In this document: positions 1 through 64,000 of the stretch, piece by piece
How positions within the stretch are numbered: the stretch's first letter is position 1
Layout of the letters: each line of letters starts with the position of its first letter
DNA from: Candidatus Cryptobacteroides sp.
Lineage (GTDB): Bacteria > Bacteroidota > Bacteroidia > Bacteroidales > UBA932
Reading direction: 5' to 3'
Assembly (NCBI GenBank): GCA_045130395.1
Contig: JBGUPS010000014.1
Coordinates: forward strand, 22,228-86,227
Length of the DNA stretch: 64,000 bases
Program-made: the position numbers and the translations under genes
Notes under the pieces: model-generated
The model's input: the letters and a program-made list of their open reading frames with translations, nothing else
Databases searched by the model: none
Told to the model about the DNA's origin: nothing

Positions 1-151
1 CACCTTGCTCCAGGGCCTGCAACGCAAAAGCGTTACCGTCGAAGTTCTCCCCTTTCAGGGCCACGAAGAGTTGGTTTTCCCGGATGGTACGGGTGTCTGT
101 ATTCACGCCTGCGCTGTGCAGGAAGATATCGTATAACTTACTGATTTCCAT
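1..151 (-). CDS. murF: UDP-N-acetylmuramoyl-tripeptide--D-Ala-D-Ala ligase, N-terminal part (runs off window)
   Basis: Manual translation MEISKLYDIFLHSAGVNTDTRTIRENQLFVALKGENFDGNAF; the DTR..LFVALKGENFDG motif is the Mur ligase N-terminus typical of MurF. Confidence 0.85.
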   Translation of the reverse strand, partial: MEISKLYDIFLHSAGVNTDTRTIRENQLFVALKGENFDGNAFALQALEQG

Positions 152-161
152 ATTCTTATAA

Positions 162-593
162 CTATTTCCCCGTACTGCCGAAGCCACCGGCTCCGCGCTG
201 GGTTTCGTCCAAAACTTCCACCTGCTCCCATTCCACCTGCTCGTGGCGGGCTATCACCATTTGGGCGATGCGTTCCCCCGGTACAATCTCGAAGGGTTCC
301 TGGCTCAGGTTCACCAGGATGACGCATACTTCCCCACGGTAATCCGCATCCACCGTACCCGGGGTGTTGAGGACGGTGATGCCGTGCTTGATGGCCAGGC
401 CGCTACGCGGGCGTACCTGCGCCTCATAGCCCTTGGGCAAGGCGATAAACAGGCCTGTGGGGACCAGCGTGCGCTGCAGCGGCTGCAGCACCACCGGCTC
501 TTTCAGGTTGGCTTTGAGGTCCATGCCCGCACTCTGCTCCGTGGCATAGGCCGGGCAGGGATAAGGCGAACGGTTGACAATTTGTACCTTCAT
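162..593 (-). CDS. dut: dUTP diphosphatase
   Basis: [24 protein letters not shown] and [10 protein letters not shown] dUTPase motifs; start taken at MKVQIVN (593), coupled to the stop of the upstream gene. Confidence 0.95.
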
Positions 594-1687
594 TATTTGG
601 GAGCTTTGATATACAGGACGATGGCGATAATGGTATACAGGTAGTTGGGCAGCCAGATGGCAATGCTGGCCGGCAACGTATCGGTAATCACGAACATTTC
701 GCTGAACTGCATAAACAGGATGTAGGAGAAGCCCAGCGCCGTGCCGGCAGCCAGGTTCCAGCCCATGCCGCCACGTTTTTTCTTGGTACACAGCGCCACG
801 CCGATTATGGTGAGGATAAGGGCGCTGAACGGCAGCGAATAACGGTTGTTCTTCTCGATAAGCGACATGTTCACGGAAGCGTCTCCGCGCATTTTCTGTG
901 TGTCGATCAGCTGGTCAAGTTCCCGCTTGTTCAGTTCCTGGATGGTGTAGCGGTTGCGGAAGAAATCGTCCCTGGTAAGGCTGAGGACCGTATCCAGCTG
1001 GCGGCCGGAACGGATGTGGTCCCCCATGCCTTCGTCATAGTCACGGATGAACCAGTTGCGGAGTTTCCATATGCCCGTGACGGTGTCGTACTGGGCGCTT
1101 TCCGCCGTCAGTTTGGAAGTGAGACGGCCGGTGGAAAGGTCCTCCAGGGTGAAATTGTACGCCGTATTGTTATAGGCGCTGAAACTTTCGATATAGACAA
1201 AATGGTCGTCTTCCAGCTTGTAGTGCATGTCGTGCCCCATCTTCACCTTTCGCCATGGATTGTACTTTTGCTCGAACTGCACCCGCGTGGCGTTGGCATG
1301 GGGCAGAATCCACAGGCTCAGCGTAAGGGACAGCAGGGCGATGAGGGCCGCCGACACCAGATAGGGCACCATGAGCCGATGGTAACTAATTCCGCTGGAA
1401 AGCATGGCCACCACCTCCGAGTCCTGCGTCATCTTGGACGTGAAGAAAATCACCGTGAGGAATACGAACATCGGCGAATACTGGTTCACGAAGAACGGGA
1501 CGAAGTTGACGTAATAGTCGAAGACAATCTCCCTGAGCGGGGCTTCCTTCCGCACAAAATCCTCAATCTTTTCGCTGATGTCGAAAATGACGATAATCAG
1601 GGACAGGAAGGCGATGGAGACGAAGAACGTCACCAGGAACTTCCGGATAATGTACCAGTCCAGTTTTTGGAGCCCTTGGAATCTCAT
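593..1687 (-). CDS. LptF/LptG family LPS export permease
   Basis: [11 protein letters not shown]-terminus, [12 protein letters not shown] motif, 3+3 TM layout with periplasmic beta domain. Confidence 0.9.
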
Positions 1688-2826
1688 AGGCGCTGCATGA
1701 GTTTAGGCACCGTGGCGTTTTTCCAGGCGAGGAAATCTCCCTGGACGATGTGCTCGCGGGCCACGCGCACCAAGTCCAAATAGAATGCCAGATTGTGCTC
1801 GGTGGCCACCATGGCGGCGAACATTTCCTTGGCGATGAACAGGTGGTGGATATAGGCCCTGGTATAATAACTGTCTACGAACGAAGTGCCCTGCGGGTCC
1901 AGCGGGGTGAAATCGTCCGTCCACTTGGCGTTGCGCATGTTCATGATGCCGTCCCAGGTGAAGAGCATGCCGTTGCGGCCGTTGCGGGTGGGCATTACAC
2001 AGTCGAACATGTCGATGCCGCGGGCGATGCCTTCCAGGATGTTGGCGGGCGTACCCACGCCCATCAGGTAGCGGGGCTTGTCCTGCGGCAGCAGCGGGCA
2101 GGTCACCTCCAGCATCTCGTACATTTTCTCGGTGGGCTCCCCTACCGCCAGGCCGCCTACGGCATAGCCGCCGCGGTTGGCATTGTCCAGTTTGAGGGCG
2201 TGCTCCACCGCCTGGCGGCGGAGTTCCGGATACACGCAGCCCTGGATGATGGGGAACATCACCTGCTGATAGCCGTACAGCGGATCCGTCTCGTCGAAAT
2301 GGCGGGCGAAGCGCTCCAGCCAGCCCTGCGTAAGTTTGAGGGACTTGGCGGCATAGCGCTGGTCCGCGTCTCCCGGGCAGCATTCGTCCAGGGCCATGAT
2401 GATATCGGCCCCGATGATGCGCTGGGTATCTACGTTGTTTTCCGGCGTGAAGATGTGCTTGCTGCCGTCTATGTGGGAGGAAAATTTGCAGCCCTCCTCC
2501 GTGAGTTTGCGGATGGGCGCCAGGGAAAACACCTGGAAACCGCCGCTGTCCGTGAGGATGGGGCCGTCCCAATGCTCGAACTTGTGCAGACCACCGGCTT
2601 TGTACAACGTATCCAGGCCCGGACGCAGATACAGATGATAGGTATTGCCCAGGATGATCTGGGCCTTGATATCTTGCGCCAAGTCTCTGTGATACACGCC
2701 TTTAACGGAACCTACCGTGCCCACCGGCATGAAGATGGGGGTCTGGATTTCCCCGTGGTCGGTGGAGATGACTCCTGCACGGGCACTGGAGGCCGGATCG
2801 GTGGCTATGCGTTGGAATTTGAACAT
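1684..2826 (-). CDS. tgt: queuine tRNA-ribosyltransferase
   Basis: TPIFMPVGT, ILGNTYHL, TDSGGFQVFS, DMFDCVMPTRNGRNG motifs. Confidence 0.97.
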   Translation of the reverse strand: MFKFQRIATDPASSARAGVISTDHGEIQTPIFMPVGTVGSVKGVYHRDLAQDIKAQIILGNTYHLYLRPGLDTLYKAGGLHKFEHWDGPILTDSGGFQVFSLAPIRKLTEEGCKFSSHIDGSKHIFTPENNVDTQRIIGADIIMALDECCPGDADQRYAAKSLKLTQGWLERFARHFDETDPLYGYQQVMFPIIQGCVYPELRRQAVEHALKLDNANRGGYAVGGLAVGEPTEKMYEMLEVTCPLLPQDKPRYLMGVGTPANILEGIARGIDMFDCVMPTRNGRNGMLFTWDGIMNMRNAKWTDDFTPLDPQGTSFVDSYYTRAYIHHLFIAKEMFAAMVATEHNLAFYLDLVRVAREHIVQGDFLAWKNATVPKLMQRL

Positions 2827-2844
2827 CAATTCTTTTTTATACTG

Positions 2845-2873
2845 CAAAAATACGGAAAATATTTGTATTTTTG
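2845..2873. promoter_or_regulatory. back-to-back Bacteroidetes -7 promoter elements for tgt and the nucleoside MFS gene
   Basis: TATTTTTG (TAnnTTTG consensus) on minus at 2852-2845 and on plus at 2866-2873. Confidence 0.6.
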
Positions 2874-2914
2874 TATGATTGAAAACCTTTGGACGAATAA
2901 TAACACTTTATACT

Positions 2915-4201
2915 ATGAAGATTAAACCCGTTACCTTCAAGCTCATCGTGATGCTGTTCCTGGAGTTCGCCGTCTGGGGTGCGTACCTCACCTCCCTCGG
3001 CCGCTATCTGGGCAACATCGGCCTGGGCTCACAGATCAAGTGGTTCTTTGCCATGCAGGGCATCGTGTCCATCTTCATGCCCACCCTCATGGGCATCGTG
3101 GCAGACAAAAAGATGGAAGCCCAAAAGGTGCTTTCCATGTGTCACGGATTTGCCGGCCTGTTCATGGCCGGAGCCGGCGTATACTGCATGATTTCCGGAG
3201 ACCAGGTGCAGTTTGCTCCCCTGTTCATCCTGTACAGCCTCAGCGTCGCCTTCTTCATGCCCACCATCGCCCTGGTCAACTCCGTGTCCTATAACGCCAT
3301 GGCCAAGGAAGGAATGGATCCCGTGAAGGAATTCCCGCCCATCCGTGTATTCGGCACCGTAGGTTTCATCTGCAGCATGCTGCTCACCAACTTCCTGCAC
3401 ATCGGCGGCGTGGCCATGCAGGACAGCTACACCCAGCTCATCTCCTCGGGCGTCCTGTCCCTGATTCTGTGCGGTTACGCGCTCACCATGCCGGCCTGCC
3501 CCATCGACAAAACCAAAAAGAACGAGTCCCTGGCCGATGCTTTCGGTCTCAAGGCTTTCAGCCTGTTCAAGGATACGCAGTTCGCCATCTTCTTCATCTT
3601 CTCGATGCTGCTGGGCGCCTCGCTGCAAATCACCAACGGCTATGCCAACACCTTCCTGGGCTCCTTCGCCGCAGACCCTGCACTGGCCAACACCTTCGCC
3701 GTTAAGAATTCCAACGCCCTTATCGCCATCTCGCAGGCTTCGGAAACCCTTTGCATCCTGTTCATTCCGTTTGCCATGAAGAAATTCGGCATCAAGAACG
3801 TGATGCTCATCGCCATGTTCGCATGGGTGTTCCGCTTCGGCTTCTTCGGACTGGGCAACCCCGCCATGCCGGGCGTGCTGCTATTCGTCCTCAGCTGCAT
3901 CGTGTATGGCTTCGCCTTCGACTTCTTCAACATCTCCGGTTCCCTGTATGTGGAGCAGAATGCCGCAGAGGACATCCGTTCCAGCGCCCAGGGCCTGTTC
4001 ATGATGATGACCAACGGTTTCGGTGCCACCATCGGTACGCTGGCCGCCGGTGCTGTGGTAGATGCCTGCGACGTATTCAATACGCCGGCCAACTGGCCCA
4101 ACGCCTGGTACATTTTCGCCGGTTACGCCTTCGTGGTAGGCGTCCTGTTCTGGATTCTGTTCAAGGACCCGCAGAAGAAAGCCGCCAAGGCCGCTAAATA
4201 A
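2915..4201 (+). CDS. MFS nucleoside:H+ symporter (NupG/XapB family)
   Basis: MLFLEFAVWGAY, FPPIRVFGTVGFI, SQASETLC motifs; 12-TM pattern. Confidence 0.88.
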   Translation: MKIKPVTFKLIVMLFLEFAVWGAYLTSLGRYLGNIGLGSQIKWFFAMQGIVSIFMPTLMGIVADKKMEAQKVLSMCHGFAGLFMAGAGVYCMISGDQVQFAPLFILYSLSVAFFMPTIALVNSVSYNAMAKEGMDPVKEFPPIRVFGTVGFICSMLLTNFLHIGGVAMQDSYTQLISSGVLSLILCGYALTMPACPIDKTKKNESLADAFGLKAFSLFKDTQFAIFFIFSMLLGASLQITNGYANTFLGSFAADPALANTFAVKNSNALIAISQASETLCILFIPFAMKKFGIKNVMLIAMFAWVFRFGFFGLGNPAMPGVLLFVLSCIVYGFAFDFFNISGSLYVEQNAAEDIRSSAQGLFMMMTNGFGATIGTLAAGAVVDACDVFNTPANWPNAWYIFAGYAFVVGVLFWILFKDPQKKAAKAAK

Positions 4202-4208
4202 CGGCTTC

Positions 4209-4616
4209 TCAAACAATTAGGTCGTCCGCACTGCTTTTCATGGTGGTGCGGACGATTTTTTTGATGCGCGTGGGCGTTTGCTCGTAGTGGATGTCGAAGC
4301 AGGCATACTGGTGATGGATGCCCGATTTCCGGTACGAGGTTACATACTCCAGGTTGTAGCCCAGCCCCACCAGCGTAAGGCGGTCCACGGAACGGACACC
4401 CAGCCGTTCCAACTTGTCCAGTATGCTGTGGTTGCGCTCCAGGATGCGCAGGACGCGCTGTTCCACCACTCCCCTGTGCTGATACTTCTTTCGGTTGTGC
4501 CAGCGGTTCTTGCAGGCTGCGCTGCAAAACTTCTTGTCCGGCCGGCCGCTGGGGATGGCCTTGCCGCAAGCCAGGCAGCAAACCGGATGTTCCATGTCTT
4601 CAATCTTATAGGCCAT
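4209..4616 (-). CDS. hypothetical protein with N-terminal Zn-ribbon (CxxC..FCS..C)
   Basis: CLACGKAIPSGRPDKKFCSAACKNRWHN resembles a conserved Bacteroidota hypothetical family (DUF2116-like); divergent from the pilus operon. Confidence 0.65.
   Translation of the reverse strand: MAYKIEDMEHPVCCLACGKAIPSGRPDKKFCSAACKNRWHNRKKYQHRGVVEQRVLRILERNHSILDKLERLGVRSVDRLTLVGLGYNLEYVTSYRKSGIHHQYACFDIHYEQTPTRIKKIVRTTMKSSADDLIV
4222..4262 (+). terminator. intrinsic terminator of the MFS gene, lying inside the 3' end of the convergent ORF
   Basis: TCGTCCGCAC (4222-4231) / GTGCGGACGA (4246-4255) perfect stem followed by T7. Confidence 0.7.
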
Positions 4617-4934
4617 AGCGCAATCATTTGGGGCAAAAATGCACAGCGCTTTCCACATTTCCAAGCATCGTAAAAAAGATTTCCGGAAAAATTCACGTTT
4701 CGCTGGAACAACAAAAAACCGCGTTCATAAGAAAGATTTTTACGAGGGTCGATTTTTCTTACGAATCGTCGGTAGAAAGCGCAAATAATCGTAAAAAACG
4801 TGAAAATCTGCACCTCAGAGGGGTTTGGGCGGAACGAATCCGCCTGAGCCCCTTTTACTTTGCAACCGGACCGGAGCGGACAAGCGCGCACCGCCAGGCC
4901 GGCCCGCAAGTCAAACGTGATTAACTAAAGAGTC

Positions 4935-5312
4935 ATGGAATTTTTAAATAAGATACACATTCGCGGCGTAGTGGGAAGGGCGGAAATCACCAGCTTCTCC
5001 AATAACAGCCGCGTGTGCAATTTCTCAGTCGTTACGGAATACGGCGCCTTCGACAAGGAAGGGAATCCCTCCCCTGAGACCACCTGGTTCAATGTATCGG
5101 CCTGGAGCGGAAGAGACGGGATGGAGAAAGAGGGCATGGACGATTTTTACGGCATCCAGCGGGGCGTATGGATTGAGGTGATGGGACGCCTGCGTATGCG
5201 TAAGTATATCAGCCAGTCCGGAGAGGAACGGACCGCCACCGAAGTCATTGCCCGGAAGGTGGCGCTCATTCCCAAGGGCGAGGATCCGATGCAGGTTCAA
5301 AGAGACTGGTAA
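4935..5312 (+). CDS. single-stranded DNA-binding protein paralogue (OB fold, no acidic C-terminal tail)
   Basis: LNKIHIRGVVG, FSVVT, TTWFNVSAW, IEVMGRLRMRKY match the SSB OB fold; ends at ..MQVQRDW without a DDLPF-type tail. Confidence 0.8.
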   Translation: MEFLNKIHIRGVVGRAEITSFSNNSRVCNFSVVTEYGAFDKEGNPSPETTWFNVSAWSGRDGMEKEGMDDFYGIQRGVWIEVMGRLRMRKYISQSGEERTATEVIARKVALIPKGEDPMQVQRDW

Positions 5313-5314
5313 CG

Positions 5315-5878
5315 ATGAGAACCGTCGGGAAAACACTTTTGGCCGCCTTGCTCCTTGTAGGCACAGCCGTGTCGGCGGCCGCCCAGCGCTTCACCGTGGG
5401 AACGGATGGCATGGGATGGCTGGCCCTGGGGACCGTGAACGCAGACGCTTCCGTGGCAGTGAGCAAGAATGTCTCCCTGCACGCAGGCGCGGCGCTCAAC
5501 CCCTGGACCTACCGCAAGGATAACCCGGACAAGCAGCTGCAACTGCGGCAGCTCTCGGTCTGGGGCGGTGCACGCTGGTGGCCCTGGCACGTGTACTCCG
5601 GCTGGTGGGCCGGAATGGACGCCCGGTACATGGTTTACAATGCGGGCGGCATCATCAAACGGGAAACGGAAGAAGGAGATGCGTATGGAGCACGCCTGTG
5701 GGGCGGTTATTCCGTGATGTTGTCGGAGCATTGGAACCTGGACATGGGCGTGGGAGCCTGGGGTGGATGGAAGAAGTATACCGTCTATTCCTGTCCAAGC
5801 TGCGGAGTTACCCTGGAGCAAGGCGGAAAAGTGTTTGTGCTTCCCGATGCACGGGTGGCGGTCCAATTGATTTTCTGA
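5315..5878 (+). CDS. DUF3575-family outer-membrane beta-barrel protein
   Basis: Signal peptide; LALGTVNADASVAVS, LNPW, RWWPW..YSGWW, C-terminal aromatic (QLIF); usual first gene of Bacteroidales pilus loci. Confidence 0.8.
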   Translation: MRTVGKTLLAALLLVGTAVSAAAQRFTVGTDGMGWLALGTVNADASVAVSKNVSLHAGAALNPWTYRKDNPDKQLQLRQLSVWGGARWWPWHVYSGWWAGMDARYMVYNAGGIIKRETEEGDAYGARLWGGYSVMLSEHWNLDMGVGAWGGWKKYTVYSCPSCGVTLEQGGKVFVLPDARVAVQLIF

Positions 5879-5879
5879 T

Positions 5880-7886
5880 ATGGTTACGCGTAGAACAATC
5901 ATTTGGAGCGCCTCCGTGGCGATGCTCCTGGCGTTCCTCCTGGGTTGTGGGCCTACAAGGAAGCTCGGGCAGATCCGTCAGCAGGAACTGGCGGCTACGC
6001 TCGCCTTGTCCCGGAACGAAATCGAGGAGGAACGCAAGGTCATCGCGGTGGCCCGTCGGGACACCCTTACGGTGAAGGACGACAGCGGCAACACGGTGCT
6101 CATCATGAAGGCCGTCAAGGACGAGGCCTCAGGCGAAATGGTGGCTACAGACGTGCTGGATGCGGCGGTGATTACCGCCCGGTTCCGGAACGTGGCCGAA
6201 AGGAACGGCCGGATCGACCTTCGTTTTGAAATTATCGTCCCGGCACTGATGCAGGACACCCGCTGGCAGCTCCGTTTTTACCCGGAGATGTACATTCTGG
6301 AAGATTCTCTCGCCTTGGAACCCGTGCTCATCACGGGCAGCCAGTACCGCCGGCAGCAGCTGCGCGGCTACCAGCAGTACGAGAAATTCCTGAGGAGCAT
6401 CATCACGGACAGCACCCGCTTCCTGGACTACCGCAACCTGGAAATCTTCATCCGCCGCAACATCCCCGAGCTGTATGCCCTCAAGGCCGATTCCAGCTTT
6501 GTCTCGGACGATGCCTTCCGTTCGCTGTACGGCGTCACGGAGCGAGCCGCCATCGACCATTATACCAACCAGTTTGGGAAAAGCCTGAATGAGCGGCGGA
6601 AAAGCCGCCAGGATGCCATGTTCGCGCGGTATGTGAAGGTTCCTATCGTCACGGAAGGAATCCGGCTGGATACCGTTTTGCAGAACGCCGACGGGGATTT
6701 CGTGTACCATTACACGCAGCGAATTACCACGCGGCCCAAGCTGCGGAAAGTGGACGTGGTGCTGTCGGGGGAGATTTTCGAGAGCGACCAGCGGCTCTAT
6801 TCCATGGCCCGCTCACAACCGCTCACCTTCTACATCAGTTCCTTGTCCTCGTTCACGGATGGGACCGAACGCTACCTGACCCGCACCATCGAACGGCGTG
6901 CGGCGGCCAATACGGCCTGTTACGTGGATTTCCGGAGCGGGAAGTCCGAGGTGGAACCTTCTTTGGGGAACAACCGGGACGAGCTGGCGCGGATTCGTGA
7001 GAACATCGTCCAGCTGCTTTCCAACGCGACTTTCGAGCTGGATTCCATCGTGATTGCGACTTCGGCCTCCCCGGAAGGGACGCAGGCGGCCAACGATGCC
7101 CTGGCTAAACAGCGGGCAGGCTCCGTGGCTGCGTACTTCGACCGCTTCATCCGTTCCTACCGCGACTCGGTGCAGCGGGCGCTGGACCTGGAGGCCCGGA
7201 ACAGTTTTACCCTGACTGTCGGGGATGATGGAAAGGAGACGATGGGGCGCGCGAAAGCCCGGAAAGCGGACTTCCCCGCCATTGCCTTCAGTTCACGCTC
7301 GGCGGGTGAAAACTGGGACCTGTTATCGTATCTGGTAGACAGCGATTCCGTACTTACCGCATCGCAGAAGATGGCCTATGTCAAATGCTTACAAATCAAC
7401 GACTTGGACCAGCGGGAAAAGGAACTATCCCAGCGCGCTTTCTACCCCCGTTTGCGGGAGGTCCTCTACCCTCGCCTGCGCACCGTCCGCTTCGACTTTT
7501 TCCTCCACCGGAGGGGCCTTATCCAAGAGACGGTGCAGACGACGGAACTGGACACTACGTACATGAAGGGCGTCGCCGCGCTCAAAGACCGCGACTACAA
7601 ACTGGCCCTCACCTATCTGAAGGATTACAAAGACTACAATACCGCCATCGCCTATGTGTCGCTGGATTACAACGCCTCGGCCATAGCCATCCTGCAAGGT
7701 CTGGAACGGACGGCGCCGGTGAATTACATGCTCGCCATCGTGTATGCCCGCAACCAGGACGACCAGAATGCGGTCCAGTGTTATCTGGATGCCTGTAAAC
7801 AAGACCACAGCTATGTTTTCCGTGGAAATCTGGATCCCGAAATCTACGTCCTCATCCAGCGCTATGGCCTCAACAAAGACGAATAA
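5880..7886 (+). CDS. pilus-locus lipoprotein with OmpA-like segment and TPR-like C-terminus
   Basis: Lipobox LLGC; SASPEG..N..LA.QRA motif of the OmpA-like domain seen in Mfa loci; helical C-terminus. Confidence 0.65.
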   Translation: MVTRRTIIWSASVAMLLAFLLGCGPTRKLGQIRQQELAATLALSRNEIEEERKVIAVARRDTLTVKDDSGNTVLIMKAVKDEASGEMVATDVLDAAVITARFRNVAERNGRIDLRFEIIVPALMQDTRWQLRFYPEMYILEDSLALEPVLITGSQYRRQQLRGYQQYEKFLRSIITDSTRFLDYRNLEIFIRRNIPELYALKADSSFVSDDAFRSLYGVTERAAIDHYTNQFGKSLNERRKSRQDAMFARYVKVPIVTEGIRLDTVLQNADGDFVYHYTQRITTRPKLRKVDVVLSGEIFESDQRLYSMARSQPLTFYISSLSSFTDGTERYLTRTIERRAAANTACYVDFRSGKSEVEPSLGNNRDELARIRENIVQLLSNATFELDSIVIATSASPEGTQAANDALAKQRAGSVAAYFDRFIRSYRDSVQRALDLEARNSFTLTVGDDGKETMGRAKARKADFPAIAFSSRSAGENWDLLSYLVDSDSVLTASQKMAYVKCLQINDLDQREKELSQRAFYPRLREVLYPRLRTVRFDFFLHRRGLIQETVQTTELDTTYMKGVAALKDRDYKLALTYLKDYKDYNTAIAYVSLDYNASAIAILQGLERTAPVNYMLAIVYARNQDDQNAVQCYLDACKQDHSYVFRGNLDPEIYVLIQRYGLNKDE

Positions 7887-7900
7887 ACCATTTAAACAAT

Positions 7901-9064
7901 ATGAAAAAAAGCAGTTATATCTATGTCTGGGTGGCTCTGGCCACTCTGGGAGTGGTCGCCTGCAGCCGGCAGGTGGAGGAACTCCCCCAACCCCAGGCCG
8001 CGCCTGAGACGGGCCTGGTACAAGTCCAGGTTACCCCGCCGGATGCTCCCGGGATGCTCACCAAAGTGGACGGGAACGCCCTGCAGAACAACAACGAACG
8101 CAAAGTGAACAACCTGCAGGTATTCGTGTTCAGGAAAAACGGCAGCGAACCCGCCGGCAATCCGCTGGAAACCGACAAGTATGTGAGCGGGAGCACCACT
8201 ACCACCTTGAATACCCTCACCGGCGATAAAAGCATCTGGGCGGTCGTAAACGCCCCTCGCCTGTACGATGTCCGCACGGAGAAAACGCTGATGGAGAAGG
8301 TATCGTACCTGACGGAAAACCGTGCCGATAACCTGGTGATGTGCGGCCAGGCCTTGGCCAATGTGCAGCAATACAATGCCTCAGGCAGCGGAAACGTGGG
8401 AAGCATCACCCCGGTGGACCTCAGCGTCAGCCGCCTGTGCGCCCGCATTTCCCTGCATACCGTGGCCGCCGATTTCAGGGGGACCTCGCTGGAAGGTGCC
8501 ACGCTTACGCTCCTGGAGGCTTATGTGATCAATGCACCCGCCAGCGTCCGTCTGGACGGAACGCCCCTGAGCGCGAGTGAACTCAACAGCAGCGCCGCCT
8601 GGTACAACTTCCGCAAACTGGGGACATCGGCCGATGAACAGCTCCTCAACAACACGAATAAGATCCTGACGGAAAGCGGTTTATCCCTGAATGTAAGCAC
8701 TTCCGACGCACTGGTGGGCACGGCGGTGGACAAGCACTTCTATGTCTATCCCAACGTATCTTCCGTCAAGTCGGATGATGAATCGCCCGGCGCCCGCATG
8801 ACGCGGCTCATCCTGCACACGTATATCGGCGCGACGGCGGACGGACGCGAAGGCCGGGACAGCTATTACAGTTTCAACATCCCGGTGTACGGAAGCGGCA
8901 AAACCATCGAAGGCAACCATATCTACGACATTAGCAAAATCACCCTCACCAGCGAAGGAAGCCCCGTTCCTCCCCCGTTCCCCGACATGGAATACGGAAA
9001 AGTGAACGCCAGCATCACCATTGGCGAATGGGGTGGCACCGAAACCCTTTTATACGAACTCTGA
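7901..9064 (+). CDS. type V pilus major-pilin-like lipoprotein (FimA/Mfa1-like)
   Basis: Lipobox VVAC; E.KVNNLQVFVF, WAVVNAP, L.RL.ARISL, GNHIYDI..ITL and C-terminal I.EW donor-strand pattern. Confidence 0.7.
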   Translation: MKKSSYIYVWVALATLGVVACSRQVEELPQPQAAPETGLVQVQVTPPDAPGMLTKVDGNALQNNNERKVNNLQVFVFRKNGSEPAGNPLETDKYVSGSTTTTLNTLTGDKSIWAVVNAPRLYDVRTEKTLMEKVSYLTENRADNLVMCGQALANVQQYNASGSGNVGSITPVDLSVSRLCARISLHTVAADFRGTSLEGATLTLLEAYVINAPASVRLDGTPLSASELNSSAAWYNFRKLGTSADEQLLNNTNKILTESGLSLNVSTSDALVGTAVDKHFYVYPNVSSVKSDDESPGARMTRLILHTYIGATADGREGRDSYYSFNIPVYGSGKTIEGNHIYDISKITLTSEGSPVPPPFPDMEYGKVNASITIGEWGGTETLLYEL

Positions 9065-9906
9065 TGAAACGTTTTTATCCACTGGTACTCCTCGCGTGCA
9101 TGCTGGTTTCGTGCCGGTCGATGGTCGTGGAAGAACGGAGAAACTGTCCCAGTTTCCTCTTCTTCGACATTGCCAACCACGGACGCCTGGACTCCTATCA
9201 TCGCGTGCGCATTGCCGATTTCACCTATCCGGAGAACGATTTCCTGCTGGCCGACACTACAGTTGTAGGCCGTATCCAGGACAAGTCCTTCTACATGAAG
9301 GTACCCAAATCCGATGCCGTACAAGGATTCGGCATCGCCGGATTTGACGGGGCGCTCATCCGTCATGGGAGCGAGGTGGTGGTGGATGACGGGAAAGACT
9401 TTGTCCCCCTGTTCCGCTTTCAGTTCCGGACGCCGGCCCGCGAAGAGCAGGTGCTGGTTCCGGTGGAGCTCAGCAAGGACTATTGCGCCCTCACGCTCCG
9501 TTTCAGCCGGACCGACAGTTTCTCCGCACCCAAGGGCGTGTTTCCCTTCTACCTGCTTATCCGCAGCCAGACTGTGGGCATCGAAGGGCTGAGCGGCAAT
9601 CCGGTCCGCGGAGACTTTCAATATCTACCCCCGGAAGAGCAGGAAGGCGTTTTCCGAGCCATCGTCCCCCGCCAGGCCGACCGCTCCCTCACCCTGGAAA
9701 TCTGGGCCAAGGAGGGCCTGTATGTGGAAGAAGGGCTCGTGGGCAGCTACAACCTGTGGAACTTCATCCAAGAGAGCCATGAGGGATTCAGCTGGGAGGC
9801 CAAAGACCTTCCCGACCTGGATATCGAAATCGATTTTACCGAGAGCAAACTGGCTGTAACCGTACAGCCATGGATTTCCGAAGGCGGCATCCATTACGAC
9901 GCCTGA
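9064..9906 (+). CDS. type V pilus anchor/accessory lipoprotein (FimB/Mfa2-like)
   Basis: Lipobox LVSC; C-terminal VTVQPW; ATG overlaps the upstream TGA. Confidence 0.6.
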   Translation: MKRFYPLVLLACMLVSCRSMVVEERRNCPSFLFFDIANHGRLDSYHRVRIADFTYPENDFLLADTTVVGRIQDKSFYMKVPKSDAVQGFGIAGFDGALIRHGSEVVVDDGKDFVPLFRFQFRTPAREEQVLVPVELSKDYCALTLRFSRTDSFSAPKGVFPFYLLIRSQTVGIEGLSGNPVRGDFQYLPPEEQEGVFRAIVPRQADRSLTLEIWAKEGLYVEEGLVGSYNLWNFIQESHEGFSWEAKDLPDLDIEIDFTESKLAVTVQPWISEGGIHYDA

Positions 9907-9936
9907 TTAACAAAAACCTTTTAAAACCAATTACTT

Positions 9937-11487
9937 ATGAGAACCAAATCTTTGTTTGTATTTGCGCTGGCAGCGGTTGCGCTGGCTGTCGCCTGCAAAA
10001 AAACTTCCCCGACCACTGAGATAAGCGAGGAAATCAGTTTCCGCATGGCCAACTCTCCCGTGTCGGTGAGCACCAAGACCGACCCGATCACCAGCCTTTC
10101 TTCCTTCGGCGTCACAGCCACTACGGGCACAAGCGGTGCCGAGATACCCGCCTGGGAAAATGTCACCTTCTCCGGCTGGGAAATCTTTACCGGCGGCAAA
10201 TGGTGGCCGGAGACCGACCCGGGCTTCCGTTTCTATGCCGCCAACACCCCTATCTCGCTGGTGCACGGCGAGGCTGTCCTGCAGGTTCAGAATACCAGCG
10301 ACGCCGTGGTCGCCTATCTGCCCAATCCGGCCTATAAGACCGTGAACAACATTGCCTTCCAGCACATCTTTGCCCGTTTGAGGAACATTTCGGTAGGCAT
10401 CGAACCCGGTTATACGCTCAGTGACGTTTCCGTGCGCCTGACGCCCAAGACCGGCGGCTCATTCCACATCGCCAGCGGATATGGCCAGAACAACGGTACG
10501 GGCTGGAGCGATGTCACGGACGGCACCGTCCAGCAGCTGAGCGAAAGCACGGGCGGCAACAAGCTGATCGACCTGTATCTGGTCCCCGGCGAATACGTTC
10601 TCACCGCCTCCTGGACGGCCACCAAGGGCGATTTCTCCATCACGCATACCGACAAACGCTATGTAGCTGCGCTGATGGGCGGCAAGGAGAACAACCTCTC
10701 CATCACTTTATTCGGAGAGGAATCGGACGAAAGCAGCGCCCATTTCAGCGTAAGCCTGGAGCAGTGGGGCACGACGGAAGACGAAGCCCAGTTCACTCCG
10801 GACATTTTCAACGGCCACGATTATGTGGACCTGGGCCTGCGTGACAGCCAAGGCCAGAAAGTCCTCTTTGGTACCATGAACGTAGGCGCCACAAGCGTGT
10901 ACGATTTCGGAGACCGCCTTCCCTGGGGCGAAACACAAATCCGTTATACGTCCACCCAGAACGGCACCACCTTCTCCGGCGCCAACTTTGACTGGCAGTC
11001 CTACCTGTTCGCCGATGGCCAGAGTAATCGTCTCACCAAATACTGCACCCAGGCCGCTTATAGCGCCGACGGTTATGTAGACGGACTATCGACCCTGTGC
11101 GAAACCGATGATGCCGCCTCCGTACAATGGGGAGGAAAATGGCAGATGCCGGAACGCGAGCATTTCCAGCTCCTGCTCAACAACTCGCTGGTTTCGTTTA
11201 TCTGGGTCGATAATTACCAGAACTCCTCCGTTTCCGGCTATCTGTTCACAGGAAAGGGAGCCTATTCCAATGCCTCCATCTTCCTGCCGGCGGCCGGTCA
11301 CTTCAGCCTCAGCAATCCTTACGACGTGAATAAAAAAGGCGAATACTGGTGCCGTTCGCTGGGTTCCGGAACGCCCGAGAAAGCCGTTTACATGCTCTTC
11401 TCGTCCACCACCTATCAACTGGGGCAGGAAGGTGTCGACCGTTTCCAGCCGCGGAGTGTCCGTCCCGTCATCCTTGTAGCCGAGTAG
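9937..11487 (+). CDS. fimbrillin-family lipoprotein with C-terminal CLec-like (YVDLGL...RSVRPV) domain
   Basis: Lipobox AVAC; F.FYA and FQHIFARL fimbrillin motifs; C-terminal NGHDYVDLGL..NVGA..WGET..IFLPAAG..YW..RSVRPV. Confidence 0.75.
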   Translation: MRTKSLFVFALAAVALAVACKKTSPTTEISEEISFRMANSPVSVSTKTDPITSLSSFGVTATTGTSGAEIPAWENVTFSGWEIFTGGKWWPETDPGFRFYAANTPISLVHGEAVLQVQNTSDAVVAYLPNPAYKTVNNIAFQHIFARLRNISVGIEPGYTLSDVSVRLTPKTGGSFHIASGYGQNNGTGWSDVTDGTVQQLSESTGGNKLIDLYLVPGEYVLTASWTATKGDFSITHTDKRYVAALMGGKENNLSITLFGEESDESSAHFSVSLEQWGTTEDEAQFTPDIFNGHDYVDLGLRDSQGQKVLFGTMNVGATSVYDFGDRLPWGETQIRYTSTQNGTTFSGANFDWQSYLFADGQSNRLTKYCTQAAYSADGYVDGLSTLCETDDAASVQWGGKWQMPEREHFQLLLNNSLVSFIWVDNYQNSSVSGYLFTGKGAYSNASIFLPAAGHFSLSNPYDVNKKGEYWCRSLGSGTPEKAVYMLFSSTTYQLGQEGVDRFQPRSVRPVILVAE

Positions 11488-11491
11488 TCCT

Positions 11492-14400
11492 ATGAAACCC
11501 ATCAGAAGTTATTGGGGTGCCCTTCTGGCACTGCTGGCCGTCCTTTCCTGTTCCCGTGGCACATACGGTCACGACACGTTCCCCGGAAACCAAGACCAGA
11601 CCGGGCAGGTGGCGCTGCGTATCACCACGGACACCAAAAGTGTACTGCCATCGACGCTGGAAACAGCGGTAAAAACGCTTCTGGTGGTCCTTTGCAGGGA
11701 CGATGACCCTTCCCAATGGAAGAGCCTGTACCAACAGGGCGATGCACCGGTGATGGTCCCGCTGCGACTGAATCAGGCCTACACGGCTTACGCCTTCGTG
11801 AACATGGGGAATGTCCTGGCGGATATTCCCCGTGCGGAGGGCGGCGCACTGGATTTTCCCGCTTTCAGCTACACCATAAGCAGTTATGAACAGCTGAAAG
11901 AAGAGGGTTTTCCCATGGCGGGGAAACTGTCGCTTTCCGCTGACAAGTCGCTGAGCGAGAGCCCGTTCACCCTTACCGTGGACCGGCTCATGGCCAAGGT
12001 GTTGGTCAACGTGGACGGTGTGAGCATGGACGAAGGGTGCGTGTATATGCGGAATGTCGCCAACACCGTTTATCCCTTCGCCGCCGAAGAAGACCGGCGG
12101 GCCCGTTCCCGCGCCCAGATCTTTGAAGGAAACACCGACTGGGAAGCGTTCCTGAGTGCGGAAAGCATGAACGGACGGAGCCAGACGCTGGTGTTCTACG
12201 TGCCGGAGAACTGCCAGGGGCAGTTGCTCTCCACCCAGATGCAGTGGCAGAAATCGGCCGATTTCATGGACGACCAGGCCGCCACCCTGTGCACCTACCT
12301 GGAATTCCAGGCGCAGAAAGGTGGCACGCAAGACGGTGTCTCGGGGCCTGTCACCTACCGCTGCTACCTGGGAGAGAATACCGCCAACGACTTCTCCGTC
12401 GTTCGCAATGGCGTGTACCTGGCGCAGTTGTCGCTCAGCTGGGACGGACTTTTCTCCGGGCAGACCTGGCGTATCGACGCATCGGGGCTCAGCGACGCAA
12501 GGCAGCTGCGCCTGTGTACGCAGGCACGGACGCTGGAGGAGGAAGTATCGGACCTGGGGAAAGTGAAGCGGAGAAAGAGCTTCGCCCTTTATGTGAACTT
12601 CAGCCGGGACCTGGGCGCCAGTTGGGTGGAAGGTGCCAAAGACGTGAATACCTGGCCCTTTGGCTGGAACCTGTACATCGACGGTATCCGGCAGCAAGAG
12701 GGACTGGAGGGAACCGCCGACGGAGATATTGGCTGGACGTTTTCCAGCACAGCGTCCGGAGACTGCCTTCAGATAACGCCCGGCCCGGCCGCCGTCCTCA
12801 AATCCGAACATACTTTGCAGGTGGTCACCGCTGACGGCCAGGTAGCTTCCAACAGCGTCCGATTCCAAATCGAGCAGCCTTTTACCAGTCGATGGACCGG
12901 GAACGCCGTTCCGCACTTTGTCGCGCAGCGGGGCTTGCTCCAGTGTATCGACCCTGAAACGGATGCGCCGAGTGCGGAAGGGGTGTTTCACAGTGCCCGA
13001 CCCGACAGAATCCTCATCCGCGACAACGGGGACGGAACGGCCCATATCAGCCTCCTGGCACCCTTTGAGGCCGATTCCACCGCCGTTTACCTGACCGACG
13101 AGGCAGGCGACAGGCGCTGCAACGTCCCCCTGGAGGCCCTGCTCCCCTACTTTGGCGGAAGCCCGCTGCGCACCTGCCTGATAGACGAATGGGCCAATCT
13201 CCGTTTTGCTTATTACCAGGACGAGGCATTGACTCAGGCTCTCACGCTGTCCTCCGATCCGGAAAACCCGGTGTGCGGGAACAGGCTGGATGCCGAACTG
13301 GCCGGGGAATGCCTTGCGCCACGGGCTGTTTCCGAGCAAGGGAAACTGGCCTTTGAGCGCCATGTGGCCAGGGATGGAAGCTTTTTCCTGCGAACCTATG
13401 TGTGCGACTATGCCGGCCTCTCCCCTTCCGGGACGGTCTTTGAGGTGGATCAGGTGCAGCTTTCCCTGGATGCTTACCCCTCCAGAGGCACGTACAGCAC
13501 CGTTTTCCGGGCTTATAATCCGTGGGTGCACATCAGCGGCGTAGCGGCAGGAGCGGTGCTCAACGACTACACCCTGTACCGCGAGCCCAACCGCAATGCT
13601 CCCTATACTGGCTGGGAGTCCGCGCCGTCCGGTGCTCCGGAAGAAAGCGGGAACTACACTGTGGGGATTGGCCCCCTGGTTGCGCTGGGGAAGCTGCACG
13701 GATACGATGTCCGCTTCGCCGAAAGCGGAAGTACGGTGGGAAGCATCTGTTCCGGAACGCCCGGAACCGTATCGCCCGACTGCCAGCCGCACCTGTGGAG
13801 CCTGCGCCTGAGCGCATCGGCCAGTTTGTCCGAGACCGGGCAGGAGCAACTGCTGCGCTACCTAAGCAGGCAGGGCCACCCGTTCCTGAATACGGAAGAC
13901 ATGATGGACTGCCTGGCCCAGCGGGGCTACAGCTTCATTGTAGGAGGCGCCTATCTGTCGGAAGCAGCGGCCAATCAGGCCCGTCCCGGCACTACTATCC
14001 CCGGAAGCAGTTTTAGCGTATACCACAACGCTTCTTCATACAACTGGACACTGACCTACGGAATGAAAGGAGTGGGCCGTTGTGCCATCCTCACACACAG
14101 CGCCGGAAAGATCCGGGTCTCGCTGCAGCTCAGGTGCCCGTACGGCTCCTCTGCCCTATCCATGCCTGTCCTTGAGGCATACATGCGCCTGCATGTGTAT
14201 CTGTGGCCGCAGGCGGAACTGGCAGGAGGAAACCGTTTCCGGGCATCGGTCAGTTTCCCGTATAGCCAGACGGAGGGCCTGCCGGACTTTTCCAGGAAAG
14301 GCGCCGGACTTCTGGATGTAGCTGCCTCCCTGAGCACGGGAGCCGGTATAGCCGGGCTGGAAAGCGGTGGTGAGGCCGCCGCCCAAATGCGGGGCGCAGC

Positions 14401-14674
14401 CACGTGGCGCTGGAGCGGAAGCACTCCGGTACAGAATCTGGGCACAGCACTGACCCCTTGTTCCCCCGCCCCCTTCACCTGGGCAAGCGCCGGAACGCTG
14501 GACACCCTGGCCCCCGGCTGTTTTTACCGGGTTTCCGACTTCGAATTGCGCTACGACCCCGGCGGCACCGCGCACACCTACAGTTCCGGAACCGCCAACG
14601 AACTGAAACTCTTTGTCTTCTACTTGTATACGGGAGAGGTAAGGACGCTCAAACCTTCCTTTTACGTTCCTTAG
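11492..14674 (+). CDS. large pilus tip/adhesin lipoprotein, DUF4906-like
   Basis: Lipobox VLSC; VDRLMAKV, FYVPENCQG, TYRCYLGEN..NDFSVVRN motifs. Confidence 0.7.
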   Translation: MKPIRSYWGALLALLAVLSCSRGTYGHDTFPGNQDQTGQVALRITTDTKSVLPSTLETAVKTLLVVLCRDDDPSQWKSLYQQGDAPVMVPLRLNQAYTAYAFVNMGNVLADIPRAEGGALDFPAFSYTISSYEQLKEEGFPMAGKLSLSADKSLSESPFTLTVDRLMAKVLVNVDGVSMDEGCVYMRNVANTVYPFAAEEDRRARSRAQIFEGNTDWEAFLSAESMNGRSQTLVFYVPENCQGQLLSTQMQWQKSADFMDDQAATLCTYLEFQAQKGGTQDGVSGPVTYRCYLGENTANDFSVVRNGVYLAQLSLSWDGLFSGQTWRIDASGLSDARQLRLCTQARTLEEEVSDLGKVKRRKSFALYVNFSRDLGASWVEGAKDVNTWPFGWNLYIDGIRQQEGLEGTADGDIGWTFSSTASGDCLQITPGPAAVLKSEHTLQVVTADGQVASNSVRFQIEQPFTSRWTGNAVPHFVAQRGLLQCIDPETDAPSAEGVFHSARPDRILIRDNGDGTAHISLLAPFEADSTAVYLTDEAGDRRCNVPLEALLPYFGGSPLRTCLIDEWANLRFAYYQDEALTQALTLSSDPENPVCGNRLDAELAGECLAPRAVSEQGKLAFERHVARDGSFFLRTYVCDYAGLSPSGTVFEVDQVQLSLDAYPSRGTYSTVFRAYNPWVHISGVAAGAVLNDYTLYREPNRNAPYTGWESAPSGAPEESGNYTVGIGPLVALGKLHGYDVRFAESGSTVGSICSGTPGTVSPDCQPHLWSLRLSASASLSETGQEQLLRYLSRQGHPFLNTEDMMDCLAQRGYSFIVGGAYLSEAAANQARPGTTIPGSSFSVYHNASSYNWTLTYGMKGVGRCAILTHSAGKIRVSLQLRCPYGSSALSMPVLEAYMRLHVYLWPQAELAGGNRFRASVSFPYSQTEGLPDFSRKGAGLLDVAASLSTGAGIAGLESGGEAAAQMRGAATWRWSGSTPVQNLGTALTPCSPAPFTWASAGTLDTLAPGCFYRVSDFELRYDPGGTAHTYSSGTANELKLFVFYLYTGEVRTLKPSFYVP

Positions 14675-14677
14675 TGC

Positions 14678-14711
14678 ACAGCCATCGGTTTTTTGCCGAT
14701 GGCTGTTTTTT
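14678..14711 (+). terminator. intrinsic terminator of the pilus operon
   Basis: ACAGCCATCGG (14678-14688) / CCGATGGCTGT (14696-14706) then T-run. Confidence 0.8.
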
Positions 14712-14727
14712 CATTATATTTGCAGGA

Positions 14728-15387
14728 ATGTTCCGTCGCCTTGTATATCTGACACTTACCGCCGTGGTGCTCCTCTCCTGCTCCGCGACGCGGAAAGCCG
14801 CGAAGGCTACCAAGCAAATGCCCCTGACAGACCCCGTGGAGATAGCCCAATCGCAGCAGCGTGCGCAGGAAGTGGCGGATTCCATCGAACGGGTCCGTTC
14901 GGGCGAGGCGGCAGTCATGGCGACCCCGCCGCAGACATCCGGTAAGGGCGGCGCGAAATCATCGACAAAAGAAACCAAGGCGAAGACGCTCAGCGATAAA
15001 GTGGTGGCCTATGCCCGGAAATTCCTGGGCACTCCGTACAAACTGGGGGCATCGGGTCCGTCCCGCTTCGACTGTTCCGGTTACACTACGTACGTGTTCA
15101 AGCACTTCGGCTATGAAATTACACCCTTCACCGGTGCCCAGTACAAGGAAGGGCGGCCTGTCCACGGCTATTCCGAGCTGCAGAAGGGCGATTTGGTGTT
15201 CTTTGGCAAGCGCGGCAGCGTGCGGGATATCGGCCATGTGGGCATCGTGGTTTCTGTGGATTACAACCGCGGCAGTTTCCGTTTCATCCATGCCTCCACT
15301 TCCGGCGGCGTAATCGAAAGCGAATCCACCCAGTCCTATTACATGATGCGTTATATCGGTGCGCGACGCATTTTGCCTGACGAATAA
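14728..15387 (+). CDS. NlpC/P60 (C40) cell-wall peptidase lipoprotein
   Basis: Lipobox LLSC; FLGTPYKLG, FDCSGY (catalytic Cys), GHVGI, FIHAS. Confidence 0.92.
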   Translation: MFRRLVYLTLTAVVLLSCSATRKAAKATKQMPLTDPVEIAQSQQRAQEVADSIERVRSGEAAVMATPPQTSGKGGAKSSTKETKAKTLSDKVVAYARKFLGTPYKLGASGPSRFDCSGYTTYVFKHFGYEITPFTGAQYKEGRPVHGYSELQKGDLVFFGKRGSVRDIGHVGIVVSVDYNRGSFRFIHASTSGGVIESESTQSYYMMRYIGARRILPDE

Positions 15388-15420
15388 TTTTTATTATTTT
15401 TGCAGCCACGTTCAACCATC

Positions 15421-15817
15421 GGGGGTGTTTTGGTTTTGACAGCGCTGATGCTGGACGGTAAGCATGTCGGGCCTCGGAACCTGTCCCGTAAAACGCAGAT
15501 TCCAAAAAATCAGTTGCCAACAACAACTATGCACTCGCTGCTTAATTTGCCAAGCAAATTAACTTAATCCGCCTCGCCAAGGCTGCGGGGCCGACGAGTA
15601 TCCCTCGGAACTTCCGCCTCATAAGGGCCGATCAAGGGGTATCATTCATTTGGGGCCGCTCCGGAGGACGCCTCTAAATCCGGCTAAGACTTAAAGGCTA
15701 AGGGAAGCTTCGCCCGCCTTCCGGCAGGGCTTCTTCGAAAACCAAAGGACGGATAAGCATGTAGAAAGCCGCCTGGTGCGACGTTTGGACAGCGGTTCGA
15801 GTCCGCTCACCTCCACC
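15421..15817 (+). ncRNA. ssrA: tmRNA
   Basis: 5' GGGGGTG pairs with CACCTCC(ACC) at 15808-15817; T-arm GGTTCGAGTCC; tag ORF 15516-15545 encodes ANNNYALAA*; TATTTTTG promoter at 15395-15402. Confidence 0.97.
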
Positions 15818-15819
15818 TT

Positions 15820-15846
15820 AAAAAGGGCCCTTCCAGGGCCTTTTTT
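15820..15846 (+). terminator. terminator after tmRNA
   Basis: AAAAAGGGCCC-TTCCA-GGGCCTTTTTT hairpin with T-run. Confidence 0.65.
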
Positions 15847-15984
15847 CGTGGAGGTGAATATGCCCACGTTACCCCACCCCAACCCCCTCCCTCGGGGAGG
15901 GGCTCCGCCGCAGAAGCGGCGGGGCGCTCTTCGAGCGCTTTCGGCCTTCGGCCTCAAAGACAGGTAGAAGACATTTTTCTGTCC

Positions 15985-16120
15985 TGCCGCGATTGCAGCT
16001 AGAACTGCCTTAAATGACGATTTCTTGTAAACGCGGCATGGATTTCAGACTTTTTCCCCAAAATCGCTGCCGCGATTGCAGCCGAAATACCGTAGAACAA
16101 TGATTTTTTGTAAACGCGGC
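15985..16120 (+). repeat. about 135-bp four-arm repeat, copy 1
   Basis: Two tandem units of GCCGCGATTGCA-N28-TG(T/C)AA(A/T)CGCGGC; homologous to 17620-17755 and 20181-20315. Confidence 0.85.
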
Positions 16121-16135
16121 GACAGCATCTCCCCC

Positions 16136-16200
16136 GTCATGCCCGGCCTGTCTCCTCATCCCGGGCTTGACCCTCCTCATCCCGGGCTTGACCCGGGATC
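16136..16200 (+). repeat. REP-like palindrome cluster
   Basis: GTCATGCCCGG half-site plus CCTCATCCCGGGCTTGACCCGGGATC (16175-16200), the exact reverse complement of 28147-28172. Confidence 0.75.
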
Positions 16201-16205
16201 ACCTC

Positions 16206-17564
16206 CTACTTCATTGCTTTTACCACCGAGGCCTTTACGGTGAAGAAGTTGTTGGTGCCGGGGGTTAGGATGCGGTATTGACCCTTGTTGCCCCAGGAGG
16301 CGGGGCGGTCTTTGATTTCCATGTCTTCGCCGGTGTCGTTGGAGACGTAAGGGGCGATGACACTATGCCAACCCTTGATGCGGTTCATGGAAGCCTCGGC
16401 CTCGAAATCGCCCGCACAGAGCTCCTGGAGGCATTTTTTGTAGTAGGCCTTCCACTCGGGTTTGCCCAGCAACTTGACGATGAGCGGGTTGCTGTCCGAG
16501 CCCCAGCGGTAAGGGTCCTGTCGGCCGGAGTCACTCTGCGAACCGCAGTCATGGCTGGTGCCCAGGGTATTGTCGTAATCGTAAGGAATGAAGAAAAACT
16601 TCCCGTCGGGGTTGAAGTAAAAATAGAAGTTGTTGGTGTTGTTCCAATAATCGTCCCACATGCCTACGGCCACGTTTACGGCATAGGTTTTCAGGAGCAG
16701 TTCCACGTCCATGGTCTCCTCCGCCCAGGAGTAGAAGGCCTCCCCTTTCAGGCCATTGAGCTGGCGGATGAAGTTCCGGAGTTGTAACTTGGCCGCTTCG
16801 AAGTCTTCGGCCCCGGACTTGAGTTCGTAGGTGTAGTCGTTCTCGTTGTCATCGACCCCCATCCAGGCATTGACATCACGGAGAGAAGCGCCGTAGCGGG
16901 CCTTCCACAGGTGGCCGTCCTTGCCGCCGAAGAGGTCCTTGCGGTGCTTGAGGTAGCTTCCGCGCACATGCTCCATGAGTTCGTACACGCCCATGTAGGT
17001 TTCTTTCCCGCCGATGGTGACCCACAGCCGCGCATAGCCCGCACTGATGGCCGTCCATACGCCGGCACGGTGGAAAAGGTCGTAGCAATAGACTTCCCGG
17101 CAATAGGCGGGATCGTCCTTAAACCATTTGAGGTCCAGGCGGCTTGCACCCAGCAATTTCTGATTGTCGATGTACTCTTCGAAATGCAGGCCGAAGTGCA
17201 CGTGGTGCAGGTTTCCGGCCTCTCCGGGATAGCGACGGGAGGTGTTGCCCTTGAGACGGAGGCCGGCGCCTTTTATCGACTCGGAAATGACTCCGTCGGA
17301 ATACGAAACGTCACAATGGATGTACTGCTGCGTGTTGTTATTCTTGTTGAAGGCATCCAGGAGCACCTTCCACTGGGCCTCCGTGACGCTGATGCGCACC
17401 TCCGGCACTTTCCCGCTCGTGGGCAATACGGGAATGACCCGCGGGGGGATCTGTGCCAGTTCGGGGATCTCAGGCAGCTGGCTGTCGTCCGGCCCCGGAA
17501 GAATCTCCTTCCGCCCGCACGCCACGGCTAAAACAAGTAGCAATATTCCCAGTGTACGCTTCAT
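16206..17564 (-). CDS. CotH-kinase-family lipoprotein
   Basis: Lipobox AVAC; GLRLKGNTSR, YMGVYELME, WDDYWNNTNNFYFY, FIPYDYDNTLG. Confidence 0.85.
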   Translation of the reverse strand: MKRTLGILLLVLAVACGRKEILPGPDDSQLPEIPELAQIPPRVIPVLPTSGKVPEVRISVTEAQWKVLLDAFNKNNNTQQYIHCDVSYSDGVISESIKGAGLRLKGNTSRRYPGEAGNLHHVHFGLHFEEYIDNQKLLGASRLDLKWFKDDPAYCREVYCYDLFHRAGVWTAISAGYARLWVTIGGKETYMGVYELMEHVRGSYLKHRKDLFGGKDGHLWKARYGASLRDVNAWMGVDDNENDYTYELKSGAEDFEAAKLQLRNFIRQLNGLKGEAFYSWAEETMDVELLLKTYAVNVAVGMWDDYWNNTNNFYFYFNPDGKFFFIPYDYDNTLGTSHDCGSQSDSGRQDPYRWGSDSNPLIVKLLGKPEWKAYYKKCLQELCAGDFEAEASMNRIKGWHSVIAPYVSNDTGEDMEIKDRPASWGNKGQYRILTPGTNNFFTVKASVVKAMK

Positions 17565-17619
17565 GCTTACAAAGATAAGGTATTTTTCTATCTTTTGCCA
17601 TGACGATGGGACCCGCGCT

Positions 17620-17755
17620 TGCCGCGATTGCAGCTAGAACGGCCTCAAATGACGATTTCTTGCAAACGCGGCACGGATTTCAGCCTTTTTACTCCAAATC
17701 GCTGCCGCGATTGCAGCCCAAATACCGTAGCACAGCGATTTTTTGTAATCGCGGC
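17620..17755 (+). repeat. about 135-bp four-arm repeat, copy 2
   Basis: Arms at 17621-17632, 17661-17672, 17704-17715 and 17744-17755; 28-nt loops; 83-bp unit period. Confidence 0.85.
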
Positions 17756-17770
17756 CGAAACGCTTTCCCT

Positions 17771-17839
17771 CGTCATGCCTCCCGCGTTCCGTCATGCCCT
17801 CCCCGCTTTCCGTCATGCCCGGCCCCGACCGGGCATCTC
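17771..17839 (+). repeat. REP-like cluster (tandem CGTCATGCC half-sites ending in a full palindrome)
   Basis: GTCATGCCCGGCCCCGACCGGGCATCTC at 17812-17839, identical to 20394-20421 and to the reverse complement of 27794-27821. Confidence 0.8.
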
Positions 17840-18097
17840 CTTGCGCGAAGGTCCAGGTGGTGGACCCTCAGTACACCTTCCTCCTGTGGTGCAAATGGTT
17901 GGCGGCCTTTTTGTCAATGGTTGGTTTTTACACTGCCAACCTTTGACATCATACCCCTAATCCACATAACTCAAGTGCCATTCCCCTGCAAAAGGTTGGT
18001 CGCACAAAAACCAACCTTTTGCGGGTCACACGCAAAATTCCGTGGGCATGCAATCAATTAACTTGTGCGGTAACTCTATTTTCGCTATCTTTAGACC

Positions 18098-18265
18098 ATG
18101 AAACTGTTACTTGCATTAAGCTTTGTTGCGGCGCTGGCGGAGGAAGGCCTCCGCGGCAACTACGGCCTGCAAGTGGAAAAGACCATCCGCAATATTGGCA
18201 CCATCGGCAGTGCCGGCATGAAAGCCGCGGACCGGATGATTTTGGAGATCATGCTATGCAAATGA
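18098..18265 (+). pseudogene. 55-aa ORF resembling the extreme C-terminus of YhaM/UPF0597 (serine-dehydratase-like) proteins
   Basis: Manual translation ...GLQVEKTIRNIGTIGSAGMKAADRMILEIMLCK*; resemblance recalled, not searched. Confidence 0.45.
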
Positions 18266-18441
18266 AAAGGTGGTTTGCCTATATAGCCTGTCTGGGCGTG
18301 CTGCTGGTGGCTTGCAACAAGTCGCCGGCCATCAGCGCCGCGGCGGCATGCCTGGTGGTGGCCGTGGCCATTGTCCTGGGCATTGTTTTGGTCATGGAAA
18401 CTCCCCAGCGGCTATTCTCTAAACGCATTTTACCCCATTGA
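18262..18441 (+). CDS. 59-aa hydrophobic ORF (lipobox LVAC followed by a second hydrophobic stretch), possibly a gene remnant
   Basis: MKRWFAYIACLGVLLVACNKSPAISAAAACLVVAVAIVLGIVLV...; coupled to both neighbours. Confidence 0.35.
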   Translation: MKRWFAYIACLGVLLVACNKSPAISAAAACLVVAVAIVLGIVLVMETPQRLFSKRILPH

Positions 18442-18442
18442 T

Positions 18443-19063
18443 ATGAAAAAGCTTGTACTTGCATTTGCGGCCCTGCTGTTTGCCTTTGCAGCAGCCCTGG
18501 CGCAGACTCCCGAAGAAATTGTCAGCCGCATGGAGGCGGAAATGAACAGCCATGCAGGCGAAGGCATTGCCATGACGGTGGACATCAAAATTCCTATCCT
18601 GGGAACGGCCACCAGCCGCAGTTATGTGTATGGCAGCAAGCTCCGCGTGGAAATGAAGACGATGGGCGTCCAGGTAGTGACCTGGAGCGACGGCGAGACG
18701 TCCTGGACCTATGTTTCCAAGGACAACTCCCTTACCATCCAATCTGCCGGCCATAAAAAGGCCAACACCGGCGACACGGAACTGTTCATGGGCATCACCG
18801 ACGGCTACGACGTGTCGATGAAGAAGGAAACCGCCGGCGCCTGGCATCTCCTGTGCAAGAAGTCCAAGGGCAACAAGGACGAGGACGACCCCAAGACCAT
18901 GGACCTGGTGGTGTCCAAGAAGAACTATTATCCACTGAGTCTCAAGGCATCCATGTCCGGCATGACCATGACCATGCGCGACATTTCCTTTGACGTCACC
19001 GAGGCCGATGTCACCTTCGACGCCGCCCGGTACCCCGACGCCAAGGTCACCGACAAGCGGTAG
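18443..19063 (+). CDS. LolA-like outer-membrane lipoprotein carrier/sorting protein
   Basis: Signal peptide; QTPEEIVSRM, WSDGETSWTY, VTFDAARYPDAKVTDKR beta-rich LolA-like pattern. Confidence 0.7.
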   Translation: MKKLVLAFAALLFAFAAALAQTPEEIVSRMEAEMNSHAGEGIAMTVDIKIPILGTATSRSYVYGSKLRVEMKTMGVQVVTWSDGETSWTYVSKDNSLTIQSAGHKKANTGDTELFMGITDGYDVSMKKETAGAWHLLCKKSKGNKDEDDPKTMDLVVSKKNYYPLSLKASMSGMTMTMRDISFDVTEADVTFDAARYPDAKVTDKR

Positions 19064-19272
19064 GCGTCCAATTCTCCAACATGAAGGGCCTGCCCAAGGG
19101 GCCTGTCGTGGTAGCGGGCACCCTGGGCCGGAGCCCCCTCGTTGATGAACGGGTCCGAACAGGCCTGGTGGATGTCAAAAATAAGAATTAATATTTTGAC
19201 ATTCCATTTTGGAAAAGCAAGTTTTTCTGTCGTCAATGGGAATATAATTCTTTGGGCGAAAGGCCAAAAACT

Positions 19273-19303
19273 TTTGTAGTTTCAAGAAATAGCATTACCT
19301 TTG
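19273..19303 (+). promoter_or_regulatory. Bacteroidetes primary-sigma promoter with no downstream sense ORF
   Basis: TTTG (19273-19276), 19 nt, TACCTTTG (19296-19303): full consensus. Confidence 0.65.
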
Positions 19304-19307
19304 TACC

Positions 19308-19406
19308 GGATTCGTCAAGGGGAATTCGGGAAGAAGGGATGACAACCCTCTCAAGGAAACTTGATGCGAGCCCCAAAAGTCGCTGCCTAAGCGGCTTTTA
19401 TTTTTT
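19308..19406 (+). ncRNA. candidate structured small RNA convergent on the LPD3-like gene
   Basis: Promoter upstream; P1 GGGG/CCCC plus TTCG/CGAG, P2 AGGG/CCCT, P3 TCAAG-GAAA-CTTGA; terminator AAAAGTCGC/GCGGCTTTT plus T-run; ends are approximate. Confidence 0.5.
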
Positions 19407-19841
19407 CCCCCTTGCCGAGATACAATACTGCACATACTCCCCCGTCGTTTCCTGCTTACCGACAATTAACAAGGCTGATTCCTGTCCCATAACCAAAATC
19501 TCCACATACGGTTTCTGGTTCTTATTATCCCGTTTGGGAGGTTTCTTCTTAATGAGTGCAGCGTGTGAGAGTATTTCAGTTAAGCGAAACACCTCCCGTG
19601 TGGACTCATAAGAAATAGAGGCCTGTCCAGAGGTCTCGTTTATTGACTTACCTTTTATGTATATGAATGCATTAAGGGATTTATTCCAAACACTTTTTGC
19701 AGGATTCTTCGCTATCCAATTTGAGTAAAAATCCTTAATCAGTTGTTTCCGAGCTTTTTTATCCTCTTTAGAGTCTCCCTTCGGTATTTCAATCCCAAGT
19801 ATATCATTGGGCGTTTTTCTATGTTTCCTCTTTCCAGACAT
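19398..19841 (-). CDS. small basic protein, LPD3/BECR-fold-like (putative RNase/toxin)
   Basis: Low-GC ORF; VWN.SL...I.I...SINET...A......LTEIL..A..I...P K..ILV...A.LIVG....YVQY.IS pattern resembles LPD3 (recalled, not searched). Confidence 0.5.
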   Translation of the reverse strand: MSGKRKHRKTPNDILGIEIPKGDSKEDKKARKQLIKDFYSNWIAKNPAKSVWNKSLNAFIYIKGKSINETSGQASISYESTREVFRLTEILSHAALIKKKPPKRDNKNQKPYVEILVMGQESALLIVGKQETTGEYVQYCISARGKK

Positions 19842-20068
19842 AGCTACTTTTGTCAATTTAGTGATTGTGAAAAGAATGATAAGACCACTAGGATTGGCCC
19901 TATTTCTTACTGAATTATTCTTGGTGAAGGGAGCCGCTTCCAGAAAGGAAGACTTACCATACTCCTGATTTCATTACCGGCCGATTCCAACGACCGTTCG
20001 CTTGGAACAAATATAGCCAATAAATCGCACGGAACAAAGAGAAACGGCCATTCTTTGCAGGACTCCCC

Positions 20069-20169
20069 CGTCATGTCGATTATTTAGGTCGATAAACTCG
20101 TCATGCCCGCCCCAGCACCTTGTCATACCCAACCCGAACATCGTCATGCCCGGCCTGATCGGGCATCTC
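20069..20169 (+). repeat. REP-like cluster
   Basis: Degenerate GTCAT half-sites ending in GTCATGCCCGGCCTGATCGGGCATCTC (20143-20169). Confidence 0.7.
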
Positions 20170-20180
20170 TCCCCTGTCCA

Positions 20181-20315
20181 GCCGCGATTACATCTGGAAC
20201 GGCCTCAAATAACGATTTTTTGTAAACGCGGTACGGATTTCAGCCCTTTTACATATAATCGCGGCCGCGATTGCAGCCCCAATACCGCAGAACAGCGTTT
20301 TTTTGCAAACGCGGC
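20181..20315 (+). repeat. about 135-bp four-arm repeat, copy 3
   Basis: Same architecture and orientation as copies 1 and 2. Confidence 0.8.
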
Positions 20316-20330
20316 CGAAGCGCCTCCCTC

Positions 20331-20421
20331 CGTCATGCCTCCCTCGCCCCGGTGATGCCCTCCCTGCATCCCGTCATTCCCGACCTGCACCCCGTCATGC
20401 CCGGCCCCGACCGGGCATCTC
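20331..20421 (+). repeat. REP-like cluster at the left edge of the R-M island
   Basis: About 21-bp period GTCATGCC-like half-sites, then the 28-bp palindrome at 20394-20421. Confidence 0.8.
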
Positions 20422-20502
20422 TTGCTCGGTCGCATCATGCCTCAATTCTTTCGAGAGTTGAGGCTTTTTCGTTATCTTTGTATATACCCATCCAAAGCAA
20501 TT

Positions 20503-21237
20503 ATGAACGAAGACCTTTTAAATCTCCATTTCTCGCCGATCCGAGACTACAAATACGCCAGTTTCTTCGAAGATGTGCAGTACAATGGCAAGATACTCTC
20601 AGACAAGGAGCGAAAAGAATATGTAGCCATAATCGACGAAACCATAGCGAATTACACCGAAGGTCTTCCCCTCATGTACGACATATTGGAAAGTACCAAA
20701 GACAAGCAGGACGAGTATCACGAAATTGACCGAACAGTCGTTTCCGTGATGCAATTTGTACTTATAACAATGATAGACAGTATGGTGGCCAGCAAATACT
20801 TCATTCTGGCTGATAGGGACTATGACAAGCGTTTCATGCGAGGCAAACTGATGGTCATCCTCAACGAGGGCTTTAAGCGCCTGTATGGCTTTAAAGAGAA
20901 GAACCGCAAGAGGTCTGAATGGAATCGGCTCATGCCACTGATGGATTACTTCCCGAAGAAGATTATTCGCCAGTATCAGGAATTAACATATCTTTTGCAA
21001 AGGCACGCAAAATCCTCCTCTTGGTGGAAGGATGAACGAGACTATGAGACACACTTGGATACGGAAAAATTGTATGTCTCTCGTCAGGAAGAAATCATTG
21101 AGAGCAAGGTGATGATAGACTCGATGAAACTGTTTAACACGCTGTTAGCTGTTAATGATTTCCTGTCTAATCTCCACACCTGCCTCTACAACTATGTAGT
21201 TGACAAATATAATCGCGGAGAATTGAGATACGAGTAA
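20503..21237 (+). CDS. hypothetical alpha-helical protein with an RxxxxH motif (HEPN-like)
   Basis: WWKDERDYETHLD (R-x4-H) in a helical-looking low-GC ORF; TATCTTTG promoter at 20473-20480. Confidence 0.45.
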   Translation: MNEDLLNLHFSPIRDYKYASFFEDVQYNGKILSDKERKEYVAIIDETIANYTEGLPLMYDILESTKDKQDEYHEIDRTVVSVMQFVLITMIDSMVASKYFILADRDYDKRFMRGKLMVILNEGFKRLYGFKEKNRKRSEWNRLMPLMDYFPKKIIRQYQELTYLLQRHAKSSSWWKDERDYETHLDTEKLYVSRQEEIIESKVMIDSMKLFNTLLAVNDFLSNLHTCLYNYVVDKYNRGELRYE

Positions 21238-21355
21238 TTTTTGAGTCGAAGAATGAGTTAAATTGCGGCCATCAAACACTCTCCTGCACTTTTTTTTACC
21301 TTTTCTCACTGAGAATCGCTATATTTGAACTTAAATACCACTGAAACCGAATAAT

Positions 21356-24300
21356 ATGGCCGAACTAACCATAGCCAAGTCCTTAAATAAGGCATATCGT
21401 CAGGTCTCTGTAGACCGGCCCATCTTCGACGGCTTCAAAGCCCAACTTCGTAACTATTACGAGCAAATTTCTGTCATAAATACGGAAGAAAAGCTCAAAG
21501 GTGACCTGATGGACTTTCTGAAATTTACGTTTTACGGCCATAATTATAAGGTTTCCCCCAACGGTGATATTGACTGCGCCATTCATCTAGGTGTTAGTGT
21601 TGAAACCCCTGTGGGTGTCATCTTTGAGGTAAAGAAGCCCACCAACACAAACGAAATGATCACGAAGGAGGATCTTAACCGAAAAGCCCTTCAGGAACTT
21701 CTGCTTTACTATCTTCGCGAACGCCACACCAAAAAAAACATACAGTTAAAGCAGTTAATCGTCACAAACATCTATGAGTACTTTGTCTTTGATGCTCGGG
21801 AGTTTGAGCGCCTTTTCTATTCCAACAAAAAGCTCATCAAGTGCTTTGAGGATTTTAACAGCGGAGCTCTGACCTCAGAAAAGACGGATTTCTTCTACAG
21901 GGAGATTGCTTCAGAATTTATTGCGAAAGTCGTAGACCAGATTACGTACACCTGGTTTGACATACGCAAATACAAGTCCTTCCTTGATACTGGCAATGAC
22001 AAGCGCCTCATTGAACTATTCAAGTTCTTCAGTCCTGAGCACTTGCTAAAGAAACGTTTCCAGAACGACAGCAACTCTCTCAACACCAAGTTCTACAGCG
22101 AACTGCTTTATATCATCGGACTGGAAGAAGTGGTGGAGAAGGAAAGCAACAAGCACATCATCACCCGCCGCAAGAAAGAAGAACGCAACCAGGCATCTAT
22201 TTTAGAAAACGCTATCACCATACTCGATAGCGAAGACTGGCTGGATAATGTCAAAGATCGTTTTTCCTTTGGGAAAGACCGCCAGGAGCAACTATTCAGT
22301 GTTGCCCTCGCGCTCACCATAGGCTGGGTAAATCGCGTCCTTTTCCTGAAACTCCTGGAAGCTCAATTGGTAAATTATCACAAAGGTGATCAGAGCTACG
22401 CCTTTATGCGTCCGTCAGTCATCTCTGACTATGACGAACTCAACAAACTCTTCTTTCAGGTCCTTGCCAAGCGTATTGCTGACCGACCGGAAAGTATCAA
22501 TTCTAAATATGGAAAAGTCCCTTACCTAAACAGCTCTCTGTTTGAGATTGGCCCTCTGGAGCGCCAAACCATCCGTATCAGCAGTCTTGAAAATAGCGAG
22601 CTCCCTCTGTTTAGTGGAACTGTACTCAAGGACGGTCAGAAACCTCGTTACGCCAAACTACCTACACTTCGCTATCTGTTGGAATTCCTCGATGCATATA
22701 ACTTCGCCAGCGAGGGCTCTGAGGAAGTGCAAGAACAGGCCAAGACACTCATCAACGCCTCCGTGCTAGGGCTTATATTCGAGAAGATCAACGGGCATCG
22801 AGACGGATCGGTCTTCACGCCTGGCGCTGTAACGATGTATATGAGTCGCGAGGCTATCCGACAGACCGTCGTCCGTCGCTTCAATGAAGAATTAGGCTGG
22901 TCATGCAAAGACTATGAGGCTTTGAAGAACAAGGACATCGAAGATTATGGTAAAGCGAATGCTATAATTGACTCACTCCGCATTTGCGACCCCGCAGTAG
23001 GCTCAGGCCACTTCCTCGTGTCTGTTCTTAATGAAATCATCCGCACGAAGTACGACCTTGGTATCCTTATCGACGATTCTGGCAAACGCATCAAAAAGCA
23101 GGACTACACGATTGATATTGAGAACGATGAACTGCTTATCTCCGATGAAGACGGCAATCCCGTTAATTATAATCCTGGAAACCAAGAGAGTCAACGCATC
23201 CAAGAAACTCTATTCAACGAGAAGCGCAAAATCATCGAGAATTGCCTTTTCGGAGTAGACCTCAACCCTAACGCTGTCAACATCTGCCGCCTCCGTCTGT
23301 GGATTGAGTTGCTAAAAAACGCATACTACACCAAAGATAGTGACTACACTGAGTTGGAGACCCTGCCAAACATTGACATCAATATTAAGGTAGGTAACTC
23401 GCTTTTGCACCGCTTTGACTTGGGGCAGGACATCTCTGAAATCCTCCGTAAGAATGGTATCTCCATCAATGACTACCGTAAGGCAGTTAGTGATTATAAG
23501 AATGCTCACAACAAAGAAGAGAAACGTAATCTGGAAAACTACCTGCGTCAAATTAAAGGGAATCTTCGCACCCAGATTGGTCTAAAAGACCCTAAAGTGG
23601 TTAGTCTTAATAAACTGAAAGACGAACTGGACAACCTTTTAGCTCCCCAACTTTTTGAGATTAGCAAGAAAGAGAAAGCTCAGCGTGATAAACAAGCAAA
23701 GGAACTGCAAGTCAAGATTGATAAGATTCAGGCAGAGGTAGATGAAATAAGGGACAACAAGATCTTCGTTGGTGCTTTTGAATGGCTCATCGAGTTTCCT
23801 GAGGTCCTGGATGAAGATGGTCGCTTCGTCGGATTCGACTGTGTTATTGGCAATCCTCCTTACATCCAACTCCAAAAGATGGGGGCAGATGCCGATGCGC
23901 TCCAGAAGATGAACTACGAGACATACGAGCGTACCGGAGATATCTATTGCCTGTTCTATGAGATGGGACTGAAACTTCTAAAGCAAGGAGCACTACTGTC
24001 TTTCATTACCTCAAACAAGTGGATGAGAGCCGGTTATGGTAAATCTTTGCGAAAGTATCTTTCTTCCAAATACAATCCTACGCTGTTGATCGACTTTGCA
24101 AACAATAAGATTTTTGATTCGGCGACTGTCTTGGTAAATATTCTTTCGTTAGAGAAATGCAACAATCAGGGGCAAACACTATCTTGTTCCGTTGAGGACG
24201 GTTTTGATATAAGTAAATTGAGCGATTATGTGCAGACACACATACAGGTATCGTCTTTCCAAACTGATGATGCTTGGTCTATTTTGAGTGAAATTGAACT

Positions 24301-25156
24301 TAGTATAAAGCGTAAGATTGAGGAGGCAGGAGTACCTCTCAAGGATTGGGATGTGGAAATGTACCGAGGTGTTCTTACGGGATACAATGATGCGTTCATT
24401 ATAACATCTGATAAACGTGAAGAGATCTTGATGAGTTGTGCTGATGAATTCGAGAGAGAAAGGACGGCGGAAATCATTCGACCGATTCTACGTGGCCGAG
24501 ACATCAAGCGTTACGGTTACGAGTGGGCAGACCAGTATATCATAGCCACATTCCCATCCCGCCAGTATGACATAGATAATTATCCTACTCTTAGGGAGTA
24601 TCTTCTGTCTTTTGGCATTGAACGCCTGGAGCAAACAGGGAAAGAGTACTTTATAAATGGTGAGAAGGTAAAAGCCCGTAAGAAAACCAACAATAAATGG
24701 TTTGAAACTCAGGATAACATCAGTTATTGGGACGAATTTTTGAAGCCAAAGATTATTTACCCTAACATGACTAAGTTTTTACCCTTCGTCTATGACACAT
24801 CTGGCCTTGTCACAAACCAGAAGTGCTTTATTATCACGGGTAAACGACTTGCATTCCTCACGGCGTTTTTAAATTCGTCCCTTTTCAAATTTTGTTTTGC
24901 CGACAAGTTTCCCGAACTGCAGGGTAAAACAAGAGAACTTAGTAAAATATTTATGGAGGAGATCCCTGTAATGGAAGTTAGTGAGGACGATGAAGCTCGA
25001 TTCCTCAAGATGGTTGAGGCAACCCAGGAGAGTATCTCGAAAGAAAAACTCTTAGAGATTGATAATGCCATCTTCGACCTGTACCAACTAACAAAGGTAG
25101 AGAGAGACTATGTCGGTTTTATTGATTACGGAGATATGCAAGCTCTTTCTCAGTAA
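21356..25156 (+). CDS. Type IIG restriction-modification enzyme (nuclease, N6-adenine MTase, TaqI-C-like specificity domain)
   Basis: N-terminal D..IH....IFEVKKP..QELLLYY nuclease-like motif; CDPAVGSGHF (motif I); VIGNPPY (motif IV); C-terminal PILRGRDI..Y and KIIYP TRD-type motifs. Confidence 0.92.
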   Translation: MAELTIAKSLNKAYRQVSVDRPIFDGFKAQLRNYYEQISVINTEEKLKGDLMDFLKFTFYGHNYKVSPNGDIDCAIHLGVSVETPVGVIFEVKKPTNTNEMITKEDLNRKALQELLLYYLRERHTKKNIQLKQLIVTNIYEYFVFDAREFERLFYSNKKLIKCFEDFNSGALTSEKTDFFYREIASEFIAKVVDQITYTWFDIRKYKSFLDTGNDKRLIELFKFFSPEHLLKKRFQNDSNSLNTKFYSELLYIIGLEEVVEKESNKHIITRRKKEERNQASILENAITILDSEDWLDNVKDRFSFGKDRQEQLFSVALALTIGWVNRVLFLKLLEAQLVNYHKGDQSYAFMRPSVISDYDELNKLFFQVLAKRIADRPESINSKYGKVPYLNSSLFEIGPLERQTIRISSLENSELPLFSGTVLKDGQKPRYAKLPTLRYLLEFLDAYNFASEGSEEVQEQAKTLINASVLGLIFEKINGHRDGSVFTPGAVTMYMSREAIRQTVVRRFNEELGWSCKDYEALKNKDIEDYGKANAIIDSLRICDPAVGSGHFLVSVLNEIIRTKYDLGILIDDSGKRIKKQDYTIDIENDELLISDEDGNPVNYNPGNQESQRIQETLFNEKRKIIENCLFGVDLNPNAVNICRLRLWIELLKNAYYTKDSDYTELETLPNIDINIKVGNSLLHRFDLGQDISEILRKNGISINDYRKAVSDYKNAHNKEEKRNLENYLRQIKGNLRTQIGLKDPKVVSLNKLKDELDNLLAPQLFEISKKEKAQRDKQAKELQVKIDKIQAEVDEIRDNKIFVGAFEWLIEFPEVLDEDGRFVGFDCVIGNPPYIQLQKMGADADALQKMNYETYERTGDIYCLFYEMGLKLLKQGALLSFITSNKWMRAGYGKSLRKYLSSKYNPTLLIDFANNKIFDSATVLVNILSLEKCNNQGQTLSCSVEDGFDISKLSDYVQTHIQVSSFQTDDAWSILSEIELSIKRKIEEAGVPLKDWDVEMYRGVLTGYNDAFIITSDKREEILMSCADEFERERTAEIIRPILRGRDIKRYGYEWADQYIIATFPSRQYDIDNYPTLREYLLSFGIERLEQTGKEYFINGEKVKARKKTNNKWFETQDNISYWDEFLKPKIIYPNMTKFLPFVYDTSGLVTNQKCFIITGKRLAFLTAFLNSSLFKFCFADKFPELQGKTRELSKIFMEEIPVMEVSEDDEARFLKMVEATQESISKEKLLEIDNAIFDLYQLTKVERDYVGFIDYGDMQALSQ
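24220..24241 (+). repeat. left 22-bp inversion repeat inside the R-M gene
   Basis: GAGCGATTATGTGCAGACACAC, encoding S-D-Y-V-Q-T-H; exact reverse complement of 25962-25983. Confidence 0.95.
24476..24504 (+). repeat. nested 29-bp inverted repeat, left copy
   Basis: ATTCGACCGATTCTACGTGGCCGAGACAT; exact reverse complement of 25699-25727. Confidence 0.9.
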
Positions 25157-25982
25157 AGTCAAACATTGATTCAACAATCTCCTCTAATTGCTTTTCCTTC
25201 AGGCCATCTGAAGCCTCCGAGTTAAGCACCTTTTCAATTGATGCCACGACATCTTCCCGAGGCTGCGGTACGGGAATCTGTTCTACAAACATAGGCTTAT
25301 ACTCAAAGAATCCGCCGTTTCTTACGACACCCAGATTTCGGATGTAGTAGTCAGCCACCTTTGAGTTTAGTACTGCCAAAAGGTATTGACTTCCAGGGAC
25401 AATCATACATGCTGGGGCGTTGATAAACATGTTCTCGGGAGCCATTGCATAGCTACCTCTGGCATTGAGATTACCCCAAACTATTTTTGTCTTCGAAAAT
25501 TCGTCCACATAAGCGCAGTTCCTAAGATTGTATGGAGTATCTCCTTTGTCAGCGCGAGATTCAATCTTATCCCAGTAATAATCAAGATGTTGCTTGATTG
25601 CCGGATAATCTTCAATCTTTATTCGTTCCATGGAGTCTTTCACCCCATTATGAGTGTTGATGAGCCATAAATCAGCCCAATCATAACCGTATCGCCTTAT
25701 GTCTCGGCCACGTAGAATCGGTCGAATAATTTCTGCCGTACTCTGTCGCTCATCATCACAGTGGCAAGATTTAAGGATCTCGTTTCGTTTGGCAGAATCA
25801 ATGATAAAAGCATCATTAAATCCCGTCTTGATGCCATAATTGATTTGGATATCCCAATCCCTTAGGGGAGCGCCTATGGCTTCAATCTTTGCCATAATAG
25901 ATCGTTCTATATCGGATAGTATAGACCAGGATTCCGATGATGCGAAGTGGGAATTAACCGCGTGTGTCTGCACATAATCGCT
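25119..25982 (-). CDS. silent alternative C-terminal specificity module of the Type IIG enzyme
   Basis: No MTase or nuclease motifs; begins at the IR with SDYVQTH in frame; paralogous to residues about 956-1266 of the R-M protein (WSILS.IE.SI..KIE, LRDWD, GFNDAFII, RPILRGRDI.RYGY.WAD). Confidence 0.85.
   Translation of the reverse strand, partial: SDYVQTHAVNSHFASSESWSILSDIERSIMAKIEAIGAPLRDWDIQINYGIKTGFNDAFIIDSAKRNEILKSCHCDDERQSTAEIIRPILRGRDIRRYGYDWADLWLINTHNGVKDSMERIKIEDYPAIKQHLDYYWDKIESRADKGDTPYNLRNCAYVDEFSKTKIVWGNLNARGSYAMAPENMFINAPACMIVPGSQYLLAVLNSKVADYYIRNLGVVRNGGFFEYKPMFVEQIPVPQPREDVVASIEKVLNSEASDGLKEKQLEEIVESMFDFTEKELAYLRNQ
25699..25727 (-). repeat. nested 29-bp inverted repeat, right copy
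   Basis: ATGTCTCGGCCACGTAGAATCGGTCGAAT. Confidence 0.9.
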
Positions 25983-25983
25983 C
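25962..25983 (-). repeat. right 22-bp inversion repeat
   Basis: GTGTGTCTGCACATAATCGCTC; directly abuts the recombinase stop codon (25984-25986). Confidence 0.95.
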
Positions 25984-26589
25984 CTATTCTTTCAGAAAAG
26001 AATGAATATACCTGCCCAGAGTGTTCCGGTCAACCTTGCAGATCTTTGCAATCTTCCGCTGTGATACTCCGGCCTGAAGCAATTCTATAATCAGAGTCCG
26101 TTTGGGGAAGAGTTTGCGCTTGCTTTCCTTGGTCTTCCTACCAAGAGGACGCCCAAGTATTACACCTTCAGCTTTCTTTCTTGCCAGTGCTTCCTTTGTT
26201 CGCTGGCTAATGAGATTGCGTTCTATCTCAGCAGAGAGGCCAAAAGCGAAGGCCAGCACTTTACTCTGAATGTCCTCACCAAGTCTATAATTGTCCTTGA
26301 TAGTCCACACCCTGCAATCCTTCGTCATACAGATGTTGAGAATCTCCATAATCATAAATAGATTACGTCCTAACCGGGAGAGCTCGGCGCAAATAATCAA
26401 ATCATCTTTCTGTACCCGGTTCAACAGACGTCCCAACTCACGCTTGTTGTAATTCTTTGTTCCGCTAATGGTTTCTTCTATCCAGCCGTCTATACTCATA
26501 GACTCCTTGGAGCAGAAGTTATTGATTTCAAACCTTTGATTTTCAACAGTCTGTTTGTCACTGCTGACTCTGATGTAGCCGTAAATCAT
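25984..26589 (-). CDS. serine site-specific recombinase/invertase, Mpi family
   Basis: MIYGYIRVSSDKQTVENQRFEI (catalytic Ser), ELSRLGRN, SKVLAFAFGLSAEIERNLISQRTKEAL, C-terminal HTH. Confidence 0.92.
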   Translation of the reverse strand: MIYGYIRVSSDKQTVENQRFEINNFCSKESMSIDGWIEETISGTKNYNKRELGRLLNRVQKDDLIICAELSRLGRNLFMIMEILNICMTKDCRVWTIKDNYRLGEDIQSKVLAFAFGLSAEIERNLISQRTKEALARKKAEGVILGRPLGRKTKESKRKLFPKRTLIIELLQAGVSQRKIAKICKVDRNTLGRYIHSFLKE

Positions 26590-26866
26590 ACCTGTTAATT
26601 TTTATAGAGTTTCTGTGTATACATAAAGTTGCTTATATTTGTATATCTTATTTTCCCTCATCATATAAATGGTACCGCCTCATACTTAAAGAATTTTTCA
26701 CATGGTTCCCAAAACGTTTCATCATCAACGGTATATCAGCGCAACTACGACTGGAAGAAAAAGAATGTGATAGTTTTCGTATTGTCGGGATTTCTTAGGG
26801 ATTATAAGCAAAATTTCCTACAATAGGGTCAAACATATTTCTTCAATTGGTGTCAAGAGTTTAATT

Positions 26867-27607
26867 ATGGACTGGAGTATCATTCAACTGTTTCTCGTAA
26901 TTATTACTCCTTTCGCTCTCGTTATTATATGGCGTAGGACGAAAGGGAAACGGGGTGAGAAGCAGGTGGCCGTCCTACTATCACTCTTACCCAAGAAGCG
27001 ATATAGGGTTATTAATGATCTTTTACTACTATCAGGAGGACATAGCACACAGATAGATCACGTGGTTGTTTCTATTTATGGCATCTTTGTCATTGAAACA
27101 AAATACTATCAAGGATGGATATATGGAGGTGAGAACAGTGAATACTGGACGCAAAACATTTATGGGCACAAGTACCAACTCCGTAACCCTCTATGGCAAA
27201 ATCAGGGTCACTGCAAAGCAATTGCTAAACTGATCGGTGATAATGGATCCATACCTATTCATAGTATTGTCGCTTTCTCGCGCCAGGCCAGCCTTAAAGT
27301 AGACCGATCACTTCCTGTTATGTATTGGTGGCGTGTAGTACCATTCATCAAGGGTTTCAAGCAATCGGTGATAACAGATATACAAGCCGAAGACGTCTAT
27401 AATTTGCTCCTATCAGCAAATGTGACCGATAAGAAAGCAAGAAAGCAGCACGTATCCAGCGTGAAGCATAATCAAGCCCGTCGTAACACTGACGTTGCTA
27501 ATGGAAGATGTCCTCGTTGTGGAGGCAGTTTAGTGCTTCGAAATGGCAAGTATGGTCGTTTTTATGGCTGCTCACATTATCCAAATTGTAAATACATTTT
27601 GAAATAG
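26867..27607 (+). CDS. NERD-domain nuclease-like protein with a topoisomerase-type C4 zinc finger
   Basis: N-terminal TM; GE..V, QIDHVVVS.YGIFVIETK, NPL.QN..H; CPRCGG.LVLR.GKYG.FYGCS.YP.C. Confidence 0.88.
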   Translation: MDWSIIQLFLVIITPFALVIIWRRTKGKRGEKQVAVLLSLLPKKRYRVINDLLLLSGGHSTQIDHVVVSIYGIFVIETKYYQGWIYGGENSEYWTQNIYGHKYQLRNPLWQNQGHCKAIAKLIGDNGSIPIHSIVAFSRQASLKVDRSLPVMYWWRVVPFIKGFKQSVITDIQAEDVYNLLLSANVTDKKARKQHVSSVKHNQARRNTDVANGRCPRCGGSLVLRNGKYGRFYGCSHYPNCKYILK

Positions 27608-27793
27608 ATTAGTTTGTCCCCCACCATAACCCTTTTAGCAGCAAATACTTTGAGGAGAGCGGCTTACGCTCGCAGGAAACATCGTCATAAGAACTAGGCA
27701 TGACGGAGGGGGTACACTCAAACAGCAGGGTACCGTCGTTAGAGGCAGATTTTGACGGAGGGGGGCCAGGCAGGCGGCAGGGGTCCGGCGGAA

Positions 27794-27821
27794 GAGATGC
27801 CCGGTCGGGGCCGGGCATGAC
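27794..27821 (-). repeat. REP-like palindrome at the right edge of the R-M island
   Basis: Exact reverse complement of 20394-20421 and 17812-17839. Confidence 0.8.
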
Positions 27822-28090
27822 GGGAAAGGGTTGTATTGCAAGGAGCATAACATTCCGTTCTAATATTTGACAGGAAGATACAACTACCTTATACCTGCAA
27901 CGGCTTCCGTTTGCGGGAAACATAGTCATTGGAGCCGGGCATGGCGAAAGAGGCTGGTATGCAAGTAGCTTATTTTCAGACTATTACGAGTATCGACACT
28001 CCCTCTTTTGAAGGGGGCTCGATTACTTATCTTACTGAGTATCTGCGGATTATGTGCCAGGCATAGCCGGCCATGATGACATGATGAAAA

Positions 28091-28172
28091 GAGATGGCCG
28101 ATCAGGTCGGCCATGACGGGAAGAAGCCGGGCATAAGGGAAAAGGAGATCCCGGGTCAAGCCCGGGATGAGG
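28091..28172 (-). repeat. REP-like cluster
   Basis: GAGATGGCCGATCAGGTCGGCCATGAC (28091-28117) and GATCCCGGGTCAAGCCCGGGATGAGG (28147-28172). Confidence 0.75.
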
Positions 28173-28190
28173 GGAAAGAGCCAGCCATGA

Positions 28191-28619
28191 CTAGGGTTTC
28201 AAGCACCTCACCAAATCCTCCAAACTGCCTACCACTTTATCAAACAGCTTGTACATCAGTTCTGGCTCTACCACTTCGGGGATGTAGACGATGACGCGCT
28301 TGCCTTGGCCGGACATCCAGCCGGCTTCGGTGTGGGCGCTGCGACCGCAAGGGAGGACGAGGACGCAGGTGTCGGCTTGCTCCAGGGCTTCCAGATCGGC
28401 GGCGAACTGACGTTCTGACAGCGGATGGTGCAATCCCTCGGCGTACTCTTCGAAGGTCCAGTTGGGGGCGTTTTTGTCTACGTCTGTCCAGTGGAAGCCG
28501 GGCCCGCCATGCGGAGGGTTCCGGAAGTCGTAGACATCGTGACCTTCGGCCCTGAGGCGCTTTACCACCTCGGGGTAATACGGGTTCCTCCAGCTGGAGG
28601 CAACATAGATACTTGCCAT
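28191..28619 (-). CDS. nucleoside 2-deoxyribosyltransferase-like protein
   Basis: IYVASSWRN, D...L..AD..VLVLPCGRSAHTEAGW..G.GK.VIVY: NDT/Rcl-like fold with the catalytic Glu motif. Confidence 0.7.
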   Translation of the reverse strand: MASIYVASSWRNPYYPEVVKRLRAEGHDVYDFRNPPHGGPGFHWTDVDKNAPNWTFEEYAEGLHHPLSERQFAADLEALEQADTCVLVLPCGRSAHTEAGWMSGQGKRVIVYIPEVVEPELMYKLFDKVVGSLEDLVRCLKP

Positions 28620-28629
28620 AGGCCCAAAA

Positions 28630-28959
28630 CTATTTCAGGATTAGTTCCTGGATGAATGAGGCGGTGCGGTTGTCGGGGGTGAAGAGGTCGTCGGTGGAGA
28701 GGAAGGCGTTCATTTTTTCCACGAGGACGTCGCGCTGGAAATACAGCTGGTTGCGGATGACGGAGGAGCTGAGGGTAATGTAGAGCTTGCCGCTGCGGAA
28801 GAAGCGTTTGAGGGTGAAGGGGGCGGCGCCGGAGCAGGCGTCCCAGGCGGCGAAAACCCGCTGGGTGTTGAGTCCGGTGGCCAATTTCATGGATTTAATG
28901 TACTGCTGGACAATCTCTTCCATGCCCACCGCTTCCTTTCTATGGATCCTCACTGCCAT
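28630..28959 (-). CDS. DUF721/DciA-family protein
   Basis: AAW....G, GKLYITLSSSVIRNQL; directly downstream of recF as usual. Confidence 0.8.
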   Translation of the reverse strand: MAVRIHRKEAVGMEEIVQQYIKSMKLATGLNTQRVFAAWDACSGAAPFTLKRFFRSGKLYITLSSSVIRNQLYFQRDVLVEKMNAFLSTDDLFTPDNRTASFIQELILK

Positions 28960-28962
28960 AGC

Positions 28963-30057
28963 CTATACACGGGTAAAAGCACCGCCGGAAGCGGTAAAGT
29001 AAGCGCGGTCTTCGGTAATGCGGTCCACGATGCCGGAAAGGCGCGCGGCGTCCGTATCCGTAATAAAAATCTGGCCGAAATCCTGGCCGGCGACCATGCC
29101 AATTAAATTGGAAATTCTATTCAAATCCAGCTTGTCGAAGACATCGTCCAGGAGCAGCATGGGCGCAAAGCCGTAGGAGCGCTTCATGATTTCGTACTGC
29201 GCGAACTTGAGCGAAACCAGGAACGATTTCTGCTGTCCTTGCGAGCCGGCGCGGCGGATAGGATGGCCATTCATTGTAAAAAGGAAATCGTCCCGCTGGA
29301 CGCCGGAAGCCGTGTAACGCAACTTAAAGTCTTGCTCACGATGGGCCGCGAAAACCTCTGACAATGAACCGTTAAACAAGTCGGACTTATACTCGATGGC
29401 CACCTCTTCCCCACCCCCGGAAATGAGTTTGTAATACTCCGCCACAACGGGCTGCAAGTCCTTGGCCAGACGCGCGCGACCAGCATGCACCGTAGCGGCC
29501 GGACCGGCCATCCGTTCGTCCAGAACGGCGAGCAGCGAAGCGTCCGGAAGCGGGTCCTTGAGGATTTTATTGCGCTGGGCCAGCAGGCGGTTATAGGCCT
29601 GCACAGCAGCCAGATATTCGCGGTCCATCTGCGACAGAACGGCATTGGAAAGCCGCCGGCGTTCTTCACCAGACTCACTCACCAGGGCGATATCCCCGGG
29701 CGAAACCATCACCAGCGGAAGCACGCCGATGTGCTCGCCCATGCGCACGTAGGGCTTATCGTCCCTAACCAGCTTTTTCCCGTCCTTGGTGACCTGCAGG
29801 GCAAAACGCGACTCCAGGCCGTTCTCCATGGCATAGGTGCCGCCTAAAGTAAATCCGGCCGTTCCATAGCGGAAATTGGCCGCATCCGGGGCCGGGAAAG
29901 CGCTTTTGGTCATGGACAAATAATAGATAGCATCCAGCAGATTGGTCTTCCCTTCCCCATTGTTGCCGCTGATACAGTTGACGTTGGGGCTGAACGAAAG
30001 TTCCTGGAAAGAGATGTTCCGGAAATCCTGTACTACTATTTTCTTGAGTGTGGGCAT
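28963..30057 (-). CDS. recF: DNA replication/repair protein RecF
   Basis: FRN, GNNGEGKTNLLDAIY (Walker A), GSQGQQK, LLLDDVFDKLD. Confidence 0.95.
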   Translation of the reverse strand: MPTLKKIVVQDFRNISFQELSFSPNVNCISGNNGEGKTNLLDAIYYLSMTKSAFPAPDAANFRYGTAGFTLGGTYAMENGLESRFALQVTKDGKKLVRDDKPYVRMGEHIGVLPLVMVSPGDIALVSESGEERRRLSNAVLSQMDREYLAAVQAYNRLLAQRNKILKDPLPDASLLAVLDERMAGPAATVHAGRARLAKDLQPVVAEYYKLISGGGEEVAIEYKSDLFNGSLSEVFAAHREQDFKLRYTASGVQRDDFLFTMNGHPIRRAGSQGQQKSFLVSLKFAQYEIMKRSYGFAPMLLLDDVFDKLDLNRISNLIGMVAGQDFGQIFITDTDAARLSGIVDRITEDRAYFTASGGAFTRV

Positions 30058-30152
30058 AAACGAGCGCAATAATCAATTGCAAATATATAATATTTTTCGT
30101 AAATTTGCGGGCTAATTGCAAGTCAAACGATAAGTAAAAACAACAAAATAGT

Positions 30153-30833
30153 ATGGCAAAAGTAACTAAGAAAGAGGAAGAGCTCCGTCAGCAGAACATG
30201 CAGGAAGCTGTTTCCAAGACCGAAGATTTCTTCAAAAAGTATGGCAACATGATGTACGGCTGCATCCTGGCCATCCTTATCGTAGCCCTGGCCGTCCTGG
30301 CCTACAACCGTTTCATCCTGCAGCCCAAGAAGCAGCAGGCCACCGACCAGATGGCCCAGGCAGAGCGCTGGTTCCTGGCCGGTGAATATGAACTGGCCCT
30401 CAACGGTGACGAAAACGATCCCGGCCTGCTGGACATCATCGACCAGTATGGTTCCAAAGCCGGTGAAGCCGTGTACATGTACGCCGGTGTCGCTTCCCTT
30501 CAGACGGGCGACTTCCAGGGCGCCATCGACCAGCTCAAGAAATACGACGGCAAGGATCCTATCATGAAAGCCCGCGCAGAGGCCTGCATCGGTGACGCTT
30601 ACGCCGAGCTCCAGGATTACAAGAACGCCGTTTCCTACTACCAGAAGGCTGCCAAAACCACGGACAACGCCCTTGCCGCCGCTTATCTCCTGAAGGCCGG
30701 CATCGTTGCCGAAGAGGCTGGCGACAAGGCCCAGGCCCTCTCCTTCTATAAGGAAATCAAGGACAAGTGGGGCAACGCTCCCGAGTCCATGGAAATCGAC
30801 AAGTACATCTCTCGTATCGAAATCGCCGAATAA
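30153..30833 (+). CDS. membrane-anchored tetratricopeptide-repeat protein (YfgM-like)
   Basis: Single N-terminal TM, then TPR-like helices (IGDAYAELQDY..AVSYYQKAA). Confidence 0.8.
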   Translation: MAKVTKKEEELRQQNMQEAVSKTEDFFKKYGNMMYGCILAILIVALAVLAYNRFILQPKKQQATDQMAQAERWFLAGEYELALNGDENDPGLLDIIDQYGSKAGEAVYMYAGVASLQTGDFQGAIDQLKKYDGKDPIMKARAEACIGDAYAELQDYKNAVSYYQKAAKTTDNALAAAYLLKAGIVAEEAGDKAQALSFYKEIKDKWGNAPESMEIDKYISRIEIAE

Positions 30834-30835
30834 TT

Positions 30836-31594
30836 ATGGGAAGAGCGTTTGAATTCCGTAAAGAGCGCAAGATGAAGCGCTGGGGCCACATGGCCAAAAC
30901 CTTTACCAAACTGGGCAAAGAAATCACCATCGCCGTCAAGCAGGGCGGTGCGGAAGTAACCGGTAACCCCCGTCTCCGCGCCCTCATCGCCGAGGCCAAG
31001 AGTGAGCAGATGCCCAAGGAAAACATTGAACGCGCCATCAAGAAGGCCACCGAGGCCAAAACCGGCGACTTCAAAGAACTTGTCTATGAAGGCTTCGGTC
31101 CCTTCGGTATCGCCTACCTGGTAGAGGCTGCAACGGACAACAACACCCGCACCGTGGCCAACGTCCGCAGCTACTTCACCAAGTGCGGCGGTTCCCTGCA
31201 AACCAGCGGTTCCGTTGCCTTCATGTTCGACCACAAATGCGTATTCCGCATCAAGGAAGATCCCGCCAAGCCCATCGACGTAGAAGAGCTGGAGCTGGAA
31301 CTCATCGACTTTGGCGCTGAAGAAGTGTTCAAGCAGGAAGTGGAAGACGAAGACGAGAACGTGCATGTAGAGATTTCCATCTACGGAGACTATACCGCTT
31401 ACGGCCAAATCCAGAAATACATCGAGGAAAAAGGTTATGAGCTGGTTTCCGGCGGCTTCGAACAAATCCCCAACGTTGACCTGAAGGAAGTAACCCCTGA
31501 ACAACGAGCCACGCTGGAGAAACTCACCGGCCTCCTGGAGGACGATGAAGACGTGACCAACGTCTACACCACCATGGCTCCCGAAGCGGAGTAA
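30836..31594 (+). CDS. YebC/PmpR family protein
   Basis: MGRAFEFRK, NPRLR, MPKENIERAI, YEGFGP.G, TDNNTRT, DVTNVY. Confidence 0.93.
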   Translation: MGRAFEFRKERKMKRWGHMAKTFTKLGKEITIAVKQGGAEVTGNPRLRALIAEAKSEQMPKENIERAIKKATEAKTGDFKELVYEGFGPFGIAYLVEAATDNNTRTVANVRSYFTKCGGSLQTSGSVAFMFDHKCVFRIKEDPAKPIDVEELELELIDFGAEEVFKQEVEDEDENVHVEISIYGDYTAYGQIQKYIEEKGYELVSGGFEQIPNVDLKEVTPEQRATLEKLTGLLEDDEDVTNVYTTMAPEAE

Positions 31595-32493
31595 TGCGGA
31601 AAGTCCTACCAGTTATTTGTTTAACATTACTTCTCACTATGTCGTCCTGCGGCGTAGTGAGATTTCGTAATGCCCCCACGTATCATGCGGGGGTACCCAA
31701 CAAGGTAGGATATGATCACGAGGGCATCATAGAAGAGGTTTATCACGATTGCAGCGTTCCCGGTCCCACGCAGCGCCGGATGATCGTGTACCTTCCCAAG
31801 GACTATTACGAGAATCAAAAACGCTACCCGGTCTTTTACCTCCTGCACGGGGCCCGCGGCTACGAAACCTCCTGGATCCGCAAAGGCTTTGTCTATGAAA
31901 CCACCGACAGCCTTTTCCGGAGCGGCCTGGCCACGCCCTGCATCGTGGTGATGCCCAACATGAACCAGTACAACAACGACCGTGACTATGACGATTCCCG
32001 CTTCAAGGATGCCTTCGAGTCCATCCTGGAGGTAAACGGCGTGGTGGAAACCGCCTTCATGGACGATGTCGTTGCTACGGTAGACAGCCTGTACAGAACC
32101 ATTCCAGACAAGGCGCACCGTGCCATAGCCGGCCTGTCCATCGGCGGCTGGCAGAGCGTCTGGATTGCCCTGAACAACCCGGAAAGCTTCGATTATATCG
32201 GCGCGTACTCCCCTTACACCTGGTGCATGAGCGCCCCCAACGCCTACCGCCGGCACTTCTATAGCGGCCTGTATCGCAAACTCAAGGTACAATTCCAGAA
32301 CCCGCCCAAGGGCTATTACCTGTATGCGGGTAAAAAAGACATGATGCGGCCCTCCACCCAAAGCTTACACAGGGTGCTGGAAGAGCGTAACTATGCGCAT
32401 GAGTACATTCTCTACCCCGGCGGCCACGACTGGCCGGATGGCTGGATAGACGAATACCGTGATATGCTCCAGCGCGTGTTTAAAGAGCAATAA
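31594..32493 (+). CDS. lipoprotein alpha/beta-hydrolase esterase (CE1-like)
   Basis: Lipobox; VYLP..Y...YPVFYLLHG; AIAGLSIGG nucleophile; GGHDW. Confidence 0.85.
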   Translation: MRKVLPVICLTLLLTMSSCGVVRFRNAPTYHAGVPNKVGYDHEGIIEEVYHDCSVPGPTQRRMIVYLPKDYYENQKRYPVFYLLHGARGYETSWIRKGFVYETTDSLFRSGLATPCIVVMPNMNQYNNDRDYDDSRFKDAFESILEVNGVVETAFMDDVVATVDSLYRTIPDKAHRAIAGLSIGGWQSVWIALNNPESFDYIGAYSPYTWCMSAPNAYRRHFYSGLYRKLKVQFQNPPKGYYLYAGKKDMMRPSTQSLHRVLEERNYAHEYILYPGGHDWPDGWIDEYRDMLQRVFKEQ

Positions 32494-32496
32494 ACT

Positions 32497-33672
32497 ATGA
32501 AAATCCTTTTTGTTTTAAATAACTTATATTCTACGGGAAACGGTCTGGCAGCCTCGGCCCGCCGCACGGTGGAATACCTGCGGAAAGCCGGTCACGAGGT
32601 CCGCGTCATGTCCGGTCCCAACCACAAGGATCCCAGCGTAAAGCCGGACTACCTGCTGGAGGACTACAAGTTTCCCATCGTCCAGCCCATCGTGGTGGCA
32701 CAAGGCTACGGCTTTTCCCAGAGCAATCTGCCCCTGATGGAAGAGGCCGCCAAGTGGGCCGATGTCATCCACCTGGAAGAGCCCTTCGTGATTGAGTGCC
32801 GCATGATCAAAATCTGCGAGAGGCTGGGCAAACCCATCACAGGAACCTATCACCTGCATCCGGAGAACATCACCAACTCCCTGGGCCCGCTCGTGCACTG
32901 GAAACGCCTGAACTGGAAAATCCTGACCGCCTGGCGAGAGCACGCCTTCAATCATTACGATTGCATCCAGTGCCCCACGGAGAACGTCATGGATCGTCTG
33001 CGCCGTTACCATGTTAAAGCGCACTGCATGGTCATTTCCAACGGCCTTGTACCCGATGCCTGCATCCGCCCGGAAACGCCCCCGGCAGACTACGAAAGCC
33101 CAGAGCGGCCGCTCAACGTGGTTTATATCGGCCGCCTGTCCCGTGAAAAAGACCAGCCCACGCTGCTGGAAGCCATGAAACACAGCAAGTACGCAAAACG
33201 CATCCAACTGCGCTTCGCGGGCAAGGGTCCCACCGCACGGAGAATCCAACGGATGGCCCACAAACTGTACACGGACGGTGTGCTGGCCTATGACCCCATC
33301 TTCACCTTCGAAACCCGCGATTCCCTGCGCCAGCTGGCCGCCAATGCCGATTTGTGCGTCCATTGCGCCACCATCGAGGTAGAAGGCCTCTCCATCATGG
33401 AAGCGATGCAGCAAGGCGTCGTGCCCGTCATTGCCCAAGGTCGATACAGCGGCACTTCCCAGTTCGCACTGGACCGCCGCAGCATCTTCCCGGAGCAAAA
33501 TCCCGAGGCCCTCGCCCACCGCATCGACTACTGGCTCTCCCATCCCAAGGAGCGCTGGGAGATGGGCAAGAAGTACGTGGAGCACATGGAGAAGTACGAC
33601 ATCCGCAAATCCGTGGAGCAGTTGGTGGAAATGTTCCAGATAGCTATTGATTCTAAGGCCAAAAAGCAGTAG
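32497..33672 (+). CDS. glycosyltransferase family 4 (GT-B)
   Basis: NG...S..R, VYIGRLSREK, E.EGLSIMEAM..G. Confidence 0.85.
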   Translation: MKILFVLNNLYSTGNGLAASARRTVEYLRKAGHEVRVMSGPNHKDPSVKPDYLLEDYKFPIVQPIVVAQGYGFSQSNLPLMEEAAKWADVIHLEEPFVIECRMIKICERLGKPITGTYHLHPENITNSLGPLVHWKRLNWKILTAWREHAFNHYDCIQCPTENVMDRLRRYHVKAHCMVISNGLVPDACIRPETPPADYESPERPLNVVYIGRLSREKDQPTLLEAMKHSKYAKRIQLRFAGKGPTARRIQRMAHKLYTDGVLAYDPIFTFETRDSLRQLAANADLCVHCATIEVEGLSIMEAMQQGVVPVIAQGRYSGTSQFALDRRSIFPEQNPEALAHRIDYWLSHPKERWEMGKKYVEHMEKYDIRKSVEQLVEMFQIAIDSKAKKQ

Positions 33673-33681
33673 CTTTGTAAC

Positions 33682-34554
33682 ATGGGAACGCAAAAAAAGT
33701 CAAGCTATTACAAAGTTGCCGGCCTGTGCTTCCGCCTGGACGGTCCTGTTCCGGAACTGGCCAACCTGGCGCCTTTCCGCTGCCAGGAGGAGGGCGAACT
33801 GCTGTTCACCTTGGAACTTGTAAGCAGCATGCCTTTGTTGACCGCCACGCCGGTTTTCTGCACCGACGACGGTCCCGGTTTCCCGGAAATCGCCATCGAC
33901 CAGTTAGCGGACGGCAGTTACCGTTTCCGTATGCGCCCCCTGCCCGGTCAGCCTGTTGCGGCGGAACTTCGTACCAATAGCGAATTCACCCGGGCACAAC
34001 TCATGTTTGTGGAAGGAGACACCCACTTTGCCCTGAACAACTCGCTCATGCTGCTGTATGCGTTTGCATCGGCCTGTAAAGGCGTGCTGGAAATGCATTC
34101 ATCCGTAGTGGTAAACGACGGGAAAGGCTATCTGTTCCTGGGCAAGAGCGGCACCGGAAAAAGCACCCATAGCAGCCTGTGGCTCAAGCACATACCGGGC
34201 ACGATGCTCCTGAACGATGACAACCCCATCCTGCGTCTGATGCCGGACGGCAGCGCCCGTGTATTCGGCTCGCCCTGGAGCGGAAAAACCCCTTGCTACA
34301 AGAATTTGGACTTCCCGGCCGGCGCCGTTGTGCGCATCCGCCAGGCTCCGTTCAACAAGATAGAAAAACTGCCGCCTGTGCAGGCTTATGCCTCCCTGAT
34401 GGCATCGGCCTCCAGTTTCCGTCCTTTCAAAGCGCTGGCAGAGGGCTGGCACACCACCCTGGAAGGCCTGGTGGGCGTACTCCCCTGCTACGTGCTGGAC
34501 TGCCTGCCGGACCAGGCCGCAGCGGAACTTTGCCACAAGACCGTCCATGGATAA
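33682..34554 (+). CDS. HPr-kinase-related P-loop kinase
   Basis: MHSSVV, LFLGKSGTGKST (Walker A), LLNDD, FGSPWSGK. Confidence 0.75.
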   Translation: MGTQKKSSYYKVAGLCFRLDGPVPELANLAPFRCQEEGELLFTLELVSSMPLLTATPVFCTDDGPGFPEIAIDQLADGSYRFRMRPLPGQPVAAELRTNSEFTRAQLMFVEGDTHFALNNSLMLLYAFASACKGVLEMHSSVVVNDGKGYLFLGKSGTGKSTHSSLWLKHIPGTMLLNDDNPILRLMPDGSARVFGSPWSGKTPCYKNLDFPAGAVVRIRQAPFNKIEKLPPVQAYASLMASASSFRPFKALAEGWHTTLEGLVGVLPCYVLDCLPDQAAAELCHKTVHG

Positions 34555-34972
34555 ACGCATCGTCGCCAACGAAATCCTGCTGGAAGAAGCCGCCACGCTC
34601 ATGCAGGAAGGACGGGACGTAACGTTCACGCCTCTTGGAAGCAGCATGCTGCCTTTCATCCGCGGAGGCAAAGACGCCGTCCGGCTGCACAAGATGGACG
34701 ATGTAAAGGTGGGCGATATGCTCCTGGTCCGCCTGGACGGCCGCTATGTGCTGCACCGCTGCATCGGCAAAGAAGGAAAACAGCTCACCCTGATGGGCGA
34801 TGGCAACCTGGTGGGAACGGAGAGCTGTACCACGGACGATGTCCTGGGCACCGTTGTGGGCATCGTCAAGAACGGAAAAGAGCGTAAACCCGGCGACGGG
34901 CGCCTCTGGCGAACCACCCTGAAGCCGTTCAGAAGATATATTTTAGCCATATATAGGAGATTACCCTTATGA
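34547..34972 (+). CDS. S24/S26-family peptidase
   Basis: G.SMLPFI (Ser), VGD, YVLHR (His), MGDGN. Confidence 0.8.
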   Translation: MDKRIVANEILLEEAATLMQEGRDVTFTPLGSSMLPFIRGGKDAVRLHKMDDVKVGDMLLVRLDGRYVLHRCIGKEGKQLTLMGDGNLVGTESCTTDDVLGTVVGIVKNGKERKPGDGRLWRTTLKPFRRYILAIYRRLPL

Positions 34973-35238
34973 AAATCAAAGACGGATTCATCCTGCGCTC
35001 CATCTGCGGAGAATTCATTGTGGTGGGCGAAGGCCTGGCCCAGGTGAATTTCAACAAGATGCTCTCCCTGAACGAGAGCGCCGCCTACCTTTGGAAAGAG
35101 GTGGAAGGCAAGACGTTCACCCAGGAGGACCTGGTGCAGCTGCTGCTGGACAAATACGAAGTCAGCAAGGAGCAGGCTGCCGCCGATGTGGAAAAGCTCA
35201 CCGCCACCTGGATCAAAGAAGGCGTAGTAGAAGCATAA
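34969..35238 (+). CDS. PqqD-family protein (RiPP recognition element)
   Basis: 89 aa; FILR.I.GE.IVV, LNESAAYLW, L...YEV...A..DV..L...W...G.VE. Confidence 0.88.
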   Translation: MKIKDGFILRSICGEFIVVGEGLAQVNFNKMLSLNESAAYLWKEVEGKTFTQEDLVQLLLDKYEVSKEQAAADVEKLTATWIKEGVVEA

Positions 35239-35239
35239 G

Positions 35240-36862
35240 ATGAAGAGTTTCAAGGCCTGCGTCAAGACCATCTGGTCCCTTTCCCGCCCCGTTAGGTGGC
35301 GGATCGCCATTACCGTGGCGGTCGGGGGCGTGGGTACTGCCGTTTCGCTGGCCTTCGTCTCTTACAGCAAATACCTGGTAGACATCGTCACTGGCGAGAA
35401 TCCGGATCCGCTGGGGCCCGCCGTGGGCTTCTTTATCGGCATCCTGGTCTTGCAGCTCGCCACCATGCTTTTTGCCAACTGGTGGAATGCCTACAACCAG
35501 GTTAAGACGCAGAACATCCTACGCAAGGACCTTTTCGGCCATGTGATGAAAAGTCGATGGGATGGTCGCGAGCGTTTCCTCTCCGGAGACACCGTCAACC
35601 GCCTGGAAGAGGACATCCGCGTGGTGGCGGAGCTGATTTGCGACCGCATCCCGGGCATCCTGGTCACCATCATCCAGCTCCTGGCCGCCAGCGCTTACCT
35701 GCTCATCCTGTCCCCCAACCTGCTTTGGGTACTCATCATCCTGATGGGCACCGCCGTGTTGGGCTCCAAAATGTTCTTCCGCCAGCTGCGCCAACTCATG
35801 GCTAACATCCGCGCCCGCGAGAGCGAACTCCAGCAACTCATGCAGGAAAGCCTGCAGCACCGTGTGCTGGTCCTCACCCTCACCAACGTGGAACGCGTGC
35901 TGGAAAAATTCGGTTGGTTACAGGCCGATGTCGAGGACAACACCCGTAAGCGCCTCAATTACAACGCAGTAGCGCGCGGACTCATGTTCTTTGGTTTCCA
36001 GGCTGGCCACGCCGCCGCCTTCCTCTGGGGTGTCTTTGGCATCCGCGCCGGCACCGTCACTTTCGGTACGATGACCGCCTTCCTGCAACTCGTCGGCCGG
36101 GTTCAGCGTCCCATTGCCGATTTCGGCCGCCAGGTTCCCGCCTTCATCACCGCCCTCACCTCGGTGGAGCGCCTGATGGACCTGCAAGAACTGGAGCAGG
36201 AGCCGCTGGAGGCCCCCATCATGCTCCCCGGCGCCCCCACCATCACCGTCTCGCACGTCACTTACAATTATCCGGGCGTTTCAGAACCCGTGCTCAAGGA
36301 CTTCTCCTGCACTTTCCCTTCCGGACAGATGACCGCCATCGCCGGCCCTACCGGCATTGGAAAAAGCACCCTCATCCGCATGATTCTGGGCCTGTTGAAG
36401 CCCACCGAAGGGGAAATTACTATCGACAATATCCCCGCCGGGAGTGCCCTCAGGGGCAATTTCATGTATATTCCGCAGGGGAATTCCCTCCTCAGCGGCA
36501 CCATCCGTTCCAACCTCCTGCTGGCGGCGCCCCATGCCACGGAAGAAGCGCTACGGGAGGCGCTGGATACCGCCATGGCCCAGTTTGTCTGGGAACTGCC
36601 CAAAGGCCTGGACACCCCTTGCGGTGAGGTGGGCAGCGGCCTGAGCGAAGGCCAGGCCCAGCGCATCGCCATTGCGCGCGCCTTGCTGCGTCCGGGCGGC
36701 GTGCTCATTCTGGACGAGAGTACATCGGCCCTGGATCCGGAGACGGAAAAACGGCTGCTGGAGAACCTCCACAGCCGTTATCACGGGAAAAAGACCCTTC
36801 TATTCATCTCGCATCGCGAAGCCGTTACTCAATCAGCCGATGCTATCGTGCGCCTGGATTAG
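35240..36862 (+). CDS. ABC exporter, fused permease and ATPase
   Basis: N-terminal TM domain; GPTGIGKST, LSEGQAQR, ILDESTSALD, ISHR. Confidence 0.92.
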   Translation: MKSFKACVKTIWSLSRPVRWRIAITVAVGGVGTAVSLAFVSYSKYLVDIVTGENPDPLGPAVGFFIGILVLQLATMLFANWWNAYNQVKTQNILRKDLFGHVMKSRWDGRERFLSGDTVNRLEEDIRVVAELICDRIPGILVTIIQLLAASAYLLILSPNLLWVLIILMGTAVLGSKMFFRQLRQLMANIRARESELQQLMQESLQHRVLVLTLTNVERVLEKFGWLQADVEDNTRKRLNYNAVARGLMFFGFQAGHAAAFLWGVFGIRAGTVTFGTMTAFLQLVGRVQRPIADFGRQVPAFITALTSVERLMDLQELEQEPLEAPIMLPGAPTITVSHVTYNYPGVSEPVLKDFSCTFPSGQMTAIAGPTGIGKSTLIRMILGLLKPTEGEITIDNIPAGSALRGNFMYIPQGNSLLSGTIRSNLLLAAPHATEEALREALDTAMAQFVWELPKGLDTPCGEVGSGLSEGQAQRIAIARALLRPGGVLILDESTSALDPETEKRLLENLHSRYHGKKTLLFISHREAVTQSADAIVRLD

Positions 36863-38211
36863 GCCCGGGACACGGTTTCCTTCAGGATTTCAGAAACAGT
36901 GGGATGCGGGAAAATCACCCGCTCCAGTTGCTCTACGCTCATGTGCTGCTCAATGGCCAGGGCTGCGCCATGAATCAGTTCCGATGCCGGATTGCCCAGC
37001 ATATGCGCGCCAATGACGCGGTTATCGGCGTCCATCACCACTTTGCACACGCCCTCTCCCCGCTCGTTTTCCGCCACGAAGCGGCCGGAGAAGGCCATGG
37101 GGAGCGACAGCACGCGGGCACCTTCCAAGGCACCTACGCCGGCCACTTCCGGATTGGTATACACCACGCCCGGAACGGCATTGTAGTGCATCTCGTCCTG
37201 GATGCCGCGGATGGTATTCAGTGCCACTTCCCCTTCCCGGCTGGCGGTATGGGCCAGCATGGAGAAGCCGGTGACATCGCCGGCGGCATATACGCCCGGC
37301 ACGTTGGTACGCATCTGGGCATCGACCTTAATCCCGCAAGGTTTGCCGGCCGCATTGCAGGCGAGTTCTACGCCGATAGTTTCCAGGCCGATACCCTGCA
37401 GACGGGCCCTGCGACCCACGGAGACCAGGATTTTATCGCCCTGTGCGCGGCAGGTCTCCCCTTCCGGCGTTTCGAAAATCACCTCATTCCCTTCTACGCC
37501 CACCACCTTGCAACTGAGGTGGAACTTGACGCCCTTCTTCTCATATTGCGCCTGCAGCATGGCGCTGAGTTCGGCATCCATCGGCCCTAAAATCTTGGGA
37601 AGCATCTCTACTACAGTTACTTGCGTGCCGATGGAATTGAAGAAACTGGCGAACTCCATGCCGATGACGCCGCCGCCGATTACCACCAGCGAAGCGGGTT
37701 GCTCGGTGAGGGAAAGGATTTCCCGGTTGGTGAAGACAGTGGTTCCCAGTCCTTCGCGGAGGCCCGGGATGGGAGGCACTACGGCCTCGGAGCCCGTGCA
37801 AACCAGGATATTGCGGGCTTGGTACTCTGTCTCGTTGCAACTAAGCGTAAAGCCATCGACACATTTACCAGTGATAACCCCTTCTCCGTTCACAACCTCC
37901 ACGCCGGCATTGCGCATCTGGACCTTGATGCCGCCCACCAGTTTTTTCACCACTTTGGTCTTGCGCTTGAAAATGGCGCCAAAGTCGATGGCGGATTCCG
38001 GCACATTCACCCCGTAACGGTCCGCGTGACGGGCCGTATCCAGCACCTTGGCGCTGTACAGCAGGGTTTTGGTGGGGATGCAGCCTTCGTTCAGGCAAAC
38101 GCCGCCCAATTCGTTCTTCTCGATCAAAAGCACTGACAGACCGGCTTCGCCGGCTTTTCCGGCAGCCACGTATCCGGCGGGACCGCCGCCCAAAATTGCA
38201 ATATCGTACAT
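36859..38211 (-). CDS. lpdA: dihydrolipoyl dehydrogenase
   Basis: GGGPAGY, GGVCLNEGCIPTK (redox CxxxxC), GGGVIG.E, HPTVSE. Confidence 0.95.
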   Translation of the reverse strand: MYDIAILGGGPAGYVAAGKAGEAGLSVLLIEKNELGGVCLNEGCIPTKTLLYSAKVLDTARHADRYGVNVPESAIDFGAIFKRKTKVVKKLVGGIKVQMRNAGVEVVNGEGVITGKCVDGFTLSCNETEYQARNILVCTGSEAVVPPIPGLREGLGTTVFTNREILSLTEQPASLVVIGGGVIGMEFASFFNSIGTQVTVVEMLPKILGPMDAELSAMLQAQYEKKGVKFHLSCKVVGVEGNEVIFETPEGETCRAQGDKILVSVGRRARLQGIGLETIGVELACNAAGKPCGIKVDAQMRTNVPGVYAAGDVTGFSMLAHTASREGEVALNTIRGIQDEMHYNAVPGVVYTNPEVAGVGALEGARVLSLPMAFSGRFVAENERGEGVCKVVMDADNRVIGAHMLGNPASELIHGAALAIEQHMSVEQLERVIFPHPTVSEILKETVSRA

Positions 38212-38271
38212 AGTTTAGATTTGATATACAAACTTAACGAAAATTCGGGAAATAATCCCTATTTTTGTGCG

Positions 38272-39828
38272 ATGATAGAAAGTCAAGAAATATTTCAGGA
38301 CCTGAAAAAGGCGTTGCTGGCCAAATTGAAGGAGGCGCTCATCTCCGTCATTCCCGTCATCGTCCTGGTCTTCGCCCTCTCCATTACCCCTTGGGTCGAT
38401 ATTACGGCCAAGGAGTTGTGGATTTTCCTGGTGTCCGCTTTCTTCCTCATTTTCGGCATCGGCCTGTTCAATGTGGGGGCCGATATGGCCATGACCCCCA
38501 TGGGGCAATACATCGGTGAAGGTCTTACCAAATCCAAAAAACTGGGCATCCTGCTGGGCGTCAGTTTTGTGATGGGCCTGCTGATTACCATCGCGGAACC
38601 GGACCTGGCGGTTCTTGCAGGCCAGGTTTCGGCGGTTATGAACGGTACCACCCTCATCTGGACGGTGGGTGTCGGCGTGGGGCTCATGCTGCTTCTCGGT
38701 GTCATCAAAATCGTCTTTCATAATCAGCTGACCAGCATCCTCCTGTTCGGATACATGCTGCTGTTCTGCTTTGCGGCGCTCCTCATCGAACGGGGCAACG
38801 GCGCCCTGCTGGGCCTTTCGTTCGACTCCGGCGGCGTCACCACCGGCCCTATCACCGTACCGTTCATCATGGCCTTGGGCGTGGGTATCGCCCTTACCGT
38901 GGGTGGCCACAACGCCAGTGAAAACAGCTTCGGCCTCATCGCCCTTTGCTCGCTGGGTCCCATCATCGCCGTGCTGGCCCTGTCCCTGCTGTCGAAGGGC
39001 AACCTGCAATTCACGGTGCCGGATTATTCGATGGAAAAAGTGCTGGAAGACGGCCTCAAGGAGCACCTGCTGCTCACCATGTGGGATGTAGGCAAGTCGC
39101 TGGTCCTCATTGTGGGTTCCTTCTTTATCCTGCAATTCACCGTCCTGAATCTGCCCATTACCAAAATCGGCCAGATTCTCTTTGGCATCATCTATACTTT
39201 CGTGGGGCTGGTGCTGTTCCTGGCGGCCGTGGAGATGTCCTTCATGCCCATCGGCTTCAAGATTGGCCTGCAGCTGTCGCAGCATCATGCGGGGCTGCTT
39301 ATCGGCTTTGCCTTTATTATCGGCCTGGTGGTGGTGATGGCGGAGCCGGCCGTGCACGTGCTCAATTCGCAGGTGAACGACATTACCGGCGGCGAGGTAA
39401 CCAAGTTGCAGATGATGATCGCCCTTTCCGTGGGCGTAGGCATTTCCATCGGCCTGTCTACCCTTCGCGTCTATTACGGTTTTTCCGTGTTGTATTACCT
39501 GGTGCCCGGTTATCTCCTGTCGCTGGGGCTCTCCTTCTTCGTCCCCAAGCTCTATACCGCCATTGCGTTTGACTCCGGCGGTGTAGCCAGCGGTCCCCTC
39601 ACCTCCAGTTTCATCCTGCCCATGGTGGTAGGAGCCTGCGTTACCATGCAGGGGACCGGAAACGTGCTGGATTTCGCTTTTGGTGTGGTGGCGATGGTGG
39701 CCATGACGCCGCTTATCACCATCCAGACCCTGGGCTTCCGCGCGGTTGTAGCGGCCAATCAACGCAAGAAAGTGGCCATGCGCCGCATCAAGGCCGCCGC
39801 AGACGACCAAATCATCTATTTCGAGTAG
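38272..39828 (+). CDS. tandem DUF1538 membrane protein
   Basis: Two repeats each containing AEP.. and DSGGV..GP.T motifs. Confidence 0.88.
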   Translation: MIESQEIFQDLKKALLAKLKEALISVIPVIVLVFALSITPWVDITAKELWIFLVSAFFLIFGIGLFNVGADMAMTPMGQYIGEGLTKSKKLGILLGVSFVMGLLITIAEPDLAVLAGQVSAVMNGTTLIWTVGVGVGLMLLLGVIKIVFHNQLTSILLFGYMLLFCFAALLIERGNGALLGLSFDSGGVTTGPITVPFIMALGVGIALTVGGHNASENSFGLIALCSLGPIIAVLALSLLSKGNLQFTVPDYSMEKVLEDGLKEHLLLTMWDVGKSLVLIVGSFFILQFTVLNLPITKIGQILFGIIYTFVGLVLFLAAVEMSFMPIGFKIGLQLSQHHAGLLIGFAFIIGLVVVMAEPAVHVLNSQVNDITGGEVTKLQMMIALSVGVGISIGLSTLRVYYGFSVLYYLVPGYLLSLGLSFFVPKLYTAIAFDSGGVASGPLTSSFILPMVVGACVTMQGTGNVLDFAFGVVAMVAMTPLITIQTLGFRAVVAANQRKKVAMRRIKAAADDQIIYFE

Positions 39829-39834
39829 CGCGCT

Positions 39835-40209
39835 ATGGATAAAAAACAGAGAAATATCGCTCCCGTTAAACTGGAACTGCTTCTGGCCGTTGTCCATAAC
39901 AGCAAGCTGGCCTATTATTCCAGTATTATCCAGTCGCACCAGGCCAATATGCAGTTTACCGTAGCGGCCAAGGGAACCACCCACCTTATCCTGAACTACC
40001 TGGGCCTCTCGGCCGACCGTCCCAAGACGCTCCTCTCCGCAGTGGTGCGCTCAGACCAGGCCGGGGACCTCATCGAGCAGCTCAAGGGAACCTTCAATAA
40101 AGGCGGAGACTACAAAGGCGTGGCCTTTACCGTCCGGCTCACCAGTACCATCGGCGCACTGGCCTACGGCTTCCTGGCCAACGAAAAAAGTATAAAAGAA
40201 GAACAATAG
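39835..40209 (+). CDS. degenerate P-II-like protein
   Basis: P-II-like beta-alpha pattern with A.GT, K..L..VV and G.AFTV; located between DUF1538 and a canonical P-II gene. Confidence 0.55.
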   Translation: MDKKQRNIAPVKLELLLAVVHNSKLAYYSSIIQSHQANMQFTVAAKGTTHLILNYLGLSADRPKTLLSAVVRSDQAGDLIEQLKGTFNKGGDYKGVAFTVRLTSTIGALAYGFLANEKSIKEEQ

Positions 40210-40211
40210 AT

Positions 40212-40514
40212 ATGGCTAAGAATCAACTCATTGTCTGCATTGTGAACGCAGGCTATTCCCAGAACGTCATGGAAGCGGCCCGCGCTGCCGGGGCCCGCGG
40301 CGGTTCCATCATCCGCGGCCGTGGCTCGGCCAACCCGGAGGCGGAAGAGTTCTTCAACATTACCGTCCAGCCGGACAAGGAAGTGGTCCTTATCCTGGTT
40401 CCTGACGAGATTAAAGACGCAGTAATGACCGCCGTCTATAAGAACAGCGGTCTTTCTACGGATGGTCAGGGTATTGCCTTCTCCCTCCCGGTGGAGCGCA
40501 CTACTTTAGATTAA
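40212..40514 (+). CDS. P-II family regulator
   Basis: IVN.G....VMEAAR.AGARGGSII.GRG, PDKE, GIAFSLPVE. Confidence 0.85.
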   Translation: MAKNQLIVCIVNAGYSQNVMEAARAAGARGGSIIRGRGSANPEAEEFFNITVQPDKEVVLILVPDEIKDAVMTAVYKNSGLSTDGQGIAFSLPVERTTLD

Positions 40515-40544
40515 GTGCGCTCGCCACCAGCGGGAAAATAAGCC

Positions 40545-41876
40545 TTAGATAAATATATACTTGCAAATAAACAGCGCCGCAAGGATCCACATGGTGATGG
40601 AGATATCCTTGAAACGGCCGGCCACAGCGTGGCAGAGCACGTAGGAAATCACACCCAGGAGGATACCGTCGGAGATGCTGTAGGCCAGGGGCATCATGAT
40701 CAGGGTGATGAAAGCCGGAATGGCCTTGCAATAGTCGTCCCAGTGGATACGGGTGACGGAGTGCATCATCATCACGCCCACAATAATCAGGGCCGGAGCC
40801 GTAGCAGCACCCGGGATAGCCAGGAACAGCGGGCTGAAGAACAGAGCCAGGACAAAGCAAACGGCCGTTGAGAAAGCCGTAAGGCCGGTACGTCCGCCCT
40901 CACCTACGCCGGAAGCGCTCTCCACGTAAGTGGTGGTGGTGGAAGTACCCAGGCAGGCGCCGAATACAGTGCCGATGGAATCGGCCAGGAACATCTGCTC
41001 CATGCCGGGAATGTCGTCCCTGCGGTTGCCTTCGGGAACCAGACCGGCACCCTGGTGCACACCGATGATGGTGCCCATGGTGTCGAACATGTCAATGAAC
41101 AGGAAGGTGAAAACCACCACCAGCATATCCAGGGTGAGGACATTGTGCCACTCGAACTGGAAGGCGATGGGCTTCACGCTGTCCGGGAGGGCAACGACGC
41201 CGTTCAGTTTGGTAATGGCCTCCCCCGTTGCCGGATCCTTGATCACCAGGCCCAGCAGCGTGGTAGCCAGGATGCCCCACAGCATGCCGCCGCGCACCTT
41301 GGCCATCACCAGACCGGCGGTGATGAACAGGCCGATCATGCCCAGCAGGGCCGTACCTTCGGTGATATGTCCCAGCGACACCAGCGTAGCGTCGTTATTG
41401 ACGATGATACCGGCATTCTGCAGGCCGATGAAAGCGATGAACAGGCCGATACCTGCGCCGATGGCTTTCTTCAAGGTGCCCGGAATGGCGTTGAGCAGCC
41501 AGGTGCGCACCTTAGTAAGCGTCAGGACGATGAAGAGCAGACCTTCGATGAGCACAGCCGTAAGGGCGAACTGCCAGGAGTAACCCATGCCCAGGCAAAC
41601 GGTGTACACGAAGAAGGCGTTCAGGCCCATACCCGGAGCCAGGGCGAAGGGTTTCTTGGCATACAGGCCCATGACAAGCGTGCCGATAATGGCCGCCGCA
41701 GCCGTAGCGGTAAATACCGCACCACCGGGCATACCGTCCAGAGCGCTGAAGATAGCAGGGTTCACGGCCAGGATATAGGCCATGGTGAGGAAGGTGGTGA
41801 TACCGGCCAGAATTTCGGTACGCACGTTGTGCTTCGACGAATCGAAGCCGAAAAGTTTTTCAAACGTAGGTTTCAT
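40545..41876 (-). CDS. NCS2/AzgA-family purine permease
   Basis: EILAGITTFLTMAYIL.VNP, APGMGLNAFF, DMFDT.GT, ESASGV.EGGRTGLT. Confidence 0.92.
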   Translation of the reverse strand: MKPTFEKLFGFDSSKHNVRTEILAGITTFLTMAYILAVNPAIFSALDGMPGGAVFTATAAAAIIGTLVMGLYAKKPFALAPGMGLNAFFVYTVCLGMGYSWQFALTAVLIEGLLFIVLTLTKVRTWLLNAIPGTLKKAIGAGIGLFIAFIGLQNAGIIVNNDATLVSLGHITEGTALLGMIGLFITAGLVMAKVRGGMLWGILATTLLGLVIKDPATGEAITKLNGVVALPDSVKPIAFQFEWHNVLTLDMLVVVFTFLFIDMFDTMGTIIGVHQGAGLVPEGNRRDDIPGMEQMFLADSIGTVFGACLGTSTTTTYVESASGVGEGGRTGLTAFSTAVCFVLALFFSPLFLAIPGAATAPALIIVGVMMMHSVTRIHWDDYCKAIPAFITLIMMPLAYSISDGILLGVISYVLCHAVAGRFKDISITMWILAALFICKYIFI

Positions 41877-41893
41877 GGTTCAGGCCTCCTATC

Positions 41894-42655
41894 TTAGAAT
41901 GCCCACTTGACACCCAGGCAGGGACGGGCCCAGAAGCCCTTGGCGGAACCGAAGTCGAAGGAGAGTTCCAGCTCACCGCCGATATTCAGCTGGGGAACAC
42001 CGAACCACTGGCCCACGGCATACCAGAGCTGCGGCTCGGAGATGAACACCACGTGGGAAAGTTCGGGAGTGGCCAGGGCGTTACCCTTGGCGTCCGTGTA
42101 CAGCATGTGATCCTGCCACCAGAAATCGGCAAAACCGCTGAAAGTCAGGCCCTTGGCGCCAAAGAGGTCACGCAGGCCCCACACCACGGTGAACTGCATG
42201 GGAACATTGCTCTTGAAAGCGGGATTGTCACGATAGTCAATCCACTTGTAGAGCACCTTCAGGTTAAGCGTATTCCTGTAGTCCTTGCTGTGGAAGAAGT
42301 AATCCAGACCGGCCAGCACGGCGTTGTTGATGGCATACTTGCTGTAAATACCACCGTTGTACTCCACGTGGGCGCTCAGGCCACCCATTACGGTGTTCTG
42401 CCAGAAATTCAGGCAACGGGCAATCTCCATGTAGGTTCCGTTCGGGGAGAAGAGTCTTCCGTCGATGCGGTTGTTGAAGTCGTGATCGACAAAGAAGAAG
42501 GTGTTGCCCCAATTGTCATTGTAGAAACCTTCTACAGTAGTGGTTACGTGCTTACGGTCTTTACCGAAGTCGTAGAACACCTGGATGTTGGTCTGGGCCT
42601 TCGCCACAGTGAGGGCCGCAAAAGCGATGCCCAAGGTAAGAATAGCTTTTTTCAT
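41894..42655 (-). CDS. DUF5020 / Tsx-like nucleoside-specific outer-membrane channel
   Basis: Signal peptide; QVFYDFG, D.WG.TFFFVD, SGFADFW, ISEPQLWY, C-terminal KWAF; lies between two nucleobase permeases. Confidence 0.8.
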   Translation of the reverse strand: MKKAILTLGIAFAALTVAKAQTNIQVFYDFGKDRKHVTTTVEGFYNDNWGNTFFFVDHDFNNRIDGRLFSPNGTYMEIARCLNFWQNTVMGGLSAHVEYNGGIYSKYAINNAVLAGLDYFFHSKDYRNTLNLKVLYKWIDYRDNPAFKSNVPMQFTVVWGLRDLFGAKGLTFSGFADFWWQDHMLYTDAKGNALATPELSHVVFISEPQLWYAVGQWFGVPQLNIGGELELSFDFGSAKGFWARPCLGVKWAF

Positions 42656-42688
42656 AAAACGTAGTTTATGTTAATAATATATTGATGA

Positions 42689-44041
42689 TTATTTTCTCAA
42701 AGAAGGGTTAATCTCGAAGTTGACGGCTTTGTCGGCGTTGGGGTTGGCGCCGAATTCATAATCCTTGCCCGGAAGGACAGCGTTCAGGATAACGCCCACC
42801 AGGGCAGCTACGGCCAGGCCGCTCAGCGAGGTGAAGCCCAGGCTGATGGCGTCGTTGGCGCCGTATTTGATACCGATGGCCAGCACCAGGATGAGGGCCA
42901 TGACAATGACGTTGCGGCTCTTGGTGAAATCGACCTGATTTTCAACCACGTTACGTATACCCACGGCGGAAATCATACCATAGAGCACCAGCGACACGCC
43001 ACCGATGGTGGAAGCGGGCATGCAGGCGATCAGGGCGCTGAATTTGGGGCAGAAGCTCAGGATGATGGCGAAGACGGCGGCGATGCGGATGACGCGCGGG
43101 TCGTATACCTTGGTGAGGTTGAGCACACCGGTGTTTTCACCGTAAGTGGTGTTGGCCGGAGCACCGAACAGGGAGGCCAACATGGTGGCGAGGCCATCGC
43201 CCATCAGCGTGCGGTGCAGGCCGGGATTCTCCAGGTAGTTCTCGCCCACTGTCGAGGAAATTGCGCACATATCGCCGATATGCTCCATCATGGTAGCCAG
43301 GGAAATGGGGACGATGGCAATGATGGCACTGACGACGAGGCCCCAGTTGGGATTGGTGAACACGTGGAAAGCGGTATCCTCCCAGCGGAACGGAACGCCT
43401 ACCCAGGCAGCTTCCTTGAGGGCGCTGAAGTCGCACAGGCCGAAGCAGGCCGCCACGATGTAGGAGCCCAGCACACCCAGCAGGATGGGGATGATCTTGA
43501 CCATCCGCTTACCCCAGATGTTGCATACGATAATAATAATAATGGCCAGCAAGGCGATCCACCAATTGCTGTTGCAGTTCTGGATGGCGCTGCCGCTCAG
43601 CGTAAGACCGATCGCGATGATGATGGGTCCCGTGACGATGGGCGGGAAGAAGCGCATTACCTTCTTGGCGCCGAATGCGGCGATGAACCCGGCCAGCACG
43701 AAATAAAGAATGCCTGCCGAGAAAACTCCGATGCAGGCATAAGGTAAAGATTCCGAGGCAGTGAGTCCTTGTTGAGCTCCCAGGGCGACAACGGCTGCGT
43801 AGCCACCGAGGAAAGCGAAGGACGACCCCAGGAAGGCCGGTACCCGCATTTTGGTGAGGAAATGAAAAATGAGCGTTCCCAAACCTGCGAAAAGGAGAGT
43901 GGCGCTCATCGAAAGACCGGTAATAACCGGAACCAGAACTGTGGCTCCGAACATGGCGAACATGTGCTGGAGACCGAGGGTAAGCATCTTGCCCTTTCCC
44001 AGAGAACGGGCGTCAAAGATACCTTGCTGTGTTTTTGTCAT
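42689..44041 (-). CDS. uracil/xanthine permease (UraA-like)
   Basis: LGLQH.FAMFGATVLVP, FLGSSFAF, EHIGD, NTTYGENTGV. Confidence 0.92.
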   Translation of the reverse strand: MTKTQQGIFDARSLGKGKMLTLGLQHMFAMFGATVLVPVITGLSMSATLLFAGLGTLIFHFLTKMRVPAFLGSSFAFLGGYAAVVALGAQQGLTASESLPYACIGVFSAGILYFVLAGFIAAFGAKKVMRFFPPIVTGPIIIAIGLTLSGSAIQNCNSNWWIALLAIIIIIVCNIWGKRMVKIIPILLGVLGSYIVAACFGLCDFSALKEAAWVGVPFRWEDTAFHVFTNPNWGLVVSAIIAIVPISLATMMEHIGDMCAISSTVGENYLENPGLHRTLMGDGLATMLASLFGAPANTTYGENTGVLNLTKVYDPRVIRIAAVFAIILSFCPKFSALIACMPASTIGGVSLVLYGMISAVGIRNVVENQVDFTKSRNVIVMALILVLAIGIKYGANDAISLGFTSLSGLAVAALVGVILNAVLPGKDYEFGANPNADKAVNFEINPSLRK

Positions 44042-44293
44042 AAATATAAAGGTTTGTTAAGTGTAGTTCTAACCCTTAGGGTCTATTATGACCGGACAAA
44101 GGTAGATAATAAAAATTTTTATTACAACCTTTTTCGGCAAAATCGGGGAAAAAAGTTTTCAACAAAACTTATCAACAGGTATAAATTTGTTCAGATGTTC
44201 AAATGTTTGTGCTTCCGTTTTCAAGGTGTACGACCTATGATTATTTTCGTTAACTTCGTACTGTTGACACTAACACATAATCACATAAATCTT

Positions 44294-45427
44294 ATGAAAA
44301 AAGTAATCATTCTTCTTGCTTCCATGGCCATGGCTATGAGCCTGCAGGCCCAGGAACTGTCCAACTTTGCATTCTGGGGCGGCCAAAAGCCCATCGTCTC
44401 CCCTGAAATCCAGAACGACAGCGTCACCTTCCGCCTCAAGGCCGACTATGCCACTGTGGTTAAGCTCAACGGTTCCTGGATGCCCAATCCTTGGATGGAT
44501 TCCATCGAAATGAAACGTGGTGAAAACTGCGTATGGGAAGTGAAGCTTCCTCTCCCGGAGCCCGAGATTTATACCTATCATTTCATTGTGGACGGTGTTT
44601 CCGTCAACGACCCTCAGAATGTTCTGGTTCAGCGCGACGGTACCCGTTACCTCCCTATGCTCACCGTTCCCGGAAAGCGCACGGAGAATTATGGCGAGGC
44701 TAACCAGCACGGCACCATCAGCCATCCCTGGTATCACAGCGAAATCCTGGGCATGGACCGCCGTCTCACCGTTTACACTCCTTATGGCTACGAGGCTGGT
44801 AAGAAGAAATATCCTGTGCTTTACCTCCTGCATGGTGCCGGTGGTGACGAAGAAGCCTGGAGCTCCATGGGCCGCGCCGCTCAGATCCTTGACAACCTCA
44901 TCGAAAAGGGTCTTGCCGAGCCGATGATCGTGGTTATGCCCAACGGCAACCCCGGACAGGCTGCCGCCCGCACCCTGAATATCCCCGAGAAGCCGTACGA
45001 CTGGCGCGATCCCGCCAACCGCGACCTCTATGTCAAGAGCCTCTGCACGGAGATTGTTCCTTTCATCGAGAAGCACTTCCGCGCTGTTGCCAAACCCGCA
45101 TCCCGCGCTATCGCTGGTCTGTCCATGGGTGGCGGTCACACCATCTCCGCTTCCATCCTCTATCCCGAGATGTTCGACTACATTTGCCCCCTGTCCGCTG
45201 CCGGCAGCGCAACGCCCGAGCAGATTGCCGCTCTTAAGAAAGCTGGCGTAAAGCTCTACTTCCTGGCTTGCGGTAACACCGACTTCCTGTTCAAGGGTGC
45301 CGAAGAAATGCACGCCAAACTGCTGGAGCAGGGCCTGGAGCACGAATACTTCGTATCCGATGGCGGTCACGTCTGGTCCAACTGGCGTCTGTATCTGAAT
45401 ACCTTCGCCCAGAAACTCTTCAAGTAA
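44294..45427 (+). CDS. esterase, CBM48-like N-domain plus CE1 catalytic domain
   Basis: Signal peptide; VTFRL.A, Y.Y.F.VDG...DP.N; YPVLYLLHG; AGLSMGG; GGHVW.NWR.YL. Confidence 0.9.
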   Translation: MKKVIILLASMAMAMSLQAQELSNFAFWGGQKPIVSPEIQNDSVTFRLKADYATVVKLNGSWMPNPWMDSIEMKRGENCVWEVKLPLPEPEIYTYHFIVDGVSVNDPQNVLVQRDGTRYLPMLTVPGKRTENYGEANQHGTISHPWYHSEILGMDRRLTVYTPYGYEAGKKKYPVLYLLHGAGGDEEAWSSMGRAAQILDNLIEKGLAEPMIVVMPNGNPGQAAARTLNIPEKPYDWRDPANRDLYVKSLCTEIVPFIEKHFRAVAKPASRAIAGLSMGGGHTISASILYPEMFDYICPLSAAGSATPEQIAALKKAGVKLYFLACGNTDFLFKGAEEMHAKLLEQGLEHEYFVSDGGHVWSNWRLYLNTFAQKLFK

Positions 45428-47703
45428 TGCATAGCAGAAACTTAGTTATGGCGGTCCTTGCGACCGCCATTTTGTGCTCCTGTGGGCCCAAGTGGCAAAG
45501 CCGGGAGGCTGATGGCTATAAGCTCATCACCCAGGACGGCGGCCCTTGCCTCACTTATACTTCGGCCCCCATCCTGGAGCAGGACCGGTACGCGTTCAAA
45601 GACCTGAACCGGAACGGTGTGCTGGACCCTTACGAGGACTGGCGTCTCTCCGCCGAGGAGCGCGCCAAAGACCTGGCAGGCAGGCTCTCGATTGAGGAAA
45701 TCGCCGGCCTCATGCTCTACAGCAGCCATCAGGCGGTACCTGGCAGCGCCTATGGTTTTGGTGCAGCCAGTTATGAATCGGAGGATCACAAGTCCTGGGA
45801 CCTCACCGTGCAGCAGAAAAAGTTCCTCAAGGAGGACAATCTCAGGGCCGTGCTGGTAACCAGCGTGGAAAGCCCTGCCGTTGCAGCCCGCTGGAACAAC
45901 AACCTGCAGGCCTTTGTGGAAGCACTGGGCCAGGGTGTTCCCGTGAATATTTCTTCCGACCCCCGCAACGAGACCGCAGCCACGGCCGAATTCAACATGG
46001 GTGCCGGCGGACAGATTTCCCTCTGGCCCACTCCCCTCGGCCTGGCCGCTACTTTCGATCCCGCATTGGTGCGGAGCTTCGGCGAAATTGCTTCCCGTGA
46101 GTATCGCGCACTGGGTATCGCCACGGCCCTCAGTCCGCAAATCGACCTGGCTACCGAACCCCGCTGGAGCCGTTTCAACGGTACCTTCGGCGAGGATCCG
46201 GCCCTGGATACCGACATGGCACGTGCCTATGTGGATGGCTTCCAGACCAGCCCGGAAGGCGGTTGGGGTATGGAAAGCGTGAACGCCATGGTAAAGCACT
46301 GGCCCTCCGGCGGTCCTGAGGAAGGCGGACGCGACGCCCACTTCAACTACGGCAAATTTGCCGTATACCCCGGCGGAAACTTCCAGACCCACCTGCGCAG
46401 CTTTGTGGAAGGCGCCTTCAAACTGGAAGGTGGCACCGTCGAGGCCAGCGCCGTGATGCCTTACTACACGATTTCCTACGGAATCGACCCTTCCGGAAAG
46501 AATGTGGGCAACAGTTACAGCCAGTATATTATAGGTGAACTGCTTCGTGGCAAGTATAACTACAAAGGTGTAGTTTGCACCGACTGGAACATCACTTATG
46601 ACAACAGGTCGATCGAGTCGTTCGACGGCAAATGCTGGGGTACGGAAACCCTGACCGTAGCCGAAAGGCACTACGAAGTGCTGAAATCCGGCGTGGACCA
46701 GTTCGGCGGCAACAACGACAAAGGTCCGGTCCTGGAAGCCTACCAGATGTGGGTACGGGACTTCGGCGAGGAAGCCGCCCGCAAGCGTTTCGAGGAATCG
46801 GCCTGCCGGCTTTTGATGAATTCCTTCCGCACGGGCTTGTTTGAGAGCCCCTACACCTCTCCTGAAACCGCCATGGAGGTGGTTGGCCAGCCTGCATTCA
46901 TGGAGGCCGGCTACCTGGCCCAGGTGAAGAGCGTGGTCCTGGCAAAGAACCATGCGAAGGTGCTGCCCCTGTCGGGCCGTCCCAAGGTGTACGTTCCCAA
47001 GCGCTTCTACCCGCAGATGCCCGGCATGTTCGGCCTGTCGATGGGCCCCGAGTCGCATTGGGACTTCCCTATCGATCGTGCGCTTGTAGAGAAATATTAT
47101 GAATGGGTCGATAGTCCCGAAGAGGCCGATTTCGCCCTTGTGCTCATCCAGGAGCCTTCCACCGGTGCCGGTTATGACGTGGCCGACCGTAAGAAGGGTG
47201 GCAACGGCTATGTGCCCATCAGCCTCCAATATCGACCTTACAAAGCCGATTATGCCCGTGCGGAATCCATCGCCGGCGGCGACCCCAAGGAGTCCTTCAC
47301 CAACCGTTCCTTCAAGGGAAAGAGCGTGAAGACGTATAACGAGGCCGATCTGGACCTGGTCATCGACACCCGTAAAAAGATGGGCGACAAGCCTGTGGTG
47401 GTGGCGGTGAGCCTCTCCCGTCCGGCCGTTCTCTCCGAGCTGGAGCCTTATGCCGACGCCATTCTTCTTCGCTTCGGCGTGCAGAACCAGGCGGTGCTGG
47501 ACATTCTGAGCGGTACGCATGAACCCTCGGGCCTGCTTCCAATGCAGATGCCTGCCGATATGCGCACGGTGGAAGAGCAGTACGAGGATGTGCCCCGCGA
47601 CATGCGTCCGCTGCTGGATGCCGACGGCCATGCCTGGGACTTCGGCTTCGGTCTTAACTGGAGCGGCGTTATCAATGACGATAGAACACAAAAATACAAA
47701 TGA
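45427..47703 (+). CDS. GH3 beta-glycosidase lipoprotein
   Basis: Lipobox LCSC; SSDPRN, PQIDLATEPRW.R, VKHW, GVVCTDW (nucleophile Asp). Confidence 0.9.
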   Translation: MHSRNLVMAVLATAILCSCGPKWQSREADGYKLITQDGGPCLTYTSAPILEQDRYAFKDLNRNGVLDPYEDWRLSAEERAKDLAGRLSIEEIAGLMLYSSHQAVPGSAYGFGAASYESEDHKSWDLTVQQKKFLKEDNLRAVLVTSVESPAVAARWNNNLQAFVEALGQGVPVNISSDPRNETAATAEFNMGAGGQISLWPTPLGLAATFDPALVRSFGEIASREYRALGIATALSPQIDLATEPRWSRFNGTFGEDPALDTDMARAYVDGFQTSPEGGWGMESVNAMVKHWPSGGPEEGGRDAHFNYGKFAVYPGGNFQTHLRSFVEGAFKLEGGTVEASAVMPYYTISYGIDPSGKNVGNSYSQYIIGELLRGKYNYKGVVCTDWNITYDNRSIESFDGKCWGTETLTVAERHYEVLKSGVDQFGGNNDKGPVLEAYQMWVRDFGEEAARKRFEESACRLLMNSFRTGLFESPYTSPETAMEVVGQPAFMEAGYLAQVKSVVLAKNHAKVLPLSGRPKVYVPKRFYPQMPGMFGLSMGPESHWDFPIDRALVEKYYEWVDSPEEADFALVLIQEPSTGAGYDVADRKKGGNGYVPISLQYRPYKADYARAESIAGGDPKESFTNRSFKGKSVKTYNEADLDLVIDTRKKMGDKPVVVAVSLSRPAVLSELEPYADAILLRFGVQNQAVLDILSGTHEPSGLLPMQMPADMRTVEEQYEDVPRDMRPLLDADGHAWDFGFGLNWSGVINDDRTQKYK

Positions 47704-48788
47704 TGAAGAAAATGTTTGTTTTGGCGGCACTCCTGTGCTGCCTGCCCGCCTGGGGCCAATGGTTCCGCGAGCCTACTCCCAACGACACCCTCCAGTCCGT
47801 GCGCGTGCTGCCCGACGGGAAAGTGCTGTTCCAGATTTATGCACCCAAGGCCTCGTCGGTGATGGTTACCGGCGACCTCCCCTGGGACAAGCCGGTCAAG
47901 TTTGAGAAGGCCGATAACGGCGTGTGGAAAGGTGTGTGCGAAGGTCTTGGCGACGGCTGCTTCCGTTACAGTTTCACCGTGGATGGCGTGAAGGTCCAGG
48001 ACCCCAAGGCTCCCCTTTCGGCCGAACAGGCCTCGGTGCTTACCAAAGGCGAAGGCTATGTTCGAAATGTGCCTCACGGCGCCCTCTCGCAGCGTTTTTA
48101 CGGGTCCAAGACCTTGAACTGCCAGCGCCGTATGCATGTTTGGACGCCCGCCGGTTACGAGAAATCCTCCGCTGCCCTGCCGGTGCTGTACCTGATTCAC
48201 GGCGGTGGCGACAACGACGCCTCCTGGCCGGGCGTAGGTGCTGCCGGCTGGATCCTGGACAACCTGCTCGCAGAGGGCCGTATCGTCCCTATGATTGTGG
48301 TTATGCCTAACGGAACCATTCCTTCCGGCGACATGATGGGCGAAGTTCCCCTCTTTGCCGATGACATGGTCACCAGCATCATTCCTTTCATTGAGGCTAA
48401 CTATCGCGTTGTGGCCGACCAGGCTCACCGCGCCATGGCCGGTTTGTCGATGGGTGGCATGGAGACTATCGAGACGGCGTTCCATCATCCGGAACTCTTC
48501 TCCCACGTGTGGGTGCTCAGCTCCAGCTTCTCCCCTGGCAAGCAGAAGGAATATGTGGAGCAGATCGGCCTGAACAAAATGGCTCCGGCCCTCAACAGCA
48601 ACTTCAAGGCACTGGTGTTCACCCAGGGCGGCCCGGCTGATATCGCCTACCGCAACTGCCAGGAAGCCCTTGGCTACCTGAAAGCCGCCGGTATCAAGTA
48701 CGACTACATGGAGAATGCCCAGGCCGGCCACAGCTGGACCACCTGGCGCGCCGACCTCCAAGTCCTCGCCCCCACCCTGTTCAAGTAG
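47700..48788 (+). CDS. esterase, CBM48-like plus CE1
   Basis: Y.F.VDG..V.DP; PVLYLIHGGG; MAGLSMGG; GHSW.TWR. Confidence 0.9.
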   Translation: MMKKMFVLAALLCCLPAWGQWFREPTPNDTLQSVRVLPDGKVLFQIYAPKASSVMVTGDLPWDKPVKFEKADNGVWKGVCEGLGDGCFRYSFTVDGVKVQDPKAPLSAEQASVLTKGEGYVRNVPHGALSQRFYGSKTLNCQRRMHVWTPAGYEKSSAALPVLYLIHGGGDNDASWPGVGAAGWILDNLLAEGRIVPMIVVMPNGTIPSGDMMGEVPLFADDMVTSIIPFIEANYRVVADQAHRAMAGLSMGGMETIETAFHHPELFSHVWVLSSSFSPGKQKEYVEQIGLNKMAPALNSNFKALVFTQGGPADIAYRNCQEALGYLKAAGIKYDYMENAQAGHSWTTWRADLQVLAPTLFK

Positions 48789-48818
48789 CAGCTCTTTTAC
48801 TGCCCCGGCTTGTGCGGG

Positions 48819-48925
48819 GTGATCGCTATAACATTGAGCCTCAATAACTTATTAGAAAATCCTCGTCGCGTTTTGCGACGAGGATTATTCTATATTGTAC
48901 TATGTATCAATTACTTAGTGATCAC
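48819..48925 (+). mobile_element. 107-bp MITE-like palindromic element, copy A
   Basis: Terminal IR GTGATCGCTA...TAGTGATCAC; central hairpin AATCCTCGTCGC-GTTTT-GCGACGAGGATT; 99/107 identical by manual alignment to the reverse complement of 52503-52609. Confidence 0.65.
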
Positions 48926-50112
48926 TACGAGCGGCGGCGCTTGAGCCAATGCTCGGTGAGCCACTTGCGGGTGGGCTCGTCGAAGGCCTTGAACAGGGCG
49001 TAGGCCATGCCGACGGAGAAGAAGAATACGCCTACCGCAACCAGTACGTGCTGCCACAGGGGGGCATCGGCATACTTTACGGCAAAACTCATCTGGGCGT
49101 AAATCAAGGGATAGTGCGTGATATACAGCGGGAACGATACGTCGCCCAGGAATTTGCAGAAGCGGGTGGAGAACGCGTCCGTGGTTTGGGAGCCGGCACC
49201 GGTTAGGACGATGAGCGGGAAGAGCACGAGAATGCTCGCGGCCTGGAACAGACCGTCCGGAACGCCGCTTTTGCCGCCGATGCAAGGCATGGCCAGGATA
49301 CCTGCCAGCACAAACGCACACCACCAGAAGCCTCCACGGATGCGGATGGGAGAGCCGCTGGGGTTATTTTCCGTTCTACGACCCGGAAGAATGCGGGAAA
49401 TAAGCAAGCCGCAAAGGAAAGGATACAGCAGCCGCGTAAAGCCGACATACATCTGCTGCCCGGTGATGCTCCAGCCGCCGATTACAGTATACTGGGGCCC
49501 GTCGGGGAAAAAGCCGAAGACATCCCAGCCGAGGGCAAGGTCCAGGGTAAAGAAGGCGCAGAACACGCAAAGTGCGGCCAGGGCGATTTTAGGCAAATGC
49601 CTGAATACCAGCGCATAAAGGATATTTCCGCAATATTCCAGCAGGAGCGTCCACTGCGGCCCGTTCAGGCCGAATTCCTCGTTCCAGCCGCGAATGTCCA
49701 TCGACCCTCCGGTGGGAATCATCAGGAACCCGCAAAGTACGCAGAGGAGGATTTTCCATAGCGGAGCCTGCAGGATATTCGGGAAGGCATCGGCCCCAAA
49801 ATATAAAAGGAAAAAGCCTACAAGCGTGCCGATGATGACCATGGGATGCAGGCGCGTGAGACGGCGCTTGAAGAAGCCCCAGGTGGTCATTTTGTCCCAG
49901 CGGTCGTCGTAGGCGTACCCGATGACGAAGCCGGACAGGACAAAGAAGAAATCTACGGCCAGATAGCCGTGGTTGATGATTTGGTAAGCGGGGCCTTTGG
50001 AATAAGTCTCGAATAAATGGAAGACCACGACCATCATGGCCGCCACGCCGCGCAGTCCGTCCAGAATCTCGTATCTGGGCTTGGATGCCAGGTAAATGTT
50101 TTCTTTTGCCAT
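48925..50112 (-). CDS. acyltransferase family 3 (OafA-like) membrane protein
   Basis: RYEILDGLRG.AA..VV.FH, GYLAVDFFFVLSGFVI, RRL.RL.P, WTL..EY, LGD.S.PLY..H. Confidence 0.92.
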   Translation of the reverse strand: MAKENIYLASKPRYEILDGLRGVAAMMVVVFHLFETYSKGPAYQIINHGYLAVDFFFVLSGFVIGYAYDDRWDKMTTWGFFKRRLTRLHPMVIIGTLVGFFLLYFGADAFPNILQAPLWKILLCVLCGFLMIPTGGSMDIRGWNEEFGLNGPQWTLLLEYCGNILYALVFRHLPKIALAALCVFCAFFTLDLALGWDVFGFFPDGPQYTVIGGWSITGQQMYVGFTRLLYPFLCGLLISRILPGRRTENNPSGSPIRIRGGFWWCAFVLAGILAMPCIGGKSGVPDGLFQAASILVLFPLIVLTGAGSQTTDAFSTRFCKFLGDVSFPLYITHYPLIYAQMSFAVKYADAPLWQHVLVAVGVFFFSVGMAYALFKAFDEPTRKWLTEHWLKRRRS

Positions 50113-50188
50113 AGTATACAAATATAGTCAATTTATCCGGATGAAAAAAACGCCGCCGTATTTTTGAAAAAAGCAGGAAAATTCCTAA

Positions 50189-51444
<1,256 letters not shown>

Positions 51445-51445
<1 letters not shown>

Positions 51446-52506
51446 TGAGACGCTTTCTTTTATCCATTGTCGCGGGCGTGTGTCTGTTCGCCTGCGCAAA
51501 TCCGCAGGGGCCGCTTCCCCGCGGAAAGGCTTCTCCCGAGTTGACATCGGCCTTTGAATCCTATATCCAGGCCGTTGCCGACAGTGCTGTCAATATGCAC
51601 AGCGTCATGGTCCTGCAGCATGGGAAGGTCCTGTGCGAGCATTTCTGGGCGCCCGACACGGCGCACATCATGAACTCCGTTTCCAAGACCTTCACTTCAA
51701 CGGCCGTCGGCTTTGCCATCTCCGAAGGACTGCTGTCACTGGAAGACCGCATCGTGGACTTGTTCCCGGAAAGTGTGCCGGCCAACGCTTCCGACACCCT
51801 CTCGCGGGTCACGCTGCGGCACCTCCTTACCATGAATTCCGGCCACGGCACCGACCCCACCTATGCAACGCGTGTGCAGGACTGTGACTGGATCAACGCC
51901 TTCATGAGCTGGCCGTTCAAGTTCGAGCCTGGGACGTGCTATTGCTACAACAGCCTGGGAACGTACTTGCTGTCGGCCGCCGTCCAAAAAGTGACCGGAG
52001 AAAAGATTGTCGATTACCTGGACACCCGCCTGTGGCAGCCGCTGGGCATTCCCAAGCCGTTCTGGCAGGAGAGCCCCGCCGGCATCAACACCGGTGGCTG
52101 GGGCCTGTACATCCACACGGAAGACATGGCCCGCATGGGACTGTGCCTCCTGAATGGCGGCAAGTTTAATGGCAAGCAGGTGATTCCTGCCGATTGGGTC
52201 CGTGAGATGACTGCCAACCAGGTGCCGTCCGTGGGCGCCGGCCTCAATGAAAACCAGGTGAAGGAGATACTTGCCCAGCATCCCAACTTACCTTACTTCC
52301 TGCCCGAAAACAGCGACTGGGTGCAAGGCTACGGCTACCAGATGTGGCGCTGCCGCCACAACGCCGTACGCGCCGACGGTGCCAACGGCCAGTACATCAT
52401 CGTGATGCCCGACCAGGACGCCGTCATCGTCACCACCGCCCATGTCAAGGACATGCAGCAGGAAATAAACCTGATCTGGGACCACATTTTCCCCGCGCTG
52501 CAGTGA
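51445..52506 (+). CDS. serine hydrolase, beta-lactamase/esterase class C-like lipoprotein
   Basis: Lipobox LFAC; NSVSKT (SxxK), LRHLLTM.SG, Y.YNS, GYGYQ.W, RADGA.GQ. Confidence 0.88.
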
Positions 52507-52609
52507 TCGCTAAGTAATTGACACATAGCGCAATATAGAATAATCCTCGTCGCAAAACGCGACGAGGATTTTCTAATAAGTGATTGAAGCTCAATGCTTT
52601 AGCGATCAC
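52503..52609 (-). mobile_element. 107-bp MITE-like palindromic element, copy B (inverted relative to A)
   Basis: Terminal IR GTGATCGCTA...TAGCGATCAC; its first bases supply the TGA stop of the serine hydrolase. Confidence 0.65.
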
Positions 52610-52625
52610 CCAAAGCTAGAGGGCA

Positions 52626-53897
52626 TCAGTGCGCCAGCATCCAGTTCATGGGGCTGTCCTGGGAGTAGTCGTCCAGGAGCGGGACCCAGGAGAAGTGGGC
52701 CATCATGGGCGATACACCCCAGCTGATCAGGTCTTCGTCGGAATAGATGAGGACCTTATCCTGGGTGGCACCCAGGCGTTTACGGGCTTCGGAATAGGCG
52801 TAGGTGCTGGCCACCTTGCAGGTATTGTCGGTAGCGGCATGCACAAAGAACATGGGCAGGTTCACGAAAGCCTGCACGTCCATCGGGCTCAAAACCATAT
52901 TGGAGCCATCCCATTTATAAACAACAGGACCGTTCCAGACTTTGACAAGATCGTCCACAAACTGACCGGGATACTTCTCATCGACCTTGTGAATAGGGAC
53001 GATGGGATCCATGGCGCAGCAAGGAATGGCCGCGGCAAAGCGCTCAGCAAACTGCATCATGAAACGCATGGTGCAACCGCCGCCACTGGAGGCGCCGGCG
53101 CAGTACAGATGCGCTCCGTCCACGGTACCATCGGCAATAAGCGTGTCGATGAAAGCCATCTGGAGGGCATTGTTGCGGTCGATGAGTTCAATCTTCTCCG
53201 GATAGAGCGATGCGCTGTAGTGGTAGTTGGGATTGGCGATGGCAAACACCAGCGCGGCACAGGGAATCCCCTGGGAGGCCAGCGATACCAGGCAGCGGTT
53301 AGCGGTTGCTACGGTCTGCATGTCGCGGTCGTATTCACCGCCGCCGATCTGCCAAACCATCAGCGGCACGTTCTTAATCACGTTTCCGGAAGCATCCTTG
53401 GGCAGGTGCAGCATGTATTCGCGGGTCAGTCCACCGAAGGAGAATTCCCCGTGAATGCAGTCGTCAAGGACGGCCATGTGCTGGGCAGTGACCTGCTCGG
53501 GCGTCACGTTCAGGGCCGAATCGACCGCGCAGTGCAGCTCCCAGGGCAGGCGTTTGAAGAAGCCTTCCATCTTGCCATCCTTTCCAAAAGGCTTGGCCTC
53601 GATGCGAAGGACGTTCTTCTTGCGGGAAAGGACGATACCATCGTCTTCGTAAGCCTCGGAGAACTTACCTGTAGCAGCATCGACAAAGGCACCGGACGTA
53701 TTGTTGACCAGGTCGAAGTCGGCGGCGGTGAGGCCCTTCAGCGAGCGCGGGTTGGCCACGGTAATCTCGATGGCATCCACCAGGACGCCGTAGTCCCCCA
53801 CCTCGGTGCATATTTCTACCTTCTCCACTTGGGCAGAAGGTCTGGGGCCGCAGGCTGCCACCAGCAGCGCGGCCCCGAGTACCCATAATTTCTTCAT
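52626..53897 (-). CDS. lipoprotein with a C-terminal alpha/beta-hydrolase (esterase/peptidase-like) domain
   Basis: Lipobox VAAC; PLMVW..GGGE, GASSGG (GxSxG), FAAAIP, FFVHA..D, HFSW. Confidence 0.65.
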   Translation of the reverse strand: MKKLWVLGAALLVAACGPRPSAQVEKVEICTEVGDYGVLVDAIEITVANPRSLKGLTAADFDLVNNTSGAFVDAATGKFSEAYEDDGIVLSRKKNVLRIEAKPFGKDGKMEGFFKRLPWELHCAVDSALNVTPEQVTAQHMAVLDDCIHGEFSFGGLTREYMLHLPKDASGNVIKNVPLMVWQIGGGEYDRDMQTVATANRCLVSLASQGIPCAALVFAIANPNYHYSASLYPEKIELIDRNNALQMAFIDTLIADGTVDGAHLYCAGASSGGGCTMRFMMQFAERFAAAIPCCAMDPIVPIHKVDEKYPGQFVDDLVKVWNGPVVYKWDGSNMVLSPMDVQAFVNLPMFFVHAATDNTCKVASTYAYSEARKRLGATQDKVLIYSDEDLISWGVSPMMAHFSWVPLLDDYSQDSPMNWMLAH

Positions 53898-53898
53898 A

Positions 53899-56160
53899 CT
53901 AGATGTTTACAGTAGCTTTCTCACGGATGTCGTCGGAAGCGCTGCCCAGCAGGAGTTCCAACTGGCCGTGCTCCAACTGCCACTGAGCGGCATCCACATC
54001 CCAGTAACGCAGTTCGCAGAGCGGAATCTCCAGGGTAACCTTACGGGTCTCCCCTGCCTTCAGTGAAACGCGCTTGAAAGCCTTGAGTTCCTTAGCGGGC
54101 CACTCTACGGCAGAGTCGATACGACGGACATAGAGCTGGACCACCTCATCGGCATCCATCTCGCCCTCGTTCTCCAGCTCGAAGCTCACCTTTACGGCAT
54201 TCTTGCCGGCTGTGGCCTTCAGGTCGGAGTAGTCAAACTTCACATAGGACAGACCGTGACCAAAGGCGAACATCGGCTTCACTTCCTTGGTGTCGAACCA
54301 ACGGTAGCCCACCAGGGAGCCTTCCGTGTAGTGCGACTCGGGCTTAGGCAGGGAGTCGATGAGTTTCTGGCGCTCCTGCGGGCTCATGGCCATCACGTCG
54401 GGACGGAACATGAGGGAGAACAGGTCGCCACCGGCGTTGGAGCCAGGGAAATTGCCAAGGGCATAGGCCGGAGAATCTTCCAGCTTCACCGGGAAGGTGA
54501 AAGGCAGTTTTCCGGAAGGGGCGATGTCGCCGAAGAGCACCTGGGCAAGGGCCGTACCACCCTCGGTACCATTCCACCAAGCCTGGACGATGGCCGGAGA
54601 AGCGGGCTCCAGCACCTGCAGATCGGTGGGACCGCCGGAAACCAGCACGCTCACGAGGTTGGGATTGGCAGCACGAAGGGCCTGGACCAGTTCTTCCTGG
54701 CCGCAGGGCAGTTTGATATCCTTGCGGTCGCTGCCTTCGGTTTCGATACTCTTGTTGGTACCGCCGAAGAACAGGACAAGGTCCGCCTCCTTGGCAAGCG
54801 CCACAGCCTGCTCCAGAAGAGCGGGATCGGCGGGCTCGTCGATAGCGGCAGCCTCAAGCGGATCGGGAGCAGCACCGGCAGGCCTTCCCCAACGGAAAAT
54901 GCCAGGGAAATTCTTGTAACCGGGAGCATACACCACCTCCACACCGGCACCGGCACGTTTGGTGATGCCTTCCAGCGGAGTCACTTCATAGAGAGCCTTC
55001 ACACCGGCACCCATACCGCCGCTCTGGGTCTTGAGGACGGCATTCTGGCCGATAACGGCAATCTTCTTGACATCGGCCTTGATGGGCAGCACACCCTCGT
55101 TCTTAAGCAGGACGATGGACTTCTGAGCCACCTGCAGGGCAATCTGCTGGCTGGCGGGCTGGGAAGTCATGACGGTGTTGGCAACATCGGCAGGAACAGC
55201 CTCGATGGCCAGACGGACACGGAGGATTTCCTTCACCTTCTCATCGACCATAGCCTCGGTAAGGGCACCGGTGGCGATGGAGTCGATGACAGGCTGGCCC
55301 AGGTAGTTGGAACCGGTCATCTGGACGTTCAGGCCGTGCAGCATGGCGCCCATGGTGCTGTGCGTGCCGCCCCAGTCGGAAACAGTGAAGCCTTTGAAGC
55401 CCCACTCGCCGCGGAGGATCTCGTTCAGCAGGTGCTCGTTCTCGGAGCAGTAGTCGCCGTTCACCTTGTTGTAGGCCGGCATCACGCTCATGGCACCACC
55501 TTCGATGATGGCACGCTCGAACGGCTTGAGGTAAATCTCACGGAGGGTACGTTCATCCACGATGGCATTCACGCTGCCGCGGTTGGTCTCCTGGTTGTTG
55601 ACGGCGAAGTGCTTGATACACACGGCCGTTCCTTCGTCCTGGCAACCCTTGGTGTATTCCAAGGCAAGGGCGGCGCTCAGGATGGGGTCTTCCGACAGAT
55701 ACTCATAGGTACGGCCACCGACGGGCAGGCGCTGGATGTTCACGGCCGGGCCCAGGATCACATCCTTGCCACGGAGCCGGGCTTCCTTACCCATGCCGGT
55801 GCCATATTTGTAAGCCAGTTCCTCACTCCAGGTAGCGGCAAGAGCGCTGCCCGTAGGGAAATAAGTAGCGCTGTCCAGCGTCCAGCCGGCGCTCATGAAG
55901 CCATTGGGCTGTCCTTCTTCGCGGATGCCGAAAGGACCGTCGGCGTAGTTCATATCGGCAATGCCGAGGCGCTCTACACCGGCCGAGGACATGTTGGTCT
56001 TGGAGTGCAGCATGTTCACCTTCTCTTCCAGGGTCATCTGGGCGATAAGGGCGTCGATCTGCTTGTCATTTACGGTCAGTTTGTCCTGCAGATTCACTGC
56101 CTTTTGACCGCAGGCAGCCGCCACAAGGAGGGCGGCTGCAAGATAAAGGGTTCTTTTCAT
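53899..56160 (-). CDS. GH3 beta-glucosidase/xylosidase with FnIII C-terminus
   Basis: MTLEEKV, LGPAVNI.R.P..GRTYEY.SEDP, IKHFAVN, FTVSDW, SGKLP.TFP, FGHGLSY. Confidence 0.93.
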   Translation of the reverse strand: MKRTLYLAAALLVAAACGQKAVNLQDKLTVNDKQIDALIAQMTLEEKVNMLHSKTNMSSAGVERLGIADMNYADGPFGIREEGQPNGFMSAGWTLDSATYFPTGSALAATWSEELAYKYGTGMGKEARLRGKDVILGPAVNIQRLPVGGRTYEYLSEDPILSAALALEYTKGCQDEGTAVCIKHFAVNNQETNRGSVNAIVDERTLREIYLKPFERAIIEGGAMSVMPAYNKVNGDYCSENEHLLNEILRGEWGFKGFTVSDWGGTHSTMGAMLHGLNVQMTGSNYLGQPVIDSIATGALTEAMVDEKVKEILRVRLAIEAVPADVANTVMTSQPASQQIALQVAQKSIVLLKNEGVLPIKADVKKIAVIGQNAVLKTQSGGMGAGVKALYEVTPLEGITKRAGAGVEVVYAPGYKNFPGIFRWGRPAGAAPDPLEAAAIDEPADPALLEQAVALAKEADLVLFFGGTNKSIETEGSDRKDIKLPCGQEELVQALRAANPNLVSVLVSGGPTDLQVLEPASPAIVQAWWNGTEGGTALAQVLFGDIAPSGKLPFTFPVKLEDSPAYALGNFPGSNAGGDLFSLMFRPDVMAMSPQERQKLIDSLPKPESHYTEGSLVGYRWFDTKEVKPMFAFGHGLSYVKFDYSDLKATAGKNAVKVSFELENEGEMDADEVVQLYVRRIDSAVEWPAKELKAFKRVSLKAGETRKVTLEIPLCELRYWDVDAAQWQLEHGQLELLLGSASDDIREKATVNI

Positions 56161-56163
56161 GGT

Positions 56164-58213
<2,050 letters not shown>

Positions 58214-58214
<1 letters not shown>

Positions 58215-60820
58215 TACTGGTTAGCAGGTACTATGTTACCGGTAATTGTATAACCGGGCCCGACAAAAGTATAGCTTTCGTCTGCATTCTTAACAAGGGT
58301 CATGGTCTCGCCTTCGTTAATCAGGACCAGGTTTTCACCACTGTAATAGTAGGAGCCACCGATACCCCAACCCCAGGCAGACAGGTCGTAACCATTACCC
58401 ATCACGTGATCCTCGGAAGGATAGCTCTTGCAAGTGTATGATCCGGCAAGGTTTCCGCCCTCTGCAATAACCAGTTCCATGCCGGCTACAACATTATTCT
58501 GAGCATCGGCCATGGTCATGGTATGCTTCTCTACACCGGCAACAGGCTGATAGTTGGCATCGGTAACAGCGCCCACCGTATCATAAATGTTGAGGCCCTC
58601 AAGGTTCACAGAGAACTTAGCGTTGATGATATAACCATTCCCTTTGAAGGTGTAGGTTCCATCAGCATTGGCAGTCAGGGTCATCGTTTCGCCCTCTTCA
58701 ATGAGGACCAGTTCTTCTCCCTTATAATAATAGGAGCCACCGATACCCCAGCCCATGGCGGTCAGGTCGTAACCATTACCCATCAGGTAAGCCTCGGAAG
58801 GATAGCTCTTGCAAGTGTATTCACCGGTAAGAACGCCGCCCTCGGCAATAACCAGTTCCCAACCGGCCACAACATTATTCTGGGCATCCTTCATGGTCAG
58901 GGTGTGCTTCTCCACACCGGCAACAGGCTGCCAGGAGGCATCAGTCACAGCACTCACAACATCGGTAATATAAAGACCACCGATCTCGATTACCTTTGCA
59001 TCGCCGGCATCCTCAACGGTGATATCGTAGATATGGACCTCTGCAGGTTCCTCGACGCCGCTGAAGGTGAAGACCATCTTAAGAGGTTCGCCAAAGCCCG
59101 CGGTCTTTGCAAAAACAAGGACAGTCTCGGTATAAGCCTCGCAATCGACTTCCAGCGTACCAATAGCCTTCTCGGCATTCACCGTACTGGCAGGAATGAC
59201 ACCCACTTTCATGGCAGCACCGGTCCAAACTTTGGCGGATACCTTGTAATATCTGTCTTCGGAGAGGACGATGTTATCAAGCGGCATCAGCTGCAGCTGG
59301 CCTTCGGTCTTGCTATCCCAAGTGAAGGAATAGTGACCGCGATCCTGGGTGATGGTCGGGAAACCAGAAGTGGGATACTGGAAGTGTTCTTCATCTGCAG
59401 CAAGCCACAGGTTGGTTGCAGCCAGATATTCCTCGGAAGGATTGTACTTGAAAGTAGGAATGGGAGGTTCCTGGCCTTCTGCCAGAAGCCCGTCAACAGG
59501 ACCGGTAAAGGAGGCTGTTACAACCTCAGATTCCAGCGTGAAGGTGAACTTGCCATCATTGAAGCCAATGGTAAGCGTACCGTCAAGGACATTTTCAAAC
59601 TGATTACCGGCGGCGGTGTGGTGTACCCAGTTGGTACCGGAACCGGGGCCGTAGTCTCCGGTATAGCCAATACCGAACTCGCCCTCACCAACGGATCCGC
59701 CAACAGCGCAAGCCTTGTAGACGCCGGGTTTGACCTTACCGTCTTCGGTGTAGAATTCGAGTTTGAGGAAGTCGCCCTCTCCGGAGTAAACATTGCTCCA
59801 GGTTGCAGCATCGTAAGTGGAGGTAACGCTGCCGTCAGAGAGTTCGATGCCGATAAGATGGACATCATATCCTGCATAAAGCTCGAAATAATTGGTCACA
59901 TTCATCACCGTGTTCAGGAGCTTTGCTCCGGGGACATAACCTTCGGGAGCGCAGAAGAAGCTGTAACCGGTGCTGCCGTCGATGGTGTACATACCGTCAC
60001 CCATAGCGGTTACGGTGATGGTTTCACCAGGCTGGATGATAACGACATTTCCATCCTGCACATAGTAAGAGCCAATTACCCAACTGCCGTCGGGAAGGCC
60101 CACATACTGACTCATATCAAAGCCGTTGCCGGCGGTAAGGTCTTCGTGGGCATATTCCTTGACCGTGTAGGTACCGGCAAGGTCTTTGGTGCCGTTCGGG
60201 CGGATCAGTTTGATCTGTGCGGCAAAGTCCCCGTTCTTATCGGTAAGATAGAGCGTATGGGACTCTACATCGGGATAGGCGACGTTGTCACTGTCGGTGC
60301 AATCATTGGCAACCGTGTCGGTATAGTAGAACTCGGGCTCCAGGATAGCATCTTTCTCAAAAGCGATATCGCCCTTCCAAGAGGTCTTGTAAGGAGTTCC
60401 GTCCTCAAGGAAAACGATAGTACTGATCGAGTAAGCGTTTTCACAGCCTTCCTCGGTAGCAATTTCCTGCAAGAGCTCCACGTTTACAAAACCCTGCTTA
60501 ATGTTCTTTCCACCGATAGTGGACTCGCCAAGTATGAAGTTGCCGTTCTTGGCAACAGCATCGATAGCCTCGGTGTACTGGTTGGCGGTAAGGAAGTACT
60601 TATTACCTACAAGTACGAGGTGCATGGGGGTGGAGCCGGTGAAGTCGAGGGTAAAGAGACGCCGACCGGTTTCGTCCATTTCAGCATCAGCCGTAACGCT
60701 GCTATACTGCACTTCCGTAGCATCCGGGAACTTGCCTGTCAAAGGCGCAATCTCGGACTTGGCGCAGGATACAACGGCCAGAGCCGCCACCATCATTGCG
60801 TATATAAGTGTTCTTTTCAT
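58214..60820 (-). CDS. surface lipoprotein downstream of susD with three copies of an about 120-aa domain (putative glycan-binding protein)
   Basis: Lipobox VVSC; near-identical C-terminal repeats 381 bp (127 aa) apart plus a diverged earlier copy. Confidence 0.7.
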
Positions 60821-60832
60821 AATTCGTATCTA

Positions 60833-62398
60833 TTAGTAGTTGGGATTCTGCTTGCAGTTCTTGTTAAGCATGGTCTCGGTGTAAGGATACGGGAGACGCT
60901 CGTGTTTATCCTTCTTGTAACCATAGATAGAGCGGCCGGTAGTGACATACTCAACATTACCGTTCGGCTCCATCACGGGATAAACCTTACCGGCTTCCTT
61001 CAGGAGGTCGTAGGCATCACCCCAGCGCTGGATGTCCTGGAAACGGACACCTTCGGCGCAGAGTTCCAGACGTTTTTCCATCTTGATGTCGTTCAGAGTA
61101 ACACCGTTGAGAGCGGGAAGCTGTGCACGGGTACGAACACGGTTGACATAATTAACGGCTACATCGGGATGACCGGCCTGGAGGTTGGCCTCAGCACCCA
61201 GCAGGAGCACCTCGGCGAAGCGCATCCACAGCGGGTTCTTGGTGTTGATCATACTATAGAAAGAGAGTTCTTCCGTGAGGTAGCGGCCCTTCCAGTTGTA
61301 GATACCGGTAGAAAGCGTAGGCATATTCCACTGAACACCCATTTCCTTAAGCTCATCGTAAGTCTTGAGGGTCTGGAGGCGGCGGTAGCTGTCCTTGCCC
61401 TCCCAAGACTCGAAGGCAGCCAGGAGTTCCTCGGTGGGGACCATGAAGCCCCAGCCGGGGCCGGCCACATTCTCGGGAATGGTCATCTCACCGGAAGATG
61501 CACGCCAGCTCACCATGGCACCATACATATCGAAGTTGTCACCCTGGTTGTCAAGGTCGTTCACGCGGATGCTCTCAAAGAGGTCCTCGCAGTTCATCTT
61601 GTACTGGGGGTGACGCTGGTCGCCGTAAGGGCCTGCGGTAAAGAGGTCGTACAGATTGGAATTGACAACGGCATTCAGCTGATCGGCAGCCTTCTGGTAA
61701 TAGCTGTTGTCATTGAGAGCCCATGCCATCCAGATGTAAGCCTTGCCAAGGAGGGCCTGAGCAAACTGTTTGGTCACACGCCAGGTAGTGTTGTCGTTGA
61801 GGCTGGTCTTCTGGGCCAGAGCGCCGGATTCGATGGCATAAGTGAGGTCGTCCTCAATCAGTTTCCACAGGTCCTCGGTTTTACCGTTGGCCTGAGCGTA
61901 CTCGGACGGAGCCAGTTCGTGGTCCACGATGGGCGGGTTGCCCCAAAGAGTGGTGAGCTCGAAGTAGGCCCAGCCACGGAAAAGGTGAGCTTCTGCCACA
62001 GCTTGTGCGGCGGCTCCGCTTTGTTCGGGTTTGATATGACCCAGGATTACGTTGGCCTTATAGATGAGTTTATAATAGCCCTCGAAGGTACCCTGAATCT
62101 GCTCGGACTCGGAGTTGAAGGCGAAGTCTCCAAGGGCATCCATCTGGGCGTTGTCACCACGGGAAGCGCCACCGGAGAAGTAATCGTCGGAGAGAACATT
62201 CTTCACCAGCATCACGTTGTAGTACCAGCCACGGACGTCGCTGTACATAGTAATACCGGCAGATTGAATCTCGTCGTCGGTCTTATAGAAAGTATCGTAG
62301 TCGATGACGCCTTTACGAGGAATATCCAGCTGCTTGTCGCAGGAAGGGACGAAGATAAAGGCCGTCAGGATTGCAAGGATGATATATCTTGTTTTCAT
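60833..62398 (-). CDS. susD: RagB/SusD family lipoprotein
   Basis: Lipobox PSC..L; AEAHLFRGWAYFEL..LWG..P; RFAEVLL..AEA; ERRLEL.EG.RF.D..RWG-like motif. Confidence 0.95.
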   Translation of the reverse strand: MKTRYIILAILTAFIFVPSCDKQLDIPRKGVIDYDTFYKTDDEIQSAGITMYSDVRGWYYNVMLVKNVLSDDYFSGGASRGDNAQMDALGDFAFNSESEQIQGTFEGYYKLIYKANVILGHIKPEQSGAAAQAVAEAHLFRGWAYFELTTLWGNPPIVDHELAPSEYAQANGKTEDLWKLIEDDLTYAIESGALAQKTSLNDNTTWRVTKQFAQALLGKAYIWMAWALNDNSYYQKAADQLNAVVNSNLYDLFTAGPYGDQRHPQYKMNCEDLFESIRVNDLDNQGDNFDMYGAMVSWRASSGEMTIPENVAGPGWGFMVPTEELLAAFESWEGKDSYRRLQTLKTYDELKEMGVQWNMPTLSTGIYNWKGRYLTEELSFYSMINTKNPLWMRFAEVLLLGAEANLQAGHPDVAVNYVNRVRTRAQLPALNGVTLNDIKMEKRLELCAEGVRFQDIQRWGDAYDLLKEAGKVYPVMEPNGNVEYVTTGRSIYGYKKDKHERLPYPYTETMLNKNCKQNPNY

Positions 62399-62410
62399 AT
62401 TCGTACCGGA

Positions 62411-64000
62411 TTAGAAAGTGACATTTACACCGAAGACCACCTTCTTGGAGGTAGGATAGTTACCCTTGTCCACGCCCATGGAAGCACCCTGACCAATGAT
62501 TTCAGGATCGAAGCCCGGATACTTGGTGAAGGTGAAGAAGTCGTCAAGTGAGACATAGAGGCGAAGGTTGTCGATGAAAATCTTGCGGGTGAGGTTCTTC
62601 GGGAAGGTGTAACCCAACTGGATCTGCTTGATTTTCATGTAGCTGGCATCGAAGACAACGCCACTGGACACCAGATACTGGGTGTAGTTGGGAGCCTTGG
62701 CAGCGGGAGTGGTACCATTGGGATTGCTGACAGTCCAACGGTTTTCGGTAAGGAAGGTTAGGCGGTTGGTGGGATAGTCAACGTTGCAAAGGGCGTTGAG
62801 AATCTTGTTGCCACCGGCGCCGGACAGGAACAGGACGAAGTCAATTCCCTTCCAACCAGCGTTGAAGGTGAGACCGTAGTTGTAAGTAGGGATACCGGAA
62901 CCCAGGTCGCGACGGTCGCTGTCGGTAGGAGCCGTAGTGGGTTCCTTGGTGCCGTCTTCGTTATAGTGGTTGAAGAGAGCTTCACCAGTTTCGGGCTTAA
63001 CGCCTAAATACTCAAAACCATACAGGTGCCATGCCGGATAGCCTTTCTCGAAGCGGGTCACAGCACCGTAGTTACGTACGGAGGTACCGCTGATACCATC
63101 CTTCAGCGTGGGGTGCAGATAGGTTACACGGTTCTTAAGGGTGGAAATGTTACCGCTGATGCTGTAGAAGAAGTCACCCACCTGGTCTTTCCAGCGGAGT
63201 TCCAGTTCAATACCCTGGTTGTCGATGTTACCGGCATTCAGAGGAGAAGCGCCGATACCCACGATAGTGGAAGTGGTAACACCGGTTACGATGAGGTCCT
63301 TGGTGGCCTTGTCAAACCAGTCGAAGGTAACCGACAGACGATCCCGGAGGAAACGGACGTCGAGACCCACGTTGAACTGCTCGGAGGTTTCCCACTTCAG
63401 TTCCTGGTTACCGGCAGCGGACGGGGCATAACCGATAATGTATTCGTAAGAGCCGTCAGCCTTGAGCAGGCCGGTAGGATACTGGCCGCTAGAAGCGATG
63501 TCGTTTGCATACTGATAACCGCCCAGACCGGCGATGGAACCGTTCTGACCCCAGCTCACGCGCAGTTTTGCAAAAGTAACGGCGTTCTTGATAGGGGCGA
63601 AGAACTTTTCTTCGGAGAGGGTCCAACCAGCCGATACGGAAGGGAAGTAACCCCAACGCATGGGCTTGGGAAGGATGGCCAGGTCGGCAGCATCGGCACG
63701 GAAGGTAGCCTGAACATTGTACCTGTTCGCGTAGCTCCAGCCCACACGGCCGAAGTAGGAATATCTGCGGCTAAAGCTCTCCATACCACCGCCAACGCTC
63801 TTGGTAGCGGTAGGGGTTGCCTGGCTGATGTAGTAGAACAGAGGGTCGTCGCGCTTGAGACCGAAGTCGATGACGCCACCATTGTCGGAACCGCTAACGC
63901 CGGAGTTGGCGCCGTAGCTACGGTTCTGGCTATAGGAAACACCCACCATGGCACTCACATTGTGCTTGCCGAACTGGTGCATCCAGTTGGCGAAGTTTTC
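62411..64000 (-). CDS. susC: SusC/RagA TonB-dependent transporter, C-terminal part (frame open to the window edge)
   Basis: SYFGRVG.SY..RY, FPSVSAGW, KLR.SWG.NG, LKWETSEQ.NVGLD, N.G.I.N.GIE, C-terminal GVNVTF. Confidence 0.95.
   Translation of the reverse strand, partial: ENFANWMHQFGKHNVSAMVGVSYSQNRSYGANSGVSGSDNGGVIDFGLKRDDPLFYYISQATPTATKSVGGGMESFSRRYSYFGRVGWSYANRYNVQATFRADAADLAILPKPMRWGYFPSVSAGWTLSEEKFFAPIKNAVTFAKLRVSWGQNGSIAGLGGYQYANDIASSGQYPTGLLKADGSYEYIIGYAPSAAGNQELKWETSEQFNVGLDVRFLRDRLSVTFDWFDKATKDLIVTGVTTSTIVGIGASPLNAGNIDNQGIELELRWKDQVGDFFYSISGNISTLKNRVTYLHPTLKDGISGTSVRNYGAVTRFEKGYPAWHLYGFEYLGVKPETGEALFNHYNEDGTKEPTTAPTDSDRRDLGSGIPTYNYGLTFNAGWKGIDFVLFLSGAGGNKILNALCNVDYPTNRLTFLTENRWTVSNPNGTTPAAKAPNYTQYLVSSGVVFDASYMKIKQIQLGYTFPKNLTRKIFIDNLRLYVSLDDFFTFTKYPGFDPEIIGQGASMGVDKGNYPTSKKVVFGVNVTF

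What the first reader, a model, noticed from the sequence alone, without database searches (positions are those of the whole stretch)
19273..19841. LPD3/BECR-like small protein paired tail-to-tail with a promoter-driven structured sRNA: candidate RNA-antitoxin system
Seen: a full consensus Bacteroidetes promoter (TTTG-N19-TACCTTTG, 19273-19303) precedes about 95 nt with no meaningful sense ORF. This stretch folds into a three-way junction (GGGG/CCCC plus TTCG/CGAG; AGGG/CCCT; TCAAG-GAAA-CTTGA) followed by an intrinsic terminator whose 3' arm overlaps the stop codon of the convergent 147-aa basic ORF. The protein pattern resembles LPD3, a BECR (Barnase/EndoU/colicin/RelE)-type fold (recalled, not searched). 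Established: structured RNAs occur convergent to DUF3800 genes, and RNA antitoxins neutralise RNase toxins in type III and AbiF-type systems. Inference: a possibly undescribed toxin plus RNA-antitoxin or abortive-infection module, close to the R-M island.
Basis: partly seen in the sequence, partly recalled or inferred. Interest (0 to 1): 0.75.

Follow-up and report, generated by a model that had tools for sequence, protein, structure and literature searches.

The report
Structured small RNA paired with LPD3
A previously undescribed, strongly conserved ~95-nt folded RNA is encoded tail-to-tail with every member of a large family of small "LPD3" proteins in gut Bacteroidales; this gives the first functional handle on a protein domain of unknown function and looks most like a toxin kept in check by an RNA.

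Summary
A consensus Bacteroidetes promoter (19273-19303) drives a ~96-nt RNA (19307-19402). Its terminator overlaps the stop codon of a convergent 147-aa ORF, which is a Pfam LPD3 protein.

The RNA is a real, conserved class. It sits in the same tail-to-tail position in 79 of 79 evaluable LPD3 loci from other genomes. Compensatory changes support it in two independent samples (95% and 99% of cells paired; slid controls at most 54%). No Rfam 15 family matches.

The dependence is one-sided. LPD3 never lacks the RNA, but of 104 RNA copies found by RNA pattern, 52 have intact LPD3, 12 have LPD3 fragments and 40 have none.

No third gene is conserved. The module is multi-copy, strain-variable, and often lies among R-M, toxin-antitoxin and Abi genes.

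A distant ~210-aa LPD3 subfamily carries a different convergent sRNA in the same arrangement.

The best reading is a protein effector or toxin neutralised or regulated by direct binding of its partner RNA (type III/AbiF-like in logic, not in membership). This reading is inferred; toxicity, binding and expression are untested. The BECR fold claim is only weakly supported.

The parts
19273..19303 (+). Promoter of the sRNA: -33 TTTG (19273-76), 19-nt spacer, -7 TACCTTTG (19296-303)
   Evidence: Read directly. The equivalent box is present upstream of the RNA in other loci: 73 of 77 have a perfect TAnnTTTG and 70 of 77 have TTTG/TTG at the usual spacing.
19307..19402 (+). Structured sRNA (class 1). 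5' GUC at 19314-16. P1 is 19319-22/19371-74 plus 19325-28/19367-70, with an AA bulge. P2 is 19335-38/19346-49 with the invariant loop AUGACAA (19339-45). P3 is 19351-55/19360-64 and is variable in other loci. A terminator follows.
   Evidence: Covariance-model hit of 89.7 bits, E 1e-22. RNAalifold consensus. Covariation counts. No Rfam family matches.
19375..19405 (.). Shared, probably bidirectional, intrinsic terminator: A-tract, hairpin, T-tract. It overlaps the LPD3 stop codon (19398-19400).
   Evidence: Terminator scan. In 79 loci the stop codon lies a median of 32 nt from the 3' end of P1, that is, in or at the terminator hairpin. Terminator pairs covary.
19398..19841 (-). Stand-alone LPD3-domain protein, 147 aa, basic N- and C-termini. 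Candidate effector or toxin.
   Evidence: Pfam PF18798, 33.8 bits against a cut-off of 27. AlphaFold2 model with pLDDT 90. Foldseek hits to LPD3 domains of phage polyvalent proteins, E 1e-5 to 2e-4. The family has 1576 clusters at 90% identity and 576 representatives at 50%.
19879..20045 (-). LPD3 mRNA promoter and structured 5' leader. Promoter: TTTG-N19-TATATTTG, with the -7 box at 20008-20015. Conserved leader motif at 19921-19996. Terminator-like hairpin at 19879-19903, followed by 37 nt to the ATG.
   Evidence: Alignment of upstream regions. 40 copies found by pattern. RNAalifold on 35 sequences. Hairpin found. Sequence read. Only about 12 of 80 LPD3 loci have the leader, so it is an optional part of the module.
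19021..19915 (.). Strain-variable cassette that holds the sRNA and LPD3
   Evidence: In four bovine gut metagenome runs the flanks have word depth 60-94. The cassette has depth only 4-14 where contigs lay on it; part of the left end had none, and the sRNA core is inflated by paralogues. The major strain diverges at 19020 and rejoins at 19916.

Best explanation
This is a self-contained two-gene RNA-protein module. One gene encodes a small basic LPD3-domain protein. The other encodes a ~95-nt sRNA with its own consensus promoter, convergent to the protein gene and sharing its terminator.

The sRNA folds into a three-way junction. Its invariant parts are the inner half of P1 with its AA/AU bulge (GGAAUUCG...CGAGCC) and the 7-nt P2 loop (A/U)(U/C)GACAA. 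These are proposed (inferred) to be the surface that the LPD3 protein binds.

The most likely logic (inferred) is toxin/antitoxin-like. The abundant RNA binds the protein and keeps it inactive or otherwise controls it, as in type III and AbiF-RCd22 systems. The protein then acts when the RNA:protein balance is disturbed, for example on phage infection or loss of the element.

Shown:
- conservation of the RNA, its structure and its promoter
- the strict, one-sided linkage
- the absence of any third conserved gene
- the multi-copy, strain-variable, island-associated distribution
- the same architecture with a different RNA in a distant LPD3 subfamily

Inferred: RNA-protein binding, toxicity, and the trigger.
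For: 1. Linkage. 79 of 79 evaluable LPD3 loci from different genomes (43-66% protein identity to the window protein) carry the RNA in the same tail-to-tail position, with the stop codon 15-43 nt from P1 in nearly all.

2. The RNA is under structural selection: RNAalifold plus covariation in two independent samples. It keeps a near-consensus promoter.

3. Asymmetry. Of 104 RNA-ascertained copies, 52 have a near-full LPD3, 12 have LPD3 fragments and 40 have none. Extra RNA copies lie beside LPD3 remnants. The converse, LPD3 without the RNA, was never seen.

4. No protein partner. All other neighbour clusters occur in at most 5 of 81 loci. The 129 nearest neighbours hit 127 Pfam families, none in more than 5 proteins. 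No conserved small upstream ORF exists; what is conserved there is an RNA leader.

5. Selfish or defence-like distribution:
- several divergent copies per metagenome-assembled genome (MAG) or contig
- strain-variable cassette
- neighbours include type I and type IIG R-M, ParE, AbiH, NYN, HicB/HigA-like genes and integrases
- sometimes directly beside tRNA or tmRNA genes

6. A distant ~210-aa LPD3 subfamily has a different promoter-driven convergent sRNA whose terminator also overlaps the stop codon. The pairing, not the particular RNA, is what is conserved.

7. The protein has many invariant polar and aromatic residues (R31, K63, S66, N68, E69, K103, N108, Q109, Y136, Y139). It also shows a weak but recurrent structural resemblance to RelE/ParE-type toxins.

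8. Precedent. AbiF is neutralised by direct binding of its ncRNA RCd22.
Against: - Nothing here shows toxicity, binding or even transcription. RNA-seq evidence is limited to low-depth assembled contigs without strand or ends.
- The fold match to RelE-like toxins is not significant, and there is no PDB sequence match.
- PADLOC, PHROGs and NCBIfam know nothing of the protein.
- About 40% of RNA copies are solo, with intact promoter and terminator and high model scores. This is compatible with orphan antitoxins but equally with an RNA that has its own function.
- The architecture (single-copy, convergent RNA) differs from every established RNA-antitoxin family.
- The two linkage samples were ascertained differently, so the asymmetry is not a formal test.
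Confidence: 0.45

Rival explanations
1. Ribonucleoprotein effector. The sRNA is an obligatory structural or specificity subunit of an LPD3 ribonucleoprotein (RNP), a cofactor rather than an inhibitor. The complex acts in conflicts with phages or mobile elements. Solo RNA copies serve LPD3 proteins encoded elsewhere in the genome.
For: It rests on the same linkage evidence as the main explanation. The invariant loop and bulge alongside a freely varying P3 are typical of a protein-recognition scaffold. A distant subfamily has its own RNA. Weinberg 2017 described protein-associated RNAs with 3' terminators (DUF3800-I, drum, skipping-rope) as possibly performing a sophisticated task together with the protein.
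Against: A cofactor model does not by itself explain LPD3 pseudogenes that retain an intact RNA. The RNA has no variable guide-like segment other than the P3 hairpin. No catalytic activity is known for LPD3.
Confidence: 0.25
2. Independent sRNA gene plus hitch-hiking cargo. The RNA is a trans-acting or otherwise autonomous sRNA family of Bacteroidales. The 3' flank of its gene is a hot spot where cassettes, of which LPD3 is the commonest, are inserted or exchanged. Protein and RNA do not interact.
For: About 38% of RNA copies have no LPD3, and various genes (ParE, NYN, Vsr, AbiH-like, AAA ATPase, WYL) lie beside them. The cassette is exchanged between strains. Some copies sit next to tRNA or tmRNA genes, which are classical integration sites.
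Against: LPD3 is never found without the RNA (79 of 79), and always in the same geometry, sharing the terminator. Both flanks of the pair are variable, so the pair moves as a unit. There are several copies per genome. The window has no partial RNA duplicate that would mark an attachment site. A distant LPD3 subfamily has an analogous but different RNA, which hitch-hiking does not predict.
Confidence: 0.12
3. Cis-antisense (type I-like) control. The sRNA acts by base pairing with the LPD3 mRNA, through the complementary 3' ends created by the shared terminator (as in convergent type I pairs) or through the 5' leader.
For: The two transcripts necessarily overlap by about 25-45 nt at the terminator. 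In some loci the LPD3 mRNA has a long structured leader.
Against: The conserved three-way junction and its invariant loops lie outside the overlap and would be unexplained. The short 5' UTRs of LPD3 genes without the leader are not conserved and show no evident complementarity to the sRNA. Predicted sRNA-leader duplexes are no better for cognate pairs (-41.3 kcal/mol) than for non-cognate pairs (-42.4) or shuffled RNA (-40.4). Solo RNAs have no target. The protein is not a small hydrophobic peptide.
Confidence: 0.06
4. Cis-regulatory element or chance hairpins. The stretch would be a riboswitch or leader of a sense-strand gene, or merely the 3' UTR and terminator of LPD3.
For: On the single sequence the fold is not significant (z = -1.63).
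Against: No sense-strand gene follows; a terminator and a convergent gene do. The RNA has its own conserved promoter. Covariation is strong in 75 and in 98 distinct sequences. The opposite strand does not fold better than shuffles.
Confidence: 0.02

Closest known systems
Protein-associated structured RNAs with 3' terminators (DUF3800-I to -XI, drum, skipping-rope, FuFi-1; Weinberg et al. 2017, PMC5737381)
   Same: These are highly conserved, complex sRNA motifs followed by an intrinsic terminator. They are not in 5' UTRs and are tightly associated with one protein domain, which may be encoded on the other strand. Different, unrelated RNA structures accompany different subgroups of the same protein domain. 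Here, class 1 and class 2 RNAs accompany two LPD3 subfamilies.
   Different: The protein domain is different (LPD3, not DUF3800), and the RNA is different (no Rfam match at any threshold used). The geometry here is fixed (convergent, shared terminator), whereas those motifs occur on either side and in either orientation. The function of those motifs is also unknown.
AbiF (Abi_2) with ncRNA RCd22 of Clostridioides difficile (bioRxiv 10.1101/2025.04.15.648962)
   Same: A toxic protein is neutralised by a structured ncRNA encoded next to it, through direct RNA-protein interaction. The RNA is active in cis and in trans, and the context is phage or defence. This is the mechanism proposed here.
   Different: There is no Abi_2 domain here. 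The RNA motif is different. Nothing has been tested experimentally here.
Type III toxin-antitoxin systems (ToxIN, CptIN, TenpIN)
   Same: An RNA antitoxin folds (in ToxI as a pseudoknot) and binds its protein toxin. The modules are small, mobile and phage-defence-associated (structural details from my own knowledge of the ToxIN literature).
   Different: In those systems the RNA is a tandem array of 34-36-nt repeats upstream of the toxin on the same strand, separated from it by a terminator and processed by the toxin. Here there is one non-repetitive 95-nt RNA (no tandem repeats). It is convergent and has its own promoter. The protein is not ToxN, CptN or TenpN.
LPD3 domains of phage and conjugative-element polyvalent proteins (Iyer et al. 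2017, PMC5512222)
   Same: The domain is the same by HMM and by predicted fold.
   Different: There LPD3 is one module of giant injected multidomain proteins, has no assigned function, and has no RNA partner described. Here it is a stand-alone chromosomal gene. No relative was found in 2.9 million viral contigs, 50,697 phage records or 72,556 plasmids.
Convergent type I pairs with a shared bidirectional terminator (e.g. par/Fst RNA I-RNA II of pAD1; own knowledge)
   Same: The toxin mRNA and the regulatory RNA are transcribed towards each other and end at one terminator.
   Different: Those toxins are small hydrophobic peptides, and control is by base pairing. Here the conserved RNA features are a folded junction outside the overlap, and no complementarity to the mRNA 5' region was found.

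Membership tests
Pfam LPD3 (PF18798) | Score at or above the curated gathering threshold of the family HMM | tested here: met
   33.8 bits against a cut-off of 27, E 4e-8, covering residues 37-135. Most homologues carry the precomputed PF18798 hit.
Pfam LPD3 (PF18798) | Same fold as LPD3 domains of phage polyvalent proteins | tested here: met
   AlphaFold2 model with pLDDT 90.4. Foldseek against the BFVD library: four hits with E <= 2e-4 and TM 0.55-0.65 on the query, two of them named LPD-containing proteins and one a PolyVal ADP-ribosyltransferase.
BECR (Barnase/EndoU/colicin E5-D/RelE) fold | Significant structural similarity to a member (helices followed by a four-stranded antiparallel sheet) | tested here: inconclusive
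   No PDB hit reaches E <= 0.001. However, RelE2 (3g5o_B), RelE1 (9g12_B), T. thermophilus RelE, P. horikoshii RelE, the PfiAT toxin-antitoxin complex (9w3a) and HigB recur among the top hits (E 0.15-1, probability up to 0.57, TM about 0.5 on the target). The predicted secondary-structure order fits: three short helices, then four strands.
BECR (Barnase/EndoU/colicin E5-D/RelE) fold | Published assignment of LPD3 to the BECR superfamily | tested here: not met
   Iyer 2017 lists LPD1-40 as domains whose functions remain elusive. It treats its PBECR domains separately, and it does not list LPD3 among the seven putatively enzymatic LPDs.
BECR (Barnase/EndoU/colicin E5-D/RelE) fold | RNase activity or catalytic residues | not testable with these tools
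   Invariant K, R, Y, N, Q, S and E residues exist, but their role is unknown.
Type III toxin-antitoxin (ToxIN/CptIN/TenpIN) | Toxin of the ToxN/AbiQ, CptN or TenpN families | tested here: not met
   The only Pfam hit is LPD3. PADLOC gives nothing meaningful.
Type III toxin-antitoxin (ToxIN/CptIN/TenpIN) | Antitoxin RNA encoded as tandem direct repeats upstream of the toxin on the same strand | tested here: not met
   No tandem repeats in 19000-20200. The RNA is single-copy, convergent and downstream.
Type III toxin-antitoxin (ToxIN/CptIN/TenpIN) | RNA binds and neutralises the protein | not testable with these tools
   Inferred only from linkage.
Type I toxin-antitoxin | Small hydrophobic toxin peptide | tested here: not met
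   The protein is 147 aa, basic, and predicted to be a globular alpha/beta protein.
Type I toxin-antitoxin | Antisense complementarity to the toxin mRNA that explains the conserved RNA features | tested here: not met
   Only the terminator overlaps. No complementarity to the 5' UTR or leader beyond controls.
AbiF / Abi_2 with ncRNA | Abi_2 (AbiD/F) protein domain | tested here: not met
   No Pfam or PADLOC hit.
Rfam families (DUF3800-I to -XI, drum, skipping-rope, all 4227 models) | Covariance-model score at or above the gathering threshold | tested here: not met
   Nothing relevant even at E <= 10 in the window. Across 20 diverse loci only tRNA and tmRNA reach the gathering threshold.
Riboswitch / cis-regulatory leader (for the 19307-19402 RNA) | Location in the 5' UTR of a sense-strand gene | tested here: not met
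   The RNA is followed by a terminator and a convergent gene in all loci.

The most novel reading that the evidence does not exclude
The sRNA may be a substrate mimic. P2 has the dimensions of a tRNA anticodon stem-loop: a 4-5-bp stem and a constant 7-nt loop (A/U)(U/C)GACAA, which reads as U33-like, triplet GAC, A37, A38. The invariant 5' GUC could pair with that GAC like a codon; the only variants seen, GUU and GAU, keep the pairing by wobble.

On this reading the RNA would be a decoy of a codon-anticodon or anticodon-loop substrate that occupies the active site of LPD3, and LPD3 would be a RelE/colicin-like (BECR) tRNA or A-site mRNA nuclease.

By extension, LPD3 domains injected by phages and conjugative elements would be RNA-targeting weapons. 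Chromosomal solo copies of the RNA would be immunity genes against them.
Probability: 0.1. Interest if true: 0.85.

Novelty: new variant of a known kind. Interest (0 to 1): 0.72.

Why it matters
LPD3 is a widespread domain of phage and conjugative-element polyvalent proteins and has no known function. A strictly co-inherited, structurally constrained RNA partner predicts that LPD3 is an RNA-binding, possibly RNA-cleaving, domain. That makes the question directly testable through toxicity and rescue, binding assays and mutational analysis.

The finding adds a well-supported new bacterial RNA class, backed by about 180 distinct sequences with covariation. It probably adds two further motifs: the LPD3 leader and the class 2 sRNA.

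It also adds a second example, after DUF3800, of one protein domain that recruits unrelated structured RNAs. If the toxin/antitoxin reading holds, this would be an RNA-antitoxin system with a new architecture. It would be abundant in ruminant and other gut Bacteroidales and located in defence islands.

Tried and rejected
1. Single-sequence folding. It was not significant and gave a different MFE structure, so it is not usable as evidence either way.

2. Pseudoknot between the 5' GUC and the P2-loop GAC. Both triplets are essentially invariant, and a fourth pair fails in 4 sequences. There is no covariation, so this stays tentative.

3. RNA-seq. Only Logan contigs were available. RNA-like contigs exist in 7 metatranscriptome runs, but at depth 2-30, without strand, and some run through the promoter. 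Expression is therefore unresolved.

4. Phage or plasmid origin. There were 0 RNA pattern hits and 0 LPD3 relatives in viral contigs, and no tblastn match in phage or plasmid records.

5. Attachment-site hypothesis. No second or partial RNA copy exists in the window.

6. Protein antitoxin or third component. None is conserved.

7. sRNA pairing with the LPD3 leader or 5' UTR. Predicted duplexes are no better than controls.

8. Known families. Rfam, PHROGs, PADLOC, NCBIfam and PDB sequence searches were all negative.

9. Conservation of solo versus linked RNAs at core positions. This is uninformative, because the search pattern itself required those positions.
Full report
**Observation.**
- TTTG (19273-76), a 19-nt spacer and TACCTTTG (19296-303) form a full Bacteroidetes-type promoter.
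- The next ~100 nt have no meaningful sense ORF.
- They contain the proposed helices: GGGG/CCCC plus UUCG/CGAG (P1, with an AA bulge), AGGG/CCCU (P2, loop AUGACAA) and UCAAG-GAAA-CUUGA (P3).
- A terminator-like hairpin follows at 19375-99, with a T-run. Its 3' arm overlaps the stop codon (19398-400) of the convergent ORF 19401-19841, 147 aa from its ATG.

On this one sequence the fold is not significant (z = -1.63) and the MFE structure is a different one. The reverse strand folds no better than shuffles. The case therefore rests on comparison with other sequences.

**The protein.** The ORF passes the Pfam LPD3 threshold (33.8 bits against 27).
- A 30-sequence alignment (A1) shows many invariant polar and aromatic residues: R31, Y39, W42, W52, N53, K63, S66, N68, E69, T81, K103, N108, Q109, Y136 and Y139.
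- AlphaFold2 gives a confident model (pLDDT 90.4): a long helix, a beta-hairpin, three short helices and a four-stranded sheet.
- Foldseek against viral models finds LPD3 domains of phage polyvalent proteins (E 1e-5 to 2e-4).
- Against the PDB nothing is significant. RelE, ParE-like and HigB toxins recur among the best sub-threshold hits (E 0.15-1, TM about 0.5 normalised to the target).
- A profile search of PDB sequences, PHROGs, PADLOC and NCBIfam gives nothing useful.
- The paper that defined LPD3 lists it among domains of unknown function. It does not place it with its PBECR RNase domains or with the seven putatively enzymatic LPDs.

The label "LPD3" is therefore right. "BECR-type fold" is a lead, not a result.

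The family is large: 1576 clusters at 90% identity and 576 representatives at 50% identity with E <= 1e-3. Most members are stand-alone proteins of 100-250 aa. No relatives were found in viral contigs, phage records or plasmids.

**The RNA is a conserved class.** I fetched 80 loci from species-representative genomes that encode a relative of the protein. All are uncultured Bacteroidales, including Prevotella, Cryptobacteroides, Egerieisoma and Muribaculaceae, mostly from ruminants.
- In 79 of 79 loci with downstream sequence, the same RNA lies convergent to the gene. The 80th contig ends 34 nt after the gene.
- 73 of 77 distinct copies have a perfect TAnnTTTG box, and 70 of 77 have a TTTG/TTG element at the usual spacing.
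- The LPD3 stop codon lies a median of 32 nt from the 3' end of P1, inside or at the terminator hairpin.
- Pair counts on that alignment: 95.3% of cells paired, 16 of 25 pairs with changes on both sides, 0 of 500 shuffles reaching the covariation score, and 29-54% paired when partners are slid.
- P3 is fully variable in sequence and length (up to about 60 extra nt) but always pairs. P1 and P2 each show G-C to A-U swaps.
- Invariant parts are GGA(A/U)(A/U)UCG, the P2 loop (A/U)(U/C)GACAA on a 4-5-bp stem, and UCGAGCC.
- A covariance model (R1) finds one copy in the window, at 19307-19402 (89.7 bits, E 1e-22).
- An independent set of 104 copies from metagenomes reproduces the covariation (99.1% paired).
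- No Rfam 15 family matches, either at E <= 10 in the window or at gathering thresholds in 20 diverse loci.
- A possible 3-bp pseudoknot (5' GUC with loop GAC) is invariant and so remains unproven.

**Linkage is one-sided.** I scanned metagenome contigs for the RNA pattern alone and classified the 104 copies that had at least 600 nt beyond the RNA core.
- 52 have a near-full convergent LPD3, 12 have only LPD3 fragments, and 40 have none.
- Solo copies keep their promoter and terminator and score 63-88 bits.
- Genome loci also hold extra RNA copies beside LPD3 remnants (L025, L070, L009), and one locus has two complete modules (L031).

So LPD3 implies the RNA, but the RNA does not imply LPD3. 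The two samples were ascertained differently, so this is descriptive and not a statistical test.

**Context.**
- No other gene is conserved. All other ORF clusters occur in at most 5 of 81 loci.
- The 129 nearest neighbours hit 127 Pfam families, ranging from glutamine synthetase and glycosidases to HsdM/HsdS, integrases, MazG-like, ORF6N and PD-(D/E)XK transposases.
- Solo RNAs sit beside ParE, AbiH, NYN, Vsr-like, AAA and WYL genes.
- Several metagenome-assembled genomes (MAGs) carry two or more divergent modules.
- Some modules abut tRNA or tmRNA genes (L019, L050, L071). In the window a tmRNA lies 3.5 kb upstream, in the same orientation.
- In the window the module marks the start of an ~8-kb low-GC stretch. 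That stretch also holds a type IIG Eco57I/MmeI-like R-M enzyme, a spare TaqI_C specificity gene, a resolvase/invertase and a NERD protein.
- In four bovine gut metagenome runs the flanks have word depth 60-94. The segment 19021-19915 has depth only 4-14 where contigs lay on it, and the major strain diverges exactly at 19020 and 19916. The module is therefore a strain-variable cassette.

**Two further RNA elements.**

*First*, about 12 of 80 LPD3 genes, including the window's, have a long 5' leader with its own consensus promoter (TTTG-N19-TATATTTG; -7 box at 20008-15 on the minus strand).
- The leader carries a ~76-nt conserved motif (19921-19996, minus strand): a hairpin CGGUCG/CGGCCG, then UGAA...GGAGC, a variable hairpin, and GCUCC.UUCA.
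- A terminator-like hairpin follows (19879-19903).
- The same leader precedes other genes: ORF6N proteins, a DUF3800 protein, and a 171-aa family with a weak CdiA_C match.
- It is not in Rfam.
- It shows no complementarity to the sRNA beyond controls.
- The right edge of the strain-variable cassette lies just downstream of this leader, so the leader may serve as a common expression platform for exchangeable cargo. This last point is inference.

*Second*, members of a distant LPD3 subfamily of 206-214 aa (profile E about 1e-29) each have a different, ~150-nt, promoter-driven convergent sRNA whose terminator again overlaps the stop codon (L201, L206, L208, L210, L211).
- R1 does not detect these RNAs.
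- Five sequences share blocks and a long-range helix with two compensatory pairs. This is tentative.
- Two longer relatives (287 and 508 aa) show no such RNA.

**Mechanism.**

*Shown:* a structurally constrained sRNA and LPD3 form a two-gene unit that moves and decays as a unit. The protein is never without the RNA.

*Inferred:* the RNA binds the protein through its invariant P1-bulge and P2-loop face and neutralises or controls it. This is the logic of type III systems and of AbiF-RCd22. The reasoning for preferring this over the rivals is as follows.
- No protein antitoxin candidate exists.
- Antisense control does not explain the conserved junction and finds no target.
- A pure hitch-hiking model does not explain the 79 of 79 linkage with fixed geometry, or the analogous class 2 pairing.
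- An RNP-cofactor model remains a serious rival. It accounts for the dependence, but less well for intact RNAs beside LPD3 pseudogenes.

I put 0.45 on the RNA-antitoxin reading, 0.25 on the cofactor/RNP reading, 0.12 on an independent sRNA with cargo hot spot, and less on the rest.

A speculative refinement: P2 has anticodon-stem-loop dimensions, and the 5' GUC could mimic a codon. This would fit a decoy for a RelE/colicin-like RNase (with the weak fold hits). Probability about 0.1.

**Comparison with known systems.**
[quoted passage not shown] As there, unrelated RNAs accompany subgroups of one domain.
- The proposed working resembles AbiF-RCd22 and type III toxin-antitoxin systems. Membership fails on every defining feature that could be tested: protein family, tandem repeats, strand and order.
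- It is not a type I system. The toxin is not a peptide, and no explanatory complementarity was found.

I found no description of an LPD3-associated RNA in the searchable literature or in Rfam 15.

**Limits.** There is no direct evidence of transcription, binding or toxicity. RNA-seq data were assembled contigs only. Genome-level copy counts could not be made. The class 2 RNA and the leader rest on few sequences or on invariant helices.

Noticed in passing
window 19879-20045 (- strand); also L001:2833-2925, L005:2816-2906 and 3806-3896, L011:1713-1800, L089, L098, L110, L113, L186 and others: A second conserved structured element lies in the 5' leader of LPD3. It has its own TTTG-N19-TATATTTG promoter. 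Its consensus is CGGUCGnnGAAUCGGCCGGUAAUGAAAYCAGGAG, a variable hairpin, then GCUCCCUUCACAA, followed by a terminator-like hairpin. The same leader precedes ORF6N, DUF3800 and a 171-aa weakly CdiA_C-like gene family. It is not in Rfam. It is a candidate cis-regulatory RNA of exchangeable cargo genes.
   Followed up: partly
L201:1595-1743(-), L206:808-963(-), L208:809-964(-), L210:748-913(-), L211:1075-1225(-): A distant 206-214-aa LPD3 subfamily has a different ~150-nt promoter-driven convergent sRNA ('class 2'). Its terminator overlaps the gene's stop codon. The five sequences share blocks (..CGAAGCAnCAC....CUGGGGCARGAA..) and a long-range helix with two compensatory pairs. Model R1 does not detect it.
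   Followed up: partly
window 21356-26589: A type IIG R-M enzyme (DUF7149/DUF7814/Eco57I/TaqI_C; 21356-25156) is followed by an oppositely oriented spare TaqI_C specificity gene (25119-25973) and a resolvase/invertase (25984-26589). Inverted repeats link them: 24452-24531/25672-25751 (80 nt, 85% complementary) and 24220-24241/25962-25983 (22 nt, 100%). This looks like a phase-variable specificity shufflon.
   Followed up: no
window 16000-16120, 17621-17791, 20181-20351; 20391-20423 and 27792-27824: A dispersed GC-rich intergenic repeat family of about 120-170 nt has very high depth in metagenomes (up to about 1200x against 60-90x for the flanks). A perfect 33-nt inverted repeat, part of this family, brackets the R-M/NERD island.
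   Followed up: no
window 15421-15817; L050:3724-4125; L046:5507-5905; L071:3522-3593; L019:2851-2925: tmRNA or tRNA genes lie close to the module in several loci. In L050 the tmRNA ends about 240 nt upstream of the sRNA, on the same strand. In L071 a tRNA ends about 20 nt from the sRNA promoter. This suggests the modules ride in islands integrated at such genes.
   Followed up: partly
L031:682-803(-), L155:3343-3418(-), L173:4147-4222(-): A variant of the sRNA lacks the usual terminator. Instead it carries a conserved ~60-nt 3' extension (..GUAAGUCGUGGnnGGACGAUGUAAUGGGUAGnGCGAAGUCCCCGCCCGCAUCGC..). In L031 it accompanies a second LPD3 gene.
   Followed up: no
window 20422-21237 (+): A 271-aa ORF with no Pfam or NCBIfam hit lies directly upstream of the type IIG R-M gene. 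Relatives lie near R-M genes in three other loci (for example L011:737-1516).
   Followed up: no
window 19021-19915: In four bovine gut metagenome runs the sRNA-LPD3 cassette is carried by a minor strain only (depth 4-14 against 60-94 for the flanks). The major strain has different, unresolved sequence between 19020 and 19916, probably another sRNA variant with other cargo.
   Followed up: partly

What the first reader, a model, noticed from the sequence alone, without database searches (positions are those of the whole stretch)
21356..26589. Invertase-driven specificity switch (shufflon) in a single-chain Type IIG R-M enzyme
Seen in sequence: a perfect 22-bp inverted repeat (GAGCGATTATGTGCAGACACAC at 24220-24241; reverse complement at 25962-25983) brackets about 1.7 kb. 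This segment holds the expressed C-terminus on plus and a paralogous C-terminus with no nuclease or MTase motifs on minus. The repeat reads S-D-Y-V-Q-T-H in frame in both. Inversion would give a full-length enzyme of 1242 aa instead of 1266 aa, with the same nuclease/MTase core and a new specificity region. The two tails overlap by 38 bp and both stay intact. A serine recombinase stop codon touches the right repeat. Established knowledge: TRD inversion is well known for Type I hsdS genes, and Type IIG C-terminal domains determine the recognition sequence. Inference: this locus switches methylation and restriction specificity (phage defence and possibly a phasevarion), an architecture much less described for Type IIG.
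Basis: partly seen in the sequence, partly recalled or inferred. Interest (0 to 1): 0.92.

Follow-up and report, generated by a model that had tools for sequence, protein, structure and literature searches.

The report
Restriction enzyme with invertible specificity domain
A gut Bacteroidales bacterium carries a one-protein restriction-modification enzyme whose DNA-reading tail can be exchanged, whole or in parts, with a silent spare copy by DNA inversion.

Summary

The gene is a full-length Type IIG restriction enzyme-methyltransferase with intact nuclease and methyltransferase motifs. The silent cassette is a second TaqI_C-type specificity domain. The recombinase is an Mpi-family serine invertase.

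Evidence for inversion:
- The one metagenome that holds this strain has a 38-nt contig that is exactly the inverted left junction, at depth 4 against 8.3 for the native form.
- The two tails are a mosaic of three segments, each in two forms. All six complete loci examined carry complementary expressed and silent cassettes.
- Homologues with identical 955-aa bodies carry different tails.
- Inverting one assembly in silico at two repeat pairs reproduces another assembly with 0 mismatches in 2363 bp.
- Rumen metagenomes hold inner-repeat inversion junctions.

This points to a nested switch with up to three sites and eight states.

Whether the states differ in specificity, and whether the invertase catalyses the inversions, remain inferred.

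Inversions of Type IIG specificity domains have already been published (Milman 2023; B. fragilis 2025; gut methyltransferase variants 2025). This is a new member of a known kind.

The parts
21320..21327 (+). TATATTTG, a match to the Bacteroides -7 promoter consensus TAnnTTTG, 29 nt upstream of the start codon. It is also the left limit of the module conserved in other genomes.
   Evidence: motif; homology to other loci starts at 21320-21354; consensus as quoted in PMC4747536
21356..25156 (+). Single-chain Type IIG restriction enzyme-methyltransferase, 1266 aa in the present orientation. Domains: DUF7149 (nuclease region), DUF7814, Eco57I-type N6-adenine methyltransferase, TaqI_C specificity domain.
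21566..21634 (+). PD-(D/E)xK-type nuclease motif: D71-I-D73 ... E91-V-K93
22982..23008 (+). Methyltransferase motif I (ICDPAVGSG, aa 543-551)
23852..23863 (+). Methyltransferase motif IV (NPPY, aa 833-836)
24220..24241 (+). IR0 left arm, the outer recombination site, inside the expressed gene (encodes SDYVQTH)
   Evidence: contigs of run X1 fork exactly at 24241
24221..25156 (+). Expressed tail, cassette A (311 aa). Segments: seg1 24242-24466, link 24467-24520, seg2 24521-24730, link 24731-24754, seg3 24755-25153.
24476..24504 (+). IR1 left arm, 29-bp perfect core within the 80-nt, 85% repeat 24452-24531 (encodes IRPILRGRDI)
24730..24740 (+). IR2 left arm, 11-bp perfect core GGACGAATTTT within the 35-nt repeat 24724-24758 (encodes DEFxKPKI)
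25119..25982 (-). Silent tail, cassette B (287 aa plus stop). It has no start of its own and an in-frame TGA four codons upstream. Segments: seg1 25961-25737, seg2 25682-25506, seg3 25481-25122.
25496..25506 (-). IR2 right arm, 11-bp core
25699..25727 (-). IR1 right arm, 29-bp perfect core
25962..25983 (-). IR0 right arm; abuts the invertase stop codon
   Evidence: X1 contigs fork at 25983
25984..26589 (-). Mpi-family serine invertase, 201 aa (Resolvase domain with catalytic YIRVSSDKQ, C-terminal HTH). It lies on the same strand as, and directly upstream of, the silent cassette.

Best explanation
Window 21320-26631 is a self-contained 5.3-kb module with three parts: a solitary Type IIG restriction-modification gene, one promoterless spare copy of its C-terminal specificity region in inverted orientation, and an Mpi-family serine invertase.

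How it most likely works:
1. The invertase (inferred) recombines short inverted sites that lie at equivalent, protein-conserved positions in the two tails.
2. Inversion at the outer site IR0 (22 bp, SDYVQTH) swaps the whole tail.
3. Inversion at IR1 (core ATTCGACCGAT, IRPILRGRDI) swaps seg2 and seg3.
4. Inversion at IR2 (core GGACGAATTTT, DEFxKPKI) swaps seg3 only.
5. The nuclease-methyltransferase body (aa 1-955) and its promoter stay fixed. Every one of the eight arrangements keeps one full-length open gene (1266, 1255, 1253 or 1242 aa) and one silent complement.
6. Seg2 and seg3 both lie inside the TaqI_C specificity domain and are only about 20% identical between the two forms. The arrangements should therefore recognise different DNA sequences (inferred). 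A clonal population would then hold cells with different restriction and methylation specificities. This is bet-hedging against phage, with a possible side effect on gene regulation.

Shown:
- the anatomy;
- inversion products at IR0 in this strain's sample;
- inversion products at IR0, IR1 and IR2 in sister lineages.

Inferred:
- that the adjacent invertase is the catalyst;
- that specificity changes;
- that IR1 and IR2 are still used in this particular strain.
For: Anatomy and families.

This strain:
- Run X1 holds 100% of the sampled words of the region.
- Its contigs fork exactly at the ends of the two repeat arms, 24241 (inner end of the left arm) and 25983 (outer end of the right arm).
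- A 38-nt contig (depth 4) consists of 24212-24241 followed by GCGGTTAA, which is the reverse complement of 25954-25961. That is the left flank joined through IR0 to cassette B. The native path has depth 8.3.

Relatives:
- L001 and L002 (Bacteroidales metagenome-assembled genomes, or MAGs, from reindeer and rumen) have the same three-part layout, with a perfect 22-23-bp repeat at the same codons but other tail arrangements.
- IR0 differs between genomes at 1-3 positions, yet both arms always match.
- Complement rule: expressed/silent are aaa/bbb, abb/baa, bab/aba, aba/bab, aab/bba and baa/abb in the 6 of 6 complete loci examined.
- Seven of the eight expressed combinations occur among the 120 best homologues.
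- Many pairs with 100% identical 955-aa bodies have different tails. Lineages with at least 99.5% identical bodies hold up to 5 tail states.
- In silico, L004 inverted at IR0 and IR2 equals L009 with 0/2363 mismatches. L004 inverted at IR1 equals L008 with 4/2363. All three come from different samples.
- L014 and L015 exchange seg1 exactly (0 mismatches in 264 nt), with the boundary in an 11-bp shared core.
- Rumen run X27 has contigs joined on opposite strands at IR1 and IR2. Run X24 shows both native and both non-native 35-nt junction contigs at IR1.
- All eight window states stay open, with exactly the lengths seen in homologues.
- The invertase is 84-93% identical in all loci, including one lineage where it sits 3 kb away.

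Published precedent: PMC9881135, PMC13064476, PMC11741434.
Against: - Only assembler contigs were available for this strain, not reads.
- The reciprocal junction (right flank/IR0/cassette A) is absent from X1 contigs.
- An 87-nt variant contig of similar depth (3.7) shows that a second close allele is present in the same sample. The inverted junction could therefore belong to a co-resident strain and not to a switching subpopulation.
- No IR1 or IR2 junction was seen in X1.
- In the window the IR2 arms share only 11 perfect bases, 21 of 24 overall.
- Nothing here shows that the invertase acts on these sites. The three sites share at most a weak core (GRNCGAW).
- No methylome, cleavage or expression data exist, so the change of specificity is inference.
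Confidence: 0.85

Rival explanations
1. In this genome the switch has two states only. IR0 is the only site the invertase uses. The segment mosaics at IR1 and IR2 arise rarely, by general homologous recombination or gene transfer, over evolutionary time.
For: - IR0 is the only repeat perfect in every locus.
- IR1 and IR2 are short or imperfect in the window and in L011-L015.
- X1 shows heterogeneity only at IR0.
- The three sites have no convincing common sequence.
Against: - The complement rule holds in 6 of 6 loci.
- In-silico inversions at IR1 and IR2 reproduce other assemblies with 0-4 mismatches in 2363 bp.
- Native and non-native IR1 junction contigs co-occur in one sample.
- The exchange in L014/L015 is bounded by an 11-bp core, which is too short for RecA-type recombination (the length requirement is from general knowledge).
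- Identical bodies carry tails that differ at single segments.
Confidence: 0.2
2. This is a frozen relic. The spare cassette and repeat are left over from a formerly active switch, or from a duplication. The different arrangements seen in metagenomes are fixed differences between strains, with no switching today.
For: - The reciprocal junction is missing in X1, and a second allele of similar depth is present.
- All evidence comes from assemblies of mixed communities.
Against: - Both cassettes are intact open frames in every locus.
- The repeat arms stay identical within each genome while differing between genomes.
- The invertase is intact and 84-93% conserved.
- Identical gene bodies occur with up to 5 tail states.
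- The 38-nt junction contig joins unbroken contigs of this strain on both sides.
- Similar loci were shown by long reads to be heterogeneous within cultures (PMC9881135).
Confidence: 0.06
3. The main role is epigenetic, as a phasevarion. Switching the methylation motif changes the expression of many genes, and restriction is secondary or lost.
For: By analogy only: phase-variable Type I and Type IIG methyltransferases alter expression in other bacteria (Cj0031 and SpnD39III, cited in PMC9881135; gut epigenetic phase variation in PMC11741434).
Against: - The nuclease motif D..ExK is intact.
- The module sits in a low-GC island and moves between chromosomal sites next to other defence genes: XhoI R-M, GmrSD, Schlafen/AlbA-type. 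This is typical of defence cargo.
- No expression or methylome data were available.
Confidence: 0.25

Closest known systems
Programmed inversions in solitary Type IIG genes, homologues of C. jejuni Cj0031 (Milman, Yelin & Kishony 2023, NAR, PMC9881135; e.g. NZ_CP082886.1:2883305-2887030)
   Same: - One long Type II R-M gene with an inverted partial copy of its 3' part, repeats inside the coding sequence and a recombinase nearby.
- Mpi-family serine recombinases were enriched as neighbours.
- Coexisting variants were shown by long reads.
- The listed gene is 3726 bp, the same length as the L001 homologue gene (L001:5136-8861, 1241 aa).
   Different: I could not fetch that record, so identity of family is unproven. 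The paper does not describe segment-wise reassortment within one specificity domain for this class, as far as the held text shows.
Bacteroides fragilis Type IIG phase-variable regions PVR2 and PVR3 (Eng Microbiol 2025, PMC13064476), and gut-microbiome methyltransferase structural variants with up to three repeat pairs (bioRxiv 2025, PMC11741434)
   Same: - Inversion of the TRD-coding part of a fused Type IIG enzyme in gut Bacteroidales.
- 1 or 2 repeat pairs give 2 or 4 genotypes.
- A Phocaeicola vulgatus methyltransferase has three matching repeat pairs.
   Different: Here three nested pairs give eight arrangements. The organism is an uncultured Bacteroidales of about 56% GC. No motif data exist for this family.
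Type I hsdS invertons (S. pneumoniae SpnD39III; B. fragilis Type I system, PMC7641763)
   Same: - Nested repeat pairs of different sequence and length reassort halves of a specificity determinant.
- One expressed copy sits beside silent partial copies.
- The result is multiple methylation and restriction specificities in a clone.
   Different: - There the target is a separate S subunit with two whole TRDs, each reading a half-site, and the recombinase is usually a tyrosine type.
- Here the target is the tail of the catalytic polypeptide itself, and the exchanged units are parts of a single TaqI_C-type domain.
Phage Mu G segment / Gin and P1 C segment / Cin (serine invertase tail-fibre switches; from general knowledge)
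   Same: - A small serine invertase gene lies just outside one repeat arm.
- The repeat lies inside a coding sequence.
- Inversion replaces the C-terminal, specificity-determining part of a protein while the N-terminal part and promoter stay fixed.
   Different: - The target there is a tail fibre, with one repeat pair and two states.
- Gin and Cin need Fis and an enhancer, which is unknown here.
- The recombinase here belongs to the Bacteroidales Mpi family.
BREX type 1 pglX inversion (Lacticaseibacillus rhamnosus GG; PMC9881135)
   Same: A Type IIG-like methyltransferase has its specificity region rewritten by nested inversions against a partial inverted copy, with a recombinase adjacent.
   Different: - PglX is part of a six-gene system and has no nuclease.
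- Its middle part is exchanged through non-functional one-inversion intermediates.
- Here every arrangement is a complete gene.

Membership tests
Type IIG restriction-modification enzyme | Nuclease, methyltransferase and target recognition domain in one polypeptide | tested here: met
   Pfam DUF7149 + DUF7814 + Eco57I + TaqI_C. PADLOC REase_MTase_IIG PDLC03612 matches over aa 8-1249, E 2.6e-262.
Type IIG restriction-modification enzyme | Intact catalytic motifs: PD-(D/E)xK nuclease and N6-adenine methyltransferase motifs I and IV | tested here: met
   D71-x-D73...E91-x-K93; ICDPAVGSG at 543; NPPY at 833
Type IIG restriction-modification enzyme | Cuts at a fixed distance from an asymmetric site and methylates that site | not testable with these tools
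   Needs enzyme assays or a methylome
Mpi-family serine DNA invertase | Matches the curated family model above its cut-off; N-terminal resolvase domain with catalytic serine; C-terminal HTH | tested here: met
   NF009949, 335.8 bits against cut-off 272. Resolvase aa 2-143 plus HTH aa 163-199. YIRVSSDKQ is invariant in six loci.
Mpi-family serine DNA invertase | Catalyses inversion between the repeats | not testable with these tools
   Only adjacency and co-conservation are shown
Gene-altering programmed inversion (sense of PMC9881135) | Inverted repeats overlapping a long gene and a shorter inverted partial paralogue | tested here: met
Gene-altering programmed inversion (sense of PMC9881135) | Different arrangements coexisting in one population | tested here: inconclusive
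   In X1 one inverted-junction contig (depth 4 against 8.3) was found, but no reciprocal junction, and a second allele is present. The case is clearer in the sister lineage: X24 has native and non-native IR1 junction contigs. Contigs only, no reads.
Gene-altering programmed inversion (sense of PMC9881135) | Related genomes differ by inversions bounded by the repeats | tested here: met
Shufflon in the strict sense (R64 type) | Rci tyrosine recombinase acting on several 19-bp sfx repeats that separate multiple independent segments | tested here: not met
   The recombinase is a serine type. There are two cassettes with three nested repeat pairs, not a row of segments. It works like a shufflon but is not a member.
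Phasevarion | Switching of a methyltransferase changes expression of a set of genes | not testable with these tools
   No methylome or transcriptome for this organism

The most novel reading that the evidence does not exclude
One Mpi-family serine invertase acts on three unlike, very short sites nested inside a single TaqI_C-type recognition domain. Crossover cores are as short as 11 bp and share only GRNCGAW. Sub-domain modules, not whole recognition domains, are thereby reassorted into up to eight working enzymes.

The 5.3-kb module moves between chromosomal sites across gut and rumen Bacteroidales and draws on at least six seg3 alleles. It would be a natural library of chimeric Type IIG recognition domains with defined junctions.
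Probability: 0.45. Interest if true: 0.6.

Novelty: new member of a known kind. Interest (0 to 1): 0.42.

Why it matters
Switchable restriction specificity lets a clonal gut population present several different barriers to phage and foreign DNA, and several methylomes, without changing gene content.

This family is common in human and ruminant gut metagenomes. Its tails recombine at fixed junctions inside one recognition domain. The naturally occurring hybrids could therefore show which part of a Type IIG recognition domain reads which part of the target sequence, which would help enzyme engineering.

For genome annotation, the "partial methylase" next to such genes is a working spare part, not a pseudogene.

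The principle itself is already published. The value here is a well-documented additional family, not a new mechanism.

Tried and rejected
- Raw reads: every run that holds the region is kept only as assembler contigs. Orientation fractions and read pairs could not be examined, and the reciprocal IR0 junction was not found.
- Milman et al. repeat tables: the supplement is not held. The record NZ_CP082886.1 cannot be fetched with these tools, so family identity with their solitary Type IIG locus is untested.
- The listing of cluster members: gave no accessions or organism names. The window's own protein is not on record for contig look-up.
- Sigma-70 promoter scan: no better than shuffles. The Bacteroides -7 motif was used instead.
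- PDB sequence search: only the methyltransferase core matched (M.BseCI, CamA). I did not pursue structure prediction, because it could not decide specificity.
- Larger defence system including the flanking genes (271-aa ORF, NERD protein, LPD3 ORF): rejected, because none is conserved beside the module elsewhere.
- Common recombination-site motif among IR0, IR1 and IR2: only a weak GRNCGAW core emerged. I do not rely on it.

Full report
**Check of the observation**

The 22-bp sequence GAGCGATTATGTGCAGACACAC is at 24220-24241 and its exact reverse complement at 25962-25983. No other copy exists in the window even with three mismatches, and none appears in 100 shuffles.

- The plus-strand ORF 21356-25156 encodes 1266 aa.
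- On the minus strand a frame is open from 25982 to 25122, with its stop at 25119-25121 (287 aa). It begins with the same S-D-Y-V-Q-T-H and is closed four codons upstream by TGA.
- The recombinase ORF 25984-26589 is on the same strand as the silent cassette. Its stop codon is the three bases next to the repeat.
- The two tails overlap by 38 bp (25119-25156).
- In-silico inversion gives an open 1242-aa gene.

**What the parts are**

The long protein has DUF7149, DUF7814, an Eco57I-type methyltransferase and a TaqI_C specificity domain. It matches a PADLOC Type IIG model end to end, E 2.6e-262. It carries D71-x-D73...E91-x-K93, DPAVGSG and NPPY.

The silent cassette has only TaqI_C and is 38% identical to the expressed tail.

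The recombinase passes the NCBIfam equivalog for Mpi-family serine invertases, 335.8 bits against a cut-off of 272.

A Bacteroides-type -7 box, TATATTTG, lies 29 nt before the start codon.

The region from about 19.2 to 27.8 kb is about 42% GC in a roughly 56% GC background. Only 21320-26631 is shared with other genomes. The neighbouring 271-aa ORF, the NERD protein and the LPD3 ORF are not shared. The unit is therefore the gene, the spare cassette and the invertase.

**Evidence of inversion in this strain**

One public run, X1 (a gut metagenome), holds all sampled words of the region. Only assembler contigs are kept for it.

- The contigs fork exactly at 24241 (inner end of the left arm) and 25983 (outer end of the right arm). 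A 22-bp repeat alone cannot cause this with 31-mers.
- A 38-nt contig of depth 4 consists of 24212-24241 followed by GCGGTTAA, the reverse complement of 25954-25961. This is precisely the eight junction words expected for left flank/IR0/cassette B. It links unbroken contigs of this strain on both sides.
- The native path has depth 8.3.

Caveats:
- The reciprocal junction is not among the contigs.
- An 87-nt variant contig of depth 3.7 on 25512-25598 shows a second close allele in the sample. The junction may belong to a co-resident close strain and not to a switching subpopulation.

**Evidence from relatives**

A scan of one genome per species with cassette B found two Bacteroidales MAGs, from reindeer and rumen, with the same layout.

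Each has a perfect 22-23-bp repeat at the same codons. The repeat differs from the window's at one or two positions, but both arms within a genome are always identical.

Aligning the tails showed that they consist of three segments, each in a form a or b, separated by two conserved links, AEIIRPILRGRDIxRY and DEFxKPKI. The arrangements are:

| Locus | Expressed | Silent |
|---|---|---|
| window | aaa | bbb |
| L001 | abb | baa |
| L002 | bab | aba |

**Tally in the protein database**

The 120 best homologues, 77-90% identical, include seven of the eight possible expressed combinations, plus further seg3 alleles.

Many pairs have 100% identical 955-aa bodies but different tails. Lineages with at least 99.5% identical bodies hold up to five tail states.

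Contigs fetched for such proteins gave three assemblies from different samples with the same chromosomal context and arrangements aba/bab, aab/bba and baa/abb. The complement rule holds in all six complete loci.

That lineage has three perfect repeat pairs of 21, 25 and 24 bp.
- Inverting L004 in silico at IR0 and IR2 gives L009 with 0 mismatches in 2363 bp.
- Inverting L004 at IR1 gives L008 with 4 mismatches.

In another lineage (L014/L015) seg1 is exchanged exactly, with 0 mismatches in 264 nt. The boundary lies in a shared core of only 11 bp, ATTCGACCGAT. That is too short for general homologous recombination (from general knowledge) and points to site-specific exchange.

Rumen metagenomes that hold the L002 lineage show two things:
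- contigs joined on opposite strands at IR1 and IR2 (X27);
- in one sample (X24), both native 35-nt junction contigs at IR1 plus two non-native ones.

**Mechanism**

The best reading is a nested inversion switch.
- IR0 exchanges the whole tail.
- IR1 exchanges seg2 and seg3.
- IR2 exchanges seg3.

All eight arrangements of the window sequence keep one full-length gene of 1266, 1255, 1253 or 1242 aa, exactly the lengths seen among homologues.

Seg2 and seg3 lie within the TaqI_C match (aa 1043-1205). They are 19% and 22% identical between forms, against 53% for seg1. Seg3 has at least six alleles across lineages. Seg2 and seg3 are therefore the likely specificity determinants.

The invertase is 84-93% identical in all loci. 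It is also present where an XhoI-type R-M has been inserted between it and the Type IIG gene.

Not shown:
- that this invertase is the catalyst;
- that the arrangements differ in specificity;
- that IR1 (29-bp perfect core) and IR2 (11-bp core) are used in this particular strain.

The three sites share at most GRNCGAW (IR0 GAGCGATTAT, IR1 GACCGATTCT, IR2 GGACGAATTT). I regard this only as a lead.

**Comparison with what is known**

- Milman et al. 2023 (PMC9881135) predicted, and confirmed with long reads, programmed inversions in Type II R-M genes. These include solitary homologues of the Type IIG enzyme Cj0031. They also found Mpi-family recombinases enriched as neighbours.
- A 2025 paper reports TRD inversions in two B. 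fragilis Type IIG systems through one or two repeat pairs (PMC13064476).
- A 2025 preprint reports gut methyltransferase variants with up to three repeat pairs and 2-8 genotypes (PMC11741434).

The principle and the architecture are therefore already described. What this analysis adds is a well-supported further family with three nested sites inside one recognition domain, its wide spread in gut and rumen Bacteroidales, and very short crossover cores.

Mechanistically it also resembles the Gin/G-segment tail-fibre switch of phage Mu (general knowledge) and the Type I hsdS invertons. It is not an R64-type shufflon.

**Verdict**

- Observation: confirmed.
- Interpretation: supported, with the switch richer than proposed.
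- Novelty: new member of a known kind.
- Interest: moderate.

Noticed in passing
window 20099-20425 and 27790-27960; also 16135, 17790, 17811, 28105, 32604, 52401: A GC-rich hairpin repeat (core CGTCATGCCCGGCC...CGGGCATCTCT) has 12 copies in the window against 0.9 expected. A perfect 33-nt inverted pair (20391-20423 / 27792-27824) brackets the 7.4-kb low-GC island. The repeat has word depths in the thousands in ruminant gut metagenomes. It may be a REP/MITE-like element or an insertion hot spot.
   Followed up: partly
window 19200-27800: A low-GC island (about 42% against about 56% in the flanks) holds the switch module plus unrelated genes, so the module is probably acquired DNA. Elsewhere the same module sits beside rplS/DnaJ, DapF/LacI or GmrSD genes.
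   Followed up: partly
window 26867-27607 (+): A NERD nuclease-related domain is fused to a topoisomerase-type zinc ribbon. It has weak NERD similarity to PglW and MAD6 defence kinases. It is not conserved beside the module in other genomes.
   Followed up: partly
window 20422-21237 (+): A 271-aa ORF directly upstream of the Type IIG gene has no hit in Pfam, NCBIfam or PADLOC and is not conserved in related loci.
   Followed up: partly
window 25512-25598 (run X1): An 87-nt contig of depth 3.7 with 4 differences represents a second allele of cassette-B seg2 in the same sample. Its depth is close to that of the inverted-junction contig, which hints at a co-resident close strain.
   Followed up: no
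L011, L012, L013 tails (about 7869-9660): Seg3 of the recognition domain exists in at least six unrelated-looking alleles across lineages, while seg1 and seg2 have two forms each. Two loci with the same chromosomal context (L011, L013) carry different seg3 pairs, so cassettes are also replaced by transfer.
   Followed up: partly
L004 939-3908: In a human-gut lineage an XhoI-type restriction enzyme and its methyltransferase lie between the invertase and the Type IIG gene. The invertase there acts, if at all, from 3 kb away on the far side of the Type IIG gene from the invertible segment.
   Followed up: no
L003 1678-10429 (Candidatus Scalindua MAG): A relative with a 52% identical tail lies in a row of three same-strand genes (1188, 1272 and 457 aa), with no inverted cassette and no invertase. 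This is a non-switching form of the family in another phylum.
   Followed up: no
window 15421-15817 (+); 28630-30069 (-): A tmRNA gene (tag ADSKKSVANNNYALAA) lies at the first position. DciA-like and RecF-like genes flank the island on the right.
   Followed up: no

What the first reader, a model, noticed from the sequence alone, without database searches (positions are those of the whole stretch)
24476..25727. Second, nested 29-bp perfect inverted repeat could give four specificity alleles
Seen: ATTCGACCGATTCTACGTGGCCGAGACAT (24476-24504) is exactly inverted at 25699-25727, in frame in both modules (IRPILRGRD). All synonymous positions are identical, whereas other conserved peptide blocks nearby (e.g. 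NDAFII, WSILS) have diverged at silent sites. Inference: this is a second crossover or gene-conversion point that splits the specificity region into two independently swappable parts (2x2 combinations). It shares only CGATT..GTG..AGACA fragments with the 22-bp repeat, so it may be RecA-dependent rather than an invertase site.
Basis: partly seen in the sequence, partly recalled or inferred. Interest (0 to 1): 0.65.

Follow-up and report, generated by a model that had tools for sequence, protein, structure and literature searches.

The report
Middle inversion site of restriction-enzyme shufflon
The 29-base inverted repeat is real and is the middle of three nested DNA-inversion sites that let a gut bacterium reshuffle the DNA-recognition end of a restriction-modification enzyme; this kind of switch has already been described, so it is a good new example and not a new principle.

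Summary
ATTCGACCGATTCTACGTGGCCGAGACAT (24476-24504) is exactly inverted at 25699-25727 and is in frame (IRPILRGRD) in both copies.

**Context**
- The left copy lies in an intact 1266-aa Type IIG restriction-modification gene.
- The right copy lies in an inverted, promoterless cassette for the recognition domain.
- An Mpi-family serine invertase gene sits next to the cassette.

**Family pattern**
- In 51 related invertible loci, perfect inverted repeats fall at only three protein positions.
- These are S1 (SDYVQTH, the 22-mer), S2 (IRPILRG, this 29-mer) and S3 (W-E/D-D/E-F-x-K-P-K-I).

**Evidence that S2 recombines**
- Relatives carry orthologues of the window's six segments (A1, A2, A3 and B1, B2, B3) in complementary shuffled orders, such as A1-B2-A3 / B1-A2-B3.
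- In rumen metagenomes of one relative, both orientations of the S2-bounded segment coexist in a single sample.

**Limits and corrections**
- In the window's own sample only the S1 inversion is seen.
- A conserved DNA core (A/T-CGACCGATT, Arg codon CGA in 70 of 82 copies) occurs only in invertible loci.
- In several loci S2 is the outermost repeat, next to the invertase gene. Both points favour the invertase over RecA.
- Type IIG recognition-domain inversion with one or two repeat pairs is already published.

Verdict: new member of a known kind.

The parts
21356..25156 (+). Active Type IIG restriction-modification gene, 1266 aa: DUF7149, DUF7814, Eco57I-type N6-adenine methyltransferase, TaqI_C recognition domain
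   Evidence: ORF list; Pfam hits; weak PglX-like NCBIfam hits; PDB sequence hits to M.BseCI, CamA and M.TaqI
24220..24241 (+). S1 left arm: 22-nt perfect inverted repeat (SDYVQTH), the outer inversion site
   Evidence: In run X1 the unitigs break here, and a 38-nt alternative junction unitig (depth 4, against 10.7 for the flank) runs into the B module (GCGGTTAA)
24242..24475 (+). Segment A1 (78 aa), 55% identical to B1
   Evidence: Codon alignment; orthologues in relatives
24476..24504 (+). S2 left arm: the 29-nt perfect inverted repeat of the finding (IRPILRGRD)
   Evidence: position shared by 38 of 51 invertible loci
24478..24487 (+). Inferred S2 crossover core, TCGACCGATT (family consensus ACGACCGATT)
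   Evidence: Inference. Repeats in some loci end at ..CGACCGATT and in others start at ATTCGACC / ACGACC. Homology of truncated silent cassettes begins at ACGACC. The Arg codon is CGA in 70 of 82 copies
24505..24729 (+). Segment A2 (75 aa), hypervariable: 18 identities with B2 over 59 aligned positions (about 31%; 23% of the 80 alignment columns)
24724..24758 (+). S3 left arm (YWDEFLKPKI), degenerate in this window: 28/35 identity with its partner, longest exact run 11 nt
   Evidence: (repeat I3); a perfect 22-38 nt repeat at this position in 32 of 51 relatives
24748..25156 (+). Segment A3 (C-terminal about 133 aa plus stop), 25% identical to B3
25119..25983 (-). Silent, promoterless inverted cassette B1-B2-B3 (TaqI_C). 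It starts at S1 and overlaps the active gene tail to tail by 38 nt
25478..25512 (-). S3 right arm (degenerate)
25699..25727 (-). S2 right arm: exact inverted copy of the 29-mer
25962..25983 (-). S1 right arm, directly abutting the stop codon of the invertase gene
   Evidence: X1 unitig break at 25954-25983
25984..26589 (-). Serine site-specific recombinase, 201 aa (Resolvase domain plus C-terminal HTH; YIRVSSDKQ motif). Passes the NCBIfam Mpi master DNA invertase model
   Evidence: Pfam; NCBIfam NF009949 at 335.8 bits against a cut-off of 272; nearest PDB sequences are a DNA-invertase (4m6f), Sin and gamma-delta resolvase

Best explanation
The 29-nt repeat is S2, the middle of three nested, in-frame inversion sites (S1, S2, S3) in an invertible Type IIG restriction-modification locus.

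The locus holds one expressed gene, whose recognition end is built from segments A1-A2-A3. It also holds one inverted silent cassette, B1-B2-B3.

Inversion between the two arms of any one site exchanges everything distal to that site between the expressed gene and the cassette, and keeps the reading frame. Inversion at S2 turns A1-A2-A3 / B1-B2-B3 into A1-B2-B3 / B1-A2-A3. The resulting hybrid ORF is intact at 1242 aa.

With S1 this gives four alleles. With a working S3 it would give eight.

I infer that the adjacent Mpi-family serine invertase catalyses the exchange, and that the crossover lies in the conserved core TCGACCGATT at the left end of the 29-mer. I infer that the remaining identical bases are a lineage-specific homogenised flank.

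Shown here:
- the anatomy of the locus;
- the S1 inversion in the window's own sample;
- S1, S2 and S3 inversions and reciprocal segment shuffling in orthologous loci.

Inferred:
- that S2 is still active in this strain;
- that the invertase, not RecA, does the exchange;
- the exact crossover position;
- that the hybrids have new recognition sequences.
For: 1. Anatomy. The locus has the IIG gene, the inverted TaqI_C cassette, and the invertase gene abutting S1.

2. Family pattern.
- About 50 loci from roughly 8 phyla share the layout of active gene, inverted cassette and invertase.
- Perfect repeats of 14 nt or more fall only at aa 955-963, 1036-1058 and 1124-1136.
- The counts are S1 33, S2 38 and S3 32 of 51 loci, with all three in 19. 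None falls between aa 1079 and 1123 or after aa 1137; one locus has a 14-nt repeat at aa 1073-1077.

3. Reciprocal shuffling of orthologous segments (74-86% nt identity to the window's).
- L080 and L081 are A1-B2-A3 / B1-A2-B3.
- L082 is B1-A2-A3 / A1-B2-B3.
- L001 is B1-A2-B3 / A1-B2-A3.
- L084 is A1-A2-B3.
- In every fully assembled locus, each segment is present exactly once. This fits inversion and does not fit gene conversion.

4. Heterogeneity in the L001 species (invertase 90% identical).
- In run X24 a 1280-nt unitig spans exactly from one S2 arm to the other.
- Native 35-nt junction unitigs are at 13.6x and 11.9x. Alternative ones are at 6.1x and 8.9x.
- The arms are 25 nt, shorter than the k of 31 inferred from the 30-nt unitig overlaps, so this is not a repeat artefact.
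- Other runs carry junction contigs inverted relative to L001: X26 and X28 at S2, X26 and X30 at S3, X30 and X32 at S1.

5. DNA-level constraint.
- R1042 is CGA in 70 of 82 copies in invertible loci.
- The two other Arg codons of the same motif are CGA in only 12 of 82 and 4 of 82.
- Of 13 homologues with no silent cassette in the fetched locus, 9 carry K or Q in place of R, with mixed codons.

6. S2 as the outer boundary. In L026, L057, L058 and L062 the silent cassette begins at S2, next to the invertase gene, and cassette homology starts at ACGACC.

7. Shared register. The position-frequency matrices of S1, S2 and S3 align on the same strand in one register, give or take 1 nt. The column-shuffle P values are 0.01, 0.01 and below 0.003.

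8. Frame. An in-silico S2 inversion gives an intact ORF.
Against: - In the window's own run, X1, unitigs 24212-25541 and 25512-25983 pass through both S2 arms without a branch. No S2 hybrid is detectable at about 9x, while S1 shows one.
- Logan contigs drop rare variants, so this sets only a rough upper limit on the hybrid frequency. No long or raw reads were available.
- A serine recombinase needs identity only at the 2-bp crossover, so a perfect 29 nt is more than the enzyme should require.
- Repeat lengths at S2 range from 14 to over 300 nt across loci. This looks more like homology-driven homogenisation.
- No clear internal dyad symmetry typical of hix or gix sites was found in S1, S2 or S3.
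- The motif shared by the three sites has only moderate statistical support.
- No methylation or activity data exist for any allele.
Confidence: 0.7

Rival explanations
1. S2 is a true exchange point, but the exchange is homologous (RecA-dependent) recombination or gene conversion between the short identical stretches. The invertase acts only at S1.
For: - Perfect identity at S2 is longer than a serine recombinase needs and varies from 14 to over 300 nt between loci.
- The identical stretch drifts left or right of the core in different lineages. This implies that conversion tracts do occur.
- There is a precedent: pneumococcal spnIII inversions persist without any known site-specific recombinase (PMC6620402, title and abstract).
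- In X1 only S1 switches.
Against: - Many S2 repeats are only 14-21 nt (L037, L064, L068, L073, L020). From general knowledge, that is below the length at which RecA-dependent recombination is efficient.
- Nucleotide-level conservation of CGACCGATT (CGA in 70 of 82 copies) is specific to invertible loci.
- S2 is the only or outermost repeat next to the invertase gene in several loci.
- In X24 S2 switches at roughly 40:60 while S1 and S3 do not.
- The arrangements are always reciprocal, with no duplicated segment as conversion would leave.
Confidence: 0.15
2. S2 was a crossover site in the ancestry of this locus but is no longer used in this strain. Under this view the 29-mer is a relic of a recent conversion, and only the S1 whole-cassette switch operates now.
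For: - No S2 junction is seen in X1 although an S1 junction is.
- The neighbouring S3 site has visibly decayed in this window, to 28/35 identity.
Against: - The 29-mer is perfect and keeps the conserved core.
- The invertase ORF is intact and passes the Mpi-family cut-off.
- Different samples of the relative show different sites switching: X24 shows only S2, X32 only S1, X30 shows S1 and S3. Seeing only S1 in one shallow sample is therefore not informative.
Confidence: 0.12
3. The repeat has no recombination role. It reflects a highly conserved peptide (IRPILRGRD) plus shared codon preference or chance.
For: - The peptide is nearly invariant in the family: R102, P103, L105, R106, G107 and D109 are invariant in alignment A1.
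- The within-locus shuffle test for a run of 9 identical codons gives only P = 0.07.
Against: - The same position carries perfect repeats in 38 of 51 loci.
- The orders of the orthologous segments switch exactly here.
- Inverted junctions at this site are seen directly in metagenomes.
- Other equally conserved blocks (G65..F74 NDAFII, DWD) rarely carry short repeats.
- Most homologues without a cassette use different residues and codons.
Confidence: 0.03

Closest known systems
Phase-variable Type IIG RM loci of Bacteroides fragilis (PVR2 and PVR3; PMC13064476, Eng Microbiol 2025)
   Same: A Type IIG enzyme whose sequence encoding the target recognition domain is inverted. The inversion is mediated by one or two pairs of inverted repeats and gives 2 or 4 genotypes.
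   Different: That paper reports genotypes from resequencing. As far as the passages I read show, it does not define a third site, conserved site cores or the recombinase family. I did not compare sequences with those loci, so orthology is untested.
Gene-altering programmed inversions in Type II RM genes (Milman et al., NAR 2023, PMC9881135)
   Same: [quoted passage not shown] Long reads confirmed that they exist in several coexisting inversion variants. Recombinase genes are enriched next to them, and nested repeat pairs were noted.
   Different: It is a survey. Nested close repeat pairs were merged, not dissected. It names recombinase target motifs as future work. It does not describe the three-site S1/S2/S3 layout or the CGACCGATT core.
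Type I hsdS shufflons (S. pneumoniae SpnD39III ivr locus; Mycoplasma pulmonis hsd; B. fragilis Type I, PMC7641763)
   Same: Several nested inverted-repeat pairs lie inside coding sequence and split the specificity determinant into independently exchangeable halves, giving 4-6 or more alleles. There is one expressed gene plus silent inverted partial copies, with an adjacent recombinase.
   Different: Those systems act on a separate S subunit with two recognition domains. They mostly use tyrosine recombinases (PsrA/CreX, HvsR; from general knowledge). Here the target is one TaqI-like recognition domain fused to the enzyme, cut into three pieces, with a serine recombinase.
Mpi, the master serine DNA invertase of B. 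fragilis
   Same: The window's recombinase passes the NCBIfam Mpi-family equivalog model. Mpi is a small serine recombinase that acts on many separate inverted-repeat pairs: 13 regions according to PMC4747536. This is a precedent for one enzyme serving several sites.
   Different: Mpi flips promoters at distant loci. Here the sites are in frame within a gene next to the recombinase. From memory, the Mpi repeat consensus is ARACGTWCGT. I could not verify that here, and it is not evidently the S1/S2/S3 motif.
Multiple-inversion systems of serine invertases in phage tail-fibre genes (Min of plasmid p15B; Gin, Cin, Pin)
   Same: A serine invertase acts on crossover sites lying inside coding sequence. 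It swaps C-terminal specificity segments of a protein, and with several sites it gives many isomers (general knowledge).
   Different: The target protein is different. Those systems need Fis and an enhancer and have 26-bp dyad-symmetric sites. Neither feature could be shown here.

Membership tests
Invertible (shufflon-type) Type IIG RM specificity locus | Full-length fused endonuclease-methyltransferase gene with a C-terminal target recognition domain | tested here: met
   A 1266-aa ORF carries Eco57I methyltransferase and TaqI_C domains. The N-terminal DUF7149 and DUF7814 domains are presumed to be the nuclease part. Nuclease motifs were not examined.
Invertible (shufflon-type) Type IIG RM specificity locus | Promoterless partial copy of the recognition region in inverted orientation | tested here: met
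   25119-25983 on the minus strand. It has a TaqI_C domain and starts exactly at S1, with stop codons upstream in frame.
Invertible (shufflon-type) Type IIG RM specificity locus | Inverted repeat pairs in the same reading phase in the gene and the cassette | tested here: met
   S1 (22 nt) and S2 (29 nt) are perfect and S3 is 28/35. The phases are equal, and a simulated S2 inversion gives an intact 1242-aa ORF.
Invertible (shufflon-type) Type IIG RM specificity locus | Adjacent site-specific recombinase | tested here: met
   25984-26589 on the minus strand, with a Resolvase domain plus HTH. A homologue lies next to the cassette in about 48 related loci.
Invertible (shufflon-type) Type IIG RM specificity locus | Both orientations coexist in a population, at the specific repeat in question (S2) | tested here: inconclusive
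   In this window's sample, X1, an alternative junction is seen at S1 and not at S2, at about 9x depth and from contigs only. In the orthologous locus L001, S2 junctions of both orientations coexist in X24, and inverted S2 junctions occur in X26 and X28.
Invertible (shufflon-type) Type IIG RM specificity locus | Alleles differ in methylated or cleaved sequence | not testable with these tools
   There are no methylome or enzyme data. The only support is that A2/B2 and A3/B3 are about 31% and 25% identical over aligned positions.
Mpi-family serine DNA invertase | Sequence passes the curated family model; N-terminal catalytic serine motif; C-terminal HTH | tested here: met
   NF009949 scores 335.8 bits against a cut-off of 272. 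The YIRVSSDKQ motif lies at residues 5-13. HTH_23 and HTH_7 match at residues 163-199.
Mpi-family serine DNA invertase | Catalyses inversion at the observed repeats | not testable with these tools
   Inferred only from adjacency, co-occurrence and conserved site cores.
Hin/Gin-type invertase system | 26-bp dyad-symmetric crossover sites with a 2-bp core, plus a Fis-bound enhancer | tested here: inconclusive
   The only dyad is a short one, TCG-AC-CGA, in the window's S2. It is not conserved in the family consensus ATACGACCGATT. No enhancer search was possible.

The most novel reading that the evidence does not exclude
One small Mpi-family serine invertase recognises three different in-frame sites that share a motif of about 16 nt: AAttTGAGCGtTTTTG, tATaCGACCgATTtTg and TATTgGGAgGATTTTT. 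The sites are embedded in three conserved peptide motifs of a TaqI-like recognition domain, so a single fused domain is cut into three independently exchangeable pieces, giving 8 specificities from 2 cassettes. The DNA site in turn constrains the protein: Arg encoded by CGA in invertible loci, Lys or Gln in most homologues without a cassette. This module has spread across about 8 bacterial phyla. The literature I could search describes neither the three-site layout nor the site cores.
Probability: 0.45. Interest if true: 0.55.

Novelty: new member of a known kind. Interest (0 to 1): 0.4.

Why it matters
The result shows that a fused Type IIG enzyme can diversify its target sequence combinatorially from only two cassettes, in the way Type I systems do with their S subunits. 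That affects phage defence and possibly epigenetic phase variation in gut and rumen Bacteroidales.

In practice, S1, S2 and S3 explain why assemblies of these loci break at aa 961 and aa 1043. They also show that gene callers report chimeric or truncated 'hypothetical' TaqI_C ORFs at such loci. The conserved cores give a simple signature for finding these switches and for building locked variants that map which segment reads which bases.

Tried and rejected
- The exact 29-mer in JGI metagenome contigs: no match. No further samples of this strain could be examined.
L001 was used instead.
- Structure prediction, to ask which segment contacts DNA, was unavailable.
- PDB sequence hits (M.BseCI, CamA, M.TaqI) cover only parts of segment 1 and the S3 region, so no contact map could be drawn. 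A literature search for the BseCI structure paper gave nothing useful.
- The Mpi repeat consensus that I recalled could not be verified, so it is not used as evidence.
- I looked for hix/gix-like dyad symmetry in S1, S2 and S3. Only a short TCG-AC-CGA dyad turned up in the window's S2, and it is not conserved, so I dropped it.
- Breaks at S2 in runs X2, X3 and X5, mapped on the window at 85-90% identity, were ambiguous. Several strains are mixed there, and in X2 the shared stretch is 30 nt, equal to k-1. I therefore did not use them and relied on the 97%-identity mapping to L001.
- Furuta et al. 2010 (PMC2853133) reports allelic diversity in Type IIG recognition domains but no inversion mechanism.
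Full report
**1. The observation**

The 29-mer ATTCGACCGATTCTACGTGGCCGAGACAT at 24476-24504 is the exact reverse complement of 25699-25727. The identity stops at both ends. The 29-mer has no other copy in the window, even with three mismatches. It lies inside an 80-nt, 85%-identical inverted repeat.

Both arms are read in the same codon phase as IRPILRGRD. Conserved blocks such as NDAFII and WSILS differ at silent positions. Outside the two perfect repeats, only 39 of 94 conserved degenerate codons are identical.

Nine identical codons at a fixed place has P of about 4e-4. A run that long anywhere in the alignment has a shuffle P of only 0.07. Taken alone, the locus is suggestive and not compelling.

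**2. The surroundings**

- 21356-25156 (+) is an intact 1266-aa Type IIG restriction-modification gene. Its domains are DUF7149, DUF7814, an Eco57I-type methyltransferase and a TaqI_C recognition domain.
- 25119-25983 (-) is a promoterless inverted copy of the last 288 codons or so. It begins exactly at the 22-nt perfect repeat, 24220-24241 / 25962-25983, which encodes SDYVQTH.
- 25984-26589 (-) abuts that repeat and encodes a 201-aa serine recombinase. It passes the NCBIfam 'master DNA invertase Mpi family' model at 335.8 bits against a cut-off of 272. Its nearest solved relatives are a DNA-invertase (4m6f), Sin and gamma-delta resolvase.

I call the 22-mer S1 and the 29-mer S2. A third, degenerate repeat is S3, at 24724-24758 / 25478-25512 (28/35 identity, encoding YWDEF.K.KI). 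These three sites divide each module into segments 1, 2 and 3. Aligned positions of A and B are about 55%, 31% and 25% identical in those segments.

**3. Relatives**

A scan of one genome per species returned 79 loci. About 50 have the same layout of active gene, inverted cassette and a homologous invertase (61-93% identical). By their record titles they come from Bacteroidota, Verrucomicrobiota, Spirochaetota, Bacillota, Chloroflexota, Cloacimonadota, Elusimicrobiota and a cyanobacterial MAG.

I mapped every perfect inverted repeat of 14 nt or more onto the window protein. The distribution has three peaks:

| Site | Position (aa) | Loci with a perfect repeat (of 51) |
|---|---|---|
| S1 | 955-963 | 33 |
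| S2 | 1036-1058 | 38 |
| S3 | 1124-1136 | 32 |

All three sites carry a repeat in 19 loci. No repeat falls between aa 1079 and 1123 or after aa 1137; a single locus has a 14-nt repeat at aa 1073-1077. S2 is therefore the most frequent repeat position in the family.

Several silent cassettes are truncated. They begin exactly at S2 (L026, L057, L058, L062 and others) or at S3, next to the invertase gene. Public contigs also end at aa 961 (L006, L007, L014) and at aa 1043 (L002). Assemblies would be expected to break at sites where orientation varies.

**4. Direct evidence that S2 is a crossover point**

A protein search with the C-terminal 417 aa found close relatives whose three segments match the window's A or B versions in mixed order. 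Their contigs show that the arrangements are reciprocal:

| Locus | Active gene | Silent cassette |
|---|---|---|
| window | A1-A2-A3 | B1-B2-B3 |
| L080, L081 | A1-B2-A3 | B1-A2-B3 |
| L082 | B1-A2-A3 | A1-B2-B3 |
| L001 | B1-A2-B3 | A1-B2-A3 |
| L083 | B1-A2-B3 | contig incomplete |
| L084 | A1-A2-B3 | contig incomplete |

In every fully assembled locus, each of the six segments is present exactly once. Nested inversions at S1, S2 and S3 predict this. Gene conversion would not.

Variation is also seen within and between samples. Run X24 carries L001 at 99% of sampled words. The evidence there is as follows:

- A 1280-nt unitig runs exactly from the left S2 arm to the right S2 arm, at depth 23.3.
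- Two native 35-nt junction unitigs flank it, at 13.6x and 11.9x.
- Two alternative 35-nt junction unitigs are also present, at 6.1x and 8.9x.
- The arms are 25 nt, shorter than the k of 31 that I infer from the 30-nt unitig overlaps. A junction unitig of 30+30-25 = 35 nt is the expected signature of real alternative junctions.

Other runs carry contigs joined on opposite strands relative to L001. Each such joint shows a different arrangement in that sample, but not by itself coexistence with the L001 form:

- at S2: X26, and X28 with both reciprocal joints;
- at S3: X26 and X30;
- at S1: X30 and X32.

**5. This window's own sample**

Run X1 holds the region at 99% of sampled words. Its unitigs break at both S1 arms. 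A 38-nt junction unitig (30+30-22), at depth 4 against 10.7 for the flank, leads from the conserved gene body into the B module (GCGGTTAA). The S1 inversion is therefore seen.

Unitigs 24212-25541 and 25512-25983 pass through both S2 arms unbranched. No S2 hybrid is detectable at about 9x in contig-level data. This is weak negative evidence, because different samples of the L001 species show different subsets of sites switching.

**6. Invertase or RecA?**

Three observations favour the invertase.

First, there is nucleotide-level constraint. In 82 S2 copies from invertible loci, the Arg of I-R-P-I is CGA in 70. The two other arginines of the same motif are CGA in only 12 and 4. Of 13 homologues with no silent cassette in the fetched locus, 9 have Lys or Gln there, with mixed codons.

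Second, the repeats in different loci extend either leftwards and end at ..CGACCGATT, or rightwards and start at ATTCGACC or ACGACC. The homology of truncated cassettes starts at ACGACC. The only stretch common to all is about ACGACCGATT. In the window this is TCGACCGATT at 24478-24487, where I place the crossover.

Third, the position-frequency matrices of S1, S2 and S3 align on the same strand in one register, give or take 1 nt:

- S1: AAttTGAGCGtTTTTG
- S2: tATaCGACCgATTtTg
- S3: TATTgGGAgGATTTTT

The column-shuffle P values are 0.01, 0.01 and below 0.003.

Three points count against the invertase.

- A serine recombinase needs only a 2-bp overlap, so the long and variable perfect stretches imply that some homology-driven homogenisation also occurs.
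- No convincing dyad symmetry was found.
- No experiment is available.

**7. Comparison with what is known**

- Milman et al. (PMC9881135) predicted Eco57I-domain and Cj0031-like Type II RM genes as major targets of gene-altering programmed inversions. They confirmed several with long reads, including loci with more than two variants.
- A 2025 study of B. fragilis (PMC13064476) reports two Type IIG loci whose recognition-domain sequences invert through one or two repeat pairs, giving 2 or 4 genotypes.
- Mpi is a serine invertase that serves 13 separate regions (PMC4747536).

The kind of system, including the idea that two repeat pairs give four alleles, is therefore already published.

I did not find three things in the papers I could search: the conserved three-site layout, the site cores and their imprint on the protein sequence, and the breadth across phyla.

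**8. Verdict**

- The core of the interpretation (a second, independent crossover point) is supported through orthologous loci. It is not shown for this strain.
- The RecA suggestion is disfavoured.
- The allele count is four here, and eight where S3 is intact.
- Novelty: new member of a known kind. Interest is moderate.

Noticed in passing
window 20090-20425 and 27690-28180: The IIG gene, cassette, invertase and a NERD gene form a low-GC island (about 40-46% GC, against about 55% for the window). GC-rich hairpin repeats built on CGTCATGCCCGG..CCGGGCAT flank it, including a 33-nt perfect inverted repeat at 20391-20423 / 27792-27824. The 12-mer occurs 8 times in the window against 0.5 expected. 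These may be REP-like elements or the ends of a mobile island. In relatives the RM module sits in a different neighbourhood; L080 has ribosomal protein L19 upstream.
   Followed up: partly
window 24724-24758 / 25478-25512: A third nested repeat, S3 (YWDEFLKPKI / YVDEFSKTKI), is degenerate here: 28/35 identity, with a longest exact run of 11 nt. It is a perfect 22-38 nt repeat in 32 of 51 related loci, and inverted junctions at it are seen in metagenomes of the L001 species.
   Followed up: yes
window 26867-27607 (+): Next to the invertase is a 246-aa protein with a NERD nuclease-related domain and a topoisomerase-type C4 zinc ribbon. It has weak similarity to the NERD parts of MADS6 and PglW defence kinases. 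It may be another defence-associated gene on the island.
   Followed up: no
run X1, contig mapped at window 24215-24241 and 24463-24498: The source sample holds a further 513-nt contig (depth 4.8). It shares only the S1 and S2 sequences with the window, has 221 unrelated bases between them and has a different upstream flank containing a stop codon. It is probably a third cassette or a second related locus in the community.
   Followed up: no
L080 5940-5950 (also L081): In this close relative, found in two independent samples, the IIG gene carries an in-frame TAA (..APQLF*ISKKE.., where the window has E). The enzyme is truncated there, although the cassette, repeats and invertase are intact.
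   Followed up: partly
window 25119-25156: The active gene and the silent cassette converge and overlap tail to tail by 38 nt. The same 38-nt overlap is present in L080, L081, L082, L083 and L084, so the centre of the invertible segment is tightly packed and conserved.
   Followed up: no
L069 5980-6180: The 100-nt stretch that contains S1 is duplicated in tandem at the start of the active module. Both copies pair perfectly with the single arm at 7651-7750.
   Followed up: no
window 20422-21237 (+): A 271-aa ORF lies directly upstream of the IIG gene, inside the low-GC island. It has no Pfam or NCBIfam match.
   Followed up: no
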